Of a stretch of 64,000 nucleotides of DNA, positions 1 to 64,000 are shown one piece after another (the stretch's first letter is position 1; every line of letters begins with the position of its first letter). This DNA is from Actinomycetota bacterium (lineage in GTDB: Bacteria > Actinomycetota > Acidimicrobiia > IMCC26256 > PALSA-555). The notes beneath the pieces are model-generated. The model searched no databases, had not been told where the DNA came from, and worked only from the letters and a program-made list of their open reading frames with translations. Where the stretch lies: contig PLJD01000096.1 in NCBI GenBank assembly GCA_003140175.1, forward strand, positions 16,324 to 80,323, read 5' to 3'. The position numbers and the translations under genes are program-made.

Positions 1-216
1 GCAGGCGCGGGCGCACACGTCGAGGATGGCGCGACGCTCATCGGCCTCGAGCAGCGGGGTCTCCCCGGTCGTGCCGAGCGGCACGAGGCCCGCCACGCCC
101 GCCTCGAGGTACCGCTCGGCGAGGCCGGCCAGGGCGTCGAGTGCGACCGACCCGTCGGACGCGAACGGGGTGATCAAGGGGATGTACACGCCGCGCAACG
201 TCGCGTCGGTTCCCAC
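1..216 (-). CDS. dapA: 4-hydroxy-tetrahydrodipicolinate synthase, 5' part (runs off the window edge)
   Basis: Manual minus-strand translation from GTG at 216: MGTDATLRGVYIPLITPFASDGSVALDALAGLAERYLEAGVAGLVPLGTTGE, with the DapA TPF and GTTGE motifs. Not in the ORF track. Confidence 0.85.
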   Translation of the reverse strand, partial: MGTDATLRGVYIPLITPFASDGSVALDALAGLAERYLEAGVAGLVPLGTTGETPLLEADERRAILDVCARAC

Positions 217-241
217 GTCGTCGAGGGTAGCCTCCGCGGGG

Positions 242-1072
242 ATGTCCGACACGTGGCGAATCGTGTTGACCGGCCTGTTCGGCGTCGGGACCGGGCTCTT
301 GTCCGGCATGTTCGGGATCGGCGGGGCTGTCGTGTCGACCCCGGCGATCCGGCTGCTGGGCGCCACGCCGATCGCCGCGATCGGCTCGACGGTCCCCTCG
401 ATCATCCCGTCGGCGGTCACCGGCGCGTACCGCTACGCGCGCGAGCACCTCGTGGACTGGCGCGTGGTCGTGTGGACCGGGGCGACGGGGGCCGCGGCGG
501 CGGTCGGCGGCGCGTTCGCCAGCGGCGCCGTCCCCGGGGGCGGACATCCGCTCATGATCCTCACCGCGCTCATGGTCGGCTTCACGGCCTGGCGGCTCAG
601 CCGGCCCGTCACCGAGCCCGAACCCGAGCCGGTGCGCAGCGCCGAGGGCGCCACCGACGCCGCGCCGGGTCTGGCCCACCTCGCCGAGGGCCCACCCCGG
701 CTGGAGGCGTGGCGGCTCGCCGTGACCGGGATTGGCGCGGGTGCCCTGAGCGGCCTGCTGGGTATCGGCGGCGGGGTGCTCTTGGTCCCCGCGTTCACCA
801 GCTGGTGCCGGATGCCGATCAAGCCGGCGCTGGCGACGTCGCTGGCCTGCGTGGGCGTGCTGGCGGTCCCGAGCATGGTCACCCACGCCCTCCTCGGTCA
901 CATCAACTGGCTGTACGCGCTGCCGCTGTGCGTCGGCGTCGTCCCCGGGGCGCGCCTCGGCGCGCACCTCACGATCCGCTCGTCGGACCACACCTTGCGG
1001 TTCCTGATCGGAATCGTGCTCGGGATCGTCGCGGTCGCCTACGCCGCCGGGGAGATCATCGCCCTGGTGTGA
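242..1072 (+). CDS. TSUP (TauE/SafE) family transporter
   Basis: Two GLLSGxxGIGGG repeats, hydrophobic; start reset to ATG 242 (MSDTWRIV). Confidence 0.88.
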   Translation: MSDTWRIVLTGLFGVGTGLLSGMFGIGGAVVSTPAIRLLGATPIAAIGSTVPSIIPSAVTGAYRYAREHLVDWRVVVWTGATGAAAAVGGAFASGAVPGGGHPLMILTALMVGFTAWRLSRPVTEPEPEPVRSAEGATDAAPGLAHLAEGPPRLEAWRLAVTGIGAGALSGLLGIGGGVLLVPAFTSWCRMPIKPALATSLACVGVLAVPSMVTHALLGHINWLYALPLCVGVVPGARLGAHLTIRSSDHTLRFLIGIVLGIVAVAYAAGEIIALV

Positions 1073-1757
1073 TCGGCCGGTGGGCGAGCACCGTCGCTCG
1101 GGTCAGGACCGCGTCGAGCATCGCCTCGGTGAGGCGCCCGGTGAACGTGTTCTGCTGGCTGGGGTGGTAGCAGCCCAGAATCGTCGCCCGGGACGTCACC
1201 ACTTCCAGACCGTGCGCGAACCGGGGCCGGGGCCGGGGCAGCTCGACGCCCAGACCCGGGAGGACCCGCCACAGCGCCGCGTACGCGAAACCGCCGAGCA
1301 CGACGACGACCCGGACGTCTTCGAGCAGGGCGAGCTCGCGAGCGAAGTAGGGCAGGCACCGGTCGCGCTCGTCGGGGGTCGGATGGTTGTCCGGCGGGGC
1401 GCAGCGCACCGCGGCGGTGACGTACGCGCCGGACAAGGCCAGCCCGTCCCCGACCCGTTGCGACTCGGGCTGGTTGGCCAGCCCAGCTCGGCACAGCGCA
1501 CCGAAGAGCCAATCGCCGGAGCGGTCGCCGGTGAACACCCGTCCGGTGCGGTTCCCGCCGTGCGCGGCGGGAGCCAACCCGAGCAGCAGGATCGCGGCCC
1601 GCGGGTCCCCGAAGCCCGGCACGGGACGAGCCCAGTACGTCTCGTCACGAAACGCGGCTCGTTTGGTCCGACCGACCGTCTCGCGCCAGTCCACGAGACG
1701 CGGACACGCGCGACACGACACGATCTCCGACGTCAGATCGTCGAGCGCGGTGGGCAC
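1056..1757 (-). CDS. udgB: Uracil-DNA glycosylase, family 5 (UdgB-like)
   Basis: CRACPRL, GLAPAAHGGNRTGRVFTGD, RCAPPDN and HPSQQNT motifs. Confidence 0.92.
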   Translation of the reverse strand: MPTALDDLTSEIVSCRACPRLVDWRETVGRTKRAAFRDETYWARPVPGFGDPRAAILLLGLAPAAHGGNRTGRVFTGDRSGDWLFGALCRAGLANQPESQRVGDGLALSGAYVTAAVRCAPPDNHPTPDERDRCLPYFARELALLEDVRVVVVLGGFAYAALWRVLPGLGVELPRPRPRFAHGLEVVTSRATILGCYHPSQQNTFTGRLTEAMLDAVLTRATVLAHRPITPGR

Positions 1758-1789
1758 GGGGCGACGCTATCGCCGTAGTCTCAGCGGCC

Positions 1790-2734
1790 GTGCGCCTGCT
1801 GCTGATCGTCAACCCCACCGCGTCGTCGATGACGCCGCGGCGGCGCGTCCTGGTACAGCACGCGCTCGGTGAGGAACACCGCCTCGAGGTCGCCGAGACG
1901 ACACGCCGCGGCCACGCGACCCGTTTGGCACGCAACGCGGCGCGAGAAGGCTTCGACGCGGTCGTCGTGGCCGCGGGTGACGGCACCCTCAACGAGGCCG
2001 CCAACGGCCTGGCCGGGACGGGCACGGCGTTGGCCCCCCTGCCGGGCGGGTCGACGAACGTGTTCGCCCGGACGATCGGTGTCCCGAACTCAATGCGGGC
2101 GGCGACCAGCCAACTGGTCGCCAGCCTCGCTGCCCGCTCACTGCAGCGCGTCGGGCTCGGCTCCGGCAACGGCCGGCGTTTCCTGTTCCACCTAGGCGCC
2201 GGTTTCGACGCCGAGGTGATCGAGCAGGTGGAACGCCACGCGTGGCTCAAACGATCGCTGGCCCATCCGACGTTCGCCGTCGCGGCCCTGACCACCTTCT
2301 ACCGGGGCTTCGACCGCACCCATCCGGCCTACCGGGTCGAGATCGATGGGGTACCGCTCGGCGACGGGTACTTCGCCATCATCTCGAACACGTCGCCGTA
2401 CGCCTTCTTCGGCGTGCGGCCCCTCACGGTCACCCGCGCCGCGGGGCTGGACCGTGGGCTGGCGATCACCATGTTCCAGCGGCTCGATCCTGGCGTGCTG
2501 CTGCCCGCGGCGCTGTCGGCGATGCTGCGGGGCCGGCGACTCCAGCGCCACCCCGACATCATCCAGGGGGCGGATCTCGACACGCTCGACCTGATCGCGC
2601 ACGGCTCCCCGTTCCCGTGGCAGGTCGACGGCGACTACCTCGGCGAGGTCGAACGCCTCGAGGTTCGCTACGAGCCCGACTCGTTAACGCTCGTCGTGCC
2701 CGGCGACGCGACGCGCCCGGCCGCTACCGGCTGA
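1790..2734 (+). CDS. Diacylglycerol/lipid kinase family protein
   Basis: NP, GDGTLNE, LPGGSTNVFAR and QVDGD motifs. Confidence 0.9.
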   Translation: MRLLLIVNPTASSMTPRRRVLVQHALGEEHRLEVAETTRRGHATRLARNAAREGFDAVVVAAGDGTLNEAANGLAGTGTALAPLPGGSTNVFARTIGVPNSMRAATSQLVASLAARSLQRVGLGSGNGRRFLFHLGAGFDAEVIEQVERHAWLKRSLAHPTFAVAALTTFYRGFDRTHPAYRVEIDGVPLGDGYFAIISNTSPYAFFGVRPLTVTRAAGLDRGLAITMFQRLDPGVLLPAALSAMLRGRRLQRHPDIIQGADLDTLDLIAHGSPFPWQVDGDYLGEVERLEVRYEPDSLTLVVPGDATRPAATG

Positions 2735-3446
2735 GGGCGCGCAGCGCCACGTCGGGCTCGTCGGTGATGACCGCGTCGACCCCCGCCCCGCTCAGCCGCC
2801 GGACCCTCGCGGCCCCGTTCACCGTCCAGACGTGCAGCCGCACGCCGCGCTCGTGCGCGCGGTCGGCGACGGCGCCGGCCCGTGCGCCGCGCAGCGCTCG
2901 CAGGTGCGGGTGCAGCGCGGCGTGCCCACCGTCGGCGACCAGGGAGACGGCCACGTTCGGGTCGAAGCCCGACAGGGTGAGCAGCGCGGTGGGGGTGCGC
3001 GGGTCGCCGGCGCGCGCCCGGTTCAGGGCCTCAAGGTTGAACGACGAGATGAGCACGTCGTCCCGGCGCCCCCGCCGGGCCAGCGTGTCGGCGACGAGGG
3101 GCACCAAGCGGTCGTCGGGGTCGTAGTCCGGCTCGCCGGGGAGGCACTTGAGCTCAACGTTCACGAGCGCGCCGACGCACGCCTCGAGGGCCTCGTCGAG
3201 CGTGGGCAGCTCGGGTCGGGCGGCCCGCACCGCGGCGAAGGGCAGCTCGGCGAGCAGCCCGAGGTCCTGCACGGCCGCGTCGTGGTGCACCACGACGACG
3301 TCGTCGGCGGTATGGCGAGCGTCGAGCTCGACGCCGTCGGCACCCAGCTCGAGGGCCCGGGCGAATGCCGCCCGGGTGTTCTCGGGCGCCTGGCGGCGGG
3401 CGCCCCGGTGGGCCCACACCTGGGTGAGGGCGCTGGCGGGCACCAC
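2724..3446 (-). CDS. Glycerophosphodiester phosphodiesterase
   Basis: AHRG, PENT, VELD, HD, ELK, WTVN and ITD motifs; start trimmed to a GTG at about 3446. Confidence 0.9.
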   Translation of the reverse strand: MVPASALTQVWAHRGARRQAPENTRAAFARALELGADGVELDARHTADDVVVVHHDAAVQDLGLLAELPFAAVRAARPELPTLDEALEACVGALVNVELKCLPGEPDYDPDDRLVPLVADTLARRGRRDDVLISSFNLEALNRARAGDPRTPTALLTLSGFDPNVAVSLVADGGHAALHPHLRALRGARAGAVADRAHERGVRLHVWTVNGAARVRRLSGAGVDAVITDEPDVALRALSR

Positions 3447-3614
3447 GGCATGGTACGAGCCGCGAAAGCGCAGGTCAGACCCCTTGTGGTGTTGGGCGCG
3501 CAGATCTACGCTCCGGGACGCCTGGAGGCGACGGCCCCGAGGCACGCGCCGGAGCCCCGAGCCCGGCAGCGCGGGCTTACCACCGGCGACGTGCCGATAA
3601 CGCAAGGAACAGCA

Positions 3615-3905
3615 GTGGCGCTCACCTGGATCCGCACCCACGACTGGGACGCTGAGGCTTGGCGGTCCCGCTCGGCGTGCCGCGACTCCGACCCCGACGT
3701 CTTCTTCCCCATCGGGACCACCGGTCCCGCGCTAGAACAGATCGAAACGGCGCGCCGGATCTGTACCGCGTGCCAGGTCACCGACGAATGCCTCGAGTTC
3801 GCCCTGGCCACCAACCAGGAAGCGGGCATCTGGGGCGGAACGACCGAGGAGGAGCGACGCAAGCTCCGCAAAGCCTGGGTCGCCCGCCAACGCGCCGCGT
3901 CGTAG
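3615..3905 (+). CDS. whiB1: WhiB family Fe-S transcription factor (WhiB1-like)
   Basis: ACRDSDPDVFFPIGTTGPA...CTACQV..C...GIWGGTTEEERR; AAGGA RBS upstream of GTG 3615; next to a PdtaS homologue. Confidence 0.9.
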   Translation: MALTWIRTHDWDAEAWRSRSACRDSDPDVFFPIGTTGPALEQIETARRICTACQVTDECLEFALATNQEAGIWGGTTEEERRKLRKAWVARQRAAS

Positions 3906-3927
3906 CGGCCCTCGTCACCCAGCCCGC

Positions 3928-5415
3928 TTAGAGCGTCCCGAACTCCCCCGGGGCCGCCGGTTTCAACGGCACCCGCAGGCTGACCCGCGTCCCGTGGTCG
4001 TCGCGCATCTCGATCGAGCCGCCAAGCTCGCTGGTCACGAGCGCGTGCACGATCGACAGGCCCAGACCCCTCGAATCCTCGAGGGAGAAGTCAGGCGGCA
4101 GGCCGACGCCGTCGTCGACGACGTCGAGGGCCAGCTCGCCCTCCCGGCGGCGGACGATCACCCGCACGTGACCTTCGCTGGGGGCGCCGTCGGCGCCGTC
4201 TGGGAATGCGTGGTCGACGGCGTTTTGCATCAGCTCATTCAGGACGACCGCGAGGGGGGTCGCGATCTCTCCCGGCAGGAGCCCCGCGTTGCCCTCGACG
4301 TCGAAGTGCAGGCGCAGCTCGGGGGTCGAGACCGTCTCCTCCACGACTCGCACCAGCGGCCCGATGATCTCGGCGAAGTCGACAACGTCGGCCGCGTCGC
4401 GCGACAGGGTCTCGTGCACGATGGCGATCGAGCGGATCCGTCGCTCCGATTCCTGGAGCGCCTCTTGGGCCTCGGGGGTGCTCAGCCGCCGACCCTGCAG
4501 GCGTAGCAGCGCGGCGATCGTCTGGAGGTTGTTCTTCACCCGGTGGTGGATCTCGCGGATCGTGGCGTCCTTCGACAACAGGATCCGGTCGCGGCGGCGC
4601 AGGTCCGTGACGTCGCGCACGAGGATCATCGCCCCGGTCGAGCGTTTCCGCTCCAGCAGCGGGATGGCTTGGATCAGCACCGACGTCTCGCCCCGCTCGA
4701 TCTCCTCGGTGACCGGGACCCGCAGCCGGAACGCGGCCTCGGCCGCGTCCTGGTCGAAGCCGATCTCCCCGAGGAGCAGCCCGTGCGTGTACGCGTGGAT
4801 CCCCAACCGGTGCAGCGAGCTGATGGCGTTCGGGCTGGTGAACCGGATCCGGAGCTGGTCGTCGAGCAGGATTACGCCGTCGGCGACCCGGGGTGCCTCC
4901 TCCAGCGCCACCTCGTCGCGGGGGAACGGGAACGAGCCTTCGGTCATCATCCGGGCGAAGCGCTCGAAGGTGTCGAGGTAGACACGCTCGAGCTCCCCCT
5001 GGCGGCGCCCCGACGTGGTCGGCGACTCCCGAGACACCACCGCGATCGGCGCCCCGTCCAGCAGGAGCGGGATGCACTCCGTCCGGGCCCGCTCCGCCGA
5101 GCCCAGGACCGTTGCGTCGCCGCCCACGATCTCGAGCTTGCGCCACGCCCGAGCGACGAGTGGTCGCTCCACCTCCTGGACGACGGTGCCGATCAGCTCG
5201 GGGGGATACAGGGTCTGGCCGGTCACCGGACGGACGTGGGCGAGGACCACGAAGCGGTGCCCCTCCTCGCCCTCGACCGGCGCGAGGGCGAGCAGGTCGG
5301 CGAAGCACAGATCGGCGAGCGGCTGCCAGGACGCCACGAGCCGCTGGAGGTGGCGGAGCGTCGCACCCCGCAAGCCGGTGTTGGCGTGCGCGAGGTCAAA
5401 GAGCCCGACTGCCAT
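3928..5415 (-). CDS. pdtaS: Sensor histidine kinase PdtaS (H_kinase_N, PAS, HisKA_2)
   Basis: WQPLADLCFADL N-terminus, EIHHRVKNNLQ, ELMQNA, DDGVG, GLGL. Confidence 0.9.
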   Translation of the reverse strand: MAVGLFDLAHANTGLRGATLRHLQRLVASWQPLADLCFADLLALAPVEGEEGHRFVVLAHVRPVTGQTLYPPELIGTVVQEVERPLVARAWRKLEIVGGDATVLGSAERARTECIPLLLDGAPIAVVSRESPTTSGRRQGELERVYLDTFERFARMMTEGSFPFPRDEVALEEAPRVADGVILLDDQLRIRFTSPNAISSLHRLGIHAYTHGLLLGEIGFDQDAAEAAFRLRVPVTEEIERGETSVLIQAIPLLERKRSTGAMILVRDVTDLRRRDRILLSKDATIREIHHRVKNNLQTIAALLRLQGRRLSTPEAQEALQESERRIRSIAIVHETLSRDAADVVDFAEIIGPLVRVVEETVSTPELRLHFDVEGNAGLLPGEIATPLAVVLNELMQNAVDHAFPDGADGAPSEGHVRVIVRRREGELALDVVDDGVGLPPDFSLEDSRGLGLSIVHALVTSELGGSIEMRDDHGTRVSLRVPLKPAAPGEFGTL

Positions 5416-5425
5416 GTCAGAGAGG

Positions 5426-6613
5426 TTACGAACTCCCGAGCAGCGCCCGGCCGATCCTCGCCAGCCCGGCGAGATCGTGGACGTCGTCGGGGAAAGCCGG
5501 CACTGACGCCACCACGTCGGGGACCCGTCCGAGCTCCTCGCGCACCTCCCGTTCGCGGGTCGCCACCACGCTGTAGTCGCGGAACGTGGCCCCGATCGTG
5601 CGGAGGACCCGGGCGGTGCGCTCGAGGTCCTCGAGGCCGCGCTCGCCGAGCGCGGCGACGCTCTCGGCGAGCCGCTCGGACTGATCGCAGAGCAACGTGG
5701 CGGCGGCCTGCCCGTCGGGTGACGTCAAGAAGTCGGGAAGAACCCGGTTGAGCACGATGGCGCCGAGCGGAAAGCGGCGGGCGGCGAGCTCCTGGCAGAA
5801 GAACTCCGCCTCCCGCAGCGGCGCCCCGTCGAGGGTGGTGACGACGACGAAGCTGGTCCGCCGGTCGTGGAGGAGCCGCTCGACCGCTTGCGCGCGGGTG
5901 ATGAAGCCGTCGTACATGCTCTGGAAGTTCAAGAAGAACTCCGCGATGTCTTGGAGGAACTGGCTGCCCAGCACGCGATCGGCGAGCTGGTAGAAGGGGC
6001 GGCTGGCGAAGTTCACGATCCGAGCCCCGCGGCGTCCCGCCAGACGGTACGGGGTGATGAGCCAGCGCAAAAGCCGTCCGCCAAAGAAGTCAGCCATCCG
6101 GTTGGGTGCCTCGAGGAAATCGAGGGCGTTACGGGTGGGTGGCGTGTCGACGACGATGAGGTCGTAGCGTCCGGACGAGTGCAGGTCGTAGAGGCGCTCC
6201 ATCGCGATGTAGTCGTGGCTCTGCACGAAGCGCGCCGTGATGTTGTGGTACAGGCGGTTCTCGAGGATCTTGTAGGCGGTCTCCTCGTCGGGCGCGTGGC
6301 GCAGCACCAGGTCGTCCCACGACGCCTTCGTGTCCAGCATCGCCGCGTAAAGCTCCCCGCGGGGTTCGAGCCCCGCCGCTCGCAGCGCCGCATCGGGGAC
6401 CCGGCGCTCAACGTTGCCGATCCCCTCGAGCCCGAGCGCGTCGGCGAGACGCCGCGCCGGGTCGATGGTCAACACCAGGACGGTCCCGCCGAGCTCGGTG
6501 ACGGCGGCCACGGCCGTCGCGGCGGCGGTCGTGGTCTTGCCGACGCCGCCCGACCCGCAGAACACGACGATCTCCCGCGAGGCCAGGAGCGACTCGAGGC
6601 TGGTGGTGGTCAC
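5426..6613 (-). CDS. ArsA/Get3-family ATPase
   Basis: GSGGVGKTT, TIDPARRLADALG, DTPPT; GTG start overlaps the upstream stop. Confidence 0.9.
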   Translation of the reverse strand: MTTTSLESLLASREIVVFCGSGGVGKTTTAAATAVAAVTELGGTVLVLTIDPARRLADALGLEGIGNVERRVPDAALRAAGLEPRGELYAAMLDTKASWDDLVLRHAPDEETAYKILENRLYHNITARFVQSHDYIAMERLYDLHSSGRYDLIVVDTPPTRNALDFLEAPNRMADFFGGRLLRWLITPYRLAGRRGARIVNFASRPFYQLADRVLGSQFLQDIAEFFLNFQSMYDGFITRAQAVERLLHDRRTSFVVVTTLDGAPLREAEFFCQELAARRFPLGAIVLNRVLPDFLTSPDGQAAATLLCDQSERLAESVAALGERGLEDLERTARVLRTIGATFRDYSVVATREREVREELGRVPDVVASVPAFPDDVHDLAGLARIGRALLGSS

Positions 6614-7584
6614 TGTCCCAGCTCCTCGGCCAGGTGTTCGGCAACCATGCGGGTCACGCGCAGACCGTGGTCGCGCACGAAGAGATACGGCAGATACAGC
6701 AGCGGAAGGTCGACCGCGTCCCGCAGCCGGGTGAGGTGCACCGACCGAGAGCGTCGCAGCGACACGGCGAGGCGCGTCGCGTCGAGAACCGCGCTCGCAC
6801 CGGCGCCCAACTCGGCGTCGAGGCGATCGCGAGGCGACCCGGACAGCAGGGCGTCGAAGACCGGCTCGTCGGCGCGGGTGAACGGCTCCGGCAGCACCCG
6901 GTTGACGACCACCGAGCCGAGCGGCACGTCGAGCTCGACGCGGGCGCGGTCCACCAGCTCGATCGTCTCGTTCACCGGCATCTCCTCGGGTGCGGTGACG
7001 ACATGGAGGGCGGTGACCGCAGGGTCGGCCAGCAGCTCGGCCATCCAGTCGGTTTGCTGACGGACCGGCCCCACCTGGACCAGCTCCTGGATCGCCCGCG
7101 GCGAATCGAGCTGGGCGAGCACGTGACCGGTCGCGGCGGCGTCGACGAGGACGAGATCCCAGTCGGCGCGACCCTGCAAGGACTCGCGGACCTCCCAGCA
7201 CACCTTCCCGACGGTCAGGATCTCCTTGACGCCGGGCGCCGCGGTCGCGACGAAGTCGAGCACGCTCGCCAAGGGGCCCAGCCGGCCGATCACCGGGATG
7301 CGCAGGTTCAAGCGGAGGTACTCGCGCAGGGCCGCCTCGGTGCGCATCTGCATCGCGCACACCCCCGGGTAGATCTCGACGGGGTCGAAGCCGACCGGCG
7401 GATGCTCGAAGAGCGACGTCAGGTTGCCCTTGGCGTCGACCTCGACGAGCAGCACCCGACGTCCCTGCTCCGCGGCGAGCAGCGCGACGGCGGCCGTCAC
7501 GGTGCTCTTGCCGACACCACCCTTGCCGGTGAAGAACAACAATCGGCGGTCGAGGAAGCCCGCGCCGGGCGGCGCCGGGGTCAC
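6610..7584 (-). CDS. ArsA/Get3-family ATPase (second of the tandem pair)
   Basis: GKGGVGKST, APGVKEIL, DAAATGH, PEEMPVNET. Confidence 0.9.
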   Translation of the reverse strand: MTPAPPGAGFLDRRLLFFTGKGGVGKSTVTAAVALLAAEQGRRVLLVEVDAKGNLTSLFEHPPVGFDPVEIYPGVCAMQMRTEAALREYLRLNLRIPVIGRLGPLASVLDFVATAAPGVKEILTVGKVCWEVRESLQGRADWDLVLVDAAATGHVLAQLDSPRAIQELVQVGPVRQQTDWMAELLADPAVTALHVVTAPEEMPVNETIELVDRARVELDVPLGSVVVNRVLPEPFTRADEPVFDALLSGSPRDRLDAELGAGASAVLDATRLAVSLRRSRSVHLTRLRDAVDLPLLYLPYLFVRDHGLRVTRMVAEHLAEELGQ

Positions 7585-7588
7585 CCGA

Positions 7589-7819
7589 TCAGCCGGGGCC
7601 GAACCCGACCCGCTTGGTGGCCCCGTCAGCCTCGATCTCGACGTACACGACCCGCTCGGCAGGGACGCCGACCCGACGGCCCGACACGTCCGTCAGCCAC
7701 AACACGCCGCCCTTCCCCGCGAGCACGTCGTTGACCGACGTCTCGACCTCCGCGGCCGTGCCGGCCACCTCCAGGGCCAACTCCTTTGGCGAGTGGAGCA
7801 CACCGATGCGAACGTCCAT
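7589..7819 (-). CDS. DUF3107 family protein
   Basis: MDVRIGVLHSPKELALE...LWLTD..GRRVGVP...YVEI...VGF. Confidence 0.85.
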   Translation of the reverse strand: MDVRIGVLHSPKELALEVAGTAAEVETSVNDVLAGKGGVLWLTDVSGRRVGVPAERVVYVEIEADGATKRVGFGPG

Positions 7820-7866
7820 CCCGAGGACTGTACCGGCCGTCCCGGCGGGGGCTCGGCTCCGCCCGG

Positions 7867-9054
7867 TCAGGAGATCCGCAGCTCGGGGTGGCGGATGCGG
7901 CGCGGCGCCAGCGTGTCGACCTGTTCGGCGAGGGCGACGAAAGCCTGCGCGGCGAGACTGTCGGGCTCCGACACCGTGATCGGGTTGCCGACGTCGCCGC
8001 CCACCCGCAGCGCGGAGACGAGGGGGATCTGTCCGAGCAGCGGGACGCGGAGGGAGTCCGCCAGCTCCTGGCCGCCGCCAGCACCGAAGATCTCGTAGCG
8101 CTTCCCGTCGTCGCCGAGAAACCACGACATGTTCTCGACCACGCCGATCACCGCCAGGTTCACGCGCTCGGCCATCGCCGCGCTGCGCTGCGCGACCCGC
8201 TGCGCGGCCGGCTGGGGAGTCGTGACGACGATCACCTCGGCGCCCGGGAGCAGCTGGGCCACCGAGAGCGCGACGTCGCCGGTCCCCGGGGGCAGGTCGA
8301 CGACGAGCACGTCGGGCTCCCCCCAATGCACGTCGGTGAGAAACTGCTCGAGCGCCTTGTGGAGCATCGGGCCCCGCCAGATCACCGCCTGGTCGTCGCG
8401 GGCGAAGAACCCCATCGACACGAGCTGCACGCCGTGGGCGCGCGGCGGGATGATCACGTCGTCGATCACACCGGGTGGATGATCGACCCCGAACATCCGG
8501 GGCAGTGAGAACCCCCACACGTCGGCGTCGACCGCCGCGACCCGCCGGCCCCGCTGGGCGAGCGCCACCGCGAGGTTCGTGCTGACCGACGATTTGCCGA
8601 CCCCACCCTTGCCGGACGCGACAGCCAGGATCCGGGTCGACGCGTCAGTGAACGGGTTGCGCCGCGGCGCGGGAGCAGCGGGGCGGGCCGAGGCGTCGAC
8701 AACCGCCAGCGGATTCGGGGCTGCCTCACCCTTGAGCGCGCGGGCGGCGTCGACCGCCTCCGCCTCCGTCATGGCGCGCCGGTCGACCTCGACGTTCGTC
8801 ACCCCGGGCACCGCGCCGACGGCCGCCTCCACGCGGCGGAGCAGCGGCTCGGAAGGCCACCCCTCCTCGGGCAGCGCCAACGCGAGGTGCACGACCACCC
8901 GGTCCCCGGCTTGCTCCACCCCGGCGACCTCGCCCAGGTCCACGATCGAGAGTCCGAGCTCGGGGTCCTCGACAGCGCGAAGCGCCGCCCGGACCTGGGA
9001 GTCGTCGGCGGGCACGGCAGCCTCCGCGGGGACGGGATTTTCCACTACGGGCAT
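7867..9054 (-). CDS. mrp: Mrp/NBP35 (ApbC) Fe-S carrier ATPase with N-terminal DUF59
   Basis: DPELGLSIVDLG, SGKGGVGKSS, DADVWG, WRGPML, DLPPGTGD, ENMS. Confidence 0.9.
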   Translation of the reverse strand: MPVVENPVPAEAAVPADDSQVRAALRAVEDPELGLSIVDLGEVAGVEQAGDRVVVHLALALPEEGWPSEPLLRRVEAAVGAVPGVTNVEVDRRAMTEAEAVDAARALKGEAAPNPLAVVDASARPAAPAPRRNPFTDASTRILAVASGKGGVGKSSVSTNLAVALAQRGRRVAAVDADVWGFSLPRMFGVDHPPGVIDDVIIPPRAHGVQLVSMGFFARDDQAVIWRGPMLHKALEQFLTDVHWGEPDVLVVDLPPGTGDVALSVAQLLPGAEVIVVTTPQPAAQRVAQRSAAMAERVNLAVIGVVENMSWFLGDDGKRYEIFGAGGGQELADSLRVPLLGQIPLVSALRVGGDVGNPITVSEPDSLAAQAFVALAEQVDTLAPRRIRHPELRIS

Positions 9055-9070
9055 AGGTAGAATACCGGGC

Positions 9071-9841
9071 GTGGCCCCAGAGACCGCTTCGAGGCCTCGC
9101 CCCCGTCCCGACCCGAGCACCCCGCCGTCCGAGCGCGCGCTCAGCGCCGACGAGTTCACCGCCGCCGTCGCCGCGGTGACCAACGCCTTCGGCGACCCGA
9201 CCCGCCGGGAGATCTACCTCGCGGTCCGCGAGACCGCCGATGGGGTGACAACCGCCGATGTCGCCGAACGATTCGGCCTCCATCCCAACGTGGCCCGACA
9301 TCACCTCGAGAAACTCACCGGGGGCGGCTATCTGGCCGTGGACCCCGCCCGCGCCAGCGACGGCGCGCGGCCGGCGGGACGGCCCTCGAAGCGGTACCAG
9401 GCCACCGAACGCGACACGTTGGCGCTCCCGCTCCGCCAGGACGGGGTGCTCGCCAGCCTCCTCGCCCGCGCGCTCGACGCGCTCGGCGCCGACCAAGCCG
9501 AGGCGCTCGCCGATCAGGTCGGCTACCAATACGGCCGTGACCTGGCCAGCCGCATGGAGCCCGGCGCCGGCCACCGTTCGGCCCGAACCGCGCTCGCCGC
9601 GGTCGCCGACGCGCTCACCGCGCACGGGTTCGCCGCCCGGGCCGAGGCTCGCGGCGACGACTTCGCGATCATCTCAGAGTGCTGCCCGTTCGGCGACGCG
9701 GCCCAGCAATACCCCCACGTGGTCTGCGCCCTCGACCGGGGGATGATCCGGGGCATGCTCGCCGGCCTCTACGGCGAGACAACCCCGCATTTCGAATCGA
9801 GCCGCCCCGACGGCAGCGACCACTGCGTCGCCCGGGTCTGA
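9071..9841 (+). CDS. SufR-like winged-HTH transcriptional regulator
   Basis: GDPTRR, HPNVARHHL, GRPSKRY, C-terminal CCPF...VC...C; divergent from mrp and upstream of a cysteine desulfurase. Confidence 0.8.
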   Translation: MAPETASRPRPRPDPSTPPSERALSADEFTAAVAAVTNAFGDPTRREIYLAVRETADGVTTADVAERFGLHPNVARHHLEKLTGGGYLAVDPARASDGARPAGRPSKRYQATERDTLALPLRQDGVLASLLARALDALGADQAEALADQVGYQYGRDLASRMEPGAGHRSARTALAAVADALTAHGFAARAEARGDDFAIISECCPFGDAAQQYPHVVCALDRGMIRGMLAGLYGETTPHFESSRPDGSDHCVARV

Positions 9842-9851
9842 GACCCAGCCC

Positions 9852-11006
9852 GTGGCCCGGGCGTACCTCGACCACGCGTCGTCCTCACCACTCCGCACCG
9901 CGGCGCTGGAGGCGATGCTCCCGTTCCTCGCCGGGAATCCCGCCGACCCCGGGAGGGTCCACAGCGACGGGCGCGTGACCCGGGTCGCGCTCGAGGAGGC
10001 CCGCGAAGCCGTCGCCGCGCTCGTCGGCGCCCGACCCCGCGAAGTCGTTTTCACCGCCACCGGCACCGAGGCCGTGAACACCGCGGTGTGGGGAGCGATC
10101 GCCCACGGCGCGCCGCGACACGCCGGGACGAAGCGCAGCCATGTCGTCACCACGGCGGTCGAGCACTCGGCGGTGCTCGAGTCGTGCCAGCGTGCCGACG
10201 TGGACCTGACCGTCGTCGGAGTCGACCGGGCAGGCCGCTTCGACGCCCCGGCGCTGCTCGCCGCGCTCCGCCCCGAGACGGTCCTGGTCAGCGTGCAGCT
10301 CGCCAACCATGAGGTCGGCACCCTCCAAGGCGCCGTCCCCGACGTCGTGGCCGGCGCCCGGGCGCACGGCACGCTGGTGCACGTCGACGCGTGCGCGGCG
10401 GCCGGCCACGTACCGCTCGACTTCGCGACGCTCGGCCCCGATCTCTGCTCGATCACCGCCCACAAGCTCGGAGGACCGAAGGGCGCCGCCGCGCTCCTCG
10501 TACGACGAGGCGTGCGGATCCCCCCCTTCGTGGTCGGCGGCGCGCAGGAACGCGCCCGTCGCGCCGGGATCGAGGACGTGCCGGCGATCGTCGGGTTCGG
10601 CGCCGCGGCCCGCGAGCTCGTCGCCGGCGCTCGACTGGCGCAGGAGGCGGCGACCGCGCTCGCCCAGACCGAGGAGCTGCTCGACGCGGCACGAGCCGTC
10701 GAGGGCGTGACCCAGCTCGGCGATCCCACCTCCCGCCTCCCCCACCTGGTGTGCCTCGCCGTCGACGGCGTCGAAGCGGAGCCGGTCCTCTTGGGCCTCG
10801 ACCAGCGCGGGATCGCGGTGCACTCCGGCTCGTCCTGCTCGAGCGAAACGCTCGAACCGTCCCCGGTGCTCGCCGCCATGGGCGTCGACGCCGAGCACTC
10901 CCTGCGTCCCAGCGTCGGGTGGAGCACCACCAGCGCAGACATCGCCGCGTTCGCCACCGCCTTCCCGGAGGTGGTCGGGAAGCTCCGCGCGCTGCGCGGG
11001 GCGTGA
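9852..11006 (+). CDS. Cysteine desulfurase (IscS/NifS type)
   Basis: YLDHASSSP, EHSAV, ANHEVGT, HVDA, AHKLGGPKG, HSGSSCSS. Confidence 0.92.
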   Translation: MARAYLDHASSSPLRTAALEAMLPFLAGNPADPGRVHSDGRVTRVALEEAREAVAALVGARPREVVFTATGTEAVNTAVWGAIAHGAPRHAGTKRSHVVTTAVEHSAVLESCQRADVDLTVVGVDRAGRFDAPALLAALRPETVLVSVQLANHEVGTLQGAVPDVVAGARAHGTLVHVDACAAAGHVPLDFATLGPDLCSITAHKLGGPKGAAALLVRRGVRIPPFVVGGAQERARRAGIEDVPAIVGFGAAARELVAGARLAQEAATALAQTEELLDAARAVEGVTQLGDPTSRLPHLVCLAVDGVEAEPVLLGLDQRGIAVHSGSSCSSETLEPSPVLAAMGVDAEHSLRPSVGWSTTSADIAAFATAFPEVVGKLRALRGA

Positions 11007-11137
11007 CCGTCCTCGCCCGCGCCGCCGCACCGTCGAGCGGGGCGGACCCTGACCGCTCGGCGAACCGGGTCTTCCACCTCGGGTCCGCCGCGTCGGCAAC
11101 GGATTGGCTTGCGGCTCGCTCGCGTAGTGTGCAGCCC

Positions 11138-11860
11138 ATGACCACGACCGACTGGGCCCGCCTCGCCGACGACCTGACCGCAGCGCTAAACCTCGGGAAC
11201 GCGCCGATCGCCATCACCTTCAGCGCGGAGGCCCCCTCCGGGGTCGCACCCTTCGGGGCGCCGATGCCCGCACCCACCGACGATGGACGGACCGGCCGCG
11301 TCCCCGCCGGCTGCGTGTTCTGGATGCGCGCCGCCGACTCCACCTTCTCGACCGTCGCCGAGGACCACGCCAACTGTTCGGTCGGGTCCGCCACCCACGG
11401 TTTCAAGACCTTCGCCGAGGTCGCGGGGAACTCCGACGTCGCGACGCTGCTCGACGCCGGCTGGGTGACGATGGATATGGTCCCGGAGATCCCGGTCGTC
11501 GCGACCCGACCCGGCGCGGTCACCTACGGGCCGCTCGCCGAGTCGCCCACCGACCCCGACGTCGTCCTGCTGCGCGTCAACGGCAAGCAGCTCATGGTGC
11601 TCTCCGATGCCCTCCCGGGACTGCGCATCGAGGGCAAGCCGCAATGTCACATCGTCGCCGTCGCCAAAGAACAAGGTGAGGTCGCCGCGAGTGTCGGCTG
11701 TGCACTGAGCCGCACTCGGACCGGCATGCCCGCGACCGAGATGACCTGCGCGATCCCCGCGGGACGCCTCGCCGAGGTCCTCGACGCGGTGACCGCCACC
11801 GCGCGGGCCGACACCGCAGTGGCCCGCTACGCCGCGCAGGACGCGCAGCGCTTCGACTGA
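11138..11860 (+). CDS. DUF169 family protein
   Basis: AGCVFW, HANCSVG, TYGPL, PDVVLL, KPQC, SVGCALSR pattern. Confidence 0.75.
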   Translation: MTTTDWARLADDLTAALNLGNAPIAITFSAEAPSGVAPFGAPMPAPTDDGRTGRVPAGCVFWMRAADSTFSTVAEDHANCSVGSATHGFKTFAEVAGNSDVATLLDAGWVTMDMVPEIPVVATRPGAVTYGPLAESPTDPDVVLLRVNGKQLMVLSDALPGLRIEGKPQCHIVAVAKEQGEVAASVGCALSRTRTGMPATEMTCAIPAGRLAEVLDAVTATARADTAVARYAAQDAQRFD

Positions 11861-11868
11861 GGCGGCCG

Positions 11869-12492
11869 CTACTTCTTGGCGGACTCGTAGTACGGGTTGT
11901 TGCCCGACGCGTGGTCCGTCGTGTCGATGACCGACTGGATGTCGGGGACCCCGTCGAGGATCGCCACCTCGATGCCCTGGGAGAGGGTCACCGAGGCGAG
12001 CCCGCAGCCCTGACAGCCGCCCGACATGCGCACGTAGGCGACGCCGTCCTCGACCGCGACCAGGTCGGCGCGGCCCCCGTGGGCGGCGATCGCCGGGTTG
12101 ATGTCCGCTTCGAGCACCGCGAGCACGGCCTGGGCGACGGGACCGGACAGATCACCGGTGGGTGCGGATCCCGCCCCGCCCAGCGATGGCCGGTTCGGGT
12201 TCTTCATCACCATGCCGGAGCCCGCGAAGTCGAGCGTCGCGCCGGCGAGCCGCTCGACGCTGTCGATCGGCACGACCACCGCGAGGTCGTCGTGACGCTG
12301 CACGGCATCGTCGGGGGCCGCGTCCGCCTCGGGGCGCAACTCCATCAGGTAGGTGAACGACCCGTCGGCCTCGCCGCTGATCTCAACCCACAGCGCGAGC
12401 GTGTCGGCGTCGGGCTCACCGGCTCGGACATCGACGATCTGACGGCGGGCATCGTCGGTGACGACCAGCACAGGTTCGGCGACATCGGTCAT
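11869..12492 (-). CDS. nfuA: Fe-S biogenesis protein NfuA
   Basis: INPAIAAHGG, GGCQGC, TDHASGNNPYY. Confidence 0.92.
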   Translation of the reverse strand: MTDVAEPVLVVTDDARRQIVDVRAGEPDADTLALWVEISGEADGSFTYLMELRPEADAAPDDAVQRHDDLAVVVPIDSVERLAGATLDFAGSGMVMKNPNRPSLGGAGSAPTGDLSGPVAQAVLAVLEADINPAIAAHGGRADLVAVEDGVAYVRMSGGCQGCGLASVTLSQGIEVAILDGVPDIQSVIDTTDHASGNNPYYESAKK

Positions 12493-12509
12493 GACGCCAT
12501 CATAGGACC

Positions 12510-13697
12510 GTGCCCCGGGCCCTTCTCCTCCTGCCGACTGCGACCTACCGAGCCGCGGGTTTCCTCGCCGCCGCCCGCCAGCTCGGCGTCGAGGTCGTCG
12601 TGGCTTCCGAAGAGCCCCCCGCGCTCACCTCCACGATGGGAGACCGGGCGGTCGTCGTACCCCTCGACGATCCGGACCGCGCCGCCCAGGTCATCGAGGG
12701 CCTCGACGCTCGCACGCCCCTCGACGCGGTGATCGCGGTCGACGATCAGGGGGTCGTGGTCGCGGCCCGGGCGGGTGAACAGCTCGGCTTCCCACACAAC
12801 CCGCCCGCCGCGGTGGTCCGGACCCGCGACAAGGCCGCCCTGCGCGACGCGCTCGCCGCGGCCGAGGTCCCCCAGCCTCGCTACGCGGTCATCACCGACC
12901 CCGAAGCGCTTCCCGACGTCGGCTGGCCGCGGGTGGTGAAACCCACCGGGCGGTCGGGCAGCCAGGGCGTGATCCGCGCCGACGACCCAGCCGCCGCCGT
13001 GGCAGCCGCCCGGCGGGCCGCCGAGATCGCCGGCGGTGGGCCGCTGATCGTCGAGGAATACGTGCCGGGGGCCGAGGTCGCGGTCGAGGGCCTGCTGCGC
13101 AGCGATCACCTCGACGTGCTCGCGGTCTTCGACAAGCCCGACACGCCAGAAGGTCCGTACTTCGAGGAGACGCTGTACGTCACCCCGTCCCGGCTGCCCG
13201 ACGAGGTCCTCGCCCGGGTCGAGCGCGTCACCGCCGACGCCGCCCAGGCGCTCGGCCTCACCGAAGGACCGATCCACGCCGAGCTGCGCGTCCACAAGGG
13301 GCGGGTCTGGGTCCTCGAGGTCGCCGCACGCTCGATCGGTGGGCTCTGCGCGCGCACGCTGCGCCTCGGGGCGGGAATCAGCTTGGAAGAGGTCATCTTG
13401 CGCCACGCACTCGCCCTGCCGTTGCGCGATCTCACCCGAGAGTCCCAGGCGTCGGGGGTGATGATGCTGCCTATCGCCCGTTCGGGCACCCTGGTCGAGG
13501 TCCGCGGCCAGGACGAGGCGCGAGCCGTCCCCGGGGTCGTCGGCCTCGAGATCACCATCCCCCGCGGTCGACCGATCCGGGCCCTGCCCGAGGGAGACCG
13601 GTACCTGGGCTTCCTGTTCGCGAGGGCCGCGACGCCCGCCGCCGTCGAACACGCGCTGCGCGGCGCGCATCGGCTGCTCGATGTCGACATCGTCTAA
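12510..13697 (+). CDS. ATP-grasp domain protein (partner of the CCAEP radical SAM)
   Basis: RDK, VVKP..SGSQGV, EEYVPG.E, FDKPD, HAELR, LEVAARSIGG. Confidence 0.88.
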   Translation: MPRALLLLPTATYRAAGFLAAARQLGVEVVVASEEPPALTSTMGDRAVVVPLDDPDRAAQVIEGLDARTPLDAVIAVDDQGVVVAARAGEQLGFPHNPPAAVVRTRDKAALRDALAAAEVPQPRYAVITDPEALPDVGWPRVVKPTGRSGSQGVIRADDPAAAVAAARRAAEIAGGGPLIVEEYVPGAEVAVEGLLRSDHLDVLAVFDKPDTPEGPYFEETLYVTPSRLPDEVLARVERVTADAAQALGLTEGPIHAELRVHKGRVWVLEVAARSIGGLCARTLRLGAGISLEEVILRHALALPLRDLTRESQASGVMMLPIARSGTLVEVRGQDEARAVPGVVGLEITIPRGRPIRALPEGDRYLGFLFARAATPAAVEHALRGAHRLLDVDIV

Positions 13698-13751
13698 CCC
13701 CGGCCGGTCCCAGCCCCAGCCGCCGCCGAACGCACCAGTACCCTCGGCGTC

Positions 13752-15098
13752 ATGCGCGTGCTGCTCGTCTCGTGCTACGAGCTCGGCCACCAACCCCTCG
13801 GCGTCGCCGGGCCCGCCGCCCGACTGCAAGCCGCCGGCCACGAGGTCCGCTGCCACGACCGGGCCGTGGAGCCCTGGGACCCCCAGCTCGTGGCCTGGGC
13901 CGAACGCCTGGCGTGCTGCGTGCCGATGCACACCGCGACCCGCATCGCCCGCCAGGTCATCGACGACGTCCGCCGACGCCGCCCCGACCTCCCAATCGCC
14001 TGCTACGGCCTCTACGGGGCCGCGATGCACGACGTCGCGGACCGCGTGCTGGCCGGCGAGAGCGACGCTGAGCTCGTGGCCTGGGTCGAGGGCCACGACG
14101 ACGGCCGGGTCGTACACCGGGAACGGATCGGCGCCGTCGCCGCACCGCCCGCCCGCGAGCTGCTGCCGCCCCTGGACCAGTACGCGCGCCTGGTGCACGC
14201 CGACCGGGAACAGCTCGTCGCCGTCGTCGAAGCGAGCCGGGGCTGCGTCCACCGGTGCCGACACTGCCCGGTGCCCGTCGTCTACGACGGGCGGATTCGG
14301 GTGGTCGCGCTCGACGCGGTGCTCGCCGACCTCGAGCAGCAGGTCGCGGCCGGCGCGGAGCACGTCACGTTCGCGGACCCCGACTTCCTCAACGGTGCAC
14401 AGCACGCCCGCCGAGTCGTCCACGCGATGCACGACCGACACCCCGACCTGAGCTTCGACTGCACCGTCAAGATCGAACACATCTTGGCCCACCCTGACCT
14501 GTGGGCCGAGTTCGCGGACGCCGGGTGCCTCTTCGTCGTGTCTGCATTCGAGAGTCTCGATGACGCGACCCTCGCCCGCCTCGACAAGGGCCATACCGCG
14601 CGCGACGCGGGGACCGCCGTCACGCTGCTCCGCGAGCACGGCATCGAGGTCCGACCGTCGTGGCTGCCCTTCACGCCCTGGACGACCCTCGACCAGGTGC
14701 GAGCAGTCCTCGACTTCGTGGCCGACTACGACCTCGTCGGCAATGTCGACCCGGTCCAGTACACGATCCGGCTCCTCCTACCCCCAGGTTCCCTGCTGCT
14801 GGACCATCCCGACGTCCTCCCCTACCTCGGACCCTACGATTCCGACCGGGCCAGCTACGCGTGGCGCAGCGCGGACGCCACGATGGACGAGCTCCAGATC
14901 CAGGTCGCGGCGCTGGTCGAGCAGCGCCTCGAGGCCGGCGACTCCATCCCCGCCGTCTACGCGCGGATCCGCGACGCGGTGGGACTCGCGCCGATTCCGG
15001 TCGACGAGGACCGGGCGCGGGCGGTGCCGAGACTCACCGAGGCGTGGTTCTGCTGCGCCGAGCCGACGACCGCGCAGCTGGCGCCCCTCACGCCGTGA
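13752..15098 (+). CDS. CUAEP/CCAEP-tail radical SAM protein, Cys form
   Basis: SCYELGHQP N-terminus, CVHRCRHC motif, C-terminal WFCCAEP encoded TGG TTC TGC TGC GCC GAG CCG. Confidence 0.9.
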   Translation: MRVLLVSCYELGHQPLGVAGPAARLQAAGHEVRCHDRAVEPWDPQLVAWAERLACCVPMHTATRIARQVIDDVRRRRPDLPIACYGLYGAAMHDVADRVLAGESDAELVAWVEGHDDGRVVHRERIGAVAAPPARELLPPLDQYARLVHADREQLVAVVEASRGCVHRCRHCPVPVVYDGRIRVVALDAVLADLEQQVAAGAEHVTFADPDFLNGAQHARRVVHAMHDRHPDLSFDCTVKIEHILAHPDLWAEFADAGCLFVVSAFESLDDATLARLDKGHTARDAGTAVTLLREHGIEVRPSWLPFTPWTTLDQVRAVLDFVADYDLVGNVDPVQYTIRLLLPPGSLLLDHPDVLPYLGPYDSDRASYAWRSADATMDELQIQVAALVEQRLEAGDSIPAVYARIRDAVGLAPIPVDEDRARAVPRLTEAWFCCAEPTTAQLAPLTP

Positions 15099-15107
15099 GC
15101 GAATGGG

Positions 15108-15539
15108 TCAGCCGGTCCCGAGGTCGACCTGGCTGACCTTCCAGCCCGCGGCCTCGGTGCCCATGAGGGTGAGCTGCGCGCTGCCACCCGGGTAGGCGAA
15201 CGTGCAGATCGGCACGCCGGGATCGGGGCCGCCGCAGGCCTGGAACGTCCACCCGGCTCCCGCACCAGGACGGCTAAAGATCGTGGTCACCGCGCCCGGC
15301 ATCGCGCACCGCCCGGCGCCAGCCCGGTCGCCGGCCGTCCAGGCCTGGACGAACGCCTGGGCGGCCTCGGTCGGTGTCGTGCAGATGATCCCGATCGTCA
15401 CTGACGGGCCGCCCGCGCCCGAGGTGGTGGTGGTGGTGGTGGTGGCTGGGTGACTCGCAACCCGGGGGCTGCCCCCGCCGCCGCACCCCGCGAGCACCAC
15501 CGCAGCGACGAGCGCGACCGCCACCCCGGCGGGGCGCAT
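15108..15539 (-). CDS. Putative lipoprotein
   Basis: LAGC lipobox, Thr-rich linker, Cys pairs; start at ATG of MRPAGV. Confidence 0.7.
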   Translation of the reverse strand: MRPAGVAVALVAAVVLAGCGGGGSPRVASHPATTTTTTTSGAGGPSVTIGIICTTPTEAAQAFVQAWTAGDRAGAGRCAMPGAVTTIFSRPGAGAGWTFQACGGPDPGVPICTFAYPGGSAQLTLMGTEAAGWKVSQVDLGTG

Positions 15540-17824
15540 CAGCCGGGCCGGGCCCGCAAGACGTTGAGGGCCGAACCCGCCCGGAACCACTCGATGTGCT
15601 CCTCGGACATGGTGTGCTGACAGGTGATGTCGGACGCGGCACCGCGGGCGTGATGGATCCGGACCGTGACGGGACGGCCGGGAGCCAGCGCTTCGAGGTC
15701 GAGAATGTCGAGCGTGTCCTCGACCAGGACCCGCTCGTAGTCGTCGGGATCGGTGAAGGCCAGCGCGAGCACACCCTGCTTCTTCAGGTTCACTTCGTGG
15801 ATCCGTGCGAACGACCGCGCCAGGATCGCCTTCCCGTTCATGTACCGGGGCTCCATCGCCGCGTGCTCACGCGACGAGCCCTCGCCGTAGTTCTCATCGC
15901 CGATCGCCACCCAGGCGATGCCGGCTTCCTTGTACGCGCGCGCAAGCTCGGGCAGCGGACGGCGGGTGCCGTCACGAGTGTCGATCCCCGTCCCGGCCTC
16001 GTCGAGCGAAAACGCGTTGTTCACCCCGTTGAAGAGGTTCCCCGAGATGTTCGTGAGGTGACCTCGGTAGCGCAGCCAGGGACCAGCGGGGGAGATGTGA
16101 TCCGTGGTGCATTTCCCCACCGCTTTGAGCAGCACCGGCAAGCCCAGCAGGTCGCGCCCATCCCAGGCCGGGAACGGCTCGAGGAGCTCGAGGCGCTCGG
16201 AGTCAGGCTCCACGACGACCGCGACACCTTCGCCATCCGCGGCGGGCGCAACGAACCCGGACTTGCCGGGGTCGAAGCCCCGCGCGGGCAGCTCGTCGGC
16301 GAACGGGGCCTCGAGGAGCACCTCGTGCCCGTCGGGGGCGCGGATCGGGTCGCGGACAAAGTCGTGATCGAGCCGTCCGGTGAGTGCCATCGCCACCACC
16401 GTCTCGGGTGAGCCAATGAACGAGAGCGTCTCGGCATTGCCATCGTTGCGACGCGGAAAGTTGCGGTTGAACGACGACACGATGGTGTTGCGGTTCCCCG
16501 GCGCAATGTCGTCACGCTGCCACTGCCCGATGCAGGGGCCGCATGCGTTGGCCAAGACGGTGGCCCCGATCGCCTCCAGGTCAGCGAGCAGCCCGTCGCG
16601 CTCGATCGTGGCCCGCACCTGCTCCGATCCCGGGGTGATGAGCAGGGGCGAACGGACGGCCAAGCCGGCGGCCTTCGCCTGGCGCGCAACATTGGCTGCC
16701 CGCCCGATGTCCTCATAGGACGAGTTCGTGCACGACCCGACCAGGGCGTAGGCAATGTCGAGCGGATAGTTCTCCGTTGACGCCACCCGAACCAGCTCGT
16801 CGAGCGGCCGATCCAGGTCGGGGGTATGCGGGCCCACCACGTGCGGCTCGAGATCGTCGAGGTCGATCTCGAGGACACGGTCATAGACCCGTTCGGGGTC
16901 GGCCTCGACCTCGGGATCGCCCCGCAGATGATCGGCGTACTCGTCGGCGAGACCGGCGATCTCGTCACGCCCCGTCGACTTCAGGTAGCGCGCGCTGTGC
17001 AGGTCGTACGGGAACACCGAGCACGTCGCACCAATCTCGGCCCCCATGTTGCAGATCGTGGCTTTCCCGGTCGCCGAGATCGACTCCGCCCCCGGCCCGA
17101 AGTACTCCACGACGGCGCCGGTTCCGCCCTTGACCGTGAGGAGCCCCGCGACTCGCAGGATCACGTCCTTGGCCGACGCCCAGCCGGAGAGGCGCCCGAG
17201 GAGCCGCACGCCGATCAGGCGCGGGACCCGAGTGTTGAACGGCCAGCCGGCCATCACGTCGACCGCGTCGGCACCGCCGACGCCGATGGCCGCGACGCCG
17301 AGCCCGCCCGCGTTCGGTGTGTGGCTGTCGGTACCGATCATCATCCCGCCCGGGAAGGCGTACTGCTCGAGGACGACCTGGTGGATGATCCCCGAGCCCG
17401 GCTGCCAGAAGCCGATCCCGAACTTGGAGGACACGCTGCGCAGGAACTCATAGACCTCCGAGTTCGCGTCGAGGGCGCTCTGGAGGTCTGACGTGGCGCC
17501 GACGTGCGCCTGGATGAGATGGTCGCAGTGCACGGTGGTCGGGACCGCCACCCGGGGAAGTCCCGCGGTCATGAACTGGAGCAGCGCCATCTGGGCCGTC
17601 GCGTCCTGCATCGCCACGCGGTCGGGTCGATAGTCGGCGTAGGCCACGCCGCGCTCGAGACCGACCGTCTCGGGATCGGCGGCGTGCGCGATCAGGATCT
17701 TGTCAGTGAACGTCAAGGGCCGGCTCAGGCGGCGCCGCGCGGTCTCGACACGCTCGGGGTAGCGGCGATACAGGGACTGCACGAGCTCGACGGGCGTGGT
17801 GGGCCCGACTTGGGACTCTGCCAT
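15539..17824 (-). CDS. Aconitate hydratase (mitochondrial-type)
   Basis: DRVAMQDATAQMA, HCDHLI, GTDSHT, GSCTNSS, NACGPCIGQW, NYGEGSSREHAA. Confidence 0.95.
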   Translation of the reverse strand: MAESQVGPTTPVELVQSLYRRYPERVETARRRLSRPLTFTDKILIAHAADPETVGLERGVAYADYRPDRVAMQDATAQMALLQFMTAGLPRVAVPTTVHCDHLIQAHVGATSDLQSALDANSEVYEFLRSVSSKFGIGFWQPGSGIIHQVVLEQYAFPGGMMIGTDSHTPNAGGLGVAAIGVGGADAVDVMAGWPFNTRVPRLIGVRLLGRLSGWASAKDVILRVAGLLTVKGGTGAVVEYFGPGAESISATGKATICNMGAEIGATCSVFPYDLHSARYLKSTGRDEIAGLADEYADHLRGDPEVEADPERVYDRVLEIDLDDLEPHVVGPHTPDLDRPLDELVRVASTENYPLDIAYALVGSCTNSSYEDIGRAANVARQAKAAGLAVRSPLLITPGSEQVRATIERDGLLADLEAIGATVLANACGPCIGQWQRDDIAPGNRNTIVSSFNRNFPRRNDGNAETLSFIGSPETVVAMALTGRLDHDFVRDPIRAPDGHEVLLEAPFADELPARGFDPGKSGFVAPAADGEGVAVVVEPDSERLELLEPFPAWDGRDLLGLPVLLKAVGKCTTDHISPAGPWLRYRGHLTNISGNLFNGVNNAFSLDEAGTGIDTRDGTRRPLPELARAYKEAGIAWVAIGDENYGEGSSREHAAMEPRYMNGKAILARSFARIHEVNLKKQGVLALAFTDPDDYERVLVEDTLDILDLEALAPGRPVTVRIHHARGAASDITCQHTMSEEHIEWFRAGSALNVLRARPG

Positions 17825-17909
17825 GGCGCGCTCCGGGGTCAACGGGCCGGTCAGCGAAGGCTACGTCTCCCGAGCCGCGACACCGACTCCGGGCCGACCA
17901 GTGGCGCTG

Positions 17910-18707
17910 TCACGCCGCGGCGGCGGCGACCCGGGCCCTGGCCTTGCGGATGATCGGCGACGGTGGGAGGAGGTGGTTCATCACCCGGGTCAGTGCGAAC
18001 ACGTTCGCTCGCACTGGCAGGTTGGCCGACGTCGGCCACGGCAGCCCGTAGAGGCGTCGAGCCACCCGGGGCAAGATGGCGAGGGTCGCCGTCGCCGGGA
18101 TCGCCCAGAGGGGCCGCAACGCGAGCGGCATGGGCGGGAAGAAGATGGTCCGCATGCCTTCCCGCGCGGCCGGCGTGACCTGGAGGCCCTCGACGGAGCG
18201 CAGGTACTCGCGCAGCTCGCCCATCGAGCGCGGGGCCATCCCGCGGGGCAGCTCGACCAGCTCGGCGACGCGAACCATCTCAGCGACGTAGCGGTCGGCG
18301 TCGTGGTCGTCGAGGCGCCCCGCGTAGGCGCGGTAGGCCGCGACGAAGGAGTGCACCTCCACGGCGTGGATCCACAGGAGCAGATCGGGGTCGCTGGCGG
18401 TGTACCAGCGCCCCGTGGTCGGGTCGACTCCGCGGATCCGCTCGTGCACCTTCCGCACCTGGGCGCAGGCTGCTTCTGCGGTCTCGACGTCGCCGTAGGT
18501 CGTGCGGAGGACGAATTCCGTCGTACGTTGGAGTCGACCCCACGGATCGACGCGGTATCGACTGTGCTGGTCGACGCCGGCCATCGCCCGAGGCTCGAGG
18601 GCCTGCACCACCAGGGCCCGCAGACCCCCCGCGAGCATCGCAGGGTCCGCGTGCAGCCGCCACGCCACGCTGTCAGGCCCGAACAGGCCGTCGTCCACGA
18701 CCGGCAT
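17910..18707 (-). CDS. MpaB/DUF2236 oxygenase-like protein
   Basis: GLFGPDSVAWR, GVDQHS, RLQRT, DPDLLLWIH. Confidence 0.88.
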   Translation of the reverse strand: MPVVDDGLFGPDSVAWRLHADPAMLAGGLRALVVQALEPRAMAGVDQHSRYRVDPWGRLQRTTEFVLRTTYGDVETAEAACAQVRKVHERIRGVDPTTGRWYTASDPDLLLWIHAVEVHSFVAAYRAYAGRLDDHDADRYVAEMVRVAELVELPRGMAPRSMGELREYLRSVEGLQVTPAAREGMRTIFFPPMPLALRPLWAIPATATLAILPRVARRLYGLPWPTSANLPVRANVFALTRVMNHLLPPSPIIRKARARVAAAAA

Positions 18708-18757
18708 GCTACGAGCCGGAACGGATGGAACCCGTATCGCCGCCGCGCGACGTCGGC

Positions 18758-19231
18758 TCAGCGATCGTGCTCCTCGACGACGACCGACTTCATGACGTCG
18801 CCGACCGTCACACCCGACGCCACGTCCATCCCCTCGACGACAAAACCGAAGAGGTTGTAAGACTTCGCGAGCTTGCTCGTGCAGTCGTCGATGCAGATGA
18901 AGAACTGCGAGCCGTTCGTGTGGGGTCCGGCGTTCGCCATCGCGACCGCGCCGAGTCGGTACTGGCCCTTGACCGGCTCGTCCTCGAAGCGGTAGCCGGG
19001 TCCGCCGCTCCCGGTGCCCTCCGGGCAACCGCCCTGAACGACGAACTCGGGGACAACCCGGTGGAAGGTGAGCCCGTCGTAGTAGCCCTGGCGGGCGAGC
19101 CCCACGAAGTTGTTCACCGTGGTGGGGGCCAGCTGCGGGTCGAGTTCCATCACGATCGGCCCGCGGTCGGTTTCGATCGTGGCGCGGTACGCCTTTTGCT
19201 CGTCGATCTGCCACTCCGGCCGAGGTGTCAT
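18758..19231 (-). CDS. Cyclophilin-type peptidyl-prolyl isomerase
   Basis: FHRV, QGG, AMANAG, NGSQFFI. Confidence 0.93.
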   Translation of the reverse strand: MTPRPEWQIDEQKAYRATIETDRGPIVMELDPQLAPTTVNNFVGLARQGYYDGLTFHRVVPEFVVQGGCPEGTGSGGPGYRFEDEPVKGQYRLGAVAMANAGPHTNGSQFFICIDDCTSKLAKSYNLFGFVVEGMDVASGVTVGDVMKSVVVEEHDR

Positions 19232-20112
19232 TGCTTCGCCTTTCGGGATGCGGACGGGGGGGTCGTCGCGGGCGGGCCGGTCAACGCGTTCGTCACCTGC
19301 GCCAGCATGGCCTGGGCTTCCGGTGCATATTGCCCGTTGGGGGCCAGCACAAGGTAGTGCTGGAGATCGTCCTGGGCTCCGCTGTAGTCCTGGTACTCGT
19401 TCGCGAGGACGACGGCACGAAAGAAGTGCGCGTCGGGGTACTGGGGGTCGAGCTCGATGGCCTGGTCGAGCTCGGACCGGGCGCGGATGTCGAGCTCGGC
19501 CGCCTCGCTGGCCGGTGCCGCCGTCGCGGTCAGGTACAGGATCCGGCCGACGTTGGCGACCGCGACCGCGTTCGACGGCTGGATCTGGCTGATCGCGTTG
19601 TATTGCTGCAGCGCTCCCACGAGATTGTTGCCCTGTTCGAGGATCTGCGCGAGGAGCAGTCGGCTGGTGATGTCCGACGGGTTGCGGGCCACCGCGGCCT
19701 CAAGCTGGCGTCGCTGCTGGGTGATCGACACGGTCGCGGGCGCGTTCGCCTGGCTGTTCCCAGACGAGGTCTGGCCCGGTAGGCGAGCGCCGAGCGCGGC
19801 GGCGAGCGCGATGCCGGCGACCACCGCGAATCCCGCCACCCCGGCGATGATCAACACCCGTCGGCGCAGATTGGTGGGTTCCCGCGCCGGTCGCGCGTCG
19901 ACCCCGCCCCGTAGGGCACGGATGGCGGCCGCGCCGCGAGCCGTGTAGTCGTCGTGGAGCCGCTGATAGGACTCGTCGTCGATGTCCCCGGCGACGTGTT
20001 CGGCCTCGAGGTCGTCGAGGGAACGCAAGAGAAAGTCGCGCTCGGCCTCCAGCGCGGAGTGGGTGCTGGGGTCCTCACGATCCTGCTCGGGAGTTTGGGT
20101 CGGGTCGGTCAT
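19228..20112 (-). CDS. CcmI/CycH-like TPR membrane protein
   Basis: ERDFLLRSLDDLE N-terminus, one TM helix, TPR repeats; coupled to ccmH. Confidence 0.75.
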   Translation of the reverse strand: MTDPTQTPEQDREDPSTHSALEAERDFLLRSLDDLEAEHVAGDIDDESYQRLHDDYTARGAAAIRALRGGVDARPAREPTNLRRRVLIIAGVAGFAVVAGIALAAALGARLPGQTSSGNSQANAPATVSITQQRRQLEAAVARNPSDITSRLLLAQILEQGNNLVGALQQYNAISQIQPSNAVAVANVGRILYLTATAAPASEAAELDIRARSELDQAIELDPQYPDAHFFRAVVLANEYQDYSGAQDDLQHYLVLAPNGQYAPEAQAMLAQVTNALTGPPATTPPSASRKAKQ

Positions 20113-20564
20113 CCCGAGCGGACGCCGTCGACGAGCGCCTCATCGGCATTCGTGGCGTGCAGGCGAGGTTCGCGGCGCCAACGGGCGAACGCGAGGGCCA
20201 AGCCAGCCGCGCCCAGCGCGAAGACCAGCACCGGGAGCCCCCACACGAGGAGGCCGAGGCCGCTGCTCTGCGGCTTGAGGAGGATCGACAGCCCGTACCG
20301 GGCGACGTACACGCTGCGGATCTCGGCGTCGGACTCGCCGGCCTTCGTCCGGCGCGCCAGGTCGGCGCGGATTGCCTGCGCCGAACTCGACGACGAATCT
20401 TCCGCCGAGAGCCCCTGACAGTCCGGGCACCGGATCTCGGTTGCCAGCTCGTGGGCCCGATCGGCCGAGGTCTGCGGCCCCGAGCTCGGCCACGCCGCCC
20501 ACACCAACGCGCCGAGGATCAGCAGCGCTGCGCCGCCCCAGGTCAGGAAACGCCGACCCCTCAC
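20109..20564 (-). CDS. ccmH: Cytochrome c biogenesis protein CcmH
   Basis: IRCPDCQG motif, YG..ILLKP. Confidence 0.9.
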   Translation of the reverse strand: MRGRRFLTWGGAALLILGALVWAAWPSSGPQTSADRAHELATEIRCPDCQGLSAEDSSSSSAQAIRADLARRTKAGESDAEIRSVYVARYGLSILLKPQSSGLGLLVWGLPVLVFALGAAGLALAFARWRREPRLHATNADEALVDGVRSG

Positions 20565-21100
20565 GGGCGGGCCTGGGCGGCAGCGAGCATCGTGTCGAGG
20601 TTGCGCGTCGACGCGGGCCCGAACTGGGTCCCGACGACGGTGCCGTCGGGAGCGATCGCGTACGTCTCCGGTTGTCCGAATGTCCCGAAGTCAAGCGACA
20701 GGTTGCCGCTGGCGTCATTGACGAGATCCCACGTCATGCCCTCAGCCTCAGCGTACGGACGCGCCGCGTCGACCGTGTCGTCGCGCAGGATCCCGAGCAG
20801 CACGACGTTGGGGTCTCCGGCGTGCTCTTGCTGAAACGCTTTCAGCGCCGGCAGCTCCTGCTGGCACGGGATGCACCACGAGTTCCAGAAGTTCACCAAC
20901 ACCGCCTTGCCGGCCAGGCTTGCCGTCGACACGGTCTGGCCGTCGAAGGTGTGCGCGGTGAACGTCGGCACCTGCTTGCCGACCAGATGGGTTTGCTCGT
21001 CGGCTTGCGGGTTGGTGTTGACCTGGGTCGCGAGCACCACCGCGAGCGCGGCAACCCCAACCCCCACCACGAGCGCCGCCCACCGCGCCGGGTGCTTCAT
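20561..21100 (-). CDS. ccmG: Thiol:disulfide oxidoreductase CcmG/TlpA
   Basis: NFWNSWCIPC and GQPET motifs, within the ccm operon. Confidence 0.85.
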   Translation of the reverse strand: MKHPARWAALVVGVGVAALAVVLATQVNTNPQADEQTHLVGKQVPTFTAHTFDGQTVSTASLAGKAVLVNFWNSWCIPCQQELPALKAFQQEHAGDPNVVLLGILRDDTVDAARPYAEAEGMTWDLVNDASGNLSLDFGTFGQPETYAIAPDGTVVGTQFGPASTRNLDTMLAAAQARP

Positions 21101-23133
21101 ACCGGGACGACCTCGGGCTCCTCGCTCGGCGTCGGCCCAGCCTCCGGCGGGGCCGACACCGGCTCGCGGTCCACTCGGACCTTCCGGCGTCGCAGCTCGG
21201 GCGAGATCGCGATCGCCGTGCCGAGCGCGATCACCGCCCCGCCAATCCAGAGCCAGACGACCATGGCGTTGATATCCACGCCGATGGTCACCCGCCCCTT
21301 CTCGTTGGGTGACGACACGAGCGTGAGGTAGACGTCGCGCAGGAAGCCGGTTTTCACCGACGGGGTGCCGATGCCCTCGTTGCTCCCCGGGAAGGTCGAG
21401 ATGGCGGGCGCGTAGGTTCCGAGGTCGCTGCCGTCGTGGTGGATCCGGAGGAGCACGGCGACGCTGGTCTTCTGCGGGCTCTTCTCGGTCCGGTTGCCGA
21501 GGTAGGTGATCGTGTAGCCACTGACGGTTGCGGACTGGCCGCGGGCGAGCTCGACCTCACGCCGAGTTGTAAAGGCGCCAAAGGCGGCGAGCGCCACCGC
21601 GATGCACACGATTCCGGTGTGCACGACAAGGCCGCCATAGAGGCGCGGGTTGCCGCTGACCATGCGGCGTACTGCGGTGGGCCACCGCTCGGACTCGGCT
21701 CGGTGGCGAGCCCGGGCGCCGACGACGTACTGCCGGACAATTCCAGCCACCGCAAAGGCGGCGAGACCGAACGCCAGCACGGTCGTGATGCCCCGCGTAC
21801 CCAGCACCAGCGCGACAACCATCGTGATGCCGGCCGTGTAGGCGGGGATGATCAGGCGCCGTCGCAGGACGTCGGTGCTGGTGGCGCGCCACGGCAGCGC
21901 CGGGGCGACCGCCATCATCAGCAGCAAGGCCAGGGCGATGGGAGTCGTCATGAGGTTGAAGTACGGGCCACCGACCGACAGCTGGTGGCCCTGCAACGCC
22001 TCGGCGAGGAGCGGGTAGACAGTGCCGAGCAGCACGACGAAGGCGAGACCCGCGAAGAGCAGGTTGTTGACCAGGAAGGCTGCCTCGCGTGAGACCGGCG
22101 AGTCGATGCGACCCGGGGAGCGCAGGCGGTCGCCGCGCCAGGCAATGAGGGCGATGCTCCCGGCGGCGACGACCCCGAGGAAGGCGAGCAGCCACGGTCC
22201 AATATCGGACTCGGTGAAGGAGTGCACGGAGTTGAGGACGCCGCTGCGGGTCAGGAACGTAGCGAGGATGGTGAGACAGAACGTGGACAAGATCAGTGAG
22301 AGGTTCCAGACCCGGAGCATCGCCCGCCGCTCCTGGACGATCACGGAGTGCAGGAACGCGGTCGCGGTCAGCCAGGGAAGGAGGGCCGCGTTCTCGACCG
22401 GGTCCCAGGCCCAGAAGCCGCCCCAGCCGAGCACCTCGTAGCTCCACCAGGCACCGAGGATGATCCCGATGGTGAGAGCGCCCCAGGCGATGAGCGTCGC
22501 CTTACGTACGTCAGCGAGCCAGCCCTCGCTGAACCGGCCGGTGATCAGCGCAGCGACGGCGAACGCGAACGGGATCGTGAAGCCCACCAGGCCGAGGTAG
22601 AGCATCGGCGGATGGAAGGCCATCAGCGGGTGGTCTTGGAGCAACGCGTTCGGACCCTGCCCGTCGAAGGGCGGATTGCTCAGGGTGCGGAACGGGTTCG
22701 CCGGCCCAAGCATGAGCGCGAAGAAGAAGAGCGCGACGGCGAGGCCGATGAGGCTGGCCCAGGCGACGAGCGGGTCAGTGACGCGGGCCCGGAACTTGTA
22801 GGCCGTGAAGGTGAGGAACCCGCCGAGGACGAGGACCCACAGGAGGATCGAGCCTTCCAGAGCAGCCCAGAGTCCAGTGATGGTGAACAGCAACGGGGTT
22901 TCTCGCGCGTTGTTCGCCGCCACGTACTGCAACGAGAAGTCGTGCGTGATCAGCGCCCATTCCATCGCGCCCACCGCGACGACGGCACCGCCGAGGACAA
23001 AGAAGATGGCCCGACGCCCGACGATCAACCATCGGTCGTCGTGGGTCCACAAGCCCCGCGCCAATGCGCAGATGCCGAGGCCGGCGGAGCTGGCGCCGAG
23101 GGCGACGCCGAGGATCCCGAGCGACGCCTTCAC
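21097..23133 (-). CDS. ccmF: Heme lyase CcmF
   Basis: HPPMLYLG, WSYEVLGWGGFWAWDPVENA, RSGVLNSVHSF. Confidence 0.95.
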   Translation of the reverse strand: MKASLGILGVALGASSAGLGICALARGLWTHDDRWLIVGRRAIFFVLGGAVVAVGAMEWALITHDFSLQYVAANNARETPLLFTITGLWAALEGSILLWVLVLGGFLTFTAYKFRARVTDPLVAWASLIGLAVALFFFALMLGPANPFRTLSNPPFDGQGPNALLQDHPLMAFHPPMLYLGLVGFTIPFAFAVAALITGRFSEGWLADVRKATLIAWGALTIGIILGAWWSYEVLGWGGFWAWDPVENAALLPWLTATAFLHSVIVQERRAMLRVWNLSLILSTFCLTILATFLTRSGVLNSVHSFTESDIGPWLLAFLGVVAAGSIALIAWRGDRLRSPGRIDSPVSREAAFLVNNLLFAGLAFVVLLGTVYPLLAEALQGHQLSVGGPYFNLMTTPIALALLLMMAVAPALPWRATSTDVLRRRLIIPAYTAGITMVVALVLGTRGITTVLAFGLAAFAVAGIVRQYVVGARARHRAESERWPTAVRRMVSGNPRLYGGLVVHTGIVCIAVALAAFGAFTTRREVELARGQSATVSGYTITYLGNRTEKSPQKTSVAVLLRIHHDGSDLGTYAPAISTFPGSNEGIGTPSVKTGFLRDVYLTLVSSPNEKGRVTIGVDINAMVVWLWIGGAVIALGTAIAISPELRRRKVRVDREPVSAPPEAGPTPSEEPEVVPV

Positions 23134-23543
23134 TGGCGGGGTGGCGACGGCTGCTTAACCACGGGCGGCGTGTAGTCGTTGCCGTGGTTGATGAGGATCT
23201 GATCCGAGTCGAACGTCCCGTTCGAAGTCCAGTGGCCGACCGCCACAACCGGGGCGCCCTGCTTGAAGAGCTGGGGCGGGTTCCCGTGTTGGATCACCTC
23301 GGCCGTCGCCTTCCCGTCAGTGAGCTTGAAATCAACACCCGCGTGCGTCGGAACAACCGAGCCGTTGACGACCGCTCCGGCCATGCGGAACTCGGAGGTG
23401 TCTCGCCGGTGTGCGATCGCTTGCGACACGGTCCGGAAGTACTGGATGTTGTTAGACAAGATGATGAGGAGCACCACGATCGCTACAGCGGCTCCGGCAC
23501 ACATGCCGACCGCGGCATAAGTCCGGCGGCGGCGGTTCTTCAT
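23130..23543 (-). CDS. ccmE: Heme chaperone CcmE
   Basis: PQLFKQG..VVAVG, HGNDY (HxxxY). Confidence 0.9.
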   Translation of the reverse strand: MKNRRRRTYAAVGMCAGAAVAIVVLLIILSNNIQYFRTVSQAIAHRRDTSEFRMAGAVVNGSVVPTHAGVDFKLTDGKATAEVIQHGNPPQLFKQGAPVVAVGHWTSNGTFDSDQILINHGNDYTPPVVKQPSPPRQ

Positions 23544-23659
23544 GCGTCGCGGTCAAGTCGCTCGGCCCGTCGAATGCGTGCCCCCAGCCGAAGCCAGTAG
23601 ACGAGGAACACGGCGCCGGCGACGGAGTAGCCGCCAATCACGTACTGGGCGAACTTCAT
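23540..23659 (-). CDS. ccmD: Small membrane protein CcmD
   Basis: 39-aa MKFAQYVIGGYSVAGAVFLVYWLRLGARIRRAERLDRDA between ccmC and ccmE, with ATGA overlaps on both sides. Confidence 0.75.
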   Translation of the reverse strand: MKFAQYVIGGYSVAGAVFLVYWLRLGARIRRAERLDRDA

Positions 23660-24420
23660 CGTCCGATTCCCACCTCGACGTGCTCGGGTGGGGCAGTGGT
23701 CCCCGCCCCCTGCACGCGCTCTTCGATGGCCTTCGCGAGCTCCTTGGATTCGAGGTCCTCCTCGAGCGTTTCGAGTCGGTATCGCTTGTCCAGGAGGTAG
23801 ACGTACAAGAGCGTGAAGGCGAGCACTCCCAACCACAAGGTGAAGGCCATGACGCCGTGGATGTGGGCATTCAGACTCGGCGTGAACACGGTCGCCTGCT
23901 GGTGCAGCGTCTGCCACCAGTCAACCGAGAAGTGAACGATCGGAACGTCGACAAAGGCCACGAGCGCAGCGATCGCGCACCGCTTGGCCCTCGTCTCGAG
24001 CGGGGCCGGGACGCGACGCAAGGCGAGGTACCCGACATACAAGAAGAACAGGACAGCAGTGGTGACGAGCCTCGCGTCCCAAGCCCACCAGACGCCCCAG
24101 ACCGGCCGACCCCACAATGAACCCATCACGAGCGTCATGGCGGTGAAGAGCACACCCAGCTCAGCCGATGCGCCGGCCAGGCGGTCCCACACCGGGCTCC
24201 GGGTGCGCCGCCAGAGATAGAGCGCCGACGAGAGGGCGGTCACGCCGTAGGCGAGGTACGCGATCCAGGCCGATGGGACGTGGAGATACATCAGACGTTG
24301 CGCGTCGCTCTGAACCGCGTCCGGTGGCGCGATGAAGAGGCCGAACACGGCCAAGGCGACGAGCGAGACGAGCGCGGCCACGCCGAGCACTCGGCTGATG
24401 CGGGGGTTCAGTAGCGTCAT
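23656..24420 (-). CDS. ccmC: Heme exporter protein CcmC
   Basis: YLHVPSAW, WGRPVWGVWWAWDARL, WWQTLHQ. Confidence 0.93.
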   Translation of the reverse strand: MTLLNPRISRVLGVAALVSLVALAVFGLFIAPPDAVQSDAQRLMYLHVPSAWIAYLAYGVTALSSALYLWRRTRSPVWDRLAGASAELGVLFTAMTLVMGSLWGRPVWGVWWAWDARLVTTAVLFFLYVGYLALRRVPAPLETRAKRCAIAALVAFVDVPIVHFSVDWWQTLHQQATVFTPSLNAHIHGVMAFTLWLGVLAFTLLYVYLLDKRYRLETLEEDLESKELAKAIEERVQGAGTTAPPEHVEVGIGR

Positions 24421-25091
24421 GACTCCTCCAGGAGCGGCCCGAAGGCGAGCATCCCAATCCCGGTGAAGAGCACGGCGAAAATACCGAGCAACGTCACCCA
24501 AGGCCACGCGTCACCCGAAACGCCGCTGATGGAGGCCTCCCACGCCTTGGTTGCCCCCAGGAGAACCGGGGCGACCACTGGGAGCAACAACACCGGCAAC
24601 AGCGTCTCGCGCACGCGCAGTCCCGCGGCGAGGACGCCGTAGAGGGTACCGGTGGCCGCCAGGCCCACAGTCGCGGCCACCGTGGCGAGCACGAGCGGCG
24701 CCACACCATTGAGGCCCACATTGAAGAGGATCACCACTCCGACCGTGAGTAGCGCCTCGAGGGCCGCGAGCTCGACGGCGACGGCGGCCGCCTTGCCAAG
24801 AAAGAGGGCTGAACTGTCCAGCCCGGACAGGCGAAGCCCGTCCCGGGCTCCGTTCTCGGCCTCGATCGAAAACGCCCGGCCCACCGCCAGCAGGGTCCCG
24901 AACAGCACCGTGACCCAGAACAGGCCGGGCGCCACGTTGGTGAGATCACCGCGGTGGGGGTCGAGCGCGAAAGCGAACAGGAGCAGCACGACGAGTCCGA
25001 ACGGCAGGATCTGCTGGGCCGTGACCCGGGATCGGGCCTCGATTCTGAGGTCTTTGCCGGCGACCAGGGCGGCCTCTTGGAACAGATTCAC
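24417..25091 (-). CDS. ccmB: Heme exporter protein CcmB
   Basis: KDLRIE, E.ENG..DGL, RETLLPVLLLP. Confidence 0.92.
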   Translation of the reverse strand: MNLFQEAALVAGKDLRIEARSRVTAQQILPFGLVVLLLFAFALDPHRGDLTNVAPGLFWVTVLFGTLLAVGRAFSIEAENGARDGLRLSGLDSSALFLGKAAAVAVELAALEALLTVGVVILFNVGLNGVAPLVLATVAATVGLAATGTLYGVLAAGLRVRETLLPVLLLPVVAPVLLGATKAWEASISGVSGDAWPWVTLLGIFAVLFTGIGMLAFGPLLEES

Positions 25092-25807
25092 GCGCGGCTC
25101 CCCGACGGCGTTGCGCCGCGGGCGAGCGTCGGCCGGGAGTCCTTGGTTTCGGCCCGTTCAGGGTCGGGCAGCGTGCCGTGTGCTTGGCCGGCGGTCAGCA
25201 CGACCTCTCGGGACGACAGCGGTCGGGACCGCTCTAGCTCGTGCGACACCAAGACGACCGACCGTCCAGCCGACGGCGAGCCGGCGAGCACCGCGTCGAG
25301 CGCCGCTCGCCCCTCGGCGTCGAGGCCAGCGTGCGGTTCGTCGAGCAGCAAGAGCTGAGGGGTGCGGACCATGGCGATCGCAAACGCCAACCGGCGCCGT
25401 TGGCCAGCCGACAGCCGGGCGTGCACCACGTCGCACAACGGAGTGAGTCCGAACTGCTGCAGAACTTCTTGCTCTGGCGGCGCGTCGGCGCCCGCCGCAC
25501 GCGCCGCGAAGCGGACGTTTTCCGCCACGGTGAGGTCGTCGTAGCAGCCCGTCTCGTGGCCTACGAGGCTCAGGAGCCGACGGTGGCTTTTGGGGTCTTC
25601 GGCCAGGTCATGGCCGAGGACCCAGGCCGACCCGGAGCGCAGGGGCACGAGTCCGGCGAGGAGTCGGAGCAGGGTCGTCTTCCCCGCTCCGTTCCCGCCC
25701 GAGAGCAGCACGACCTCGCCCTCGGCCACGTCTAGATCCACTCCAGCAAGGGCTGGGAAGCGACCGAGCAGGCACACAGCCGAGCGCAGACGGACGACGG
25801 GTGGCAC
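25088..25807 (-). CDS. ccmA: Heme exporter ATPase CcmA
   Basis: GGNGAGKTT, LSAGQRRR, LLDEP; first gene of the ccm operon. Confidence 0.88.
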   Translation of the reverse strand: MPPVVRLRSAVCLLGRFPALAGVDLDVAEGEVVLLSGGNGAGKTTLLRLLAGLVPLRSGSAWVLGHDLAEDPKSHRRLLSLVGHETGCYDDLTVAENVRFAARAAGADAPPEQEVLQQFGLTPLCDVVHARLSAGQRRRLAFAIAMVRTPQLLLLDEPHAGLDAEGRAALDAVLAGSPSAGRSVVLVSHELERSRPLSSREVVLTAGQAHGTLPDPERAETKDSRPTLARGATPSGSRA

Positions 25808-25919
25808 AGCGTCTCCCGGGAGCAGGTGGACAGAGTGTACGGAGGGGTCCCGAGGGCGGGCGAACCGCGTCAGGCCAGCACCTCGGTTCAGGGCCGGGGG
25901 GCCCATAGGATCGGGAGTC

Positions 25920-26804
25920 GTGCGACGCGCAGCCGCCGTCATCGGGCGCGCCCTCATCACCGTGGGCGTCTTGATCCTGCTCTTCGTCGCGTACCAGCTG
26001 TGGGGCACGGGGATCTACGCCTCCCAACAGCAGAGCCGCCTCCGTCGCGAGTTCTCGACTGAGCTTCGCAAGACCCCGACGACGACTACCCCGACGACAA
26101 ACCCGACGTCCACCGCAACGACGGAACCATCGCCGCCACCGCCGCCGCCCGGGAACGCCGTCGCTCGCATTCAGATCCCCAAGATCGGATTGGACGCCAT
26201 CGTGGTCGACGGCATCGCCACCGACGACCTTCGCATGGGCCCTGGTCACTACCCCCTGACACCGCTCCCCGGTCAACGAGGCAACGCAGCCATCGCCGGC
26301 CACCGGACGACCTACGGCGCTTGGTTCGGAAACCTCGATCAACTCTCGACGGGTGACGAAATCCTCATCCGAACGGTGCAGGGCTTCTTCACATATCGCG
26401 TCTATCAGCAGCTCGTCGTGGACCCGAGCGACGTCGCCGTCCTGAACCCAGACCCGGCTCGCCCCGCGACGCTCACCCTGACAACCTGCAACCCGAAATA
26501 CTCCGCGTCGCAGCGGCTCGTGGTCAAGGCCGCGCTCGACAGCCCGACACCACCCCTGCCGCCACCCCGCGGACTGCCTCGTCCGTCCAAGCTCGTCGAC
26601 ATTTCCAGCCTGTCGGGCGATTCCGGCTCCCTGATCCCGGCCCTAATCACTGGGCTCATCGCGGCCGCGGTGGGCGGATTCTGGTGGCTCGCCTACCACC
26701 GCCACGCCCGCTTCATGACCTGGATCATCGGCGCGATCCCGTTCCTCGTGGCGCTGTTCTTCTTCTTCACGTACCTCGAGCGCCTCCTCCCGGCGAACTA
26801 CTGA
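25920..26804 (+). CDS. Class E sortase with C-terminal TM helices
   Basis: AGHRTTYG, TLTTCNP, QRL catalytic residues. Confidence 0.92.
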   Translation: MRRAAAVIGRALITVGVLILLFVAYQLWGTGIYASQQQSRLRREFSTELRKTPTTTTPTTNPTSTATTEPSPPPPPPGNAVARIQIPKIGLDAIVVDGIATDDLRMGPGHYPLTPLPGQRGNAAIAGHRTTYGAWFGNLDQLSTGDEILIRTVQGFFTYRVYQQLVVDPSDVAVLNPDPARPATLTLTTCNPKYSASQRLVVKAALDSPTPPLPPPRGLPRPSKLVDISSLSGDSGSLIPALITGLIAAAVGGFWWLAYHRHARFMTWIIGAIPFLVALFFFFTYLERLLPANY

Positions 26805-26863
26805 CCCGACATCGCGCCGACTCAGCGTCTCGAGCGGCGGGCGGCAGGGCCCTTGACGGATGC

Positions 26864-27640
26864 TCAGCGGCCAGAGAAGCGGGCCGGCCGCTTCTCAGCG
26901 AAGGCGGCGAGGCCCTCCTGCAGGTCGGCGCTCGCAAACGCTCCCGCCTCGAGCTCCTGGAGCTCAACGCGAACCTGCGGCGTAAGTGCGCACGCCTCCG
27001 CGAGCAAGTTCAGAGCCCGCTTATGGCCCGCGAGTGAGAGTGGAGCCAACGAGGCCAGCTCGGCGGCGAGGGCCCGCGAGGCGCCGAGGGCGTCGTTGGC
27101 TCGACGTTGCACCAATCCGACCTGCTCGGCCTCGTTCACGTCGAGGAGGCGAGCACTGAGTAGTAGGTCGCGCGCCATCGCCTGGCCGACGAGCGTCGCC
27201 AGCCGCGCGATGTTCGCCGCGTTCAGCAGCACCCCGAGACGAGCTGCCGGCACGCCGAACGTCGCCCCGGGCGCGGCCACGCGAAGGTCACACGCGACTG
27301 CCAGTTGCAGGCCAGCTCCGAGGGCCGCGCCGTTGACGGACGCGACGACTGGGGCTGGGTAGGCGATGATTTCGTCGAGCAGCTGTTCAAACGCTGGACG
27401 GAAGGTGTCCCCTCCGCCGTGACTCAAGCCACCGACGTCCGCCGCGCGGCGCCCGAGGTCTGCACCGGCACAGAATGCCTTGTCGCCCGAGCCGGCAATG
27501 ACGACGGCACGCAGACCCGGATTCGACTTCAGCCGCTCGTGCAACTCGCCACAGAGCTCCGCGTTGAGCGCGTTCCGGCGCTCCGGCCGGTCGATGGTGG
27601 CTAACCCGATTTCGCCGTCGAGCTCCCATTGGATCGGCAC
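26864..27640 (-). CDS. Enoyl-CoA hydratase/isomerase family protein
   Basis: RRNAL, FCAGADL, GAGLQLAVACDLR. Confidence 0.9.
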   Translation of the reverse strand: MPIQWELDGEIGLATIDRPERRNALNAELCGELHERLKSNPGLRAVVIAGSGDKAFCAGADLGRRAADVGGLSHGGGDTFRPAFEQLLDEIIAYPAPVVASVNGAALGAGLQLAVACDLRVAAPGATFGVPAARLGVLLNAANIARLATLVGQAMARDLLLSARLLDVNEAEQVGLVQRRANDALGASRALAAELASLAPLSLAGHKRALNLLAEACALTPQVRVELQELEAGAFASADLQEGLAAFAEKRPARFSGR

Positions 27641-27641
27641 G

Positions 27642-27860
27642 TCACGACTCGTCGATCAGGGCGATGAGATCACCTTCCTGCACCACATCGTCCGGTTGTA
27701 CGTGCAGCTCGCGGACGACACCAGGTACCTCAGTTACAACCGGGATCTCCATCTTCATCGATTCGAGAATGACGAGCTCGTCACCCTCGGCGATGAGTTG
27801 GCCCTCATCAACAACGACTTGCCAGACGTTGGCAGCGATCTCAGCGCGAATCTCGTGCAC
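27642..27860 (-). CDS. Biotin carboxyl carrier protein
   Basis: ESMKMEIPV. Confidence 0.92.
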   Translation of the reverse strand: MHEIRAEIAANVWQVVVDEGQLIAEGDELVILESMKMEIPVVTEVPGVVRELHVQPDDVVQEGDLIALIDES

Positions 27861-27939
27861 GAGTGGAGGTTAGCGTCCGCACCGGCGACCGGGCTGGGCC
27901 TGACGGATTCCGAGCGACCATCCCCCGCGGTGACAGCGA

Positions 27940-29565
27940 TCAGACCGGGAGCACGCCATGCTTCCGCCACGGTCGGACAACCTGCTTGTCGCGCGCTAAC
28001 TCAAGACCACGAGCGATCGCGACACGCGTCTCGGCCGGGTCGATGACGTCATCAACAAGCGCGTGACCAGCTGCCACAAATGGGTCGATGTTGCGGCGGA
28101 TCTCCTCCGCGAGCTCGAGGCGCCGTTGCGGCCTTTCCTCCTCGGGAACGGCCTCGAGGGTGCGGCGATGAATGATGTTCACCGCCCCATCGGGCCCCAT
28201 CACAGCGATCTCAGCCGTAGGCCACGCAACGATGTAGTCCGGTTCGTACGCGTAGCCGTTCATCACGAAGTAGCCCGCGCCGTAACTCTTGCGCAGCACG
28301 ACACTCACCTTCGGGACTGTTGCCTCCGAAACCGCGAACAACATCTTCGCACCATGGCGAATGATTCCTTGCCGCTCCACGGTTGAGCCGACGATAAATC
28401 CCGGCACATCATGCAGAAACACAAGCGAGATGTTGAACGCGTCGCAGAGCCAGACGAAGCGGGCGGCCTTGTCCGCGGCGTTCACGTCGAGGGCTCCACC
28501 CAAGACCATCGGCTGATTAGCCACCACACCGATCGGGCGCCCAGCGATCCGTGCCAGACCCGTGACGATGTTCTTCGCCCAGTCGGGTTTGATCCACAGC
28601 ACCCGCCCATCGTCGACAACCGCGTTCACAACACGCCGAATGTCGTATGCCCGCCGAGGGGCTGTCGGCACGATGCCGTAGAGCTCCGGCACCAGACGAT
28701 CTGCTGGATCGCCCGTCGGTCGAATCGGCGGGTCCTCTCGGTTGTTGGACGGGAAGAACGACAAATACTCCTTCACGACAGCTAGGCACTCACGATCGTC
28801 AGCGACCTCGAAGTCTGCGCACCCAGAGACACGGGTATGTACCGCCGAGCCGCCCATCTCCTCCTCGGTCACGTCCTCGCCGACCGCCGCCTTCACGAGG
28901 TGTCGACCACCGAGAGCCATCGACGACGTGCCCTTCACCATCGGGACGAAATCGGCCAGCCCGGGAATGTAAGCAGTTCCCGCGGCGCAGTGACCGAGAA
29001 TCGCGGCAACCATCGGCACCACCCCGCTCATCGTGACCTGCTCGCGAAACAGATCACCCATGCCGGCGAATGTCGACCCGCTCTGGGATTGGATGCGTGC
29101 ACCAGCCGAATCGAGCAACCAGATCATTGGGATGCGCTGTCGAAGAGCGAGCTCGCGCATGCGCTGGATCTTCTGCTCACCCACCCGACCCATCGACCCA
29201 GCGAGGACGGTGAAGTCATAAGCCGCGACAGCGACGCGACGACCATCGATCGCGCCGAGGCCGGTCACCGCGCCGTCCGCGGCGAGGTATCGACCCTCAT
29301 ACGCGGAATCCATGCTGTCCGCGAGCAGACCGAATTCAACCCAGGTCCCCGGATCGATCAGCAACTCAAGTCGTTCGCGAACCGTCAGCTTGTTGAGCGA
29401 ATGTTGTCGTGCGACAAGCTCGGAACCGCCCATCCCGAACGAGCGAACGCGGCGCTCCCGTACATCGTCGACAAGCTCACCCCAGCCATGCACATCCCCA
29501 CCGCCCGACGGCGATGATGCCGACGTCTGGCGGCCCTCATCATCTCCCGTCACGGTTCTCATCAT
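27940..29565 (-). CDS. Acyl-CoA carboxylase, carboxyltransferase (beta) subunit
   Basis: DFTVLAGS, DSAGARIQ, DVPGF, RKSYGAG, IDPAETR, KHG. Confidence 0.93.
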   Translation of the reverse strand: MMRTVTGDDEGRQTSASSPSGGGDVHGWGELVDDVRERRVRSFGMGGSELVARQHSLNKLTVRERLELLIDPGTWVEFGLLADSMDSAYEGRYLAADGAVTGLGAIDGRRVAVAAYDFTVLAGSMGRVGEQKIQRMRELALRQRIPMIWLLDSAGARIQSQSGSTFAGMGDLFREQVTMSGVVPMVAAILGHCAAGTAYIPGLADFVPMVKGTSSMALGGRHLVKAAVGEDVTEEEMGGSAVHTRVSGCADFEVADDRECLAVVKEYLSFFPSNNREDPPIRPTGDPADRLVPELYGIVPTAPRRAYDIRRVVNAVVDDGRVLWIKPDWAKNIVTGLARIAGRPIGVVANQPMVLGGALDVNAADKAARFVWLCDAFNISLVFLHDVPGFIVGSTVERQGIIRHGAKMLFAVSEATVPKVSVVLRKSYGAGYFVMNGYAYEPDYIVAWPTAEIAVMGPDGAVNIIHRRTLEAVPEEERPQRRLELAEEIRRNIDPFVAAGHALVDDVIDPAETRVAIARGLELARDKQVVRPWRKHGVLPV

Positions 29566-29588
29566 TCCACGACTCGAACGGAGTGCGC

Positions 29589-31097
29589 TCAGTCCCCGGG
29601 CAAACGCGACGCCGGCAGACCTAGCAGCGCGCTGCGAACAACATCAAGAAGCTCGTCATCGCTGAGTTCCAACGCCGACGGAGACACCAAGGCGCGCCTC
29701 CGCAACGATATGACGACCGCCATCAACATGATGGCCGTGAGCGCGCCGCCCATGCTTGCAACTCCGACGTGGAGACCGATCCAGCCCACGAGCCCGCCGG
29801 CGAGACCTCCGCCAACAAAGAGAGGCACATCGCTGCGGATAAGACCGACGGCTACATAACCCTCGACGCCGTGTTCTCGAAGTGATTCGATGAGCACGCT
29901 CAAATGCCAGCCAATCAGCGCAGCACAGCCAGCCACAGCCCCAGCGACCACCGCTCCGCCGGCCGATGAGACGAAGGCGGACGGAAGAAACACCGTGGCA
30001 CTCACAAGTACGGTCGCCCCAAGCACGATCGAGTAGGCCAGGCGACGTCGCGCGGAGTTGCTGACTGGCGGGGACAGCAGCGGAAGCCCGGTGGCGATAA
30101 GCACCACGAGTGGGCCCAAAGCCGGCTCACCACGATGGAACACGATGAACGCTGCGGACCCCGCCACTACCAACGCCGCACGAGCTGCTGCCGGCCGAAT
30201 GCGCACAAGGGCCAGCGCCCCCAGCCCGCCCAGACCCACCAAGGCCAGAAACTCAGCACTCGCGGGGAACTTCTCGGCGCTCGCGGTATCGGCCGAGATT
30301 CCGACCGCGAGAAGCACCCCTGCTGTGAGGGCCACGATTCCGGAGACTCGCCAAACCGATTTTGGGGCAAGCCGCCGCACGACGACCGGGTCGGCCACAA
30401 GTAGGAGCCCGACGAGCGCAAGGACCATTGCCCAGGTCCCCACGTCCCGCAGAACGACGTATCCCGCCACAAAGCCGAGAATTGCGAAGGGCAGCAACTC
30501 CGTCTCTGACCGAGTCAACTCTCGTATGTGGCGACCAAGCGAGCCGCCATCGGCGGCCCACAGGATCGCGGCGACTAGAACGTTGTTCACAGTCCAGTAG
30601 CCGACGACAGCGAGGATTGCGCTCAGCCCCACGGCGATCCACTCGGATGCACCAGCGACAAACAGGCTGCGACCCAGCGCTGCGGCCGCAAGAGTTGCGA
30701 GCGTCGTACAGGACGCGTTGACTACAAGTTTCCGGAATGCACCGTTTCGGACGTGATCCCAATGCAAGCCAGCGGCAAGACCGCAAACGGCTGGGACCCA
30801 GAGAGGACCTCCCGCAACCGCCGTCGCCGCAGCCGCCGACAGAATCACCATGCTCGAGTTGATGGCGGTCTCATCGCCAAAGATTGCAACACGTTGCGTC
30901 GCGACCACGCTCAGGACAACGAGCGCAGCGACGGTCCACGCGTCTACATCGCCCGGCCGGCCAAGGAGAAAGGCTCCGGCTAGCCCGGACGCCGCGGCGA
31001 GCCCAAGCACAACGGTCATCGCCTTCAAGACGACCGACGGCCGCTCCGGAACTGGCCTTCGACCGATTTGTTCTGCAGCGACCACTCTCGGTTTCAC
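29589..31097 (-). CDS. Polytopic membrane protein (MASE-like sensor, no visible output domain)
   Basis: Many hydrophobic segments; the N-terminal half resembles membrane sensor regions seen in front of HD-GYP/GGDEF domains; GTGA-coupled to the sigma gene. Confidence 0.6.
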   Translation of the reverse strand: MKPRVVAAEQIGRRPVPERPSVVLKAMTVVLGLAAASGLAGAFLLGRPGDVDAWTVAALVVLSVVATQRVAIFGDETAINSSMVILSAAAATAVAGGPLWVPAVCGLAAGLHWDHVRNGAFRKLVVNASCTTLATLAAAALGRSLFVAGASEWIAVGLSAILAVVGYWTVNNVLVAAILWAADGGSLGRHIRELTRSETELLPFAILGFVAGYVVLRDVGTWAMVLALVGLLLVADPVVVRRLAPKSVWRVSGIVALTAGVLLAVGISADTASAEKFPASAEFLALVGLGGLGALALVRIRPAAARAALVVAGSAAFIVFHRGEPALGPLVVLIATGLPLLSPPVSNSARRRLAYSIVLGATVLVSATVFLPSAFVSSAGGAVVAGAVAGCAALIGWHLSVLIESLREHGVEGYVAVGLIRSDVPLFVGGGLAGGLVGWIGLHVGVASMGGALTAIMLMAVVISLRRRALVSPSALELSDDELLDVVRSALLGLPASRLPGD

Positions 31098-31837
31098 GAG
31101 TCACCCCCCGGCGGCACGAGCCGATCGCCATAGAGGTCCTGCAGCTGCTGATAGCAGTCGGCACATGCCACGCACGTGGACAGGTGCGCTGAAATCTGGG
31201 CCCTGACCTTGCGACTGAGCTGGCCGCGCAGATACCGGCCGAGTTTCGAACGTACCGGTCGGCAGGTGCGGCACCCTCCCGATGCCGTGTGCTCGATGCA
31301 GAGGCCGACCAGCTCTTCCCGAGCCCGGTGTGCCCTCTGTCGCGCCGCGACCGGCGTGATCCCAAGCTGCTCAGACAACTCCAGAAAGCCAAGCCCCTCC
31401 ACGTAGCGAAGGACAAGCACTTCTCGGCTAGTTCGCGAGAGGGACTCAAACGCCTCGCGAGCGAGCACCGTGTCTAGCTCCGTCAGTACACGTTCCTCGG
31501 GGCCTGCCTCGGTCGCGGCGATGTGCTCGGCGGCATCTGCCCCAACAAAACGTCGGCTCCCCTGCTGTCGAAGTTGGTTCCGCCATAGATTTCGGACCGA
31601 CGTCAGCAAGTAGGCCTTAACGTTTGACGCGTCCTCGATGTATTGAGCCCGGCGCAGGACATTGAGAATTGCGGTGTGCGTCAGGTCCTCGGCCTCGGCA
31701 TCGCTACGAACAAGCCGCCTCGCAACTCGGAGCGCATCGCCTCGATACTGCGCGATGACCTGATCGAGTTCGTGATTTGGAGACCACTCCGCTCCACCCG
31801 GGCTCGACATCGACCCGCTCCCACCCTCCTGCCACAT
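31094..31837 (-). CDS. ECF sigma factor fused to a C-terminal zf-HC2 (ZAS) domain
   Basis: Region 2 AEAEDL...YLLTSVRN, region 4 LRYVEGL...RARE, C-terminal HLSTCVAC (HxxxCxxC). Confidence 0.88.
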   Translation of the reverse strand: MWQEGGSGSMSSPGGAEWSPNHELDQVIAQYRGDALRVARRLVRSDAEAEDLTHTAILNVLRRAQYIEDASNVKAYLLTSVRNLWRNQLRQQGSRRFVGADAAEHIAATEAGPEERVLTELDTVLAREAFESLSRTSREVLVLRYVEGLGFLELSEQLGITPVAARQRAHRAREELVGLCIEHTASGGCRTCRPVRSKLGRYLRGQLSRKVRAQISAHLSTCVACADCYQQLQDLYGDRLVPPGGDS

Positions 31838-32046
31838 CGAGGCGGGTAGGAAACTACCGGTGACGAGGTTCGATTGCTATGGGTGATCGCGGAAGGAAGG
31901 GATCGTTTCTATGTCACACACCTCGCGCGCTGGTGTCCTGCGTGCCTGCCCGGCCACAGCGCTTCCACGGTCGGTCCAGACGTCTCGAGGGATCCCCAAA
32001 TCCGTCGGTGCTCGGCCTGTGTCGGCGGGTTGGGTACCGTGAGGTC

Positions 32047-32601
32047 GTGTGGCTGCTGATCGCTACCGCGTTGGTCAGCCTTTTCGTCATCAGCCTCACG
32101 CACGGAAGTTTCGGCGAGTTGACAAGGTTGCGGGTCGCGGCGCCGTGGCTCCTCGCCACAGGACTCGTTGTCCAGGCGATCCTCGAATACATCGACATTC
32201 CAAGAAGCGACATCGATACCGTCGGTTATGGCTTGCTGATGGCCTCGTACGTCCTGATCCTCGCCTTCTGCGTTGCGAATATTCGAACCCGCGGATTCGG
32301 CGTGATCGCAATCGGCATAGCTCTAAACGCTCTCGTCATCGGACTCAATCAGGGCATGCCCACTAAGCCTGTGGGTGATGGTCCCCATGGCAACCGCGTC
32401 TTCAAACCCGTCGTTCAGACGGTCAAACACCGCCAGGAACGGAGCGATGATCTGTTGCGGTTTCTCGACGACCGAATCCTTTTTCCAAAGCCCTTCGACG
32501 AGTTGGTGTCGTTCGGCGACCTCGTCATGGCCGTAGGTATCTGCGAGTTGATGTACTACGCGAGCCGGCGGCCCGCAGGCGCTCCCGCCGTCACCGCGTG
32601 A
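32047..32601 (+). CDS. DUF5317 family membrane protein
   Basis: G.ALNALVI.LN.GMP, H, LDDRI and SFGD motifs. Confidence 0.85.
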   Translation: MWLLIATALVSLFVISLTHGSFGELTRLRVAAPWLLATGLVVQAILEYIDIPRSDIDTVGYGLLMASYVLILAFCVANIRTRGFGVIAIGIALNALVIGLNQGMPTKPVGDGPHGNRVFKPVVQTVKHRQERSDDLLRFLDDRILFPKPFDELVSFGDLVMAVGICELMYYASRRPAGAPAVTA

Positions 32602-33769
32602 GCAGTCCTCGACCTCGAAGGACCGATTCGAGCGCCGTCAGAACATTGCCGTCGTACACATAGGCCGGGCCGGTGAACAGAGCCTCGACCGCCCACGATG
32701 CGTGGGCATCGTCGCCCCCGGTCAGTTCGTCGTAGGCACTTGCGACCTTGAGGATCTGACCCATCAGTACCGCTCGGGTTTCCGACGGCGGATTCGAAGG
32801 GCGATGAAGCCCCGGTTCGGCGGCCACGATGTCGCCGGCATTGGCGAGCGCGTTGCTTGAGCGGAGCATGTCTGCGCCGGCCCTCGCGACGTCGGTGGCA
32901 TCCAGCTTTAGTCCGGTCGGCGGCTCGTCCAGGGACACTGCGCCGAGGTGATGCAGCCAAGCCGCGGTCTCGAGATCCCGGAGGCTGGCGTTGCTGACGC
33001 CGAGCTCTTGTCCGAGCCCAACGGATAGACCCGCCACCCGCTCAACATGTCCTTTGCGGGCTAGGCCACCGAGCTCTGGCGCGACTCCGAGCGCTTGAAC
33101 CGTTTGCTGGAACGTTCGACGAGTTCGGAGTAACAGCTCGTAGGAGTACCACGCAGCCAGGAGCGGAACCGAAAATAAGATTGGGCCCCAAAGGCCAAGC
33201 CCGCCTTGCCCGCCGATACCACCGTAACCAATTGCCATCAGCATTCCGCTGGTCGCGAGAGCTAGGTCAGCTCCACGACCCCGCCAGCGCGCCACGTACC
33301 CCTCCCGCAACAGAGTTACGAGATCGGCAACCACGAGTTCTGCGACTGCGGCTGCCGCCAGGGCACAGAAAACGACGAGTCGCGGATCTGAAGTAGCGCC
33401 GACGCGCATAGTCAGCTGAAACGCTGCGCCGGCACCGAGGCCCTCTGCGAGGTATTCAGCGAGCAGCAAGACTCGGCTTGGTATCCCACGCGGCTCCGTT
33501 CGCAGTGTCACGGCAACCACGGGAGCGAGGCTCGCGATCGCGACGAACTCGCCAGGCGACGCTGATCGCAGCAGTACGACGATGACCGCGAGGCCAACCG
33601 GAAGAGGGCTGCGCTGGTCGGGTCTCAACTCAAATATGTACCCGGCAACGAGAGCAGTACCGATCACGATCAGGTTGGTCGTGTCGGTGCTCGCGCCAGC
33701 AGCAATGGCGATGAGCAGGGTCAGGAAACATGCTCCGGCAAGAAGGAATAGGCGCCGCGCCTGGTTCAT
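32591..33769 (-). CDS. Membrane sensor fused to a degenerate HD-GYP domain
   Basis: N-terminal TM helices, then GHVERVA...AAWLHHLG...ILKVASAYDELT...YDGNVL; HD is HH, and HHE, GYP and RPY are absent. Confidence 0.85.
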   Translation of the reverse strand: MNQARRLFLLAGACFLTLLIAIAAGASTDTTNLIVIGTALVAGYIFELRPDQRSPLPVGLAVIVVLLRSASPGEFVAIASLAPVVAVTLRTEPRGIPSRVLLLAEYLAEGLGAGAAFQLTMRVGATSDPRLVVFCALAAAAVAELVVADLVTLLREGYVARWRGRGADLALATSGMLMAIGYGGIGGQGGLGLWGPILFSVPLLAAWYSYELLLRTRRTFQQTVQALGVAPELGGLARKGHVERVAGLSVGLGQELGVSNASLRDLETAAWLHHLGAVSLDEPPTGLKLDATDVARAGADMLRSSNALANAGDIVAAEPGLHRPSNPPSETRAVLMGQILKVASAYDELTGGDDAHASWAVEALFTGPAYVYDGNVLTALESVLRGRGLLTR

Positions 33770-34050
33770 GAGACCGTCTCCGTGCCATCGGCACACTCGC
33801 AACGACACGCCTCGGGCGGAGGTCGCTGTTCGCAGTGGCCAAGATACGCGAGCGCGGCACGCTGGGTGGGGAACGGTGCTGGATATGAGGACGTCGGTAT
33901 CGGCGATAGGTCTCGGCTCTCGCCGATGCCCGCCGCCGGCTGAGGCAGCATCGAGACTCCCGAGTGCGACCACATCTTGGCGATCGCCCAGGTGTGTGGA
34001 AAAGGCGGATTGGGCAGGGTCCCCGATCCAATCAGATGTTTCTCGTGGCG

Positions 34051-34140
34051 CTAGCGGAGGCCCTTGCCGGCACCGCCCGCGAGGACAAGTGCAGCAATGC
34101 TCGACCCGACAAGCGCAAGACGGACGATCAGCTTCTTCAT
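34051..34140 (-). CDS. 29-aa signal-peptide-like small protein MKKLIVRLALVGSSIAALVLAGGAGKGLR
   Basis: ATG at 34140, TAG at 34053-34051, AGAGGGGG RBS about 8 nt upstream; basic N-terminus, hydrophobic core, short tail. Below the ORF-track cutoff. Confidence 0.8.
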   Translation of the reverse strand: MKKLIVRLALVGSSIAALVLAGGAGKGLR

Positions 34141-34357
34141 AGCGAATTCCCCCTCTCTGAAAGCTCTCCTACCGGCTTCGCTATCCCCGGTGAGGTGAAC
34201 GCTCCGCTGATTCCCAACTGTTTGGGTTCCGTCGAGGCCCTGCCCATTCGACCCTCCCGGGCTCTCAACACAGGGCTCAGCTCGAACTCAAGCACAGGAG
34301 CAACTCTACGCGCCCCTGTAACTCTGCCGACGCCCAGCGGCGGTAGCCGCGATGTGT

Positions 34358-34373
34358 TGGGATCCACGTCACA
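34358..34373. promoter_or_regulatory. Possible CRP/FNR-type site TGGGA-N6-TCACA
   Basis: 9/10 match to TGTGA-N6-TCACA in the divergent region between the peptide gene and the 34427 ORF. Confidence 0.35.
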
Positions 34374-34426
34374 CGTCCGGGAGTTCCGTATCCTCCAAGC
34401 GGGACTAGTCGAGCTAAGGCGGCCCG

Positions 34427-35107
34427 ATGACCGAGCAGGGGATCGCGGGACTCGATGTCCAGGCGATCGAAAGTGAGCTCACTCGCCTTCCTGAGATTGT
34501 CGCCTGTCGCATCGTCGCTGATCCCCTCGGGCGCCCGCTCGAAGTTCATGTCTTGGCGCACCCTGGGAAACACCCAAAGCAGGTAGTGCGTGACATCCAA
34601 TCGGTCGCTTTGGCGTCGTTCGGCCTTGAGATCGATCGGCGGATCGTTTCAGTCGTTCAGCTTGGGCCCAGTGGTGCAGAGGGGGTCGAGCCGTCGCCAG
34701 CCCCGTTGGCCCGGATTGCGATCGGTGCAATTCAGTCGCAGTTGGAGGGGAAGCGGGCGACGATCCGTGTCACGCTTACATCGGGCAGCGTTGATGCGAC
34801 GGGGTTCGCTGAGGGATCGATTGCGGCAGCGACCCGTTTGCGTCTGGTCGCGACTGCGACGCTCGACGCGCTCCGCCAGCTACACAACTCGGCAGAGGCC
34901 ATCGAAGTGGAGCACGCGTCCATCGGCAAGGTGGGTAGCCAGGAAGTCGTCGCCGTAGCCCTCATCCTCGTCGATCCACCACACGAGTACGAGCTGGTCG
35001 GGACCGCCCTGGCGCGCCAGTCGCCCGACGTCGCGACCGTCCGAGCAGTCCTCGACGCAGTCAACCGTCGGATCTCGTATCTGTCGGGAGAGCACACGGT
35101 CTCCTGA
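34427..35107 (+). CDS. Conserved hypothetical protein (EVHVLA...KQVVRDIQS family)
   Basis: EVHVLAHPGKHPKQVVRDIQS...IDRRIVSVVQL; C-terminal ATVRAVLDAVNR. Confidence 0.85.
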   Translation: MTEQGIAGLDVQAIESELTRLPEIVACRIVADPLGRPLEVHVLAHPGKHPKQVVRDIQSVALASFGLEIDRRIVSVVQLGPSGAEGVEPSPAPLARIAIGAIQSQLEGKRATIRVTLTSGSVDATGFAEGSIAAATRLRLVATATLDALRQLHNSAEAIEVEHASIGKVGSQEVVAVALILVDPPHEYELVGTALARQSPDVATVRAVLDAVNRRISYLSGEHTVS

Positions 35108-35126
35108 TCGCGCGCAGAATCGGCTG

Positions 35127-36212
35127 ATGGGTACTCGGACTGCGGTCCTGCTCTCATACCGTCTGGGCGGCCAGGACGGGGTGTCGGTGGAGGCCCGGAA
35201 ATGGCAATGGGCGCTCCAGCATCTTGGCTTTGCGGTCCGCCGGGTCGCGGGTGAGTTCGACGACGATCTCTCGGCGGCTGACATCTGCTTGCCGTTCCTG
35301 GCCCGTGAGCGTCGGCCCGGTCAGCCCGCAGAGCACCGCGAGATCGGCCGGGCGGTCGCGGACGCTGATCTGGTCGTCGTCGAGAACTTGTGCTCACTGC
35401 CCTTGAACTTGGAGGCGGCCCGGGCCGCGGCTGCGGCGTTGGCTGCTTTCGCCGGGCGGGTCGTGTTTCATCATCACGACTTGCCGTGGGAACGGGCCGA
35501 GTTCGAGCCCTACACGGAGTTTCCCCCGCGCCGGTCGAACTCACTCCACGTCGTGATCAGCGAGCAGGCTCGTGCGGCACTGGCCCTTCGGGGGATGGAC
35601 GCGGTGACGATCCGCAACGGCTTCGACCTCGATGCGAAGCCGGGACGGCGCACGTCCACGCGGCGCCGCCTCGGATTTAGTCCCCAGGACGTCGTCGTGC
35701 TCCAGCCCACCCGCGCGATTGCGCGCAAGGACGTCGGCCGGGGGTTAGATCTCGCCGAGCGCCTCACCGTCGAGCTGCCGCGACGCCGCGTGCGTTACTG
35801 GCTCACCGGGCCCGCCGAGGATGGCTATGCAACCACCCTCGAGGACATCCTCGGTGCGGCCCGGATCTCGACCACCCACCTGCGCACCGAGAACGTGTCG
35901 GATGCCTATGCCGCATCGGACGTCGTGGTGATGCCGTCACGGTGGGAGGGATTCGGCAACCCGGTCATCGAGGCGATGATCGCCAGACGGCCGGTCGCAT
36001 CCGCTCCGTACCCGGTGCTGCGCGAACTCCTGGAGCTCGGGCTACACGTCCTGCCCATCGACGATCCGAGCGCCGTCGCGAGATTCCTCCAACGCCCGGA
36101 TGCGGGCATCTTGGAGGGCAACCGGGACGTCGTCGCGCGGGAGCTCGCTCTCGCCGACCTGCCCAAGCGGCTGACGGACGCGTTCGGGCGGGTAGGTTGG
36201 GCTGACTGGTGA
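35127..36212 (+). CDS. Glycosyltransferase family 4
   Basis: DGVSVE..KW, QPTRAIARK, PSRWEGFGNPVIEA. Confidence 0.9.
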   Translation: MGTRTAVLLSYRLGGQDGVSVEARKWQWALQHLGFAVRRVAGEFDDDLSAADICLPFLARERRPGQPAEHREIGRAVADADLVVVENLCSLPLNLEAARAAAAALAAFAGRVVFHHHDLPWERAEFEPYTEFPPRRSNSLHVVISEQARAALALRGMDAVTIRNGFDLDAKPGRRTSTRRRLGFSPQDVVVLQPTRAIARKDVGRGLDLAERLTVELPRRRVRYWLTGPAEDGYATTLEDILGAARISTTHLRTENVSDAYAASDVVVMPSRWEGFGNPVIEAMIARRPVASAPYPVLRELLELGLHVLPIDDPSAVARFLQRPDAGILEGNRDVVARELALADLPKRLTDAFGRVGWADW

Positions 36213-36487
36213 GCGAGCCCTCTGACCCGATCCTGCAACAGCGCGCACGGATCCGCCACTTCGTGGCGGTCGCACAACGCTGCGGGTACGGGGCGATGCT
36301 GCTGGCCATCGTGTTCTTCGGGATCGGGGCAGCCACCAACTTTCCCGACTGGACCGTTGTGTCGACCGTCACCACGCTCGTGATCTCCATGGCCGTCCTC
36401 CCGGTCCCCATCGTCCTGGGCTATGGCGTGCGCGCGGCCGAGCGGGAGGACCGTCAGCGCCAATCCCCCGAGCGCGGCGCCGAGTAG
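36209..36487 (+). CDS. Small two-TM membrane protein
   Basis: Coupled to the GT4 gene; PIVLGYGVRAAEREDR. Confidence 0.75.
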   Translation: MSEPSDPILQQRARIRHFVAVAQRCGYGAMLLAIVFFGIGAATNFPDWTVVSTVTTLVISMAVLPVPIVLGYGVRAAEREDRQRQSPERGAE

Positions 36488-36556
36488 CGGTTCGCCCGAC
36501 CGCCGGACGACCATCTACCCTCGGACCGATCGGGCGACCACCGAAGGGAGATCGCC

Positions 36557-37561
36557 GTGCGGTACCGCCGCTTCGGGAACTCTGACCTCGTTGTCTCGGA
36601 AGTCGGGTTCGGCACCTGGACGCTGGCCAGCGACTGGTGGGGCGTCGTCGAGGACAAGCAGGGGCTGCTGCACGCAGCGCTGGACGCGGGCATCACGTTC
36701 TTCGACACCGCCCCCGTCTACGGCAACGACGGCGTCGGTGAGTCGCTGCTCGTGGAGCTGCTCCGCACCCATCGAGCAGAGATCGTCCTGACCACCAAGT
36801 GCGGGTACGACATCGACGCCCCCCGCCCCCCCGGCCAGTCCGAACGACCTCAGGACTGGCGGCCCGAGGCGATTCGGGAGCAGCTCGATGCCTCGCTGCG
36901 CCGGCTGGGGACGGACTACGTGGACCTCTACCAGCTCCACAACGCCCGACTCTCGCCGATCCTGGACGACGATCTCTGGGCCGAGCTCGCGCGCTTACGC
37001 GAGCAAGGCAAGGTCCGTGAGCTCGGCGTCGCGCTGGGACCAGCCATCGGATGGGTCCAGGAGGGCCTCGAGTCTCTGCGCCGACGGCCGATCGCGTCGC
37101 TGCAGACGGTCTTCAACATTTTGGAGCAGGAGCCGGGCCGCACCTTCGCCGCCGAGCCTGCGATCGTGGACGGGACGGCCGGGCTCATCTCGCGCGTCCC
37201 GCATGCTTCGGATGTGCTCTCGGGCAAGATCGACCGCGACACGGTCTTCGCGGCGACCGACCACCGCTCCCACCGCAACCGGGACAACATGCTCGACAAC
37301 TTCGAGAAGGCCGAGACGCTCTCCTTCCTGTGGGAGGGCAGCGGCCGGACGATCGCGCAGGCGGCCGTCGCGGGGATCCTCGCCAATCCTGCGTTCACGA
37401 CCGTGCTGCCAACGTGCGTCACGGTCGACGACGTTCGAGAGTTTGCGACCGCCGCTGACCATCCCCTCGATGCGAGCGAAATCGCGCGGCTTGGAGAGCT
37501 TTGGGAGAGCAACTTCGGTCACACCGACCGGTATGAGATGCCCTTGAAGTCCAGCGCGTGA
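36557..37561 (+). CDS. Aldo/keto reductase
   Basis: VSEVGFG, FDTAPVYG, TK, SLRRLGTDYVDLYQLH. Confidence 0.93.
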   Translation: MRYRRFGNSDLVVSEVGFGTWTLASDWWGVVEDKQGLLHAALDAGITFFDTAPVYGNDGVGESLLVELLRTHRAEIVLTTKCGYDIDAPRPPGQSERPQDWRPEAIREQLDASLRRLGTDYVDLYQLHNARLSPILDDDLWAELARLREQGKVRELGVALGPAIGWVQEGLESLRRRPIASLQTVFNILEQEPGRTFAAEPAIVDGTAGLISRVPHASDVLSGKIDRDTVFAATDHRSHRNRDNMLDNFEKAETLSFLWEGSGRTIAQAAVAGILANPAFTTVLPTCVTVDDVREFATAADHPLDASEIARLGELWESNFGHTDRYEMPLKSSA

Positions 37562-38208
37562 GCGCACGTCCCGCGACGACGCGTCTCCCGGCCGAGCGGC
37601 GTCGCCAACAGATCCTGGACGTCGCCTGCTCGGTGTTCGCCGACCGGGGCTTCCACGCCACGTCGATGGATGACATCGCTGGCGCGGCTGGGGTGACGAA
37701 GCCGGTCCTGTACCAGCACTTCCCCTCGAAGCGGGCGCTCTTCGTGGATCTGCTCGGCGACCTCGGGAGGCGACTACTCCACGATCTCAACGCCGCGACG
37801 GGCGCCGTCCAGACGGGTCGTGAGCGCGTCGAGGGAGGGTTCGCGGCCTACTTCCGGTTCGTGACCGGCAACGAAGCCGCGTTTCGTGTGCTCTTCGGCG
37901 CCTCGGCCCGAAACGACCCCGAGTTCGCGGACATCATCGAGCGCCTGCTCGACGACGTCGCTGGCGTGATCAGCCTCCTGATCGATATCGAGGGGATACC
38001 CGAACACCGTCGGGTCCTCGCCCACGCGCTCGTCGGGATCGCCGAGGCGACCAGCCGCGATGCGTTGACCGGCGACGGCAACGGCCTCGACGCCGACGAG
38101 CTGGCCCGGTGGGTGTCGGAGCTGGCCTGGTTCGGCCTCCGAGGTGTCCGAGGTGACGAGCCCGCATCGGCGACCCGCGCTGGGCGCTTCCCGGTCGAAC
38201 TCCGCTAG
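37558..38208 (+). CDS. TetR/AcrR family regulator
   Basis: TSMDDIAGAAGVTKPVLYQHFPSK HTH. Confidence 0.93.
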   Translation: MSARPATTRLPAERRRQQILDVACSVFADRGFHATSMDDIAGAAGVTKPVLYQHFPSKRALFVDLLGDLGRRLLHDLNAATGAVQTGRERVEGGFAAYFRFVTGNEAAFRVLFGASARNDPEFADIIERLLDDVAGVISLLIDIEGIPEHRRVLAHALVGIAEATSRDALTGDGNGLDADELARWVSELAWFGLRGVRGDEPASATRAGRFPVELR

Positions 38209-38975
38209 GCGGCTAAGGCGGGTTCAGCTCGGGCGTAACGGACGAAGAGGAAGCTCTCAGCTGTCACCACGGAGACAAGCGCGAGGCGTGCGGGAGTCGC
38301 AAGGTCGGCGCCAGCGAAGATCCGATGGCTCGAGCCGACGAGCAACAGGGGCGAGTCGGTCAGGCACAACTCGTCGACCGCGCCGAGGGCAGCGAACTGA
38401 CCGTTGATGGTTGGGCCGCCTTCGACGAGGACATTCCGGTATCCGCGCCTGACGAGCTCATCGAGCGCCACGCCAAAATCCACCCCGCCGTCCGTGCCGG
38501 CCACGACGACGCCGGCGACGTCGGCGGGAGGGTGGGGCGCGGCCCCGACGGTCACGATGAGCGGAGCCACCTCGGCCTCGGCGAAGAACGGTGCCTGCCA
38601 GTCGAGCTCGGCGCGACGCGTCACGACCGCGATGGCGGGGACCGGCGTCTGACCGCGTTCGAGCCGGGCCTGGCGGTGGTGTTCGTCGAGGCGAGCCGGC
38701 CCGTACTGCTCGTCGCGCATGGTCGACGCCCCGACGACGATCACGTCGGCGAAGGATCGGATGGTCGCGAAGATCACATGGTCGGCCGCTCCGCCGAGCG
38801 ACCCCGACGTACCTCCCACTGCGGTGCCGCCGTCGGCGCTGGCGACCATGTTCACCCGTACGTGGCGATCGCGGCGCGGATCGACCGTCGGCTCGTAGAG
38901 CACGGTCAGGTCCGCGGCCCCGCGGCCGGGGTAGAGCTCGCGGAACTCGGTCCCGTCATCGGGTTGTTCGCTCAT
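38205..38975 (-). CDS. RibD C-terminal domain / pyrimidine reductase family protein
   Basis: NMVASADG, D, VGAST, VEGGPT, VDELCLT. Confidence 0.88.
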   Translation of the reverse strand: MSEQPDDGTEFRELYPGRGAADLTVLYEPTVDPRRDRHVRVNMVASADGGTAVGGTSGSLGGAADHVIFATIRSFADVIVVGASTMRDEQYGPARLDEHHRQARLERGQTPVPAIAVVTRRAELDWQAPFFAEAEVAPLIVTVGAAPHPPADVAGVVVAGTDGGVDFGVALDELVRRGYRNVLVEGGPTINGQFAALGAVDELCLTDSPLLLVGSSHRIFAGADLATPARLALVSVVTAESFLFVRYARAEPALAA

Positions 38976-38997
38976 CGGTCAGTCCCGAGCTCGACGG

Positions 38998-39813
38998 CTA
39001 CGAATCCACGGCAGGCGCCGGGCCGGTGAAATGCGGCGCGCGCTTCTCGCGCACCGCGGCGATTCCCTCCCGGGCGTCCTGGCCGGCGAAGCCGAGAAAC
39101 TCGTAGGCGAGCGATGCGTCGAACGCGGGTGCAAAGAGCCGGTACCAGTGGTTCAGCGCCATCTTCGTCAGCCGGATCGCGCTCTGTGAACCAGCAGCCA
39201 GGTCTCGCGCGACTCCGAGCGCCGTGTCGTGCACCGCGTCGTCGTCGACGCAGAGCGATACCAGACCTGCCCGCTCGGCTTCTTCTCCGGTGAGCGACGT
39301 CGACGTCAGGAGGAGATATTTGGCTTTGGCCATCCCGCAGAGCAACGGCCAGGCGATCACGGCGTGATCACCCGCGGCGACGCCGAGCCGGGTGTGACCA
39401 TCGAGGATGCGGGCAGAACGGCCGGCGATGGAGATGTCGGCGAGGAGCGCGACGGCGAGGCCTGCGCCGACGGCCGGTCCGACGATCGCCGACACGATTG
39501 GTTTCGAGCACTCGAGCATGTTCGAGACGAGATCTCGCGCTTCGCGCAGCACCCGTAGCCGCGCGGCCTCGTCTCCAGCGACCTCCTCGAGCAGGTCGAA
39601 GCTGCCACCGGCTGAGAACGCCCGTCCCGCTCCGCGCACCACCACGACGCGCGTCTCGGGGTCGGCGTCGATTGCCGGCCAGACGGCGCCGAGCTGGGCG
39701 TGCATCGCCCGACCGACCGCATTGAGACCAGGTGCCTCGAGCGTGATGCGCAGGACGCCGAGGTCGGGCCGGTCGAACTGCAAGGTCTCGAACCGCGCAA
39801 GGTCGGCTGGCAC
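38998..39813 (-). CDS. Enoyl-CoA hydratase/isomerase family protein
   Basis: [27 protein letters not shown]. Confidence 0.92.
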
Positions 39814-39874
39814 GCGTCAGCCTCGCGGTTCGGACGCCGCTGGCCGCCTCGCAAGGAACGGCGGCTGGTCCATG

Positions 39875-41266
39875 TCAGGCCCGAGTCGGGTCGGTGAACT
39901 GCGGGAGCCAGGGCCGCGTGGCAGCAAGGAGTTCGTCGGTCATCGCCACGACGTGTTCGTACGGGAGCCGTCCGGCCATGGGATCGGCCAGCATCGCCTC
40001 GAGCACGGTGGTGCGATTGCCGGTGAGCGCCGCCTCGACGGCCAGCTCCTCAGCGACGACGACTCGACGGAGCTGCTCGCCGAGGATCGAGTCGACGCGG
40101 GCGTGGTCTCTCGGGGTCACGCGTCCACCGGTCGCCAGCCCCATGCACTCCACGACCACTCCGTCCGGGAGGTTCTCGACTTGTCCGGTGTTCGGCAGGT
40201 TCACCGGCAGCGGGGTCGGCCGTTCCCGCAGGATGGAATCCAGCAGCGGCGCCACGAGCTCCCCGGAGGGGTAGCCGGTGATCTCGTCGCTGGCCAGGAG
40301 CTCGGCGACGCCCTGGTCGTCGTCCCGCTTGTCGGCCACGTGACCGGCCAGGCCGTAGTGGTGCGCCGACCACTCGCGTCCGAAGTCGGAGGCGGCGGTC
40401 ACGAAGCCGGGGAAGAACTCCGCTACGTGGGTGTCCGATGAGCCGGGCAGCACGCCGAAGCGCTGGAACAACTCGAACTTGAGCCGGTTTCCGGCGATCA
40501 CGTCCGCCTTGGTCCAGTCTGGGCCGTCCGACACCTTGCGGTAGTGCATGCCCGGGGGTGGCGTCATCCACACCGGTTCGGCTTGGGCGGCGGCGTCGTC
40601 AAGGAGCGCGCGGAGGCGGGCGAAGCCGTCGTCGCCTCCGACCTGCATCTCGGTTACGAGCGGGAGGTGGTTGACGCCGGCGACCGTCGGGTCGACGCGG
40701 CGGAGGTCGGCGTCGAGCAGCAGGCTCGTCACGAACTGCAGCCCGACCACCTCGTTGCAGAGTCCCACGGCCTGGACGGCCGTCTCACGCGTGACGGCAC
40801 GACACAGGGCCGAGAGCGGGTTCGTGACGTTGAGGAGCAGCGCAGTGGGGCATCGCCGTTCGACCGCTCGGGCGATCTCGAGGAGGACAGGGATGCTGCG
40901 AAGCGCTCGCGTCACCCCGCCCGGCCCGACACTGTCCCCGACCGGTTGGCGGATCCCGTAGCGGGCCGGGATCTCCAGATCGTGGCGCATGCTGGAGAAC
41001 CCCCCGACCGAGAACGCGGTGACCACGTACTCCGCTCCGTCGAGACCCTCGTCGAGGTCGGTGGTCGCAGTGACCGACAGTCCGATCCCGTCCCGACACT
41101 TCGCGATGTGCGAGCCGACGTCGAGCATCAGCGGCAGTGAGTCGCCGTCGATGTCGACGAGGACGACGTCGGTGTCCTGCAACGACGCCGTGTTTGCGAA
41201 GTCGCACAACAGGCGCGGCGTCCAGTGCGTGCTGCCGCCGCCCACCAGGGTGATGCGGGGTGTCAT
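39875..41266 (-). CDS. GH4 family glycoside hydrolase (alpha-galactosidase/glucosidase)
   Basis: VGGGS, GDSVGPGG, NVTNP, GLCN, GVNH, H..EF. Confidence 0.9.
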   Translation of the reverse strand: MTPRITLVGGGSTHWTPRLLCDFANTASLQDTDVVLVDIDGDSLPLMLDVGSHIAKCRDGIGLSVTATTDLDEGLDGAEYVVTAFSVGGFSSMRHDLEIPARYGIRQPVGDSVGPGGVTRALRSIPVLLEIARAVERRCPTALLLNVTNPLSALCRAVTRETAVQAVGLCNEVVGLQFVTSLLLDADLRRVDPTVAGVNHLPLVTEMQVGGDDGFARLRALLDDAAAQAEPVWMTPPPGMHYRKVSDGPDWTKADVIAGNRLKFELFQRFGVLPGSSDTHVAEFFPGFVTAASDFGREWSAHHYGLAGHVADKRDDDQGVAELLASDEITGYPSGELVAPLLDSILRERPTPLPVNLPNTGQVENLPDGVVVECMGLATGGRVTPRDHARVDSILGEQLRRVVVAEELAVEAALTGNRTTVLEAMLADPMAGRLPYEHVVAMTDELLAATRPWLPQFTDPTRA

Positions 41267-41420
41267 GGCTTCCTCCCCGAGCGACGTTACCGGGCGGCGG
41301 GCTTGGCCGGGGCCGCTCCGCGGCGGGTTCGGGTCGCCGTGCACCGAGGTGCGGGTTCAACGAGCCGGTGTTGGCGAGCCTATCGAGGGGTGCCGGGTGG
41401 GAGTCGGGTTGGAGTCGGGG

Positions 41421-41723
41421 TCAGCCCGTCTTCTCGGGTGCGACGAGGTCGGCGTACTCGGGGTGGTGCTGGATGTAGTCCGCGACGAAGGGGCAACGCG
41501 GCGTGACCGCGAGCCCCTGCGCCCGTACATCGTCGAGCGCGTCCGTGACGAGGCGGCTCGCGATTCCTCGGTGCCCAAAGGCCGGGTCGATCTCGGTGTG
41601 GGTGAAGATGATCCGCCCGGACGCGGGTTCGAAGTTGGCGAACCCGGCGAGCTGCCCACCGAGCCACGCCTCATAGCGGCCTGTGCGGTCATCGCGCACG
41701 ATGCGGATCTCGTCGTCGGTCAA
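41421..41723 (-). CDS. GNAT family acetyltransferase (YjdJ-like)
   Basis: FTHTEI, G.G.ASRL, PRCPFV; TTG start after a GAGGAG RBS. Confidence 0.88.
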   Translation of the reverse strand: MTDDEIRIVRDDRTGRYEAWLGGQLAGFANFEPASGRIIFTHTEIDPAFGHRGIASRLVTDALDDVRAQGLAVTPRCPFVADYIQHHPEYADLVAPEKTG

Positions 41724-41737
41724 CGAACTGGCCCTCC

Positions 41738-42244
41738 TCAACGGCTCCTGATCAACCCGCGAACGTAGGCGCTCTGCCCGACGTGCTGAAGGTCGTCGGA
41801 GAGAACGCTCACGAGCCGCACGCCGAGAGAGACCGGCGGATCCCATGACTCGTCGACGATCCGATCGAGGTCACCGTCGCGAAGTGACCTCACAAATCCA
41901 ATCGTTCGCTCGTAGACCGCATCGTGGTATCCGACCAGGAGGGCGCCTGAGGGGCGCACACGTGCCACCTCGTCCGGACCGTGGCCATATCCAGTCGCAG
42001 CTCGGTCGAAGGGAAGGCCAAATCGATCAGCCCATCCCAAGCTCGCCCACACCTCTTCCGTCTCGGCAAGGTCGGCCACGTGACTGTCCTGGATTCTCGT
42101 CAGGTGCCAGACCAACCAGGCGATCGTGTTCGTCCGGTCGTTGGGCCGAGTAGCCAGCTCCTCCTCCGACAACCCCTCGACAACCCGACGGGCGAGGTCA
42201 CGAACGCGGCCGAAGACGTCAACCAGCAGTGCGACGGAAGTCAT
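41738..42244 (-). CDS. DinB/DUF664 family (mycothiol transferase-like) protein
   Basis: NTIAWLVWHLTR, WDPPVSLGVRLVS...QHVGQ. Confidence 0.88.
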   Translation of the reverse strand: MTSVALLVDVFGRVRDLARRVVEGLSEEELATRPNDRTNTIAWLVWHLTRIQDSHVADLAETEEVWASLGWADRFGLPFDRAATGYGHGPDEVARVRPSGALLVGYHDAVYERTIGFVRSLRDGDLDRIVDESWDPPVSLGVRLVSVLSDDLQHVGQSAYVRGLIRSR

Positions 42245-42344
42245 CGGTGCTGCCTTCTTGGCCATCGAGATCGGCGAATCGCTCGTGTGTGCGATCTGTG
42301 GCTGGGATCAGGCCCACGGTCTGGAGACAGCCTCTCATGCGGTC

Positions 42345-43049
42345 TCAGACGCGCAGGGCTGGTTTCGAGGTGGGCGACGCGCGATCGCCACCAGGCTCCG
42401 AGTCGACGGGACGAGCCGGCCGCTCGGGGCGACGGAGGTGCAAGTCGATGGCGATGCTGGTGACCGCCGCCCAGCCGCACCAGAGCGAGATGAACGCGGC
42501 CGTCATGAGCCACGCGAGCAGGCCGACCGCGACCAGGTTGACCAGCCCGAAGATCACGAAACGCCGAGAACTCGACGACAGCAGCACGCCACACGTCGCA
42601 ATCACGTAGAGCACGGTGAGTTGCGTGCCGAACGACAGCGGCACCGAATAGCTGATGTGATGACCTTGGATTTGCGCGTGGAGCGGCTGGCTGACGACCG
42701 CGACCAGCATGACGAGGCCGACTCCGACCCCGAGGAGTGAGAGCAGCGTCATGAAACGACGGCGCGAACCTCGAGGTTCGGCGAGCGTCACTGCCACCGG
42801 CGCCAGGATCGGGACGACCACGAGCGCGACGAAGAGGTACAGCCAGGTGGCATGACGGCCAAGCGAGCGTGACACATCTCCCTGGAGGCCCCACCACACG
42901 AAGGTCTCCGTGAAGGAGTGCGCAGCGAACAGCAGCGGCAGCGACGCGAGCGCCAAGTCTCGAGGACGCGACGCATGGCGCACCGCGTCGACCCCGATCA
43001 CCCCGACTACGACCGCACCCGCCAAATCGGCTTCGGGCGAGAAACACAC
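42345..43049 (-). CDS. DUF6629-type membrane protein
   Basis: MCFSPEAD start, LPLLF, SLWC motifs. Confidence 0.75.
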   Translation of the reverse strand: MCFSPEADLAGAVVVGVIGVDAVRHASRPRDLALASLPLLFAAHSFTETFVWWGLQGDVSRSLGRHATWLYLFVALVVVPILAPVAVTLAEPRGSRRRFMTLLSLLGVGVGLVMLVAVVSQPLHAQIQGHHISYSVPLSFGTQLTVLYVIATCGVLLSSSSRRFVIFGLVNLVAVGLLAWLMTAAFISLWCGWAAVTSIAIDLHLRRPERPARPVDSEPGGDRASPTSKPALRV

Positions 43050-43359
43050 CGAACGACCTCCTCGTTCAGCTCCCACAACCGGCACCGCACCCGTTCAAGG
43101 TGAGGATCCTGTCCTCGCGCAGAGACTACCCAAGTGGTTGAGACGACAAATAGATGAAACCGGATGCCCGAATCGGGTCGACGGGTTCGTCGTGGGTGGT
43201 CGGCGCACGCCTGGGCGGGTTCCCGGGCCGACCGTGGTCGCGAACACGGCGAGGGGTCGCCGCGAGGGCGTTCCGCCGAACCGGCGATCCGACTTCGACG
43301 AGCCCGCTCCGGCCATATCTGCCCGAGTTGAACCCGATCGAGAACGGTAGCGTCGCAAG

Positions 43360-44485
43360 GTGACAGCTCGTGGTCTCTGCGATGCTGGTTCCGACGCGGA
43401 GCCGTTCGCGATCGTGCGCGACCGAAACTGCTATCAGATTGCTACCGAGCCGGTCGAGATTCTCTGCGGCTCCGGAAGGGATGTCGTCACTCGACTCGAT
43501 GAAGGTCCGCCGGGATGGTGGGCGGGGTACTTCGCCTACGAGTGGGGCCACTGCCTCGAGCGGGTTCGCGACTCGCGAATCAACCCGGACCCGTGCCCGG
43601 ATGTGACGTTGGTGCGTTTCAATCGAGTGCGCCCGCTCACCTTGGCAACCAAACGACCCGAGCGTCGATCCTCGGATCCTCTTCCCTGGGCGTCGAGCAT
43701 TGACCGGGACGGCTTCTGCGAGAAGGTTCACGCCATTCATCGCCTGATCCGCGACGGGGTCTGCTATCAGGTCAACCTCACGCGTCGCCTGTCAATGTCG
43801 CAGCGGATCGACCCGGGAGCGCTGTTCGAAGCGCTCGAAAGCATCAACCCGTCGCCGCGCTCGTTCCTGCTGTCATTCGGAGATACGGCCGTCGTGTCAG
43901 CCTCACCCGAACGATTCCTTTGCCGAGACGGCCCGCGTATCGCGACCTGCCCAATCAAGGGGACCGGCACAGTAGCGGAGGTGTTGCTGGCCAGCGCAAA
44001 AGATCGAACTGAGAACGTGATGATCGTCGATCTGGCCCGGAACGATCTCGGGCCGGATCTGTGAGCCGGGCTCCATCAGTGTCCCGGCCCTGTGTCGTCC
44101 CGAGCGTTACCCGGGAGTTGTGCACCTGGTCAGTACCGTGACGGGAAGTCTCCGGCCCGATGTCGGGACCGCCGGCATGCTGCAGGCACTGTTCCCACCA
44201 GCGTCGATCACCGGAGCACCCAAGCCGAGCGTCATGCAGGCGATCGTGGACTTGGAGCCGGTTCCCCGAGGCGTCTACTGCGGCGCGATCGGATGGATCG
44301 ACACGCAACGTCAACGAGCCGCACTCTCCGTTGCGATCCGGACTTTCATGGTCGGCTCCCACACCACGACGCTGGGCGTCGGCGCCGGCATCACGATCGA
44401 CTCACAGCCCGCCGCTGAATGGCGAGAGACCGAGCTCAAGGCCCAGAACCTGCTCAAGGCCGCCGCATACGCCCACGCGACCTGA
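43360..44485 (+). pseudogene. pabB: Aminodeoxychorismate synthase component I, frameshifted
   Basis: YQVNL, SPERF, PIKGT and ENVMIVDLARNDLG in one frame, then ICEPGS...HLVS, PPASITGAPK, YCGAIG and AIRT in the next; extra G in ctcGGGccgg at about 44050. Confidence 0.85.
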
Positions 44486-44799
44486 GCCGCGTTTCCTTCG
44501 ACTCAGGCACCCGCCGATCACCGCTTCGCCCTGGCGGGTGAGGGGGACGGGCGGGACGGAGAAGCTGGGCTTTCAACTCGTCGTCGCGCCGACCAAGCAG
44601 CCCGGCGGCGGGCGTCATCCTCGCCCGCACGCCACCGGCCGGTGCTACCCACCGGTGGGTTCGGTGACACGCGGGTGTCGTCGCACCCGACGACATCGAT
44701 CGCCGACCACCGGGTGCGCCGCTGGCGACCCCCGACATCGGTGCTCCGTGGGGCCTCGCCGCCGAGCCGAGGGCCGCGCCGACCAGGCAATCTGTCTCC

Positions 44800-45261
44800 G
44801 TGGCCGACGTCCTGATCCGCTTCGCCGTGCCGGCCGACCTGGGTGTCCTGAGCGACGTGTTTCGCAGGTCGTCGCTGTCTAATGAGGGTGATCGCGTGAG
44901 TCTCCTGGCCCATCCGGACGCGCTCGCCTTCTCCGATCGCGCAGTCCACGAGCAACGGGCTCGAGTCGCCATCGCCGATGGTCGCATCGTGGGCTTCGCC
45001 ACCACACTGATCGCCGGGCAAGTCAGCGTGCTGGAAGACCTATTCGTCGATCCCGATTGGGCGCGGCGCGGGATTGGTCGGGAGCTGGTGGTCGACGCGG
45101 TTGGCACCGCGCGGCGGCAGGGGGCGCCGCGTATGGAAGTGACAGCGAATGGGCACGCGCTTGGCTTCTACGAGAAGGCCGGCTTCGTTCTCGAAGGGGT
45201 GGTGGAAACCCGTTTCGGCCCGGGATCTCGGATGCACCTTGATATCGCGGCGCGAGCGTAG
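44800..45261 (+). CDS. GNAT family acetyltransferase
   Basis: LFVDPDWARRGIG, AN.HALGFYEKAGF. Confidence 0.88.
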   Translation: MADVLIRFAVPADLGVLSDVFRRSSLSNEGDRVSLLAHPDALAFSDRAVHEQRARVAIADGRIVGFATTLIAGQVSVLEDLFVDPDWARRGIGRELVVDAVGTARRQGAPRMEVTANGHALGFYEKAGFVLEGVVETRFGPGSRMHLDIAARA

Positions 45262-45293
45262 GGAGCTCGAGCACGCAACGCCGCGGCACGGAG

Positions 45294-45372
45294 CTATGGA
45301 ATATGCACGCCAGATATGGCCCGAGCGACCACGAGCCTCTGGATCTCGGAGGTGCCTTCGAAGATGGTGTAG
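45294..45372 (-). other. Orphan 3' end of an acyl-CoA dehydrogenase gene (probable att site)
   Basis: Minus strand reads YTIFEGTSEIQRLVVARAISGVHIP*, the conserved ACAD C-terminus, with no upstream gene body; lies 155 nt from xis-int. Confidence 0.8.
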
Positions 45373-45527
45373 CTCTCATGCCTAACCCCCTGACCTGGGC
45401 TTCTGTGCCCTGGTGGCGCACAAATGACCGCGTGTGCCCGCGAATGGCCCGCGTACGCGCCCCGTGCCGATGCCGCGGGGTCGCGCACCTGCGTGCGCCG
45501 CCGCCGCTCTCCCGGACGGTTGGAGAC

Positions 45528-45857
45528 ATGGATGGCGACGCACACCAGCCGCCTGCGGCTGCCCCGCCCCGGGATCGGGCCTGGACCCAGGCTGATGTGG
45601 CCGCGTTCTTGGTCTGTGCCGAGTCGACCGTCGAGGACATTCGTCGTGAGGACACGTCGTTCCCGACACCGAAAAGGCCACGCCCTGGTCTGGCCCGATG
45701 GGTGCCAGCCGATGTGGTCGCCTGGTTCGAAGGGCTCGGCGCGGACCGTCCCACGCCAAGACCGACGCGCACAGCAGCCGTGGCGTCTGGCGTCCTGCCA
45801 ACGGCCGTTCCAAGGGCTGTCCCCCGAGCATCTCGAGGCGAGCGTCGTCATGGCTAG
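45528..45857 (+). CDS. AlpA-like excisionase / recombination directionality factor
   Basis: WTQADVAAFL..ST......FPTP......RW...DV.AW; GGAG RBS; overlaps the integrase start. Confidence 0.78.
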   Translation: MDGDAHQPPAAAPPRDRAWTQADVAAFLVCAESTVEDIRREDTSFPTPKRPRPGLARWVPADVVAWFEGLGADRPTPRPTRTAAVASGVLPTAVPRAVPRASRGERRHG

Positions 45858-47259
45858 GCCCCGTCGACCTGACGCTGACCCAGTGCGAGTCACCAAAGAC
45901 GCTCGGGTGGGCTGGTATCCGTCTGGCTATGCCGGTGTCGGGCCGCGTAGATGGAAACGGTGTTCGAGTCCCGATGACGCCGAGCTGGAGGCTCGCAAGT
46001 TGCGAGCCGATCTGCGCGCTTTGCGTGCCGGTTTTGGTGACACCAGCCTTCCGGGTCCTCACCGCACCGTCGAAGACGCGTATCTAGCTTGGCTCGAGTA
46101 TGTGCATCAGCATCATCCTGAAGGCACCTGGCGTGCGTATTCGTCTCGAGCCAACGTGTGGTTCTCACTCATTGGTGGCAACCGTTGCGCCGAGATGTGC
46201 CTGGACCTGGTGCTGACACCTCTGAAAGCAGCCCGCGATCAAGGCGTATCAAAAAGCACGTTTGATGGCATCTACACCGCGTTGATGAGTTTCGTGTCGT
46301 GGGGAATTGTCGAGCGGTGGTTGCCCGTCGACACCAAGGGCAACAAAGAAGCGTGGGATGACGCTGTTCGGCGTGTCCGGACCCCGTTGATCCGCCAGAC
46401 CGCGAACACCCGGACCCAGGATCGAGTTGCGGCTCTCACAAGTGGTCGAGGTCCCCGCTGGGACGACGACAACGATTCGGAGCGCGGCATCGTCATCGAC
46501 TCGGTACCCACGCACGCTGAGATCGAGGCGCTCGGTCGCGCTGTCGAAGCCGTTGAGACCAAGCCGGCACCCTGGCATAAAGAGACGGGGCGTGGTGCCA
46601 AAGGTGGCCGTCACCGGCCTGAGGCTTCGGAAGTCTGGCGTATTTGCAAAGCCCCCGGCACCCAGGCGGCCACTGGTGTGCGCCCCATGGAGCTGTTGGT
46701 CATTCACGCCGACAACATCGACCCTCTCGGTGAGCTACATGTTCAGTTCCAGTTGGATCGTTACAAGCGGTGGCAACCAAGTGCCCCGCCGCCGGTCGTG
46801 CCGTTGAAGCACAACAAGTCGCCACGTACCGCGCTCGTGCACGCGTATTGGATGCCGACGTTGTTGGAGCTCGCCGCGTTCGCCCGTGAGCATTGTGACG
46901 GCTGGCTGTTCGCTCCCACCGGTGGCCAGACCTGGTGGGCCGAGTCGTACGCCAGCTTGCTCGATCGGGCCAAGCGCCTGCTCGAGAGCGAGTATCAGCA
47001 AGCACTCGCCGCGGCTTCGGAGAACGACCCGGGGCTCGTGCTGCCGCCGCGTTTCGATTACCGGCCGTACTACGCGCGTCACCATTACGGCAGCTATTCG
47101 ATCTCACCCGTGGCAGCTGGTGGTTACGGCCTGGATCCAAAACTCGTATCCGAGTCCATGGGTCACACGTCGTTGAAAGTCACTCTCGACACCTACTACC
47201 ACGCCCCATCGAACGCCCGCGCCCACTGGGCGCAGGCGAGTGCCCTGCCGCCCCGGTGA
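45850..47259 (+). CDS. Tyrosine recombinase/integrase (divergent)
   Basis: TGVRPMEL (R), LKH (K), YYARHHYGS, MGHTS, TLDTYYH (Tyr). Confidence 0.88.
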   Translation: MARPRRPDADPVRVTKDARVGWYPSGYAGVGPRRWKRCSSPDDAELEARKLRADLRALRAGFGDTSLPGPHRTVEDAYLAWLEYVHQHHPEGTWRAYSSRANVWFSLIGGNRCAEMCLDLVLTPLKAARDQGVSKSTFDGIYTALMSFVSWGIVERWLPVDTKGNKEAWDDAVRRVRTPLIRQTANTRTQDRVAALTSGRGPRWDDDNDSERGIVIDSVPTHAEIEALGRAVEAVETKPAPWHKETGRGAKGGRHRPEASEVWRICKAPGTQAATGVRPMELLVIHADNIDPLGELHVQFQLDRYKRWQPSAPPPVVPLKHNKSPRTALVHAYWMPTLLELAAFAREHCDGWLFAPTGGQTWWAESYASLLDRAKRLLESEYQQALAAASENDPGLVLPPRFDYRPYYARHHYGSYSISPVAAGGYGLDPKLVSESMGHTSLKVTLDTYYHAPSNARAHWAQASALPPR

Positions 47260-47316
47260 GATGTCTTCACGTATGCGCAGCGCGGCGAGCAGGCAAGTGC
47301 GTCTACGGGGACTCGA

Positions 47317-47345
47317 TTGACCCAGAAATCCCAATAGTGTAATTT
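47317..47345 (+). promoter_or_regulatory. Sigma70-type promoter TTGACC-N17-TAATTT
   Basis: Exact 17-nt spacing, upstream of ORF 47478. Confidence 0.6.
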
Positions 47346-47477
47346 GGGTGGTCGCTGTAGTCGCCAAACACCCGAAAGCGGTCGGCGCAAAGACAGCAAC
47401 GCACCAGCGTCTGGCTGGGTCGTGTCCACCGCCTGTCTTTGCGTGCAGGACAAGCGGACAAGAGAGTCGAGGTATAC

Positions 47478-48110
47478 GTGAAGCCGATCGCGCTCAGCAT
47501 GACGACCTTCGGTGATTTCGTAGTTGCTGATTCACCCGGCCAGCTAGCGAAACTTCGGGAAATTCGGCGGCAGTATGAACAGCCATATTTTCCTGGCGGG
47601 GACTTCTGGTCGCGATGGCGTGAGGATGTTGAGCGACTCCACATCGACGGCGGCTCCCGTCGAGACCTTGCTCCGATCGCCGAGCGCGCAAAGGACAATC
47701 GTGGGCCCCAATACTCGAAGGCAAGCCGTGGATATGCAACATTCTGGGGAAACAAGGCGATTGAGCTAGCTGGTCACCCGAAGCCAGCGACATGGAAGCA
47801 TGATCGGCTCTCGGTGCGCGTGAACCCGGAGTGGATCTTGCGGATCGGCGGAAAGGTCCGGGTCGTCAAGTTGCACTTGAAGGAGCGGCTTGTCTTGTCG
47901 CAGCGTCTTGCAAATCCGCTGCTCTTTCTCTTGGACGAGCACTTCGGGCCAGCAGTCGGTGGTCCCCCAGTCGGAATCCTGGACGTCCAGCGCGGACGGC
48001 TGTGGACGCGACGTACTCAGCGCCGGGACGTGGAAGCGGTCTTGCGAATGCAAGCGGCGGCGCTGATTGCCGGATGGGACGAACTTGATCAGCAGCGTGG
48101 TGTTGCCTGA
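47478..48110 (+). CDS. Hypothetical protein (possible PD-(D/E)XK-like fold)
   Basis: Protein-like composition, GAGG RBS; VRVNPE...VVKLHLKE...ILDV.RG. Confidence 0.75.
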   Translation: MKPIALSMTTFGDFVVADSPGQLAKLREIRRQYEQPYFPGGDFWSRWREDVERLHIDGGSRRDLAPIAERAKDNRGPQYSKASRGYATFWGNKAIELAGHPKPATWKHDRLSVRVNPEWILRIGGKVRVVKLHLKERLVLSQRLANPLLFLLDEHFGPAVGGPPVGILDVQRGRLWTRRTQRRDVEAVLRMQAAALIAGWDELDQQRGVA

Positions 48111-48287
48111 GGCGGGTTGGCGGTGTCTGGCAAGCTGCGCTGATCAGTCCCTCGGGGCCAGCACGCGGGTAGTGGGCGTCACGGCTCCGATGAGCGGCTT
48201 GTCGCCCAGCGCGACGCCCGTCTCCAGAGCGCTGGAAGGTCACGACACGCCCGCCTACTGTCGAGGGACACGACTGAGTGAGTTCCA

Positions 48288-48701
48288 ATGCCATTTCACG
48301 CTGTTCCCGTCGAAACGCTGCCCTATCCCCACGCTCCGACGTGCATCAATCGGTTCCTACACGAGCGGTTCAACGACCCGACCAGCGGCCGAGCGTTCGT
48401 GCACGCGCTCACGGCTGCGGACCTCGAACAGTGCGAGTACCACCAAGCCGACTGGCATCTGATCGCCCGCGCAAGCGTTGAGCTACTAAAGGTCGTCGGA
48501 CCCGACGTGAGCCTGGCCGAAGCAGGCCAGGCCGCGCAGAAGGTCGGACTTCCGGAGCGAGAGTTGGCATTTCTCGTGTCCCTTTTCGAAGACCCAATTA
48601 CCTGGAGGCGAGACGCTCCCGAAGTGATCGGGCAGCACCGCGTTTGCGCTCTCCATGCGGCCAGCGTGCCCGAATGCGTTGTGTATCTCGACGGTTCATG
48701 A
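48288..48701 (+). CDS. Hypothetical protein with a ParB/Srx-like GQHR motif
   Basis: DPI.......IGQHRVCAL. Confidence 0.55.
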   Translation: MPFHAVPVETLPYPHAPTCINRFLHERFNDPTSGRAFVHALTAADLEQCEYHQADWHLIARASVELLKVVGPDVSLAEAGQAAQKVGLPERELAFLVSLFEDPITWRRDAPEVIGQHRVCALHAASVPECVVYLDGS

Positions 48702-49115
48702 CGGGTCCACGTCGGCGGGTTCAGTCGCCACAAGCGTCGACACGTTGATGTCTGCGAACGTCTCCCACCGGCGAAGCCAGTCAAGGCAGCCATCCCGTTG
48801 CGCGCACGCGTACGCGATCTGACGAAGCATCACGGTCTCAGGGTCGACTGAGCCCCAGCCCGGGAGGTAGGTCGGTTCAGAGAGCAGCCACTGCGGGACG
48901 TTGTGAAACACGTCGGCAAGGTCGGCGGCGCTCGGCAGCGTGGCGAGCCCGTCCGACTTCTGATGCTGACGAGCGTTGGCACGAATGGTTGCCAGCGCCC
49001 GTCCAAGCAGCGCGAGCACCCTCGGCGCACCCTGCCCGCTCTCCGATCGCTCCGCTGCTGCCACGTGTGCCTGCGCCGGTATCGACCCGCGCTCCGTCCC
49101 GATCTGGCCTGCCAT
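48696..49115 (-). CDS. Hypothetical protein
   Basis: Protein-like C-terminal part of the 48696-49499 ORF; start uncertain. Confidence 0.4.
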   Translation of the reverse strand: MAGQIGTERGSIPAQAHVAAAERSESGQGAPRVLALLGRALATIRANARQHQKSDGLATLPSAADLADVFHNVPQWLLSEPTYLPGWGSVDPETVMLRQIAYACAQRDGCLDWLRRWETFADINVSTLVATEPADVDPS

Positions 49116-49229
49116 CAACGCCCTCTCGCCTCGATCAACATGGTGAGACAGTCGGCCGCTTGAGCCGTCGAGCCAGGAGCACGGGACCCCGCTTGGCGGC
49201 ACGCCGTCGACCCGTCCGAGAACTCTGAC

Positions 49230-49808
49230 GTGGGCCCAAGCCAACTGTCGACGGGAGTGTTCCGCCAGGCAACGTCTTTTCCTATAGATACCGACATCGT
49301 CGTCGGATGCCTCGACGGATTGGATCCCCGCGATCAGCTCTTTCTTCGTGCCTTGAATTCGGGGATTCGGACTCTTTCGCCTTGCGAGCGCGCGGTTGTA
49401 GCGCCTGTCACTGGTCACGTGGCCGAGTCGGTCGTCGAGCTGATGTTGGACGGCCTCGGCTGGCATGTCTTGTGGCATTTCGCAGGCCCGGGCCTCCACG
49501 GTGTCGACCTGGTGTTCTTGACAGCCGACAATCGCGTCGTCGCTGTTGAGGTCAAGGGGACGCTTGTCTCCGGCCGGATGGCGCGGCTTTCCCGTCGCGA
49601 GGTTGAACAGATGACCGCCGCATGGCTAGATGATCCCGCCAACCCTGGCATGGCCGAACTCGGACTCGACAGTGCCGATGTGTATGGAGCGGTTGTGGTC
49701 GTCAACTTCGCCGATCTGATCTGGCGTTGCGCGCTGACAGCCGATTTCGCCGTGCTACACCCGGTCGGCACGCTCGATCAGCTGGCTGATCTCACTTGGC
49801 TGACCTAA
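49230..49808 (+). CDS. PD-(D/E)XK nuclease-like protein
   Basis: GHVAE...HGVDLV......VAVEVKGT. Confidence 0.7.
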   Translation: MGPSQLSTGVFRQATSFPIDTDIVVGCLDGLDPRDQLFLRALNSGIRTLSPCERAVVAPVTGHVAESVVELMLDGLGWHVLWHFAGPGLHGVDLVFLTADNRVVAVEVKGTLVSGRMARLSRREVEQMTAAWLDDPANPGMAELGLDSADVYGAVVVVNFADLIWRCALTADFAVLHPVGTLDQLADLTWLT

Positions 49809-49900
49809 CTGCCAACCCCGAATGTCTCCGGCTCGCTTGCGACGTCACAAACACCATCCCGGTCAGGACCGGTTCGATGGATCCGTCTCCTGAAAGCCGT

Positions 49901-50050
49901 TACTTCAGCCAAGTGGAACGGGGCGTCGACGGAACCCACTACAAGGGCTCGGCCGAGCATCTACGCCGCTACCTAGCCGAATTTCGATTCCACTACTCGA
50001 CTCTCGCAAAATCCGCGGCACTCCGCATGGATCGGCAGCTGGCCTACAAC
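49901..50050 (+). pseudogene. IS1595-family transposase C-terminal relic
   Basis: YFSQVERGVDGTHYKGSAEHLRRYLAEFRFHYST resembles the IS1595 FSxLKRxxxGTxHxVSxxHLxRYLxEFxFRY signature. Confidence 0.7.
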
Positions 50051-50065
50051 GACCCCGCGCCAGGA

Positions 50066-51547
50066 TCAGGCCGTCGCCGCCTGGTCACTAGCAATCAATT
50101 CGCCGACCGATGGCAGATCCTCAGGCTTGCGCATTGGCGGCAGGGGCAGGTCCTCCACGTTGTTGGGCTGCGGCCCGGGGGTCGCGACCGCACCAAAGGG
50201 GCGCCGCTGGAGCATCAGGGCCTCGGCTGCCTTGACGAGGTGAATCGTCAGACCCTCCTGCCGTACTCGGGCCGCCTCGTCGACTGCGCCCTTCGTGAAG
50301 CTGAATGCTATGACGTAACCCGTGTCGTTCCCGGCTCGCCTGATGGCAGTCTCGAAGTTGTCAATGATATTGCGTCCGACGTGTTCCGATTGCTTCACCT
50401 GAACGGGATCGCGGGTGAAGAACCAGTAGCCGTCAATTCCCATGTCCCCAGTTCGTTTTGCTGAATGCGTCCCGTTGATTGCGTTGATTGCCCAGTTCTG
50501 AAACTCGAAGGGCTTCAACGTTTTGAGGTCCGCAACCGTCGATGGGGTGTTCACGACGACAGGACTCGAGTGAAGCTTGAGTAGCCGTCGCTTCATTATC
50601 TCGATGGCGGTCAAGGAAATGTCGATCCCGACCCACTGACGCTTTAGGCGCTCCGCTACGGCGACCGTCGTTCCACAGCCGCAAAATGGGTCCAGGACGA
50701 TGTCACCGGGATTGCTGCTCGCGAGGATTATCCGTTCGAGAAGTGCTTCGGGCTTCTGAGTTGGGTATCCCAACCGTTCGGCCGCCTGCGGATTGATCCG
50801 GTCGATGTCGGTCCATACGTCATCGACGGCCTTACCCTTGAGGTCTTCGCGGTATCGCTTATGTTGGGGCCAGCCCGTGCCTCGGGATGGCCAATAGATG
50901 AGACCTTGCGAGTCGAGTATTTCGAGCTCGTCCGGTGCGACCATCCAGTGGCGATTCTTCGGCGAGGGATCCAGTCCGCGCCAGGGTTGGCCCGACGCGC
51001 CATGACGGACGCCGGCGCCAGTTAGATCGGCCCGCCAATAGAGCCGCCCGTCGCCGTCGTCGTATTTGTAATACCGGTCGAGATATTCCTGGTCGTAGTC
51101 CGTTCGTGGTGCGTTCCACGTCACCTTCTTGGACCGCCCGTAATAGAGGATCAAATCGTGAACCGGGCCATACCGCTTCGCGCTGCTGTGTGCAGTCGTT
51201 CGCTTCCAGACCACTTCGTTTCGGAACATCCCACCACCGAAGACCTGGTCAAGCATGACCTTGAGGTAATGGCTCGCGTGCGGATCGCAATGAAGGTAGA
51301 GCGAACCGGTGGGCTTGAGGACACGGCGCAATTGGTCAATGCGCTCGCGCATCCATCCGATGTAGTGCTGGATGCCGCCCTCCCAGCGGTCCTCAAACGA
51401 GCGCACCTCGGCCTCGTCTCCCCAGATCACCTCGTATACCCGGTTCGAGAAGAACGGAGGATCGAGGTAGATCAGATCGACCGACTCATCCGGCAAGGTG
51501 CCCAGCCGCGCCAGATTGTCGTCGCAGTAGAGAACACCCGTATCCAT
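50066..51547 (-). CDS. N6/N4 DNA methyltransferase (beta class) fused to an Mrr-like endonuclease domain
   Basis: IYLDPPF, YPTQKP, DPFCGCGTT; C-terminal EFQNW...DMGIDG...QVK. Confidence 0.9.
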   Translation of the reverse strand: MDTGVLYCDDNLARLGTLPDESVDLIYLDPPFFSNRVYEVIWGDEAEVRSFEDRWEGGIQHYIGWMRERIDQLRRVLKPTGSLYLHCDPHASHYLKVMLDQVFGGGMFRNEVVWKRTTAHSSAKRYGPVHDLILYYGRSKKVTWNAPRTDYDQEYLDRYYKYDDGDGRLYWRADLTGAGVRHGASGQPWRGLDPSPKNRHWMVAPDELEILDSQGLIYWPSRGTGWPQHKRYREDLKGKAVDDVWTDIDRINPQAAERLGYPTQKPEALLERIILASSNPGDIVLDPFCGCGTTVAVAERLKRQWVGIDISLTAIEIMKRRLLKLHSSPVVVNTPSTVADLKTLKPFEFQNWAINAINGTHSAKRTGDMGIDGYWFFTRDPVQVKQSEHVGRNIIDNFETAIRRAGNDTGYVIAFSFTKGAVDEAARVRQEGLTIHLVKAAEALMLQRRPFGAVATPGPQPNNVEDLPLPPMRKPEDLPSVGELIASDQAATA

Positions 51548-52037
51548 GCCCTAGCCCCCTCGACGCCTCGCAAGTTGTCGGCGCCGCTAGAGCGCACCTG
51601 TATAGCCTCCTGAGGCCAATGTGGCCAGAGCGATGAATGTGAAGCGGGCATGCCTGCCGCCGCCCCGGGGTGTGCGGCGCTGGTCTCGCGAAGATCGTTC
51701 GCGTGTCATCGCGGTCGTGCTCCGCGGCATGGCGAAGGGCTTACGAGTCTTTAGGCGCCCTGTGCACTTCAGCCCGCTGTAAACGTGCAGGTCATGAGGC
51801 TGATTCAAAGATGAGCGTGAATCGTCGTAAGGCCATAGCTTGCCAACAAGAACAGGTCTCCCGACCTCAATACGAAAAGAACACCAAAAGAACAAGGACA
51901 GGTGCACCTAGGGGTGCCCCCCCTCTTTTTGCGCAGCGTGGTTGCGCGAGCGAACCCGTCAATTCCCACTCTGATACAGCCGTCAGATGGCGCGGTAACT
52001 GTCTCCATCGTGACGCGAGCCCGCCACGGCTCTCTGA

Positions 52038-52565
52038 TCAGTCGCCGTCGGGCTCGAATCCTGGCCCGCACAACGGGTGAGGTGGCTTGCTCGGGGCAGG
52101 CAGCTCGTCGAACCAGAACCTTCCGATCGCCGCCCGGGTCAGGTCATCGACGTGCTCGCCGTGGAGATCGACACCGACCCAATAATCCTGGTCAGCGAAC
52201 AACAACTCCGCACGAAACGTCGTGAGCACCTCGATGAGAGTCTTGAGTCGCCCGGCGTCGACCTGGTCAAACTGTTCCGGGTCAGCTTTCAGGCTGCCGA
52301 TCGACCAGGCGAAGATCTGGTGAAGCGCCCACTCTTCGCCGCGACAGCTCGGGTGCTGCCAATGCTCGGATGTCATGTTGCTAACGATCTGGATCAGACA
52401 CACCTCGAGACGCCGCAACAGCCAGATAGCGGTATCGGCTGACCGTGGTAGCGGCAACCACAGCTCGTCAGCGGCGACTGCTCGAGCCGCCTCGAAGGCT
52501 TCCGTGCCAGCAAGCGCGCAGAGCTGTTTGAACAGGTCATTCCATGTCTCGGTGATGCCGGCCAC
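52038..52565 (-). CDS. Hypothetical protein (5' part possibly frameshifted)
   Basis: Protein-like; the open frame extends upstream (PWLNDDDFDLIALRH) without a start codon. Confidence 0.5.
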   Translation of the reverse strand: MAGITETWNDLFKQLCALAGTEAFEAARAVAADELWLPLPRSADTAIWLLRRLEVCLIQIVSNMTSEHWQHPSCRGEEWALHQIFAWSIGSLKADPEQFDQVDAGRLKTLIEVLTTFRAELLFADQDYWVGVDLHGEHVDDLTRAAIGRFWFDELPAPSKPPHPLCGPGFEPDGD

Positions 52566-52843
52566 GAGGACGTGGCGCAGAGCGATGAGGTCGAAGTCGT
52601 CGTCGTTGAGCCAGGGGGAGTGTCTCTGAGGTCCATGTCGGGGTCGGAGTAGTCGGACGTGTAGTCGTACGACTTTTCAAGGGCAGGGAACTCCTGGGGT
52701 GCATGCATGCCGTTCACCAATCTGTGGGCGCACCGCGCTAGGGATGCCCGGTGCTGGGAACCCTCAGCGGGACCGGTAGTGGGCCGTCGAGGGCTAGCTG
52801 CACTATCCCAAGGGCTTGTGACAAATCGACGCTCTCTCGGATG

Positions 52844-52858
52844 CGCGGAGATTCCGCG
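52844..52858. promoter_or_regulatory. Palindromic operator CGCGGA-N3-TCCGCG, copy 1
   Basis: Upstream of the XRE gene; recurs at 53365, 55508 and 63471. Confidence 0.7.
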
Positions 52859-52896
52859 TACGTATTCCGCCCGTTGGGCTGTGTGCCGGTTATCGA

Positions 52897-53298
52897 ATGG
52901 TGGTGGCACCACCACGCTTCGTACCCAAAGCGCTGATGCGGCGGCCCGCCGAGTTCGGCCAAGACCCCGAAGCCGAATGGCGAGCTGCCCGCAATCTGAC
53001 CGAAGCGTCCCTGATGGCCCACGCCTACTGGCAACACTTGGCCGCCTGCGTGATCAACGAACGGCTCCGTGACTCTGGTGCATCCCGCAAAGAGCTCGCC
53101 CAGGCACTCGGTGTAGGCACCCGAATGCTCGGATCCAAGCTGAACGGCACCTTCCCCGCTGCGTCGGATGAGCTGTTCCGCTGGGCGCTTGCTTTCAACG
53201 ACGTCTCGATCCTGCCGCCGCCAGTCAACCGGGTCGCCGATGTGCTCCCGAAGGCGCGGGGCAAGCACAGCTACAAGCGCCTCGGCCTGCATTTCTGA
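52897..53298 (+). CDS. XRE-like HTH protein
   Basis: SRKELAQALGVGTRMLGSKLNG...DELFRWA. Confidence 0.75.
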   Translation: MVVAPPRFVPKALMRRPAEFGQDPEAEWRAARNLTEASLMAHAYWQHLAACVINERLRDSGASRKELAQALGVGTRMLGSKLNGTFPAASDELFRWALAFNDVSILPPPVNRVADVLPKARGKHSYKRLGLHF

Positions 53299-53364
53299 GT
53301 GCGCCGGCCCGCGAGCGGGCCAGACGCGCCCGCACGGGCGGGATGTCGCACCTGAGTGTACTGT

Positions 53365-53387
53365 GATACGCGGAAACTCCGCGTATC
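53365..53387. promoter_or_regulatory. Palindromic operator, copy 2 (GATACGCGGA-AAC-TCCGCGTATC)
   Basis: Perfect 10-bp inverted repeat, 33 nt upstream of the CAP gene. Confidence 0.7.
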
Positions 53388-53420
53388 CCCGATCAGCGAG
53401 ATCGGGAAAGGGGTGGGGCA

Positions 53421-53993
53421 ATGTTCAGTCGTCGTGCTTCCGTGTTCCGAGCTATTGCGCGCCCGTTCTGGCGCTGTCGCATTGTCGCCATGATCGGTGT
53501 GGCCATGATCGGCGTTGCAGCGACTGCCTGCACACCAGCCGCTCCGCCACCAGCACCGGCATGGTGGCAGCAAGCCGTGCCCGTGGGCTGGCAGAACCAG
53601 ATGTTGGCCCAGGTCAACGCCTACCGCGCACTTCACGGTGACAGCCCGGTTGTCATGTGTTCCCGTCTCCAGACCGCCGCCGAGACACTGACCAACGATG
53701 AAGCAGCACACAACTTCATTGGGCACACCGGCAGTGACGGAAGCACGACCACCAGCCGGGTCACTGCTACCGGCTACCTGTCACTCCCAGACGCGTGGGG
53801 TATCGGGGAGAACACCGCAGGTGGTCAAGTTGACGTGACCCAGGTGATGTCGGAATGGGAAGCCTCGCCCGAGCACAACGCCAACCTGCTCAATCCCGCT
53901 ATGACCGGTGGCGGCTTTGCTGAAGCCACAACCGCTGCTGGCATCATCCACCGGTTCTGGACCCAGGACTTCGGGTACGGGGGCGTCTGCTAA
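53421..53993 (+). CDS. CAP/SCP domain lipoprotein
   Basis: ATAC lipobox, VNAYR, HTGSDGS, GEN, W..SPEH.ANLL, WTQDFG. Confidence 0.9.
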   Translation: MFSRRASVFRAIARPFWRCRIVAMIGVAMIGVAATACTPAAPPPAPAWWQQAVPVGWQNQMLAQVNAYRALHGDSPVVMCSRLQTAAETLTNDEAAHNFIGHTGSDGSTTTSRVTATGYLSLPDAWGIGENTAGGQVDVTQVMSEWEASPEHNANLLNPAMTGGGFAEATTAAGIIHRFWTQDFGYGGVC

Positions 53994-54029
53994 CGCCTTC
54001 GTCAACGTCAGCGCATTCGCTTATCACCC

Positions 54030-54067
54030 AGAAGGGGGGTATCGCACTCATTCGGATACCCCCTTCT
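54030..54067. terminator. Hairpin after the CAP gene
   Basis: AGAAGGGGGGTATC ... GATACCCCCTTCT inverted repeat. Confidence 0.5.
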
Positions 54068-54076
54068 TCTGCGATC

Positions 54077-54583
54077 ATGGACGACGTGGCTACCGCTCTA
54101 GCGATTACAGCGCTCGTCGTGGCCGTGGCCACGGCCGTCGCCCAGATGCTCCAAAGCCACCGTCAGAGCGACCGGAATCTTGAAGTCCAGGAACGGCTTG
54201 CCGAAGTCAATGAGGACCGTCGCCGGGATGAGCTCACGCCTCGGCTTCGGCTCCGCTACGTCAAGGAACCCGAAGACGTTGACGGGTTCCTTGAATGGGT
54301 GAACGAAGGACCCCAGGATCTCGACGAGGTGACGTTCATCCTGATCGAGCGTTCTGGTGCCGGCTGGCAGCCACTCCGAGGCGTTCGTTTTCTTCGAGAG
54401 GGATGGACGGTGACCGAGGGGTCACTGGGCGAGATCAAGATTGGCGAACCAGTCGTGCATGGGCTCGTTCGAACGCCCGGATCTGAAGGGAGCGGTGGCA
54501 CTGCTCGCTTTCGGATGCGCTGCACCAGCGGTGATCACTCGTGGGAGTTCCCAGTCGAGTGCAGAATCCCAGCTGTCGGATAG
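54077..54583 (+). CDS. Hypothetical protein with N-terminal TM helix
   Basis: Hydrophobic N-terminus, coiled segment, beta-rich C-terminal domain. Confidence 0.7.
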   Translation: MDDVATALAITALVVAVATAVAQMLQSHRQSDRNLEVQERLAEVNEDRRRDELTPRLRLRYVKEPEDVDGFLEWVNEGPQDLDEVTFILIERSGAGWQPLRGVRFLREGWTVTEGSLGEIKIGEPVVHGLVRTPGSEGSGGTARFRMRCTSGDHSWEFPVECRIPAVG

Positions 54584-54591
54584 CAATCGCT

Positions 54592-54876
54592 GTGGCTTAT
54601 CAAGGGACCGTTGACGACCTTTGCCCGAACTGCCGCCGGTCATTTGTAGAAGGGGGCGGTCGTACAGACGATCACGTCATCGGCAAGGCGTCTGGAACAC
54701 AGGCGGCCGTCCCGTCGTGCAAGGCATGCAATGACACCTTCGGAGCCACTGTCGAAGGTGAGTTCCACCGAGAGAGCAGCATCTTTCGGCTCGCTCGGAA
54801 TCACCAGCACGTGTCGTTCGGTGTTACAACCGGCTCTCCATCATCGCCCAACGCGATCGACGCGCACGAGGTCTGA
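54592..54876 (+). pseudogene. Truncated HNH endonuclease-like fragment
   Basis: CPNC...DDHVI...CKACN..FG..VE; overlapped by a convergent gene. Confidence 0.55.
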
Positions 54877-55325
54877 TGGCCATCGCTGACGATCACTTCT
54901 GGCGACAGCCCGGTCGCGTCATCCGCATGTCCCTTAAACGAGATATGTAGCGAGGGACCATAAAAGTAACTCGGGTCCTGGCTCACCAATGAGGCGATAT
55001 TTGCGCCGGCAGCATTGATGGTCTCGTAGGTTGGCAGGTAGCCTTCGGCGCCATTGACCATCGACCTGGCGCTGCCAGCGACGAGATCGCCGGCCCTTGC
55101 CGCAGCGTCAGACGGATCAGTCAGTGTGTGGCCAGGCAGGCATCTGTAGTTCACGGTCGGCGAAGTAGCCGATCCTGAGCATGCCGTCGCGGTAGGCGTT
55201 GTTTTTGTCGTGGTCGTCTTCCTGGTAGCCGTGCTCGCGCCGCCTGAGCAGCCAACGATGAGCGACAACGCACCGATCACAGCGAACGCAACAAGCGAAC
55301 AGCCAGCATTCGAGTTCTTTTGCAC
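54801..55325 (-). CDS. Putative lipoprotein
   Basis: IVGC lipobox, Thr-rich linker, Cys pairs. Confidence 0.65.
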   Translation of the reverse strand: MQKNSNAGCSLVAFAVIGALSLIVGCSGGASTATRKTTTTKTTPTATACSGSATSPTVNYRCLPGHTLTDPSDAAARAGDLVAGSARSMVNGAEGYLPTYETINAAGANIASLVSQDPSYFYGPSLHISFKGHADDATGLSPEVIVSDGHQTSCASIALGDDGEPVVTPNDTCW

Positions 55326-55507
55326 GGTACCCCCGATGCTTCTACTTGACCGGCGAAGTGCCGGAAGCCGGCCCGGCGAAAACCTCGCCGAACGTGGCGT
55401 CGATTAGCGTGCCGGCGGGCCCGACGGATGTGCCTTGTACGTCGCCAGCCGTACGAACAAGGCGTCTCACGCCCAACCCCTTTCCCCACGGATCCCCGCT
55501 ATCGGGT

Positions 55508-55528
55508 ATGCGCGGAGATTCCGCGCAT
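55508..55528. promoter_or_regulatory. Palindromic operator, copy 3 (ATGCGCGGA-GAT-TCCGCGCAT)
   Basis: Perfect 9-bp inverted repeat, in a context homologous to 53361-53420 (inverted). Confidence 0.7.
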
Positions 55529-55570
55529 CACACTACCCAGCCGCTGTGACGTAAGGGCGGGGCAAGGGGC

Positions 55571-55835
55571 CTAGAACCGAGGCCCGAGGCGCTTGAAGTG
55601 GTGCTGCCCTCGAGCGTGAGGGAGGATGTCTGCGGCCCTGGCGGCCGGGTGGCGGCAGTGCGGAAATGTCGTTGAAAGCAAGCGCCCAGCGGAACAACTC
55701 GTCAGCGGTGGCCGGGAACGTGCCGGCCAGCTTCGATCCCAGCATTCGGGTCCCCACGCCGAGCGCGTCGGCGAACTCCCGGCGGGTCACACCTGGGTCC
55801 ATCAGGCGTTCGTTGATCACACAAGCGGCCAGGTA
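55571..55835 (-). pseudogene. Inverted, 5'-truncated paralogue of the 52897 XRE gene
   Basis: LAACVINERL...ALGVGTRMLGSKL.GTFPA..DELFRWALAFND nearly identical to the intact copy; frameshifted near the 3' end. Confidence 0.85.
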
Positions 55836-55864
55836 CCGGCTCGACCCGGATCTCGTAGGCGCGT

Positions 55865-56070
55865 TCAGCGTCCGAGGAGGTCGACAAGCTCAGTGAGTGT
55901 CGACATGACGTGAGCGCCATCCGTTCTGATGCTCTGGGCCAGTAGCAGGTGATGCCGGTCTGGTTCTCTGCGACGACGTAATCGGCGTACGCCGTAGCGC
56001 ACGGCAGGTACATCATGTCGACCAGGCCGTTCGCCTCCCACGATTCGGTCGGGTTGCGGAGTCGAAAACC
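55865..56070 (-). pseudogene. Relic of a PIN-like hypothetical protein
   Basis: WEANGLVDMMYLPCATAYADYVVAE, then a frameshift. Confidence 0.45.
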
Positions 56071-56299
56071 CAGCGCCGTAAGAAGTCAATCGAACTAGGC
56101 CCAGCTGCCTGGGCCGGAGCGCGCCGCACAAATGCCAGCGGTCGTCGCAGCCTCGGTGCTTGACGCCTCGATGAGCTTCCGTCACGATCAGTCTTTCAGT
56201 GGCAGTTCTAGCGGGTGCAGTGGCCGTGATCCCTTGTACTGGCTATCGCTCCAGGCCATGTAACCCGACCTGCTTTTTGCATCGGTTCAGATTCCCACC

Positions 56300-57856
56300 G
56301 TGGTGGGCCCGCTGATGAGGCAGGGATGGAAGCCTCGCCCACTCGTTGCCTTTGCAGTCGTCATCGTGCTGGTGGCCGTTATGGCCAATCCGAGTCCGGC
56401 GCTCGTGCAGCATGCCGAAGGCTCCAAGACTGTGGTCGGATTCGGCGACTCGGTGGCAGCCGGCTACGGACTGTCGCTGCAAGCCAAATACGATCCAGCG
56501 GATGTAACTCAGCGATATGCCAACGATGGGTCAACGTGCTCTGCCACGCCGAAGGCCTACCCCTGCGTCCTTGCTCGCGACCTTGGAGACCAAGTGTCGT
56601 CGAGCCATAACTACGCAATTCAGGGTGCGACGAGTGCGCAGGTTCTCGCACTTGAACTGCCAGAGGCACTCAAAATGCCACCAGCGGACCGTAACAATGT
56701 CAATGTTGTGACCTTGACCGTTGGAGCCGATGACATCGACTTTGTCCAATGCTTGACGGACGAGTTTGAAGCTCAAGTGTCGCCCGGCAGTGCCGACCCT
56801 TGCCTCGCGGGCAACATCAACGATCTGCTCTTAAGCCCAGATCGGATTGCTTCGGTGCAGACACTCGAGTACGCGACGCTGCCGCTGATCTTTTCCAAGA
56901 TCGAGCACGACTTTATCAACGCGAGGATCTACGTAACCGACTACTACCAACCCTTTCCCAGTCCACCCCAACCGGGGCAGGACGCCTGCCGTCTCTTCCT
57001 GATTCCCGCGCTCGCTGCACTGGTCGGGAACCTCGGCGGCTTGAGTTCAAGCGCCGCCGCACTCGCGGTTCTCGCGTATATCCGCGAGCTGCCAGATACG
57101 GACGCACTCTTTCAGACACGCTTCTATCGGGTCTCGACTTTCCTAGTCGGCCAGCTCAACGCGACAATCGATGGCGCGGTGACAGCGGCAGGTGTGCCAG
57201 TCGCCAGCGTCAGCCTTGACTCTTTCGCCAGCCACGACATGTGCGCCAACAACGGCAAGGACTCGTGGGTCTACACACTGTCCACGACTGGTTCGATCAA
57301 ACTTCCGCTACCAGCTGGCAAGATCGCAGAGGTGGACGCGGATACGAGTCTCGGGCCCAAGTGCTACCACGCGGATCTGACCGCTGAAAAGAGCCGCAGC
57401 ATCAGTTTGCTCGGCTTCGGGACGGCGACCGTCAAACCCAACTGCATTCCCCACCCGACCGAGACTGGCCAGGCACAGATCGCCGACGCGATACGGAGCG
57501 CCGCTGCACCGACGCCACCAGCGGCGGCTTCATGTCCTGTCGACTCACTGCCTCGCGATGTTATGGCCAGCACCGAACTCAGCGGCCAATCGCCGGGCGA
57601 TTACACGGTCAGCAACATTCGCACGGCCAGTTCCGATATGAGCTGGGCATATTTTGAAGTGGTCGCCACCGCGGCTGCCGTGGACACGTTTCAGAATGCG
57701 CGCGGGGTCGCACACTGTGTCAACGGCGCATGGAACGTCCTAGAAGTCGGCAGCACGGACATCGGTTGTACCGCCGCGCCGGCGAACATTCGGGCTGAGC
57801 TCGGACTTCAGACGGACGCCCAATGCGCTGCAACCGAGGGCGCGCCAACGTCGTAG
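56300..57856 (+). CDS. Secreted SGNH/GDSL hydrolase with an extra C-terminal domain
   Basis: Signal peptide, FGDSVAAG, QGAT, TLTVGADD, HP block V. Confidence 0.85.
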   Translation: MVGPLMRQGWKPRPLVAFAVVIVLVAVMANPSPALVQHAEGSKTVVGFGDSVAAGYGLSLQAKYDPADVTQRYANDGSTCSATPKAYPCVLARDLGDQVSSSHNYAIQGATSAQVLALELPEALKMPPADRNNVNVVTLTVGADDIDFVQCLTDEFEAQVSPGSADPCLAGNINDLLLSPDRIASVQTLEYATLPLIFSKIEHDFINARIYVTDYYQPFPSPPQPGQDACRLFLIPALAALVGNLGGLSSSAAALAVLAYIRELPDTDALFQTRFYRVSTFLVGQLNATIDGAVTAAGVPVASVSLDSFASHDMCANNGKDSWVYTLSTTGSIKLPLPAGKIAEVDADTSLGPKCYHADLTAEKSRSISLLGFGTATVKPNCIPHPTETGQAQIADAIRSAAAPTPPAAASCPVDSLPRDVMASTELSGQSPGDYTVSNIRTASSDMSWAYFEVVATAAAVDTFQNARGVAHCVNGAWNVLEVGSTDIGCTAAPANIRAELGLQTDAQCAATEGAPTS

Positions 57857-57952
57857 CCGCCTGCTGTTCCCACGGCGGCGCTGTCGCTTCGACTGCGTGA
57901 GCACCCGTACCCGCCTAGCGAATCGTCGTCGGCTAGACCGTCGAGGAAGGCA

Positions 57953-58558
57953 TTGCAGATGGCCCAGTTCGCGGTTGAAGCAGTGGAATGGCGAACGGAA
58001 GACGAGGGTGTACTGAAGGTGAGCTGCTTGTCACTCGGTGATTACAAAGCGCTCGTCGCGCATCTGTCGGAGGATCGCCCGGCAAACCTGCTTGTCAACC
58101 AGGTGGCTGTCGCCGTCAGCGCCGTGTCCGACCAACCCGACCATCCGTCCTCGGCATTTCCCGGAACGTTCGAAGTTCGCGTCCGCCGCAACGAGCTGCC
58201 CCCGAACTCGACACGGTGGATATTCGCCGTTGGCAGCAACTTTCTCCGCACCTCCGCATACATGGGCGTCGTTGAGATCACATGGCAGGGATCGGGCCGC
58301 CGCCGACGAGCAGAGCTGCTCGTTCGCTGCGAGATCGCCGACGAGTACACGCAACTTCGCCATCTGCTCGACGTTGAGCCGAGCCACGCGTCGATGATGA
58401 CGGATCCTCGCGGAGGCGGCTGGTACGTCTACCGAGTGAGCGATACCGGCAGCTCTGACGACCCGTTCCCGCAGGTGTTACAGCTCGTAGTTCAAGAGGT
58501 CCCTCCCGAGGAGCGCGAGGTGCCCACCTTTCCGATGGGCTTCCCGCCCGGCGATTGA
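57953..58558 (+). CDS. Hypothetical protein
   Basis: Protein-like 201-aa ORF with GAGGAAGG upstream. Confidence 0.6.
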   Translation: MQMAQFAVEAVEWRTEDEGVLKVSCLSLGDYKALVAHLSEDRPANLLVNQVAVAVSAVSDQPDHPSSAFPGTFEVRVRRNELPPNSTRWIFAVGSNFLRTSAYMGVVEITWQGSGRRRRAELLVRCEIADEYTQLRHLLDVEPSHASMMTDPRGGGWYVYRVSDTGSSDDPFPQVLQLVVQEVPPEEREVPTFPMGFPPGD

Positions 58559-58679
58559 CCGACCGACGGTCCGTGTTCGCATCGAGTGGGCATCCGAATG
58601 AGTCCGGTACCCCCTAGATGTGGTGGCCGGGCCCACAACGCAAACAGCCCCAGGAGCTGTTGCTTGATTGAGATCCTCT

Positions 58680-58849
58680 GCGAGGCTTTGGCCCGGTACT
58701 CGTCAAGAGCGTGCTCAGGGATGTGAGCAATCCCATTGATCATCACCTAGCGAACCTTGCGCTCGTAGACCAGACCCAGGATCTCTTTGGTCGGCATGTC
58801 GAGCCAGCGAACAGCTCCAGATGCTCGCAGGCTCTCAACTGCCGCGCAT
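58680..58849 (-). pseudogene. Small excisionase-like HTH protein, disrupted
   Basis: LRASGAVRWLDMPTKEILGLVYERKVR*VMINGIAHIPEHALDEYRA; internal TAG and an out-of-frame ATG. Confidence 0.55.
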
Positions 58850-58875
58850 AGGTCATTCCTGTCGCGGGTCCGCGA

Positions 58876-59139
58876 CTACGCGGCCACGCTGTACCGCATC
58901 CAGGGGATACGAGCCGGATCGATGTGGCTCAGAAAGTCGACGATGTCCCGATGTCCCCAGTAGGTCGGCACGCCCCGCGCGTCTTGCGCCATCAGCACGA
59001 TCGGCATCAGACCCAAAGCCTGCTGCCCGAAGGTCACCATGTTGGTGCGATCGCTAGAGCTGTTCAGGACGGAGGGTTTGCATACGACGATCCCAAACGT
59101 CACGCCCTGTTCTTTGATGACGGCGCCCTCGAAATGCAT
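58876..59139 (-). CDS. Small hypothetical protein
   Basis: MHFEGAVIKEQGVTFGIVV...PIVLMAQD.RG.PTYWG.RDIV.FL..I....IPW; AAGGAG RBS. Confidence 0.8.
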   Translation of the reverse strand: MHFEGAVIKEQGVTFGIVVCKPSVLNSSSDRTNMVTFGQQALGLMPIVLMAQDARGVPTYWGHRDIVDFLSHIDPARIPWMRYSVAA

Positions 59140-59264
59140 CCAAGTCTCCTTTGCCTTGAGTTCGAGCCTTACGAGTATCCAGCCCAGGTGCGACGTCCCG
59201 AGGTGACCAGGCCTTGAACGGGAGCGGCCGGCTGTCCGATATCGGCCCTTGTCTCGTTGGCTCC

Positions 59265-59543
59265 CTAGTACGTCGGAAGACTCAGGAGGTCGTTGCTGGG
59301 GTTGCCGTCCCGGTGGGTACGCAGGTACGGCTCTCCGACACGGGGACGGACGACTTGGACGATGGCGGGACCTTGTTCGCCGGCTACCTGAAGGGTGTTG
59401 CCATCGTCGATGAACTTGACCATCGTGGCCCGCGGGGCGCTCTTGCTCACGCCGTTGCGACAATCCACCCAACGCACACTGGCGATGTTCTCGTGCTGAC
59501 GGGTCCCGTTGAACTGCACCGCCGTGATGAAAATCACCTTCAC
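59265..59543 (-). CDS. DUF3892 family protein
   Basis: ITAV...HENI..VRW...YLRT..DG...NDLLSLP. Confidence 0.85.
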   Translation of the reverse strand: MKVIFITAVQFNGTRQHENIASVRWVDCRNGVSKSAPRATMVKFIDDGNTLQVAGEQGPAIVQVVRPRVGEPYLRTHRDGNPSNDLLSLPTY

Positions 59544-59579
59544 CGTCCCTGGGCCTAAGGGCTTTTCGTGCCAGATCTG

Positions 59580-59620
59580 TTGATGTACGCCAGAGTATCT
59601 ATTAGCCTAGAGGACGTCAA
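59580..59620. promoter_or_regulatory. Overlapping divergent sigma70 promoters
   Basis: + strand TTGATG(59580)-N17-TAGCCT; - strand TTGACG(59620)-N17-TACTCT. Confidence 0.65.
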
Positions 59621-59642
59621 GTGTTCTTGCACCGAGGGAGAC

Positions 59643-61172
59643 ATGAGACTTGGCGGCGTCGCCGAAGTGGCCGGGGAGTTAGGCGTTAGTCGCCAACGGG
59701 CCTCGCAATTGCGTGGCGTCACCGGGTTCCCGGCGCCCGTCGGCACCATTGCGGCAGGCCCAATCTGGGATCTTGACGGCGTGGCCAGTTGGGCGACCTC
59801 TGCGCTGCGCCGCCGCGGTGGGCGGCCCAGCAAGGCGACGAAGCGCCGAGTTTTCGATGGTCGGTTCGCACTCGAGGAGCCTGCGATAGGGGCGGGAGGC
59901 TTCGCAGACGTCTACCGAGCGCTGGATCTCGAGGTCTCTTCGTCCACCGAGGACCCTGTCGTCGCGGTCAAAGTCTTGCGTGAACTCCGTGAAGAAGAAG
60001 TCCGGCGTCGCTTCACGCGAGAGCTACGAATCGTGTCGTCGCTGTCGCACCCCGGCGTAGTCCGCATCCTCGCCAGCGGTGAAGACGACGAGGGGCACCT
60101 TTGGTACGCGATGCCTCTAGCCAAGAGCAGCCTGGCGGACGAGTTACCGCAATTCGTCGGCAAAGAAAAGCAGATCGTCGAACTGATGCGACAGCTCTGT
60201 GAGGCACTCGGGTACGTGCACGAAGAAGGGGTGTTCCACCGCGATATCAAGCCCGCCAACATTCTGCGAACCCGCTCGGGCAACTGGGCACTCACCGACT
60301 TTGGCCTCGCGCGAGAAGCAGAGCGCACCACAACAGCACTCACGTCAACGCACCAAGGGGTGGGCACATGGGTTTACGCCTCACCCGAAACATGGCAGGG
60401 GGCCATAGGCGCTGAGGCACCGGCCGACGTGTACAGCCTCGGCAAGGTGCTGCAAGAGCTGATCACTGGGTCGATGCCTGTGTCGCCTGAGCCGCCTTCC
60501 GGAGTCTTTGCGCCCGTCATCCGGCGGGCAACCAGAGCCGATGCGCAACAGCGATACCAGGCCGCTTCTGAGTTTCTCCAGGCGGTCGAAAGAGCGGCGG
60601 CAGCACCCACCAAGCGTTGGGAGGCTCCGGACGAGGTGGAGGACCGGCTCCGGGACGCGATACGAGGTGGAGAGCCCGACGACGCCTCCCTATCTGAGCT
60701 GATCCAGATCGGACTGGCCAACATTCGAGCCGTCCGAATGGTCGTTCCTCACCTGTCCGCAGTGGGCTGTGAACGGCTGTGGAGCCGCGATCCGGACGGT
60801 TTTCGGGGTCTTGTGGAGCGCTACGCAGCTCACGCCTCGGACGCACCCTGGCCCTTCGAGTTTTGTGATGTGATCGCAGACTTCTGCGATCGAGCAGTGC
60901 GCATAACGGGCGACCCTGATGTGCTTCGCGCCTCCATTGGTTGCCTCGCCGAGATGGGGGCAGATCACAATCGGTGGCACGTTCAGGACGTCTGCGTCGT
61001 GCTACTACAGCGAGTGCGAGAGACTCCCGACGCTCTCGCAGCTCTCGAAGGTCTCCGTGATGCCGCCCCGTCAGCAGTCAGATGGACGCTCAGCGACTTT
61101 GCCGTTCGTTCGCTTCATCCCGTATTACGTCAAGGCATCGAGAACGAGATCTTGTTGCAACTATCTGATTAG
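59643..61172 (+). CDS. AlpA-like HTH fused to a Hanks-type Ser/Thr kinase with a helical C-terminal domain
   Basis: GVAEVAGELGVSRQR...FPAP...GPIW; GAGGFADV, VAVK, HRDIKPAN, DFGL, ASPE, DVYSLG; GAGGGAG RBS. Confidence 0.9.
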   Translation: MRLGGVAEVAGELGVSRQRASQLRGVTGFPAPVGTIAAGPIWDLDGVASWATSALRRRGGRPSKATKRRVFDGRFALEEPAIGAGGFADVYRALDLEVSSSTEDPVVAVKVLRELREEEVRRRFTRELRIVSSLSHPGVVRILASGEDDEGHLWYAMPLAKSSLADELPQFVGKEKQIVELMRQLCEALGYVHEEGVFHRDIKPANILRTRSGNWALTDFGLAREAERTTTALTSTHQGVGTWVYASPETWQGAIGAEAPADVYSLGKVLQELITGSMPVSPEPPSGVFAPVIRRATRADAQQRYQAASEFLQAVERAAAAPTKRWEAPDEVEDRLRDAIRGGEPDDASLSELIQIGLANIRAVRMVVPHLSAVGCERLWSRDPDGFRGLVERYAAHASDAPWPFEFCDVIADFCDRAVRITGDPDVLRASIGCLAEMGADHNRWHVQDVCVVLLQRVRETPDALAALEGLRDAAPSAVRWTLSDFAVRSLHPVLRQGIENEILLQLSD

Positions 61173-61559
61173 TTCTATCGCGCCACAACGCTGCGCAGAA
61201 CGGGCCAGACGCGCCGGTGCCAGCCCAGTGCGGCCAATACCACTCTCTCCATTCCAGGCGACGTCGTAACTCCCCCAACCTGGCAGAATCGCACCAATGC
61301 TCGTGATGATGGGAAGTCGTGGCGACTCACCCTCCGCGAACAATTTTGAGCGCTCGTGCCAGTTGCTCGAATTCAGCCGCCTGAGCCGTCGAGCTGATAC
61401 GCGATCGGATAGTGCGCACGAGTTCCAAATCGGCCTCGGTCCCTTCTTTCTTGACCAGGTCGCGATTGTTCAGCGGCCGCTGCGTATTGGTATCGGTGGT
61501 CATGACCCCCTCCTCTGCCATCGCCTCTAGCATCGGAACTCAAAATGGAGGGATGACTG

Positions 61560-61856
61560 ATGACATGGATCTCGACGACTGATCCGGGTAATGACGCAGA
61601 TCGGATGCTCCTAAATCTGAGCTTCGTCAGTCAGATTCGTGTAGAGGAAGACCGCGACCTTGGGCGCTTCCAGCTCGTTGCGCTTCCCTTTCAGCCGATA
61701 GTTGGACCGAGCGCAGCTGCCTGGCAGCCTGCTGTGCTCGCCACGTTCACCAGAAGGGGTGACGCCGACGGGGCGTTGAATACCCTCATCGAGAGCCTGT
61801 CGGCGGTCGATGCCGTCATCCGGCTTGAGCCGGGTGACAGCGCCACGCTCGCCTAG
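61560..61856 (+). CDS. Hypothetical protein
   Basis: GGAGGG RBS; protein-like 98-aa ORF. Confidence 0.6.
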   Translation: MTWISTTDPGNDADRMLLNLSFVSQIRVEEDRDLGRFQLVALPFQPIVGPSAAAWQPAVLATFTRRGDADGALNTLIESLSAVDAVIRLEPGDSATLA

Positions 61857-61900
61857 CCGAAAGACTCACTCGTTGCCCTCGGCGGCGGAGGGGATGCCCG

Positions 61901-62725
61901 GTGCCTCAATCTGGTCGGCTTGCTGGATGTTGGGCAAAGCTGGAACGGGCCAAACACCATCTGGACGATCTCTACGTCGAGATCCTTGAGTGGGGGGTCG
62001 GAGATGCGACGGATGTACCACCACCGGTCGGCAAGCGCTACGACGCGAACGAAGGCTGTTTCATTTACTTCAATACCGAAGTCACCGACACCCCCACTAG
62101 CTGGAGTTTGATCGCCGGGGACGCGATCAACAACCTGCGCGGCGCGCTCGACCATCTCGCGTGGGTTCTGAGCGACTTCGGGGCGCACACCAACAACAAG
62201 GATCACGTATCGTTCCCCATCTGCTGGGAGCCGAATAGAGCTGACGCTGATATTGGGCGACGCATCCCCGGCATCGACACGACTCACAAGGCAATCATCA
62301 AGAGATATCAGCCGTGTACGCGTACGGGGCCGCTCCGTAAGGCACATCCGTTCGGCATTCTTCAAACCCTCTCCAATGACGACAAGCACCGAAAACTGCT
62401 GATACTCCCAGGCCGGAACTACCAGTGCTTCGTCAAGCTCCCCAGTGAGTACCCCGACTTCAACGTCACACACACGGCCGTGCGGTCCCCCACTGGCCAG
62501 CCCCCCTCCGGCGGGAAGATCGAAGGTGCTGACTTCACACCGGGCGCAGAGCTTTTGAAGATCTGTGGTGAGCCCATTCCGGGGAGAGACCCGGATGTGA
62601 AAGTGGAATGGACATGCAGGGGCACGGTCGTGTTCGCCGAGACCGATCGAGGGGTTGATACCACGCTCAACGAGATCGCGGCGCTCGCCACCCAACTCCT
62701 GAACGAGTTCGACACCCTTGTCTAG
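61901..62725 (+). CDS. Hypothetical protein, HEPN-like
   Basis: KLERAKHHL, GDAINNLRGALDHL, FPI, LSNDDKHR. Confidence 0.7.
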   Translation: MPQSGRLAGCWAKLERAKHHLDDLYVEILEWGVGDATDVPPPVGKRYDANEGCFIYFNTEVTDTPTSWSLIAGDAINNLRGALDHLAWVLSDFGAHTNNKDHVSFPICWEPNRADADIGRRIPGIDTTHKAIIKRYQPCTRTGPLRKAHPFGILQTLSNDDKHRKLLILPGRNYQCFVKLPSEYPDFNVTHTAVRSPTGQPPSGGKIEGADFTPGAELLKICGEPIPGRDPDVKVEWTCRGTVVFAETDRGVDTTLNEIAALATQLLNEFDTLV

Positions 62726-63054
62726 CCGCTCACAGCGCGTCGCCAGCGGCGGATACTCTCGCGGCATGAGGCCCCGAGTGATCGACCCAAAGAGCTTCCT
62801 GCCCACAGCGTGGCGGATCGCCTACGACCTGTTGCTCAACAAGGCGGACTACCCGCGGCTTGCTTCCCGCGTCACCCAGTCGGGCCCTGCGGTCAGCGCC
62901 GTGCTCATGAACGACGGCCTGCTCTAGCCGCCAACCCGACCAACGATCTGACGTACACCCCGACGACCCGCACCCCGATACGTCGGGGCGCCACCGCCGC
63001 GAGTTTCGACAAACGCTCCTCGGGATCGTCGTGCGTTCTCATCGACCAGCGACT

Positions 63055-63247
63055 TGCGTCGCGGAGGTTGGCTAGCCATTGCTGCAGGTCCGTGTCTCGG
63101 GTGCGGACCGTGTCCGTTGGGAAACCTCTTGGCCGGCGGCGCTAGCCCGATAACCCGCCCCCTGCCATACATGCTCCGGGCTATTTCCAACTCCTCACAG
63201 ACCTGAGCGACCGCAAGTCAGGGCAACGGCTTGCGGTTCGACTTCAT
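63055..63247 (-). pseudogene. Decayed excisionase-type HTH gene
   Basis: MKSNRKPLP*LAVAQVCEELEIARS...APPAKRFPNG, then after a frameshift TVRTRDTDLQQWL. Confidence 0.6.
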
Positions 63248-63470
63248 CGGGTCGTCTTGTCGAGGGTCTCGTCTCAGCGACATGGCGCCGCTCCCTGGTG
63301 CCTCATCGCGCGCTCAGGACTGCCGGTTTGAACCGACCGTAAACCCCGCGACTCACGAGCCCGCTGGCATGTTTCCGGCTGCCAAGGTGAGCGCATGACG
63401 ACTTCGAGCTCCAGCGGCGCGGTCTCGAGGATGAAACGGCCCTTTTTGCCAGCGACGCTCCGAGACAGTG

Positions 63471-63560
63471 GCGCGAAGATTCCGCGCTGATATTCCGCGA
63501 GCCATCTGTCCGGCGGGTCATTGAAAGGTGGTGGCGCCACGCTTCGAGCCCAAAGCGCTC
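63471..63560 (+). repeat. Third, degenerate copy of the operator plus 5' end of the XRE gene
   Basis: gcgcgaagattccgcg...tattccgc...ggtggtggc.ccacgcttcg..cccaaagcgct aligns with 52843-52934. Confidence 0.75.
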
Positions 63561-64000
63561 GCCGTCAAGACGCACTCGCGCCGCGTGTTCAACGGCATGG
63601 CTGCGTGGTACTGATACCAGACACAACGACAGCGCCCGCTGGGGACGCCGTCGTGTAGTTGCGAACATCATGGTTAGAGGGCGTCAGGCTCCCTGCCGAT
63701 CAGGACGCCGTTGAGCACGCCAACCGGCTCGATGGGCACTTGGGCTTGGTGGAGCCGGAAAGCCCGTCGCTGGTGCACCCACCGGGCGGGGCACCTGCCG
63801 GATCTCATGATGGGTTGGTGACACTTTTGGCAAACCACCTGTGTTCTCATCGGTGAGGCCTTTCGTTTGTAGTAGGTAGCACTCACCGTGCCGGCCGATT
63901 CAATGGACGCAACGGGCTCGCCACGTGTGGCTTCCAAGGAGCGGTCGGTGCCCTCGCATCCGCAACCGCCCTCCAGCTGGACCACTGGTAGCAACGACAA

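What the first reader, a model, noticed from the sequence alone, without database searches (positions are those of the whole stretch)
32047..35107. Candidate undescribed peptide-signalling system: small peptide, membrane HD-GYP receptor, DUF5317 processor and conserved partner
Seen: a 29-aa signal-like peptide gene (34051-34140) lies upstream of and co-oriented with a multi-TM sensor/HD-GYP gene. DUF5317 converges on that gene with an 11-nt overlap, and a conserved KQVVRDIQS protein is divergent from the peptide. From memory (not searched), DUF5317, membrane HD-GYP genes and similar LAxGA-tailed peptides recur together in several Gram-positive phyla. Inference: agr-like logic (precursor, membrane peptidase, membrane receptor) but wired to an HD-GYP/c-di-GMP-type output rather than a histidine kinase.
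Basis: partly seen in the sequence, partly recalled or inferred. Interest (0 to 1): 0.9.

Follow-up and report, generated by a model that had tools for sequence, protein, structure and literature searches.

The report
Peptide, MASE9 sensor, DUF5317 gene module
A 29-residue membrane peptide gene lies beside a membrane sensor and two proteins of unknown function, and this gene set recurs in two bacterial phyla, which suggests an undescribed part of how these sensors work.

Summary

- **Conserved module.** The window carries a rearranged copy of a module: a KQVV-family protein, a 23-32-aa peptide, a MASE9-type membrane sensor and DUF5317.
- **Second phylum.** In a Clostridia-type phylum it is one co-directional operon. 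All 45 of 45 loci with KQVV plus a sensor carry the peptide, 34 by HMM and 11 by inspection.
- **What the peptide follows.** It tracks the MASE9 membrane domain whatever the output: HD-GYP, histidine kinase or GGDEF-EAL.
- **Own genome.** A peptide HMM finds only two hits genome-wide. Each lies just upstream of a MASE9-like HD gene.
- **The window's receptor.** It is an HdgB-like degenerate HD-GYP protein, with HD changed to HH and no HHE or GYP.
- **DUF5317 fusions.** It is fused elsewhere to MASE9-HD-GYP, to EAL and to MFS exporters.

The agr-like reading, with DUF5317 as processor and a released tail as signal, is neither shown nor excluded. Peptide-sensor pairs persist in genomes without DUF5317. 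My preferred reading (about 0.45) is that the peptide is a stable membrane partner of MASE9, with DUF5317 as an accessory. My searches found no paper naming DUF5317, and the MASE9 and HdgA/HdgB passages I read mention no such peptide.

The parts
34051..34140 (-). pep: a 29-aa single-span peptide gene (MKKLIVRLALVGSSIAALVLAGGAGKGLR). It has a basic N-end, a hydrophobic core ending in L-A-G-G-A, and a 5-residue basic tail.
   Evidence: The ORF is. By eye, an SD-like GAGGGGGA lies 8 nt upstream. Homologues occur in 27 of 34 order-level loci, 28 of 60 Actinomycetota loci and 35 of 60 second-phylum loci by HMM. The genome-wide HMM gives 2 hits only. Neither Pfam nor NCBIfam holds a matching family. 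Metatranscriptome contigs cover 33751-34130 and 33879-34132.
32591..33769 (-). Membrane sensor: a divergent MASE9-like polytopic domain (about residues 1-220) followed by a degenerate, HdgB-like HD-GYP domain. The open frame runs on to 33973, but 33769 is the likely start.
   Evidence: Pfam HD_5 scores 20.6 bits, below its 27.2 cut-off. hhalign of the membrane part against a local MASE9 profile gives probability 97.6%, E 2.9e-12 over 196 columns, against 0.26% for the reversed control. The Pfam MASE9 model itself finds nothing in this genome. Motif states are LHHLG in place of HD, with no HHE and no GYP. Orthologues lie beside DUF5317 in relatives.
32047..32601 (+). DUF5317 membrane protein (184 aa). 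It converges on the sensor gene and overlaps it by 11 nt.
   Evidence: Pfam PF17248 scores E 7.9e-20. Invariant residues are N78, N94, N101, M104, P105, G157 and D158, and D142 is nearly invariant. The start is supported by homologues that begin MWLL or VWLL. An RNA contig covers 32080-33127.
34427..35107 (+). KQVV-family protein (226 aa). I saw no hydrophobic span in it. It has two conserved halves and is divergent from pep.
   Evidence: It matches no Pfam or NCBIfam family. The alignment across two phyla has invariant E39, Q52, R55, D56, R96 and G192. It is the first gene of the canonical operon in 45 of 60 second-phylum loci. At least 2563 clusters exist; the named ones among the 120 listed are called hypothetical. 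Only weak, sub-threshold LeuA_dimer hits appear, in 7 of 32 members. RNA contigs with the highest depth begin at 34408 and 34430.
29589..31097 (-). Second MASE9-like membrane protein (502 aa) with no recognised cytoplasmic output domain. It lies downstream of the sigma factor gene and overlaps it by 4 nt.
   Evidence: It has no Pfam hit. The local MASE9 HMM scores E 1.1e-11 on residues 52-234. It shows tblastn similarity to the MASE9 part of HdgA-like genes of relatives.
31094..31837 (-). ECF-type sigma factor with a fused C-terminal zf-HC2 (anti-sigma type) domain. It is divergent from DUF5317.
   Evidence: Pfam finds Sigma70_r2, Sigma70_r4_2 and zf-HC2. NCBIfam gives sigma70-ECF at 92 bits. 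It is syntenic in relatives.
35127..36487 (+). GT4 glycosyltransferase (35127-36212) and a 92-aa protein (36209-36487). They lie downstream of KQVV and are conserved with it in the order.
   Evidence: Pfam finds Glyco_trans_1_4 and Glycos_transf_1. The order KQVV, GT, p92 is kept in most order-level loci, including some that lack pep and the sensor.

Best explanation
**What it is.** The window holds a rearranged copy of a gene module conserved in Actinomycetota and in a Clostridia-type phylum. The module has four parts:
- a KQVV-family protein;
- a 23-32-aa single-span peptide, with a basic N-end, about 17 hydrophobic residues ending in L-A-G-G-A, and a 4-5-residue tail carrying K/R and W;
- a MASE9-type polytopic membrane sensor;
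- DUF5317.

**Most likely mechanism.**
- The peptide is made as a stable membrane micro-protein that packs against the MASE9 domain as its small partner.
- DUF5317 is a second, dispensable membrane partner. It acts near the outer-leaflet end of the peptide, where its own conserved NGG.MP, LGD and S.GD motifs are predicted to lie.
- Together they set the state of whatever cytoplasmic output is fused to MASE9.
- In this window the output is a catalytically dead, HdgB-like HD-GYP domain. It probably signals by binding rather than by hydrolysis. Candidate partners are c-di-GMP, the HdgA-like paralogue on contig C112, and KQVV.
- KQVV belongs to the HD-GYP output side.

**Shown:** the genes, their conservation, adjacency, fusions, and presence in RNA libraries.

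**Inferred:** translation, membrane insertion and topology, all physical contacts, and the direction of signalling.

The claim that these genes form one functional set I hold at about 0.9. The confidence given below is for the mechanism.
For: **The peptide follows MASE9.**
- In the second phylum, 35 of 35 HMM-detected peptide ORFs lie directly upstream of a sensor gene on the same strand.
- The other 11 of the 45 KQVV-plus-sensor loci have a peptide-like ORF in the gap.
- In Actinomycetota, 30 of 32 peptide ORFs lie within 500 nt of a MASE9 or HD-GYP gene. No locus has a peptide without a sensor, out of 28 loci with a peptide.
- The outputs beside the peptide vary: HD-GYP, HisKA_3 or GAF kinases, and GGDEF-EAL.
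- In the window's own genome the only two peptide genes each precede one of the two MASE9-like HD genes, on different contigs.

**Conservation runs along the whole hydrophobic span, not only the tail.**
- Position -18 is R or K in 70 of 95 peptides.
- L at -5 occurs in 71 of 96, A at -4 in 69, G at -3 in 79, G at -2 in 88 and A at -1 in 82.
- The tail is 4-5 residues in 78 of 96 and has an interfacial K/R plus W make-up.

**DUF5317 is linked to sensors but dispensable.**
- It lies next to a sensor in 48 of 60 second-phylum loci and 26 of 60 Actinomycetota loci.
- It is fused as MASE9-HD_5-DUF5317 in L210 and as DUF5317-EAL in Euzebya.
- Phyletic co-occurrence over 301 genomes is 92 with both, 29 with DUF5317 only, 38 with MASE9 only and 142 with neither. 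Kin are not independent in this count.
- Both families ring in the same 2 of 14 control genomes.

**KQVV goes with HD-GYP-type loci.** In the locus maps, no KQVV lies beside a sensor gene at the kinase-type or GGDEF-EAL-type loci.

**Prior view.** Galperin and Chou proposed that MASE9 binds its ligand within the membrane (passages read).
Against: - **No contact is shown.** The structure and complex predictors were closed.
- **The peptide looks like a signal peptide.** It has the n-h-c layout of a Sec signal peptide, with small residues at -3 and -1.
- **Never fused.** In 18,523 stop-to-stop frames, all 6 peptide-like hits in long frames lie at the C-terminal end of the frame, with no sensor domain in that frame.
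- **Tandem copies.** Some loci carry 2-3 tandem copies (L105; L224, L227, L228 and L108). That is more usual for precursor peptides.
- **MFS fusions.** DUF5317 is fused to MFS exporters in all 73 proteins listed and in 5 of the 60 Actinomycetota loci. Three of those five lie beside a peptide plus a MASE9 sensor. This hints at transport.
- **Not an obligate subunit.** Six of 22 Actinomycetota KQVV-plus-sensor loci show no peptide even on inspection.
- **Weak domain assignment.** The window's own MASE9 assignment rests on profile-profile similarity only. The Pfam model does not reach it.
Confidence: 0.45

Rival explanations
1. Processed peptide signal. The peptide inserts with its N-end inside and its C-end outside. 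It is cut after L-A-G-G or G-G-A at the outer face, by DUF5317 or by signal peptidase. A product, either the 4-5-residue tail or the membrane-retained fragment, is then sensed by MASE9.
For: - The peptide has an n-h-c layout with G at -3 and A at -1, followed by a constant 4-5-residue tail.
- It always has a free C-end and is never fused.
- Some loci carry 2-3 tandem copies.
- DUF5317 has two conserved Asp, in LGD and S.GD motifs. By the positive-inside rule, which is my own reading and not a predictor, they face outward, near where L-A-G-G-A would sit.
- DUF5317 is fused N-terminally to MFS_3/MFS_1 exporters.
- Of 20 sensor loci from genomes without a DUF5317 hit, only 2 keep a canonical L-A-G-G-A peptide. 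One family carries peptides without G-G-A.
Against: - No peptidase family is hit by any of 22 DUF5317 members at E up to 10, and there is no PDB relative.
- Two genomes of the sample in which one search found no DUF5317 (G133 and G144) keep canonical L-A-G-G-A peptides. The window genome's second peptide-sensor pair has no DUF5317 beside it.
- G at -2 is nearly invariant, in 88 of 96 peptides. From my own knowledge, the signal peptidase rule does not require that.
- The tail is similar across two phyla rather than diversified as pheromone tails usually are.
- Fusion of DUF5317 to the C-end of the receptor or to EAL is odd for a dedicated processing enzyme.
- No exporter or importer is conserved in the canonical operon. 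Its flanks are hpf and secA-prfB.
Confidence: 0.25
2. Hydrophobic small-molecule route. DUF5317 is a substrate-handling membrane module tied to export, as its MFS fusions suggest. MASE9 senses that lipid-like compound inside the membrane. The peptide is an adaptor or co-receptor, not the signal.
For: - DUF5317-MFS fusions appear in all 73 proteins listed and in loci L103, L112, L122, L128 and L141. L103, L122 and L128 lie beside a peptide plus a MASE9 sensor.
- DUF5317 also occurs far from any sensor, in 18 of 60 Actinomycetota loci.
- It has invariant polar Asn residues in predicted membrane segments.
- The literature proposes intramembrane ligand binding for MASE9.
Against: - No biosynthetic genes are conserved with the module.
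- The MFS fusions are a minority form.
- This reading does not explain why the peptide is so strictly kept with MASE9.
Confidence: 0.12
3. The small ORF is a cis-acting leader or upstream ORF that tunes expression of the sensor gene. Its product has no role of its own.
For: It lies upstream of the sensor gene and is co-oriented with it in most loci.
Against: - The amino-acid motif, length and stop position are conserved across two phyla.
- In kinase-type loci the ORF lies on the opposite strand from the neighbouring sensor genes (for example L101, L102, L123).
- The 281-nt spacer in the window folds no better than shuffles, z -0.16.
- Rfam has no hit there.
Confidence: 0.03
4. The neighbourhood is conserved by descent only, and the four genes share no function.
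For: - Synteny within the order extends to unrelated genes such as ACC, AKR and TetR.
- In the second phylum the operon sits in a conserved hpf-secA-prfB backbone in 25-27 of 48 loci.
Against: - The set survives changes of order and strand between lineages and across two phyla.
- Two kinds of fusion join DUF5317 to sensor proteins.
- The duplicated sensor in the window's genome carries its own peptide copy.
Confidence: 0.03

Closest known systems
HdgA/HdgB of Streptomyces venezuelae (vnz24090, vnz24095); MASE9-HD-GYP proteins such as Thermotoga maritima TM1467
   Same: The architecture matches: a polytopic membrane domain followed by an HD-GYP domain. An active-type gene followed by a degenerate one in tandem is what most relatives of the window show between the peptide and DUF5317. 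The window's protein matches the degenerate HdgB type, which lacks GYP (PMC6205966 passages). MASE9 was defined on TM1467 and HdgA.
   Different: The passages I read do not mention a small peptide gene, DUF5317 or the KQVV protein. They report no phenotype for hdgA or hdgB deletions. In the window's genus the HdgA-type gene has moved to another contig with its own peptide copy, and its HD domain lacks the HHE-to-GYP segment.
agr quorum sensing (AgrD precursor, AgrB membrane peptidase, AgrC receptor); features recalled, not from a call
   Same: A small peptide gene lies beside a polytopic membrane protein and a polytopic membrane receptor. In some lineages the receptor is a histidine kinase.
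   Different: No AgrB family hit appears in 22 DUF5317 members at E up to 10. The peptide is a signal-peptide-like span with a 4-5-residue tail. As I recall it, AgrD is instead an amphipathic leader, a core and a charged tail. Processing is not shown. The receptor domain is MASE9.
Small membrane proteins that modulate sensors or join membrane complexes (MgrB or SafA with PhoQ; KdpF; CydX); recalled, not from a call
   Same: The peptide is a single-span product of fewer than 50 residues. It is encoded beside the membrane protein it would act on, and it is conserved within the membrane span.
   Different: There is no sequence relation. Pfam and NCBIfam give only chance-level hits. The partner here is a MASE9 domain with c-di-GMP-type, kinase or other outputs, and a third membrane protein, DUF5317, is part of the set.
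Short hydrophobic peptide pheromones (SHP with Rgg; enterococcal pheromones cut by Eep); recalled, not from a call
   Same: Size and shape match: M-K-K, a hydrophobic stretch, and small residues near the C-end. Tandem copies occur in some loci.
   Different: As I recall, those receptors are cytoplasmic and need peptide import. Here the candidate receptor is an integral membrane domain, and no Opp-type importer or Eep-like protease is conserved nearby.

Membership tests
DUF5317 (PF17248) | Match to the Pfam model above its gathering score | tested here: met
   The match scores 71.8 bits against a cut-off of 25, E 7.9e-20, on residues 28-169. The whole-genome search finds this single copy.
HD-GYP c-di-GMP phosphodiesterase (PF13487 HD_5) | Match to the Pfam model above its gathering score | tested here: not met
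   The match scores 20.6 bits against a cut-off of 27.2. The whole-genome HD_5 search does not list the window's gene.
HD-GYP c-di-GMP phosphodiesterase (PF13487 HD_5) | Catalytic motifs: HD, HHE and GYP | tested here: not met
   When aligned with Pfam-validated HD-GYP proteins, the window has LHHLG in place of LHDIGK. It has no HHE, no GYP, and AS in place of AD before the retained Asp. The first His (GH..RVA) is retained.
MASE9 (PF20972) | Match of the N-terminal membrane region to the Pfam model | tested here: not met
   There is no MASE9 hit for the window protein, nor anywhere in the genome at E 0.01 or better.
MASE9 (PF20972) | Profile-profile homology to members that Pfam does recognise | tested here: met
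   hhalign of 19 orthologues against a local profile seeded from Pfam-positive MASE9 regions gives probability 97.6%, E 2.9e-12 over 196 columns. The reversed control gives 0.26%. The local HMM alone is weak, E 2.8e-4.
agr-like peptide signalling | A membrane peptidase of the AgrB kind that processes the precursor | tested here: not met
   No AgrB or other peptidase family appears among the hits of 22 DUF5317 members at E up to 10, and there is no PDB relative. Peptidase activity itself cannot be tested here.
agr-like peptide signalling | Precursor is cleaved and a product is released and sensed | not testable with these tools
   Only sequence features are available. RNA contigs show presence in RNA libraries, not protein forms.
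Sec-type signal peptide | Basic n-region, hydrophobic h-region, and small residues at -3 and -1 | tested here: met
   Across 96 anchored peptides, R or K stands at -18, positions -17 to -4 are hydrophobic, G is at -3 in 79 and A at -1 in 82. No signal-peptide predictor was available, and cleavage was not tested.
Conserved KQVV-pep-MASE9 sensor-DUF5317 module (defined here) | All four genes lie within one locus | tested here: met
   The same four genes occur in order-level relatives, in Actinomycetota and, as one operon, in the second phylum.

The most novel reading that the evidence does not exclude
The peptide is a membrane-embedded pro-signal. DUF5317 is a new kind of membrane peptidase or export module with two conserved Asp at the outer face. 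It cuts or hands over the peptide at L-A-G-G-A. The MASE9 domain then senses the product inside the membrane. This would be a widespread peptide signalling route, unrelated to agr, that feeds c-di-GMP enzymes, histidine kinases and perhaps an ECF sigma factor in at least two phyla.
Probability: 0.22. Interest if true: 0.9.

Novelty: new variant of a known kind. Interest (0 to 1): 0.78.

Why it matters
- **An open question becomes testable.** What MASE-type membrane sensor domains detect is not known. For MASE9 the only proposal I read is 'a ligand within the membrane'. HdgA and HdgB mutants have no phenotype because, as the authors say, the activating signal is missing.
- **Concrete candidates.** A micro-peptide and two protein families without annotation travel with MASE9 across phyla and across output types. 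They are candidates for the missing input or for parts of the receptor.
- **Feasible experiments.** Tagging the peptide, deletions, two-hybrid tests and c-di-GMP read-outs are all possible in Streptomyces or Clostridia.
- **Annotation gap.** The peptide gene is often not annotated. It is absent from the Natranaerobius record, and 4 of 6 peptide sequences were not in the 15-billion-protein collection.
- **First functional context.** DUF5317 and the large KQVV family (at least 2563 clusters) gain a functional setting for the first time.

Tried and rejected

No fold search was therefore possible.
- Complex prediction of peptide plus MASE9 region plus DUF5317 was not available.
- The ESM Atlas gave only unnamed clusters for KQVV. 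It could not read DUF5317.
- PDB profile searches found nothing significant. The best for KQVV was E 0.15, and for DUF5317 E 1.3.
- Rfam found no hit in 31000-36500.
- The spacer between the peptide and the sensor showed no excess structure. No promoter-like site was found, and the terminator-like sites were near chance.

**Leads followed and dropped**
- The first 'longer' search with the window's DUF5317 showed no fused domains. Long open frames around many high-GC DUF5317 genes turned out to be empty upstream extensions: L106, L123, L131, L116, L138, L139, L140, L142, L143 and L144.
- The idea that the peptide is a split-off first helix of MASE9 found no support, because no fused form exists.
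- A LeuA_dimer relation for KQVV stays below the Pfam cut-off, at best 22.3 bits against 24.9. I keep it as a lead only.
- dN/dS on the peptide is near 0.4, but dS is saturated. I count that as weak support at most.
- RNA contigs cannot give strand or level, and DNA carry-over in RNA libraries is not excluded.

**Limits of what I could see**
- I could not reach phyla beyond two with genome context. Thermus and Thermotoga are known only as control genomes that hold both families.
One example is the MASE9 alignment figure of the Galperin and Chou paper. They might mention gene neighbours.
- The claim that the partners are not in print rests on these searches: DUF5317, 0 papers; MASE9, 2 papers. 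It also rests on the passages read.

**Selection of loci**
- I picked the 60 Actinomycetota loci by hand from the 150 matches listed. The criteria were high scores, spread over families and long open frames, and genomes marked unpublished were left out.
- I picked the 60 second-phylum loci from 60 different genomes across the whole ranking of the 105 matches listed.
- The 20 MASE9-only loci came from the 38 such genomes: 8 from one family and 12 from others.

Full report
**What is in the window**

One search lists the ORFs, and searches give their families. From left to right the locus reads as follows.

| Coordinates | Strand | Gene | Family evidence |
|---|---|---|---|
| 29589-31097 | - | 502-aa membrane protein | none in Pfam |
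| 31094-31837 | - | ECF-type sigma factor with fused zf-HC2 | Pfam, NCBIfam |
| 32047-32601 | + | DUF5317 | Pfam 71.8 bits, cut-off 25 |
| 32591-33769 | - | polytopic membrane protein with an HD-like C-terminal domain | HD_5 20.6 bits, below the 27.2 cut-off |
| 34051-34140 | - | 29-aa ORF ('pep') | none |
| 34427-35107 | + | 226-aa protein with the KQVVRDIQS motif | none |
| 35127-36212 | + | GT4 glycosyltransferase | Pfam |
| 36209-36487 | + | 92-aa protein | none in Pfam |

- DUF5317 and the HD-like gene converge and share 11 nt.
- The HD-like frame is open up to 33973. Three homologues start at the position aligned with 33769.
- The names carried by close DUF5317 relatives place the organism in Acidimicrobiia.

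**Is the small ORF a gene?**

- In 34 loci fetched around DUF5317 from 33 relatives of the same order, a peptide HMM finds a homologue in 27.
- Together with the window's own peptide, one search listed 26 such peptides. They are 28-30 aa long, begin at ATG, GTG or TTG, and by eye all have a purine-rich SD-like run within about 15 nt upstream.
- Third codon positions carry the most differences: 2642, against 1867 and 1326 at positions one and two. dS is saturated, so this is weak support.
- Across the whole genome of the window, with 81,772 small ORFs, the HMM has two hits, at E 3.4e-12 and 5.7e-9. The next best is E 3.8, and the best on reversed sequences is E 2.7.
- Contigs from two metatranscriptomic runs of two studies cover most of pep, the start of KQVV and DUF5317 at 99% identity or better. 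Depth along the locus is very uneven. Contigs give no strand, and DNA carry-over cannot be excluded.

**What the receptor is**

- The membrane domains of the neighbouring sensor genes in other lineages match Pfam MASE9 (PF20972). The outputs fused to them are HD_5, HisKA_3 plus HATPase, GAF-HisKA-HATPase or GGDEF-EAL.
- The Pfam model does not reach the window's own protein.
- A profile of 19 orthologues aligns to a local MASE9 profile with probability 97.6% and E 2.9e-12 over 196 columns. The reversed control gives 0.26%.
- The C-terminal domain is a degenerate HD-GYP. It has LHHLG where active proteins have LHDIGK, no HHE and no GYP.
- This matches the published pair in Streptomyces venezuelae: HdgA is active-type and HdgB is degenerate. 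They form an operon, are membrane-bound and show no deletion phenotype (passages, passages).
- Most relatives of the window have both genes in tandem between pep and DUF5317.
- In the window's genus only the HdgB type remains there. The HdgA type lies on contig C112, directly preceded by a second pep copy. Its HD domain lacks the HHE-to-GYP segment.
- The genome has 17 GGDEF matches, so c-di-GMP signalling as such is present.
- The 502-aa protein next to the sigma factor is also MASE9-like, with local HMM E 1.1e-11.

**How far the gene set reaches**

*Actinomycetota.* DUF5317 occurs in 121 of 301 sampled genomes. In 60 loci that I picked from that list:

| Feature | Count |
|---|---|
| loci holding a MASE9 gene | 40 of 60 |
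| loci with a sensor within 400 nt of DUF5317 | 26 of 60 |
| loci holding pep | 28 of 60, all of them with a sensor |
| loci holding KQVV | 23 of 60 |
| MASE9-HD-GYP genes | 36 |
| MASE9-kinase genes | 21 |
| MASE9-GGDEF-EAL genes | 5 |
| MASE9-only genes | 2 |

Thirty of 32 pep ORFs lie within 500 nt of a sensor gene. Gene order and strand differ between families.

*Named records outside the window's class.*
- Natranaerobius thermophilus and Subdoligranulum variabile plasmid records show the order KQVV, pep, MASE9-HD-GYP, DUF5317.
- An Euzebya pacifica plasmid has DUF5317 fused to an EAL protein beside GGDEF-EAL genes.

*Second phylum.* Through a MAG titled 'uncultured Clostridia bacterium' I sampled its phylum.
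- DUF5317 occurs in 99 of 301 genomes.
- In 60 loci, 48 have the sensor next to DUF5317, 45 have KQVV and 35 have pep by HMM.
- All 35 pep ORFs lie directly upstream of the sensor gene on the same strand.
- The other 11 loci with KQVV and a sensor have a pep-like ORF in the gap. That makes 45 of 45.
- One locus has MASE9, HD_5 and DUF5317 in a single frame.
- The operon there often sits between hpf and secA-prfB. Conservation within that phylum is therefore partly by descent. The cross-phylum recurrence, the rearrangements and the fusions are what argue for a functional link.

*Co-occurrence.* Over the 301 Actinomycetota genomes, the Pfam hits for DUF5317 and MASE9 sort as follows:

| | MASE9 hit | no MASE9 hit |
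|---|---|---|
| DUF5317 hit | 92 | 29 |
| no DUF5317 hit | 38 | 142 |

- Several genomes scored 'DUF5317 only' do have MASE9-like genes that the Pfam model misses. The window's own genome is one.
- Kin are not independent, and the tallies include genomes marked unpublished.
- Both families ring in the same 2 of 14 control genomes, Thermus thermophilus and Thermotoga maritima.

**The peptide family**

Ninety-six peptides could be anchored on the G-G-A motif.
- R or K stands at -18 in 70 of 95.
- A hydrophobic run follows from -17.
- L at -5 occurs in 71, A at -4 in 69, G at -3 in 79, G at -2 in 88 and A at -1 in 82.
- The tail is 4 or 5 residues in 78, with K or R at +1 or +2 and W at +3 in 45 of 94.
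- No Pfam or NCBIfam model matches beyond chance.
- The peptide is never fused to a sensor in the frames examined.
- Some loci carry two or three tandem copies.

**DUF5317**

- Across two phyla the invariant residues are three Asn in or near predicted membrane segments, G-x-M-P, L-G-D, and S-x-G-D followed by a Gly.
- By the positive-inside rule, the conserved loop and these motifs would face outward. This is my own reading of the alignment. No predictor was run.
- There is no peptidase or other family hit at E up to 10 in 22 members, and no PDB relative.
- Besides the two sensor fusions, DUF5317 is the N-terminal domain of MFS_3/MFS_1 transporters. That holds for all 73 proteins listed and for 5 of my 60 Actinomycetota loci. 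In one of the five, HEAT repeats follow.
- Three of those five lie beside pep and a MASE9 sensor.

**Is DUF5317 needed for the peptide?**

- In 20 sensor loci from genomes of the sample without a DUF5317 hit, two keep a canonical L-A-G-G-A peptide, in G133 and G144.
- One family of small genomes has pep-like ORFs without G-G-A, in up to three tandem copies.
- Several loci show none.
- The peptide-sensor pair can therefore exist without DUF5317. The canonical motif is rarer there, but this is a lead resting on few independent lineages.

**KQVV**

- In the locus maps it accompanies the HD-GYP-type loci only. It does not lie beside a sensor gene at the kinase or GGDEF-EAL types.
- It has two conserved halves and no curated family.
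- It gives only sub-threshold LeuA_dimer similarity, in 7 of 32 members.
- It has no PDB relative. At least 2563 clusters exist, and the named ones among the 120 listed are called hypothetical.
- I infer that it belongs to the HD-GYP output side.

**Reading**

The robust result is a conserved set: pep plus a MASE9 sensor, usually with DUF5317, and with KQVV when the output is HD-GYP.

I prefer the model in which pep is a stable membrane partner of MASE9 and DUF5317 is an accessory. My reasons are these:
- pep follows MASE9 regardless of output;
- pep is conserved along its whole span;
- pep persists without DUF5317;
- DUF5317 is found fused to sensors.

The processing model keeps real weight, for these reasons:
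- the signal-peptide-like layout;
- the constant short tail and the free C-end;
- the tandem copies;
- the two conserved Asp of DUF5317;
- the MFS fusions.

Deciding between the two needs protein-level data or complex models, and neither was available here.

**Novelty**

- No paper in the searchable library names DUF5317.
- MASE9 appears in two papers. One is the paper that defines it, and the passages I read there do not mention these partners.
- The Streptomyces papers treat hdgA and hdgB alone.
- Supplements were closed and might hold neighbourhood figures.
- I therefore rate this as a new variant of a known kind: a known receptor family with unrecognised, widely conserved partners.

Noticed in passing
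window 29589-31837 (- strand): An ECF-type sigma factor with a fused zf-HC2 anti-sigma-type domain overlaps by 4 nt a 502-aa MASE9-like membrane protein that has no recognised output domain. The pair lies divergent from DUF5317 and is syntenic in the family. It may be a MASE9 input to an ECF sigma factor.
   Followed up: partly
own genome contig C112, 9121-9213 (-); locus L222:5742-7271: A second peptide gene lies directly upstream of an HdgA-like MASE9-HD gene. The HD domain of that gene lacks the HHE-to-GYP segment. No DUF5317 or KQVV was detected within the 13-kb stretch.
   Followed up: partly
L103, L112, L122, L128, L141; proteins P0141-P0213: DUF5317 forms the N-terminal domain of MFS_3/MFS_1 (DHA3-like) transporters. 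In L103, HEAT repeats follow. Three of these genes sit beside a peptide and a MASE9 sensor gene.
   Followed up: partly
L224, L227, L228 (also L223, L225, L229): One family of small Actinomycetota genomes has no DUF5317 hit. Its MASE9-HD-GYP gene is preceded by one to three tandem copies of a 23-aa peptide that lacks the G-G-A motif. Further upstream lies another ORF of about 50 aa with a single membrane span.
   Followed up: no
window 35127-36487; order-level loci: A GT4 glycosyltransferase and a 92-aa protein follow KQVV in most relatives. In some lineages they follow DUF5317 directly where pep, the sensor and KQVV are missing (L043, L062, L064). The best NCBIfam hit, mannosylglucosylglycerate synthase, is far below its cut-off.
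   Followed up: no
L161-L220 (for example L161:3098-3661 and 7749-11579): In the second phylum the four-gene operon often sits between hpf (ribosome hibernation factor) and secA-prfB. This holds in 25-27 of 48 loci.
   Followed up: partly
L096 (Natranaerobius thermophilus plasmid NZ_CP144220.1): The DUF5317 reading frame is split into three frames in this record. The peptide ORF at 4383-4469 is not annotated. An annotated 65-aa 'hypothetical protein' overlaps the sensor gene's start.
   Followed up: no
window 34408-34666: RNA-library contigs of two runs begin at 34408 and 34430, with adapter letters at the loose ends. These lie just around the KQVV start codon at 34427, and this stretch has the highest depth of the locus. 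Contigs of both runs also end at 34130 and 34132, inside the first codons of pep.
   Followed up: no
L101, L102, L123, L125, L126, L131, L133, L151, L157: In one Actinomycetota family the peptide gene lies on the opposite strand between two tandem MASE9-HisKA_3 kinase genes, and DUF5317 converges on the second kinase gene.
   Followed up: no

Follow-up and report, generated by a model that had tools for sequence, protein, structure and literature searches.

KdpF with KdpABC, AcrZ with AcrB and MgrB with PhoQ are examples of small single-pass membrane proteins that belong to larger partners, and small membrane proteins in general are routinely missed by annotation. Small hydrophobic open reading frames (ORFs) are also carried by the hok/Sok and aapA1/IsoA1 toxin mRNAs, in which they are combined with 5'-3' long-distance pairing and a sequestered Shine-Dalgarno (SD) sequence. 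To our knowledge, it is chiefly in such toxin mRNAs that an RNA structure has been seen to enclose an ORF that is translated. In Firmicutes, pheromones of the Phr type are derived from signal peptides, their precursors being short, built mostly as an export signal and ending in a C-terminal tail of about five residues. As for membrane sensors, we know of no ligands for the MASE-type domains. For MASE9-type domains, the available text of a published account describes short outer loops and proposes that ligands are bound within the membrane (bioRxiv 10.1101/2021.11.05.467447). The nearest analogue that we found in the literature for the locus described here is the CD1980.2 family of Clostridioides difficile, which, according to the available text of the report on it, comprises membrane-associated proteins of 58 aa encoded behind class I c-di-GMP riboswitches (PMC13724677).

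The window analysed here is a stretch of 64,000 nucleotides from an Acidimicrobiia genome (GenBank assembly GCA_003140175.1, contig PLJD01000096.1). It carries a 29-codon ORF which lies within a conserved RNA fold and directly ahead of a gene for a multi-pass membrane protein of the HD family. Neither the 29-residue peptide nor the RNA fold that encloses it was found to have been described before. Our literature searches turned up no description of the peptide, of the fold or of a small ORF ahead of MASE9/HD-GYP genes, and the available text of the account of MASE9-HD-GYP proteins makes no mention of a small upstream ORF (bioRxiv 10.1101/2021.11.05.467447).

The small ORF and its peptide family

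The ORF lies at 34051..34140 on the minus strand and encodes MKKLIVRLALVGSSIAALVLAGGAGKGLR, followed by the stop codon TAG, just as the original prediction, which named no strand, had read it; its product is a conserved small hydrophobic protein. The strong ribosome-binding site that had been claimed for it is also present. A purine run with GGGGG (GAGAGGGGGA, 34148..34157, minus strand) ends 7-8 nt 5' of the ATG, and in all 21 of the loci collected first the frame opens at an ATG, GTG or TTG that stands 6-10 nt after a G-rich SD. The ORF had further been called unannotated. It does fall outside the Pfam and NCBIfam families (no Pfam family was matched, and the only NCBIfam match was SE2200_fam, at 13.9 bits against a cut-off of 30), but the exact 29-aa sequence is already held in public protein collections. 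We found it in the NCBI, JGI/IMG, Logan and ENA collections, on 11 contigs, and its relatives carry the name 'hypothetical protein' in public records; the ESM Atlas holds only unnamed clusters of 29-30 aa for it.

An ORF of 29 codons alone is not beyond chance, since the 6.5 kb of G+C-rich DNA around it contain 99 ORFs of at least 20 aa, and it is conservation that lifts this one above chance. When 61 related genomes were searched in six frames, 46 were matched at E <= 10 (in many cases below 1e-5), and a second copy of the peptide came to light in the window's own genome. The first loci were fetched by way of such peptide matches, so that their sequence likeness is itself there by construction. 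The position of the stop codon is identical in all 21 of these loci. Among the peptide loci, the mean pairwise differences at the first, second and third codon positions were 0.277, 0.136 and 0.509, respectively, and the differing codon pairs divided into 1987 synonymous and 1916 non-synonymous ones in frame, as compared with 457:3360 and 128:3661 in the other frames. The small ORF is under purifying selection at the amino-acid level along the whole peptide, and it is almost certainly a real gene of the translated type.

Homologues of the same length and with the same stop position were found at 49 distinct places in Acidimicrobiia genomes. When the family profile was run against 1.84 billion representative proteins, 56 clusters were matched at E <= 1e-3; all of them measure 24-100 aa and carry the motif C-terminally, and the longer members are proteins whose start codon was called too far upstream. 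Among the 1.84 billion representatives, no larger protein was seen with the peptide fused to it, and hence there is no Rosetta-stone support for a partner. One member, P0013 (64 aa), continues for about 30 residues beyond the usual stop position (…LAGGAGWKMAPSMTRPF…), which could be due to read-through, a frameshifted variant or an assembly error.

Of 301 genomes sampled across the class, 47 were matched by the peptide profile at E <= 1e-3, a tally that takes in the unpublished genome G273. Within the window's order, 45 of 86 genomes were matched, counting that of the window, and the 215 genomes outside it yielded two weak matches, both within frames of more than 300 aa. Sixteen orthologues of the downstream HD gene had not been flagged by the profile, and nine of these are preceded by an ORF of 28-31 aa with the same build, four of the nine coming from other orders (an example is MKGKLVRILAALGSLAAAIVAGSATMKIG); the profile is therefore too narrow. 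Genomes carry one to three copies of the peptide each, and the carriers of the unit are Acidimicrobiia MAGs from lakes, groundwater, peat and permafrost.

The peptide is built of a basic N-terminus (MKK..R), a hydrophobic GSSxAAxxLAGGA span and a short C-terminal tail that is basic or aromatic. With residues numbered from the LLAGGA anchor, 63 distinct members were seen to be invariant or nearly so at K-17, R-12, S-6, S-5, A-2, L+1, A+2, G+3, G+4 and A+5, with R-12, G+3 and A+5 being strictly invariant and the hydrophobic core rich in small residues. The original prediction had expected a conserved LAGGA followed by a variable tail, and the alignment bears this out: the LAGGA columns are almost invariant, at 0 to 0.4 bits each, and the tail is the most variable part, its first four positions carrying 2.1 to 2.9 bits. 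Beyond LAGGA, 63/63 members have just 4-6 residues, which leaves no mature protein. Every one of the 63 tails contains K, R or H, none contains D or E, and 38 contain W, F or Y, a composition typical of an anchor at the membrane interface. Tails are repeated unchanged between genera (GKGLR seven times and SRIWR six times), and the paralogous pairs of one genome differ in theirs (GKGLR in one and GRTWK in the other).

A Sec signal has a basic n-region, an h-region of 7-15 residues and a c-region with small residues at -3 and -1. In the peptide, MKK..R would supply the n-region and AGGA fits the small residues at -3/-1, and the span of hydrophobic and small residues between the invariant Arg and the GGA end measures about 17 (to 21) residues, with both ends basic. 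To judge from its sequence, the peptide could be a cleavable signal peptide about as well as a membrane anchor. A lipoprotein signal peptide was considered and rejected, as the lipobox Cys has no instance in the 63 distinct members; the LAGG without Cys that had been pointed out in the window peptide is indeed there, and is a feature of the entire family. The hydrophobic core (an invariant R-12, SS, AA and LL) is as conserved as LAGGA, which is unusual for what would be a mere export signal. Taken with the basic or aromatic tail, this invariant core would fit a membrane anchor better than the precursor of a pheromone, and a helix so rich in small residues, with a basic, aromatic end, reads as a putative membrane-embedded packing helix.

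The RNA fold around the ORF

From an alignment of 41 rows, RNAalifold yields a long-range helix of 24 bp, H1, with its 5' arm at 34232..34258 and its 3' arm at 33999..34025 (both on the minus strand). The small ORF and its stop codon lie within the loop of about 208 nt that H1 closes. The 3' arm includes the conserved spacer motif GGGGACCCTGCCC; across the family this motif, GRGGYCCTGCC, is found in the spacer 3' of the stop codon, and its reverse complement lies 100-125 nt 5' of the start codon. When the two flanks were folded as a duplex, 46 of the 48 distinct loci did better than their shuffles (z < -2), and the longest helices reached about 30 bp. In the alignment, 93.2% of the H1 cells are paired as compared with 77.7 +/- 0.8 in shuffled alignments, a value that 0 of 500 shuffles reached, and double-sided changes occur in 21 of the 24 pairs against 13.0 +/- 1.5 shuffled; both here and for the leader, such controls overstate significance, because related genomes are not independent. 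When the partner arm was slid along, 37-53% were paired. The non-Watson-Crick cells of H1 comprise 95 G.U and 26 A.C, an excess to be expected only of a helix that exists as RNA in the sense of the ORF. In distant orders the helix arms are in the same place and of unrelated sequence, and they are still complementary to each other. The loop measures 186-232 nt, the 3' arm comes 7-37 nt after the stop codon (median 22), and a median of 12 nt separates the 3' arm from the HD start codon.

Folded as a single sequence, the spacer (33760-34060) gave z = -0.16. RNAalifold on an alignment of -35..+70 had given a weak pairing of SD and anti-SD, of -4 kcal/mol, which was superseded after the upstream arm was added. 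Genome-wide, the spacer motif is not enriched, with six matches in its own genome against five in a reversed control. Three of the six are clustered at the paralogue locus, that is, at the second peptide-HD pair (pair B). There, a 13-nt core of the helix arm is found three times within 450 bp (G000 contig C112, 9075-9533, locus L021), one copy lying 3' of the ORF and two 5' of it in the opposite sense, and pair B may possess two alternative 5' arms, at -125 and -321.

Inside H1, the leader is itself structured, as was seen when the sequences were folded one by one, and its elements are all on the minus strand. P2, a short hairpin at 34213..34226, has a GAAG-like loop in most relatives and a dG of -5 or lower in 34 of 40 leaders, and double-sided changes are present in 6/6 pairs of its helix (helix 1). 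It is followed at 34200..34208 by AGCGRAGCG, a GC-GRA-GC mini-hairpin which is invariant in 40/40 leaders, lies 66-76 nt 5' of the start codon and is present in eight of nine distant loci as well, those of other orders included. P3, a long two-part hairpin at 34164..34199, reaches a dG of -10 or lower in 39 of 40 leaders; its loop, with UAGCGR, repeats the AGCGR of the mini-hairpin, and its helices 3 and 4 show double-sided changes in 9/9 pairs. In P4, a local hairpin at 34147..34163, the partner of the SD is a CCCUC-like stretch upstream of it. Of 40 leaders, 33 have the SD paired in their local minimum free energy fold, and helix 5 has double-sided changes in 4/4 pairs.

A covariance model of the leader, R1, was seeded by hand from 12 leaders. 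In the window it matches only at 34138..34237 (minus strand; 29.1 bits, E 4.8e-5), and in 67 sources it gave 38 full-length matches. In the R1 alignment, which is fitted to the model and so favours structure, 89.9% of the cells of the leader helices are paired against 73.0 shuffled, and 19 of the 21 pairs show double-sided changes. In a MAFFT alignment of the leaders (A6) the hairpins were misaligned, and RNAalifold together with a column-pair scan returned no pairs there and one spurious helix. Beyond the order, R1 matched 2 of 151 genomes of a phylum sample, and in its own genome it matched the window copy only; since the model is narrow and was seeded from one family, these sparse matches are not proof of absence. 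Searched at E <= 1, Rfam had no match in positions 31000-37000 of the window and none in seven related loci.

Metatranscriptome contigs that are 100% identical to the window were found in two runs of two studies. They span 33751-34130, 34122-34296 and 33879-34132, and thus cover the small ORF, the leader and the spacer. As these contigs carry neither strand nor level and DNA carry-over is possible, they lend weak support to transcription of the unit, and to transcription only. A promoter scan, limited to the sigma-70 consensus, gave no promoter-like site on either strand of 33500-34700. The deepest contig in both runs is a discrete piece flanked by adaptors, which covers 34408-34665 in X19 (depth 75) and, in X20 (depth 23), 34430-34666. 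This piece, whose end at 34665/34666 is common to the two runs, takes in 240 nt at the beginning of the gene for a 226-aa protein, with its start codon at 34427, and could be a stable 5' fragment or a small RNA.

The downstream HD gene and its neighbourhood

At 45 of the 49 distinct places, the peptide gene is followed on the same strand by a full gene for a multi-pass membrane protein of the HD family; at the other four there is one HD remnant of 24 residues, one place without HD and two loci that are cut off. Taken with the 9 of 16 further HD orthologues that have a small ORF ahead of them, this is a linkage of the kind that marks accessory small membrane proteins. The HD start usually lies 50-76 nt past the stop codon of the peptide, HD genes of family f1 often have no visible SD, and a terminator scan gave no terminator between the small ORF and the HD gene. 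In the usual gene order, the genes for a GT4 glycosyltransferase and a 226-aa protein share one strand, from which the peptide gene and then the HD gene diverge, and these are followed by a convergent DUF5317 gene, an ECF sigma/zf-HC2 gene and the gene for a 502-aa membrane protein.

In the window, the two divergent conserved neighbours occupy 34427..36212 (+). The 226-aa protein (34427-35107, +), which adjoins the unit in most genomes at an identity of 49-75%, gave no match in Pfam, NCBIfam, PADLOC or a PDB sequence search. The gene for the 502-aa membrane protein, which has its transmembrane sensor domain in common with the HD proteins, lies at 29589..31097 (-), with the ECF sigma/zf-HC2 gene 5' of it at 31094..31837 (-). 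This sigma factor, to which an anti-sigma-type zinc finger (zf-HC2) is fused, overlaps the start of the 502-aa gene by 4 nt. The conserved cluster holds no gene for a peptidase, an exporter or a receptor with an outer domain, and PADLOC gave no relevant match in the context of the small ORF.

The pair of peptide and HD gene is duplicated in the window's genus and in genome G019. Both paralogous pairs of the window genome keep the peptide-HD arrangement, pair A being that of the window and pair B lying on another contig. The HD protein of pair B, HD_B, is 440 aa long and carries an HD_5 domain (E 1e-25, 90.9 bits against a cut-off of 27.2). Its N-terminal integral-membrane domain is a weak match to MASE9 (E 0.022, below the Pfam cut-off), and the protein resembles a model of NosR-family c-di-GMP phosphodiesterases (2e-23, far below the cut-off of that model). 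The HD-GYP motif is HHExxDGxGYP, and in a 28-row HD alignment its GYP part was not seen. Full-length homologues of HD_B are present in 170 of the 301 class genomes at E <= 1e-40, a tally that takes in the unpublished genomes G273 and G260. Orthologues of HD_B (for example at 109-1428, minus strand, of locus L021) end after the HD domain in a nearly invariant VG(T/V)GSAGLGDL, a stretch without annotated function.

In the window itself, the peptide precedes HD_A (32591..33769, minus strand; the start is uncertain and may be the ATG at 33769 or the GTG at 33973), a multi-pass membrane protein whose HD_5-type domain is degenerate. The domain scores 21.2 bits, below the cut-off, it reads LHHLGA in place of MHDIGK, with HD changed to HH, and the identity is 24%. 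Along with the HD dyad, HD_A has lost the VPNxLLNKPG stretch and the C-terminal GSAGLGDL motif of HD_B, and in two genomes of the same genus (L003 and L007) its frame is in two pieces, which could reflect decay or an assembly error. Beside this protein of 24% identity, the pair A peptide is still 83% identical to those of other genera, which is not as tight co-evolution with the adjacent protein predicts.

In genus g3, whose genomes are small, the HD and 226-aa genes are gone, as are the long helix and the AGCGRAGCG anchor, and the peptide gene is retained between the GT4 and DUF5317 genes. Two g3 species differ in the peptide at 14 codons, 11 of the changes being synonymous and three conservative, and upstream of it their DNA cannot be aligned save for the SD. 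That g3 keeps such a ratio when HD gene, helix and anchor are gone argues that the peptide is selected as a protein. Its remaining neighbours in g3 include the sigma gene and the 502-aa membrane protein, and the latter has an N-terminal half that shows homology with the HD_B transmembrane domain (hhalign 98.4%, E 5.5e-15, over 243 columns). This homology, in a protein that adjoins the g3 peptide, suggests that the shared sensor domain, rather than the enzyme part of the HD proteins, may be the common denominator. In the window, one sensor domain is seen wired to two different outputs within a single neighbourhood (that at 29589-31837 and the HD proteins). A co-fold of the paralogous 30-aa peptide with residues 1-235 of HD_B, both entered as alignments, gave ipSAE values of 0.13 and 0.01 against a mark of 0.32, which in a run without controls speak neither for nor against binding.

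Proposed role and relation to known systems

In our best reading, to which we give about an even chance, the peptide is a single-pass membrane microprotein that acts with MASE9-like sensor proteins. Its gene would open a conserved unit of two cistrons, of which the other encodes a candidate multi-pass membrane signalling protein with a MASE9-like sensor and an HD_5 (HD-GYP-type) output domain. The peptide would stay in the membrane and pack against the sensor domain, which the two HD paralogues and the sigma-linked 502-aa membrane protein appear to have in common, and it would serve there as an accessory subunit or an intramembrane modulator. The RNA fold would set the timing and the ratio of the two proteins, whether by hiding both ribosome-binding sites or by presenting a double-stranded site for processing. 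Membrane residence, the sensor as partner and the role of the RNA fold are what we infer here. A further reading, which we consider rather unlikely, takes the fold of about 260 nt as a whole (the helix, two GRA mini-hairpins, P2, P3 and the SD hairpin) to be a switch that responds to a ligand or a protein, with the 29-mer as its output, an intramembrane ligand that would switch MASE9-like sensors. The 29-mer would then be made on demand and insert in the membrane, and its targets would be the HD-type second-messenger enzymes and the sigma-factor-linked membrane protein.

It is unlikely that the ORF is a cis-acting leader peptide (uORF), whereby the act of translation remodels the RNA fold and so opens or closes the HD start, and the peptide itself is irrelevant. 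The geometry of the unit speaks for such a device, as the helix that encloses the ORF has a 3' arm which stops a median of 12 nt short of the HD start, and the stop codon of the ORF lies 7-37 nt ahead of that arm. So do the many f1 HD genes without an SD of their own, the hairpin that holds the SD of the small ORF in 33/40 leaders, and the separate peptide copy that each duplicated HD gene has kept. Yet purifying selection on the amino acids spans the whole peptide and not just its end, and g3 has retained the peptide gene with 11 synonymous to 3 non-synonymous changes despite the loss of the HD gene, the helix and the anchor. Moreover, a chain of 29 residues remains in the ribosomal tunnel until its release, so that force-sensing arrest of the SecM/MifM kind is not possible. 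A role of the uORF and a role of the peptide are compatible with each other. The pheromone that the original prediction inferred would instead be released by signal peptidase, cutting after LAGGA or nearby, and its tail of 4-7 residues would be sensed by the adjacent membrane protein. We find this distinctly improbable, even though the n-, h- and c-region build with small AGGA residues at -3/-1, the nearly invariant LAGGA ahead of the most variable tail, the membrane protein of sensor type encoded alongside, and the different tails (GKGLR, GRTWK) of paralogous pairs in one genome would all agree with it. What counts against release is that the h-region is conserved as much as LAGGA, that the tails are of one physico-chemical type class-wide and recur across genera instead of diversifying, that the conserved cluster has no exporter or peptidase gene, and that the g3 peptide persists without the proposed adjacent receptor. 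MASE9-type sensors also have short outer loops only, ligand binding being proposed within the membrane in the available text on them (bioRxiv 10.1101/2021.11.05.467447).

The original prediction had named a type I toxin as its alternative, that is, a membrane-damaging peptide whose mRNA is silenced by the 5'-3' helix and the sequestered SD and controlled by an antisense RNA. A small hydrophobic ORF, a long-range helix that closes the mRNA around it and an SD in a hairpin are what such a toxin would have, but this explanation is very unlikely. The ORF keeps the same neighbours across the whole class, directly ahead of one gene family, and only one to three copies are present per genome. Its amino-acid conservation goes far beyond that of type I toxins, among which we know of none conserved as strongly. 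Either strand of 33500-34700 is free of promoter-like sites of the sigma-70 consensus, which was the only one scanned for, the bias of G.U over A.C indicates a structure on the sense strand, and there was no PADLOC match. Scarcely credible is the proposal that the arms act as inverted repeats in DNA, as the ends of an invertible promoter segment or as a pair of operators, with the ORF being incidental. Inverted arms of about 25-30 bp around a segment of about 210 bp between divergent genes might be taken that way, were it not that all 49 places show one orientation, that the G.U:A.C count of 95:26 is expected for RNA and not for DNA, that arms of unrelated sequence are complementary across orders, that the contigs of four runs (contigs only) hold no inversion joints, and that the ORF itself is under selection.

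If the membrane microprotein is the correct reading, the unit provides a candidate partner for a MASE-type sensor domain, conserved throughout a class of Actinomycetota that come from peat, permafrost and lakes and are for the most part uncultured. The fold, which covaries strongly and has a conserved coding ORF within it, adds a new structured element to those known from mRNAs. Should the peptide modulate the HD-type enzymes, it would add an extra layer of second-messenger control. Should the RNA be a switch, its ligand would point to the stimuli of these sensors, and the 29-mer would be a signal of the cell's own making, confined to the membrane, that links an RNA sensor to protein sensors.

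Like KdpF, AcrZ and MgrB, the window peptide has about 30 residues and one putative hydrophobic helix, and its gene adjoins that of a polytopic membrane protein. It has no sequence relation to these three, its candidate partner is the MASE9-like sensor of an HD_5-type protein, and its gene, unlike theirs, is wrapped in a conserved RNA fold. With the hok and aapA1 mRNAs the unit has in common a small hydrophobic ORF, 5'-3' long-range pairing and a sequestered SD; it differs from them in its synteny with a downstream signalling gene, in its class-wide conservation and in that no antisense RNA was seen. The resemblance to Phr-type precursors lies in a short peptide that could be mostly export signal, with a C-terminal tail of about five residues, whereas the conserved hydrophobic core, the different phylum and a neighbourhood without a Rap/RNPP-type receptor or an exporter set it apart. 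On the side of the partner, HD_B resembles HdgA of Streptomyces venezuelae, a MASE9-HD-GYP protein, in joining an N-terminal integral-membrane domain to HD_5, and differs from what the available text reports of HdgA in that its MASE9 match is below the Pfam threshold and GYP was not seen in the alignment (bioRxiv 10.1101/2021.11.05.467447). In comparison with the CD1980.2 proteins, as far as the available text describes them (PMC13724677), the window peptide is half as long and without sequence likeness to them; theirs are from Firmicutes and stand behind a known riboswitch class, whereas the leader of the window unit matches no Rfam family and the fold encloses the ORF, which an HD-type gene follows. 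Both are small, domainless proteins, membrane-associated in the one case and predicted to be so in the other, encoded behind a structured leader in a c-di-GMP-related setting and overlooked by annotation.

Follow-up and report, generated by a model that had tools for sequence, protein, structure and literature searches.

The window, the whole 64,000-nucleotide stretch of actinobacterial DNA analysed here, carries a kinase gene that faces two small genes on the opposite strand. The kinase gene (59643–61172, forward strand; 509 amino acids and a stop) lies in an open reading frame of 59568–61172, and its likely start is the ATG at 59643. GAGGGAG at 59634–59640 precedes this ATG as a putative ribosome-binding site (RBS), and M/I/V-R-[LMV]-G-G stands at the equivalent start in 18 of 26 aligned homologues; in the remainder, the annotated start is 2 or 5 residues further in or 6–8 residues upstream. 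The protein comprises a predicted AlpA-type winged helix-turn-helix (HTH; residues 1–56, 59643–59810, forward strand), a basic linker with an invariant G60-R61-P62 (residues 57–68), a Hanks kinase domain (residues ~69–345, 59847–60677, forward strand) and an ARM/HEAT-like helical repeat (residues ~346–509, 60678–61169, forward strand).

The kinase domain matches Pfam Pkinase (PF00069) at E 1.2e-38, with 133.5 bits against a cut-off of 31.7. The catalytic motifs of such kinases are the VAIK lysine, the αC glutamate, HRD, an asparagine, DFG and APE. K110, E127, HRD199–201, N206, DFG219–221 and PE248–249 are invariant across 27 aligned sequences, and by these catalytic residues the domain is an intact Hanks-type Ser/Thr kinase. 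Its activation loop is threonine-rich. No Pfam family reaches its cut-off in the N-terminus, including Pfam AlpA/HTH_17, and the matches below cut-off are to YdaS_toxin (E 0.016) and Sigma70_r4 (E 0.079). A profile of residues 1–66 from 25 family members matches PDB 8c3t_A, an "AlpA family phage regulatory protein" (E 4.9e-6), and the AF2 model folds as strand-helix-helix-strand-strand-helix, which together suggest a winged HTH of AlpA type that would bind DNA. The model has a pLDDT of 84.3 for the whole protein and 95.4 for the all-alpha C-domain. The fold of this domain matches generic helical repeats only, the best Foldseek E being 0.041 to designed helical-repeat and armadillo proteins; its VIA Z of up to 8.9 is rated unspecific for repeat proteins, and its sequence profile finds no match in the PDB under E 0.02. 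An earlier note, made from the sequence alone, had described an AlpA-like HTH fused to an intact Hanks kinase and a helical domain, and the Pfam result, the 8c3t_A match and the all-alpha model bear this out.

Opposite the kinase lie a 92-aa protein with a GTG start (59265–59543, reverse strand), which belongs to DUF3892 (PF13031, E 5.6e-12, 46.4 bits against a cut-off of 22.3), and p87, an 87-aa protein (58876–59139, reverse strand). p87 represents a conserved family without a Pfam model that counts 550 clusters, with 52–77% identity among the 119 best matches listed. Both genes are thus where the earlier note had placed them. They are separated by 125 nt, which counts against the reading preferred below and makes their co-transcription putative. 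Searches of Pfam, PADLOC and NCBIfam return nothing for p87, p201, p98, p68, p274 or p317, and a search of 50,697 phage records found no p87. Atlas structure matches for p87 and p274 are to unnamed clusters, apart from a single lead: one 338-aa adenylate/guanylate-cyclase cluster aligns to p87 with a TM of 0.66.

Beyond p87 is a remnant open reading frame (58492–58875, reverse strand) with an in-frame TAG at 58747–58749, a stop that recurs in DNA contigs from two other runs. It had been taken for a disrupted small HTH gene, an identity that the analysis does not confirm: the frame is unrecognisable and has no Pfam, PADLOC or NCBIfam match. By synteny with two related loci (L058 and L059), it may be a decayed copy of the gene for a 68-aa family (>6000 clusters) that follows p87 there, and its resemblance to that family is a match of 15 residues only (10/15 identical, BLASTP E 0.008, hhalign probability 3.7%). 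A visual reading of the remnant as a "Myb-like" gene failed a profile test. The 68-aa family itself scores insignificantly against SANT/Myb (E 0.28–0.58). The proposal that the kinase phosphorylates the small proteins finds no support, nor does binding to them; a complex prediction of kinase residues 66–509 with DUF3892 (score 0.01, mark 0.32) is evidence neither way.

Two candidate promoters lie face to face between the divergent units. That of the kinase, read from the forward strand, combines TTGATG (-35, 59580–59585) with TAGCCT (-10, 59603–59608) across 17 nt, and it would head a transcription unit of 59579–61172 (forward strand) made up of promoter, short leader, RBS and coding sequence. 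That of the DUF3892 cassette (59592–59620, reverse strand) combines TTGACG (59620–59615) with TACTCT (59597–59592), also across 17 nt. The earlier note had reported these overlapping promoters with 17-nt spacers; their positions hold and the hexamers are exact, but they are weaker than the note implied, as a sigma-70 scan of 58400–61400 requiring at least 9/12 matches and at least 4/6 per hexamer finds no site. Actinobacterial -10 elements follow the rule TANNNT, looser than the sigma-70 consensus. The divergent pair scores 7/12 and 8/12 against sigma-70 and is acceptable only by this looser rule. A pattern defined post hoc from them, TTGA[CT][AG]-16..18-TANNNT, has three occurrences in the 64 kb, counting both strands, and the pair itself makes up two of these.

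A candidate operator of 43 nt (59579–59621), with inverted outer half-sites GTTGAT (59579–59584) and GTCAAG (59616–59621), spans both promoters. Since the promoters share the same 41 bp, any protein bound to this operator would affect both. The inverted repeat at the -35 boxes is 6 nt long with one mismatch, and a repeat search found no inverted repeat of at least 8 nt; such a repeat is weak alone and would become meaningful only by comparison with relatives.

Relatives of the kinase supply that comparison. GACAAC/GTTGTC occurs upstream of the kinase gene in 14 of 31 non-redundant loci (21 copies where 1.7 are expected); CAACCA is found in 15 of the 31. The outer inverted pattern TTGWB-N26-36-VWCAA is found in 9 of 31 (mean 1.0 and maximum 5 in 300 dinucleotide shuffles) and begins 58 to 70 nt before the start codon in eight of these nine, window included; in the ninth (L041) it lies at -100, outside this frame. 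A MAFFT consensus of the upstream regions reads GTTGA..GnCAACnATT..TATnGTTGnC..GnCAACnATT..RBS, and the layout of the window's kinase promoter agrees with the family arrangement GTTGAC..TATgGT..GACAAC..RBS. Only the two outer half-sites of the family palindrome survive in the window, and the repeat noticed earlier at the -35 boxes corresponds to these half-sites. A stand-alone 72-aa HTH paralogue (50% identity, E 4e-16) has TTGACAATCGACAAG-N10-CTTGTCGTATGTCAA directly upstream. Because the palindrome is conserved upstream of the family kinases and also precedes this paralogue, the HTH likely autoregulates the kinase promoter through the palindromic element. The suggestion of a self-regulating switch is thereby strengthened, on comparative sequence grounds.

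RNA-library contigs identical to the window cover parts of the kinase unit (59626–59836, 0 differences), DUF3892 (59278–59532, 0 differences) and p87 (58790–59070), and DNA carry-over is possible for all of them. They leave 59533–59625 uncovered, a gap not usable for locating transcription starts.

The fusion itself is widely kept. Near-full-length coverage (at least 97% of the kinase protein) is seen in 116 of the 120 best database matches, which have 45–55% identity and ~505–560 aa, and 1114 of 8000 scored candidates reach E<=0.001. By these alignments, the ~515-aa HTH-kinase-ARM architecture is conserved, in keeping with the earlier note. Its distribution is sporadic: among 401 genomes of the phylum, the only full-length match is the window's own. 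GC content is ~61% at the locus and ~73% in the window's left part, and the locus appears to lie in a horizontally acquired low-GC island.

Neighbourhoods of the relatives are rich in defence genes. Before counting, fragments without an N-terminus or with almost no flank (L048, L050, L051, L053) and weak matches to the kinase domain only (L054–L056) were dropped, and loci with the same upstream sequence were merged in seven groups (L001=L015, L021–24, L028=L030, L033=L040, L036=L037, L041=L047, L043=L044). A ResIII helicase lies directly downstream of the kinase in 11 of 27 assessable non-redundant loci, and in 4 of 23 a type I restriction-modification (R-M) system (HsdR with an HsdM/S fusion) is the kinase's immediate upstream neighbour. 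A CAP12/Pycsar-type TIR, a SMODS or a Beta_protein gene directly follows the kinase in single loci, and PIN and Vsr/Dcm genes also occur near kinase relatives. Partner type is grouped along the kinase tree, and swaps occur within clades: the seven partner labels together require 9 changes, compared with a mean of 16.3 in 200 shuffles, none of which is as low.

DUF3892 is divergent from the kinase in 3 of 27 assessable non-redundant loci. It takes the orthologous position in L049, where DUF6119 follows (E 1.4e-90), and in L001/L015, where in L001 small ORFs and then Vsr and Dcm follow. These loci and the window fall within a five-row kinase clade with 97/95 support; L014, of the same DUF3892-linked subclade, has a different small-protein cassette in the divergent slot. 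Conservation of the linkage, proposed as a check, is accordingly partial: DUF3892 recurs in the window's kinase subclade, but in so few loci that linkage confined to one subclade could be inherited synteny, which counts against the reading preferred below. In the phylum sample, 17 other DUF3892 loci were examined and none has the kinase or p87 within 1.5 kb, which also counts against that reading.

Cassettes of this kind face other regulators elsewhere. The source genome's second p87 copy (L058) faces an XRE-M78 fusion, and, of its three other DUF3892 copies, two lie next to HTH_3 and M78 genes (L081 divergently, L080 co-directionally). On plasmids, p87 comes after DUF2188 (pRi1724), has MerR facing it or stands opposite an operon containing an ImmA/IrrE gene. 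Lau et al. (bioRxiv 10.1101/2022.04.27.489752) report that CapH/CapP-like pairs, and likewise ImmR/ImmA and DdrO/IrrE, are divergent from operons of CBASS, DISARM, DUF3892 and DUF2188. A role in defence or stress, as the earlier note imagined for the locus, would fit both this published link and the neighbours of the relatives.

The observations are the domain architecture, its conservation across the family, the genes present, the conserved cis-element and neighbourhoods rich in defence genes. In our judgement there is an even chance that they reflect an autoregulated HTH-kinase switch that co-controls a putative defence or stress cassette. The locus would be a divergent regulator-cargo module in a low-GC island, and the HTH-kinase probably represses both its own promoter and the one serving the neighbouring small genes. 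HTH dimers would bind the palindromic operator at 59579–59621, which overlaps the kinase promoter and the opposite-strand promoter of the cassette (DUF3892, then p87), so that both units would be held low and be mutually exclusive for RNA polymerase. The ARM domain would perceive a signal such as infection or stress, the kinase would be activated, and phosphorylation would release repression, hit cellular or phage targets, or both. The HTH-kinase would take the slot held elsewhere by divergent XRE and M78-peptidase (CapH/CapP-like) or MerR regulators, the window's cassette being one of the DUF3892/DUF2188-type small-protein cassettes.

A possible though doubtful alternative is that the kinase acts by itself in abortive infection or defence, as is reported for PD-T4-6 and Stk2, with an HTH that is only autoregulatory and with DUF3892 and p87 as an independent module sharing the intergenic region. 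A sister family of ~430–446 aa joins kinase and ARM without any HTH (6/6 examined), so the kinase-ARM core presumably works without DNA binding, a point against the switch. Neighbours vary as for any defence-island gene, DUF3892 linkage is infrequent, and the strongest PADLOC matches of the kinase are to PD-T4-6 models (E 9.9e-56), in the generic kinase domain only. Against independence, both promoters occupy the same 41 bp, the divergent slot holds DUF3892 in the window, L001 and L049 and another small-protein cassette in L014, and a divergent regulator typically accompanies the p87 and DUF3892 cassettes found elsewhere.

It is improbable that the protein serves actinobacterial physiology, such as stress or development, as an ordinary signalling kinase and transcription factor with no link to phage defence. 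The source genome has many Hanks kinases, with 13 further kinase-like matches, and the locus's defence role is putative, but the sporadic distribution, the low-GC island and the position of relatives, one of them on a plasmid, beside R-M, helicase, TIR, SMODS, PIN and Vsr/Dcm genes count against this reading. Control of a mobile element, with an AlpA/excisionase-type HTH-kinase regulating excision, transfer or maintenance of the island, appears quite improbable. The HTH has its nearest solved relative in an AlpA-family phage regulator, L045 has an integrase nearby, ParB-like genes lie near L011 and L028, and the window's island holds an IS1595-type fragment; however, no integrase or attachment site adjoins the kinase in the available sequence (the contig ends 139 nt past the window), the direct neighbours of most relatives are effectors rather than recombinases, and two peptide patterns found no full-length relative in 2.9 million viral contigs. 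Least probable is a toxin-antitoxin-like pair in which the kinase arrests growth by a HipA-like logic and one small protein is the antidote: kinase toxins with DNA-binding partners have been described (HipAB; DS-6) and the small partners are conserved, but this kinase is Hanks-type rather than HipA-type, carries the HTH itself and has no small genes at most family loci.

Beyond the autoregulated switch at this locus, we tentatively suggest that AlpA-HTH/Hanks-kinase/ARM proteins constitute a hitherto undescribed class of regulators in prokaryotic immunity, namely modular transcriptional switches gated by phosphorylation. Such a class would have its own palindromic operator, would have been joined repeatedly to varied effectors (ResIII helicase, type I R-M, TIR, SMODS, DUF3892/p87) and would act in a CapH/CapP or BrxR/CapW role while signalling by phosphorylation. 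Kinases linked to defence are already known, as are, separately, divergent HTH regulators of defence cassettes; new, within the literature searched, would be a single polypeptide that combines a eukaryotic-like kinase, a repeat-type sensor and binding to an operator and that has many effector partners. Among the matches listed for searches on DUF3892 and on defence kinases and HTH proteins, no description was found of a family joining the three domains. If true, the proposal would offer a tractable system for phosphorylation gating of bacterial immune gene expression and a handle on the orphan families of DUF3892, p87 and the 68-aa protein.

Several known systems share parts of this design. 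Element-borne kinases such as Stk2 mediate abortive infection; Stk2 is a staphylococcal abortive-infection kinase and PD-T4-6 a single-gene E. coli defence kinase. Both are, like the window kinase, Hanks kinases in an accessory or defence context, and neither is known to have an AlpA HTH or ARM domain. The earlier comparison with Stk2 holds for the shared Hanks kinase domain only (PADLOC E 2e-36, profile positions 131–358 of 500) and does not extend to full-length similarity. The best fold match is M. tuberculosis PknB (PDB 3oro, 5u94, 1o6y and others; TM by target 0.70–0.78, 28–30% identity), from which the window kinase differs in having no transmembrane segment and no PASTA domains; it scores 167 bits against a cut-off of 450 for NCBIfam PknB_PASTA_kin. 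The AlpA protein 8c3t_A matches kinase residues 12–62 and shares the signature FP.P...WD(L).V..W and the winged-helix topology, whereas the window's HTH is fused to a 440-aa kinase-ARM body. BREX PglW, MADS MAD6 and Mokosh MkoA combine a Ser/Thr kinase with helicase or methylase partners, as do the helicase- and type I R-M-linked relatives. Their partner genes are different, none adjoins the window kinase, and its NCBIfam scores fall far below the cut-offs for MAD6 (107 against 460) and PglW (53.3 against 990).

In gene order, the locus resembles CapH/CapP, ImmR/ImmA and DdrO/IrrE, in which an HTH regulator lies upstream of and opposite small-protein or defence cargo including DUF3892 (Lau et al., bioRxiv 10.1101/2022.04.27.489752). 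The window likewise has a regulator divergent from DUF3892/DUF2188-type cargo. Neither an XRE HTH nor an M78 (ImmA/IrrE) domain was found in the scanned ORFs of 57953–62806 (the kinase, DUF3892, p87, the remnant ORF, the 42-aa stretch of 58747–58875 and five flanking ORFs); the paralogous loci L058, L080 and L081 have both. In place of these domains, the window has a Hanks kinase and an ARM repeat as the putative signal-responsive part, and control would be exerted by phosphorylation rather than by repressor cleavage.

The kinase gene lies within a 534-aa frame in the ORF listing (59568-61172, +). A start equivalent to ATG 59643 (M/I/V-R-[LMV]-G-G) is used by 18 of 26 aligned homologues, the remaining annotated starts being displaced inward by 2 or 5 residues or upstream by 6-8, and GAGGGAG precedes this ATG; the gene is therefore taken as 59643-61172 (+), encoding 509 aa. 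The protein matches Pfam Pkinase (E 1.2e-38), and its catalytic residues Lys110, Glu127, HRD199-201, Asn206, DFG219-221 and PE248-249 do not vary across 27 aligned family members. M. tuberculosis PknB is the best structural match to its AF2 model (pLDDT 84.3). Residues 1-66 have no assigned Pfam family; a profile built from 25 members over this region matches PDB 8c3t_A, an "AlpA family phage regulatory protein" (E 4.9e-6), and the modelled head follows the winged-helix order strand-helix-helix-strand-strand-helix. Between HTH and kinase the linker (residues 57-68, window 59811-59846) is basic and includes G60-R61-P62, which is invariant. This G-R-P resembles an AT-hook core and may provide a minor-groove contact for the A/T-rich centre of the operator. 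The C-terminal ~165 residues are modelled with confidence (pLDDT 95.4) as an all-alpha repeat, here called the ARM domain, whose likeness to ARM/HEAT solenoids is of a generic kind only.

This three-part architecture is kept among relatives, with at least 97% query coverage in 116 of the 120 best matches at 45-55% identity; named sources are Acidimicrobiales, Frankia, Streptomyces, Rhodococcus, Leucobacter, Mycobacterium (plasmid) and a Dehalococcoidia MAG. The distribution is sporadic. Scoring three candidates per genome across 401 phylum genomes returned a full-length match at E<=1e-60 from the window's own genome only, and no full-length relative was found in the viral contigs searched. A profile of the C-terminal domain retrieves 631 representative clusters; 19 were examined, and all 10 with a Pfam match contain a kinase domain. 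Of the examined clusters, those lacking a Pfam match are mostly short and likely to be fragmentary. In a sister family of ~430-446 aa (P0305, P0307, P0310, P0321, P0329, P0340), which shares the C-terminal repeat domain, the protein begins directly with the kinase, the HTH being absent in 6/6. This family favours autonomous function of the kinase-ARM core.

Upstream of the kinase gene, the earlier note placed overlapping divergent promoters whose -35 boxes are inverted. Hexamers do occur at the positions claimed, but they are weak, with 0 matches in a sigma-70 scan, and no inverted repeat of at least 8 nt was found in the window. Comparison of 31 non-redundant upstream regions points to a candidate operator. 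GACAAC/GTTGTC, CAACCA and AACCAT each occur in 13-15 loci, enriched 12- to 26-fold above the background of those loci. Nine of the 31 loci carry the outer inverted pattern TTGWB-N26-36-VWCAA (dinucleotide shuffles: mean 1.0, maximum 5), which lies at -58 to -70 from the start codon in eight of the nine and at -100 in L041. The MAFFT consensus, GTTGA..GnCAACnATT..TATnGTTGnC..GnCAACnATT..RBS, reads as two adjacent palindromes around a TATnGT -10 box.

The window retains the outer half-sites GTTGAT (59579-84) and GTCAAG (59616-21), spanning 43 nt versus 44 nt in L018, L025 and L029, and TGATGTAC ... GTCAAG/T is common to its closest relatives. Elsewhere in the genome, near a contig end, a stand-alone AlpA-like HTH of 72 aa (G000:C16:47127-47345, +) is 50% identical to the kinase N-terminus and has the near-perfect palindrome TTGACAATCGACAAG-N10-CTTGTCGTATGTCAA directly upstream (within ~60 nt). 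Since the palindrome also precedes this paralogue, the element travels with the HTH and not with the kinase. Given the element's conservation in relatives and at the HTH paralogue, the inverted boxes are best read as candidate operator half-sites that also serve as -35 boxes.

Gene partners of the family vary. Forty loci plus the window merge to 32 non-redundant loci. Among 27 loci with 700 nt or more of downstream sequence, 11 have a ~600-aa ResIII/Helicase_C protein directly after the kinase, and a 75-109-aa ORF often comes next. HsdR plus an HsdM/S fusion lies directly upstream in 4 of 23 loci with at least 900 nt upstream. Divergent DUF3892 occurs in 3 of 27 loci with at least 400 nt upstream. 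CAP12/Pycsar-type TIR, SMODS and Beta_protein genes each lie directly downstream at one locus; PIN_3, YhcG nuclease, RelA_SpoT, Abi_2-like, integrase and ParB-like genes occur nearby, and one member is carried by a Streptomyces plasmid. In a maximum-likelihood phylogeny of 29 kinases, partner types are clustered yet switch within clades, as with a TIR gene inside a helicase clade. The window, L001, L049, L012 and L014 form one five-row clade (support 97/95). At L049 DUF6119 follows DUF3892; at L001 two small ORFs come after it, with Vsr and Dcm next. L014, with 361 nt upstream only, has a divergent 56-aa ORF (MTARFEIYEKSGWRWKL...), presumably YegP/DUF1508-like, and then the N-terminus of a 68-aa family (L014:1-270, -).

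The window DUF3892 gene (59265-59543, -; Pfam E 5.6e-12) belongs to a family present in 14/401 phylum genomes; this count and one of the 17 other DUF3892 loci draw in part on G001, a genome flagged unpublished. Neither the kinase nor the 87-aa protein (p87) lies within 1.5 kb of any of these 17 loci. The window's genome holds three further copies (L080, L081 and L082, on contigs C113, C122 and C31), two of which also adjoin HTH_3 + M78 (CapH/CapP-like) genes. Each of the three adjoins a DyP-type peroxidase-like gene, a pairing of which no mention was found in the portions of the DUF3892 literature consulted. CapH/CapP-like regulators are described as divergent from DUF3892 and DUF2188 operons, with a predicted defence role (Lau et al., bioRxiv 10.1101/2022.04.27.489752, citing Burroughs & Aravind 2020 for the latter). 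A 2025 preprint gives DUF3892 a dsRBD/HPF-like fold and proposes a sensor of RNA or ribosomes.

p87 (58876-59139, -) represents a real family of 550 clusters extending to Bacillota and Pseudomonadota, with an Atlas model at pLDDT 0.84. The genome's second copy (L058, G000:C106:9808-13068; 71% identity) precedes a 68-aa gene (L058:1264-1470, -) and is divergent from a 382-aa XRE-HTH + M78 peptidase fusion; a RHH/MazF toxin-antitoxin pair adjoins this module. Read by eye, a same-family genome has p87 and the 68-aa gene opposite a DNA methylase-like gene. Plasmid copies of p87 differ in setting: on pRi1724 the gene comes after DUF2188, opposite an ATPase + S8 peptidase pair; on Leptolyngbya pLBX it faces a MerR gene; and in Fuscovulum it lies opposite an operon containing an ImmA/IrrE gene. 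The 68-aa family, for which Pfam has no model, comprises >6000 clusters from distant phyla (65-84% identity, 24 invariant positions) and shows no significant resemblance to SANT/Myb.

The third frame (58492-58875, -), previously called a disrupted small HTH gene, is interrupted by an in-frame TAG, which two other runs also show in DNA contigs with 0 differences, and is not recognisable as an HTH gene. No family match was found; its sole similarity to the 68-aa family is 10/15 residues near the C-terminus, and it may be a decayed copy of that gene. Contigs identical to the window occur in metatranscriptome runs X19 and X20 (58595-58942, 58790-59070, 59278-59532, 59626-59836, 59989-60170, 60431-60583), indicating presence only, with DNA carry-over possible.

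GC in the window is ~73% on the left; past about 46 kb, and up to its end, the value is ~61%. The contig ends 139 nt beyond the window. The low-GC part holds accessory genes, including a CAP-domain protein and a GDSL lipase. A 493-aa N6_N4 DNA methylase fused to a Mrr_cat nuclease domain (50066-51547, -) adjoins an IS1595-type transposase fragment (49796-50464). Upstream of the GC fall, the left end of the island, a chorismate-binding enzyme (43360-44485, +) is split into ORFs 43360-44064 and 44120-44485, possibly by frameshift or assembly error. Downstream of the kinase, 98-aa and 274-aa ORFs run in the same direction (61560-62725, +); the larger matches unnamed, mostly actinobacterial Atlas clusters, and a 317-aa ORF that overlaps on the minus strand is probably spurious.

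Judged from sequence comparison, the region best fits an autoregulated HTH-kinase plus small-protein cassette with a common bidirectional promoter region under the candidate operator. The HTH-kinase would control its own promoter through the element, and the DUF3892/p87 promoter would lie in the same operator-covered region. At other loci, cassettes of the DUF3892/p87 type come with a divergent, stress-responsive regulator of their own. The kinase might chiefly regulate the genes beside it, or it might itself act as a defence effector. No earlier account of the fusion family, of its operator or of its shifting effector partners turned up in the literature searched; the component parts are of known kinds.
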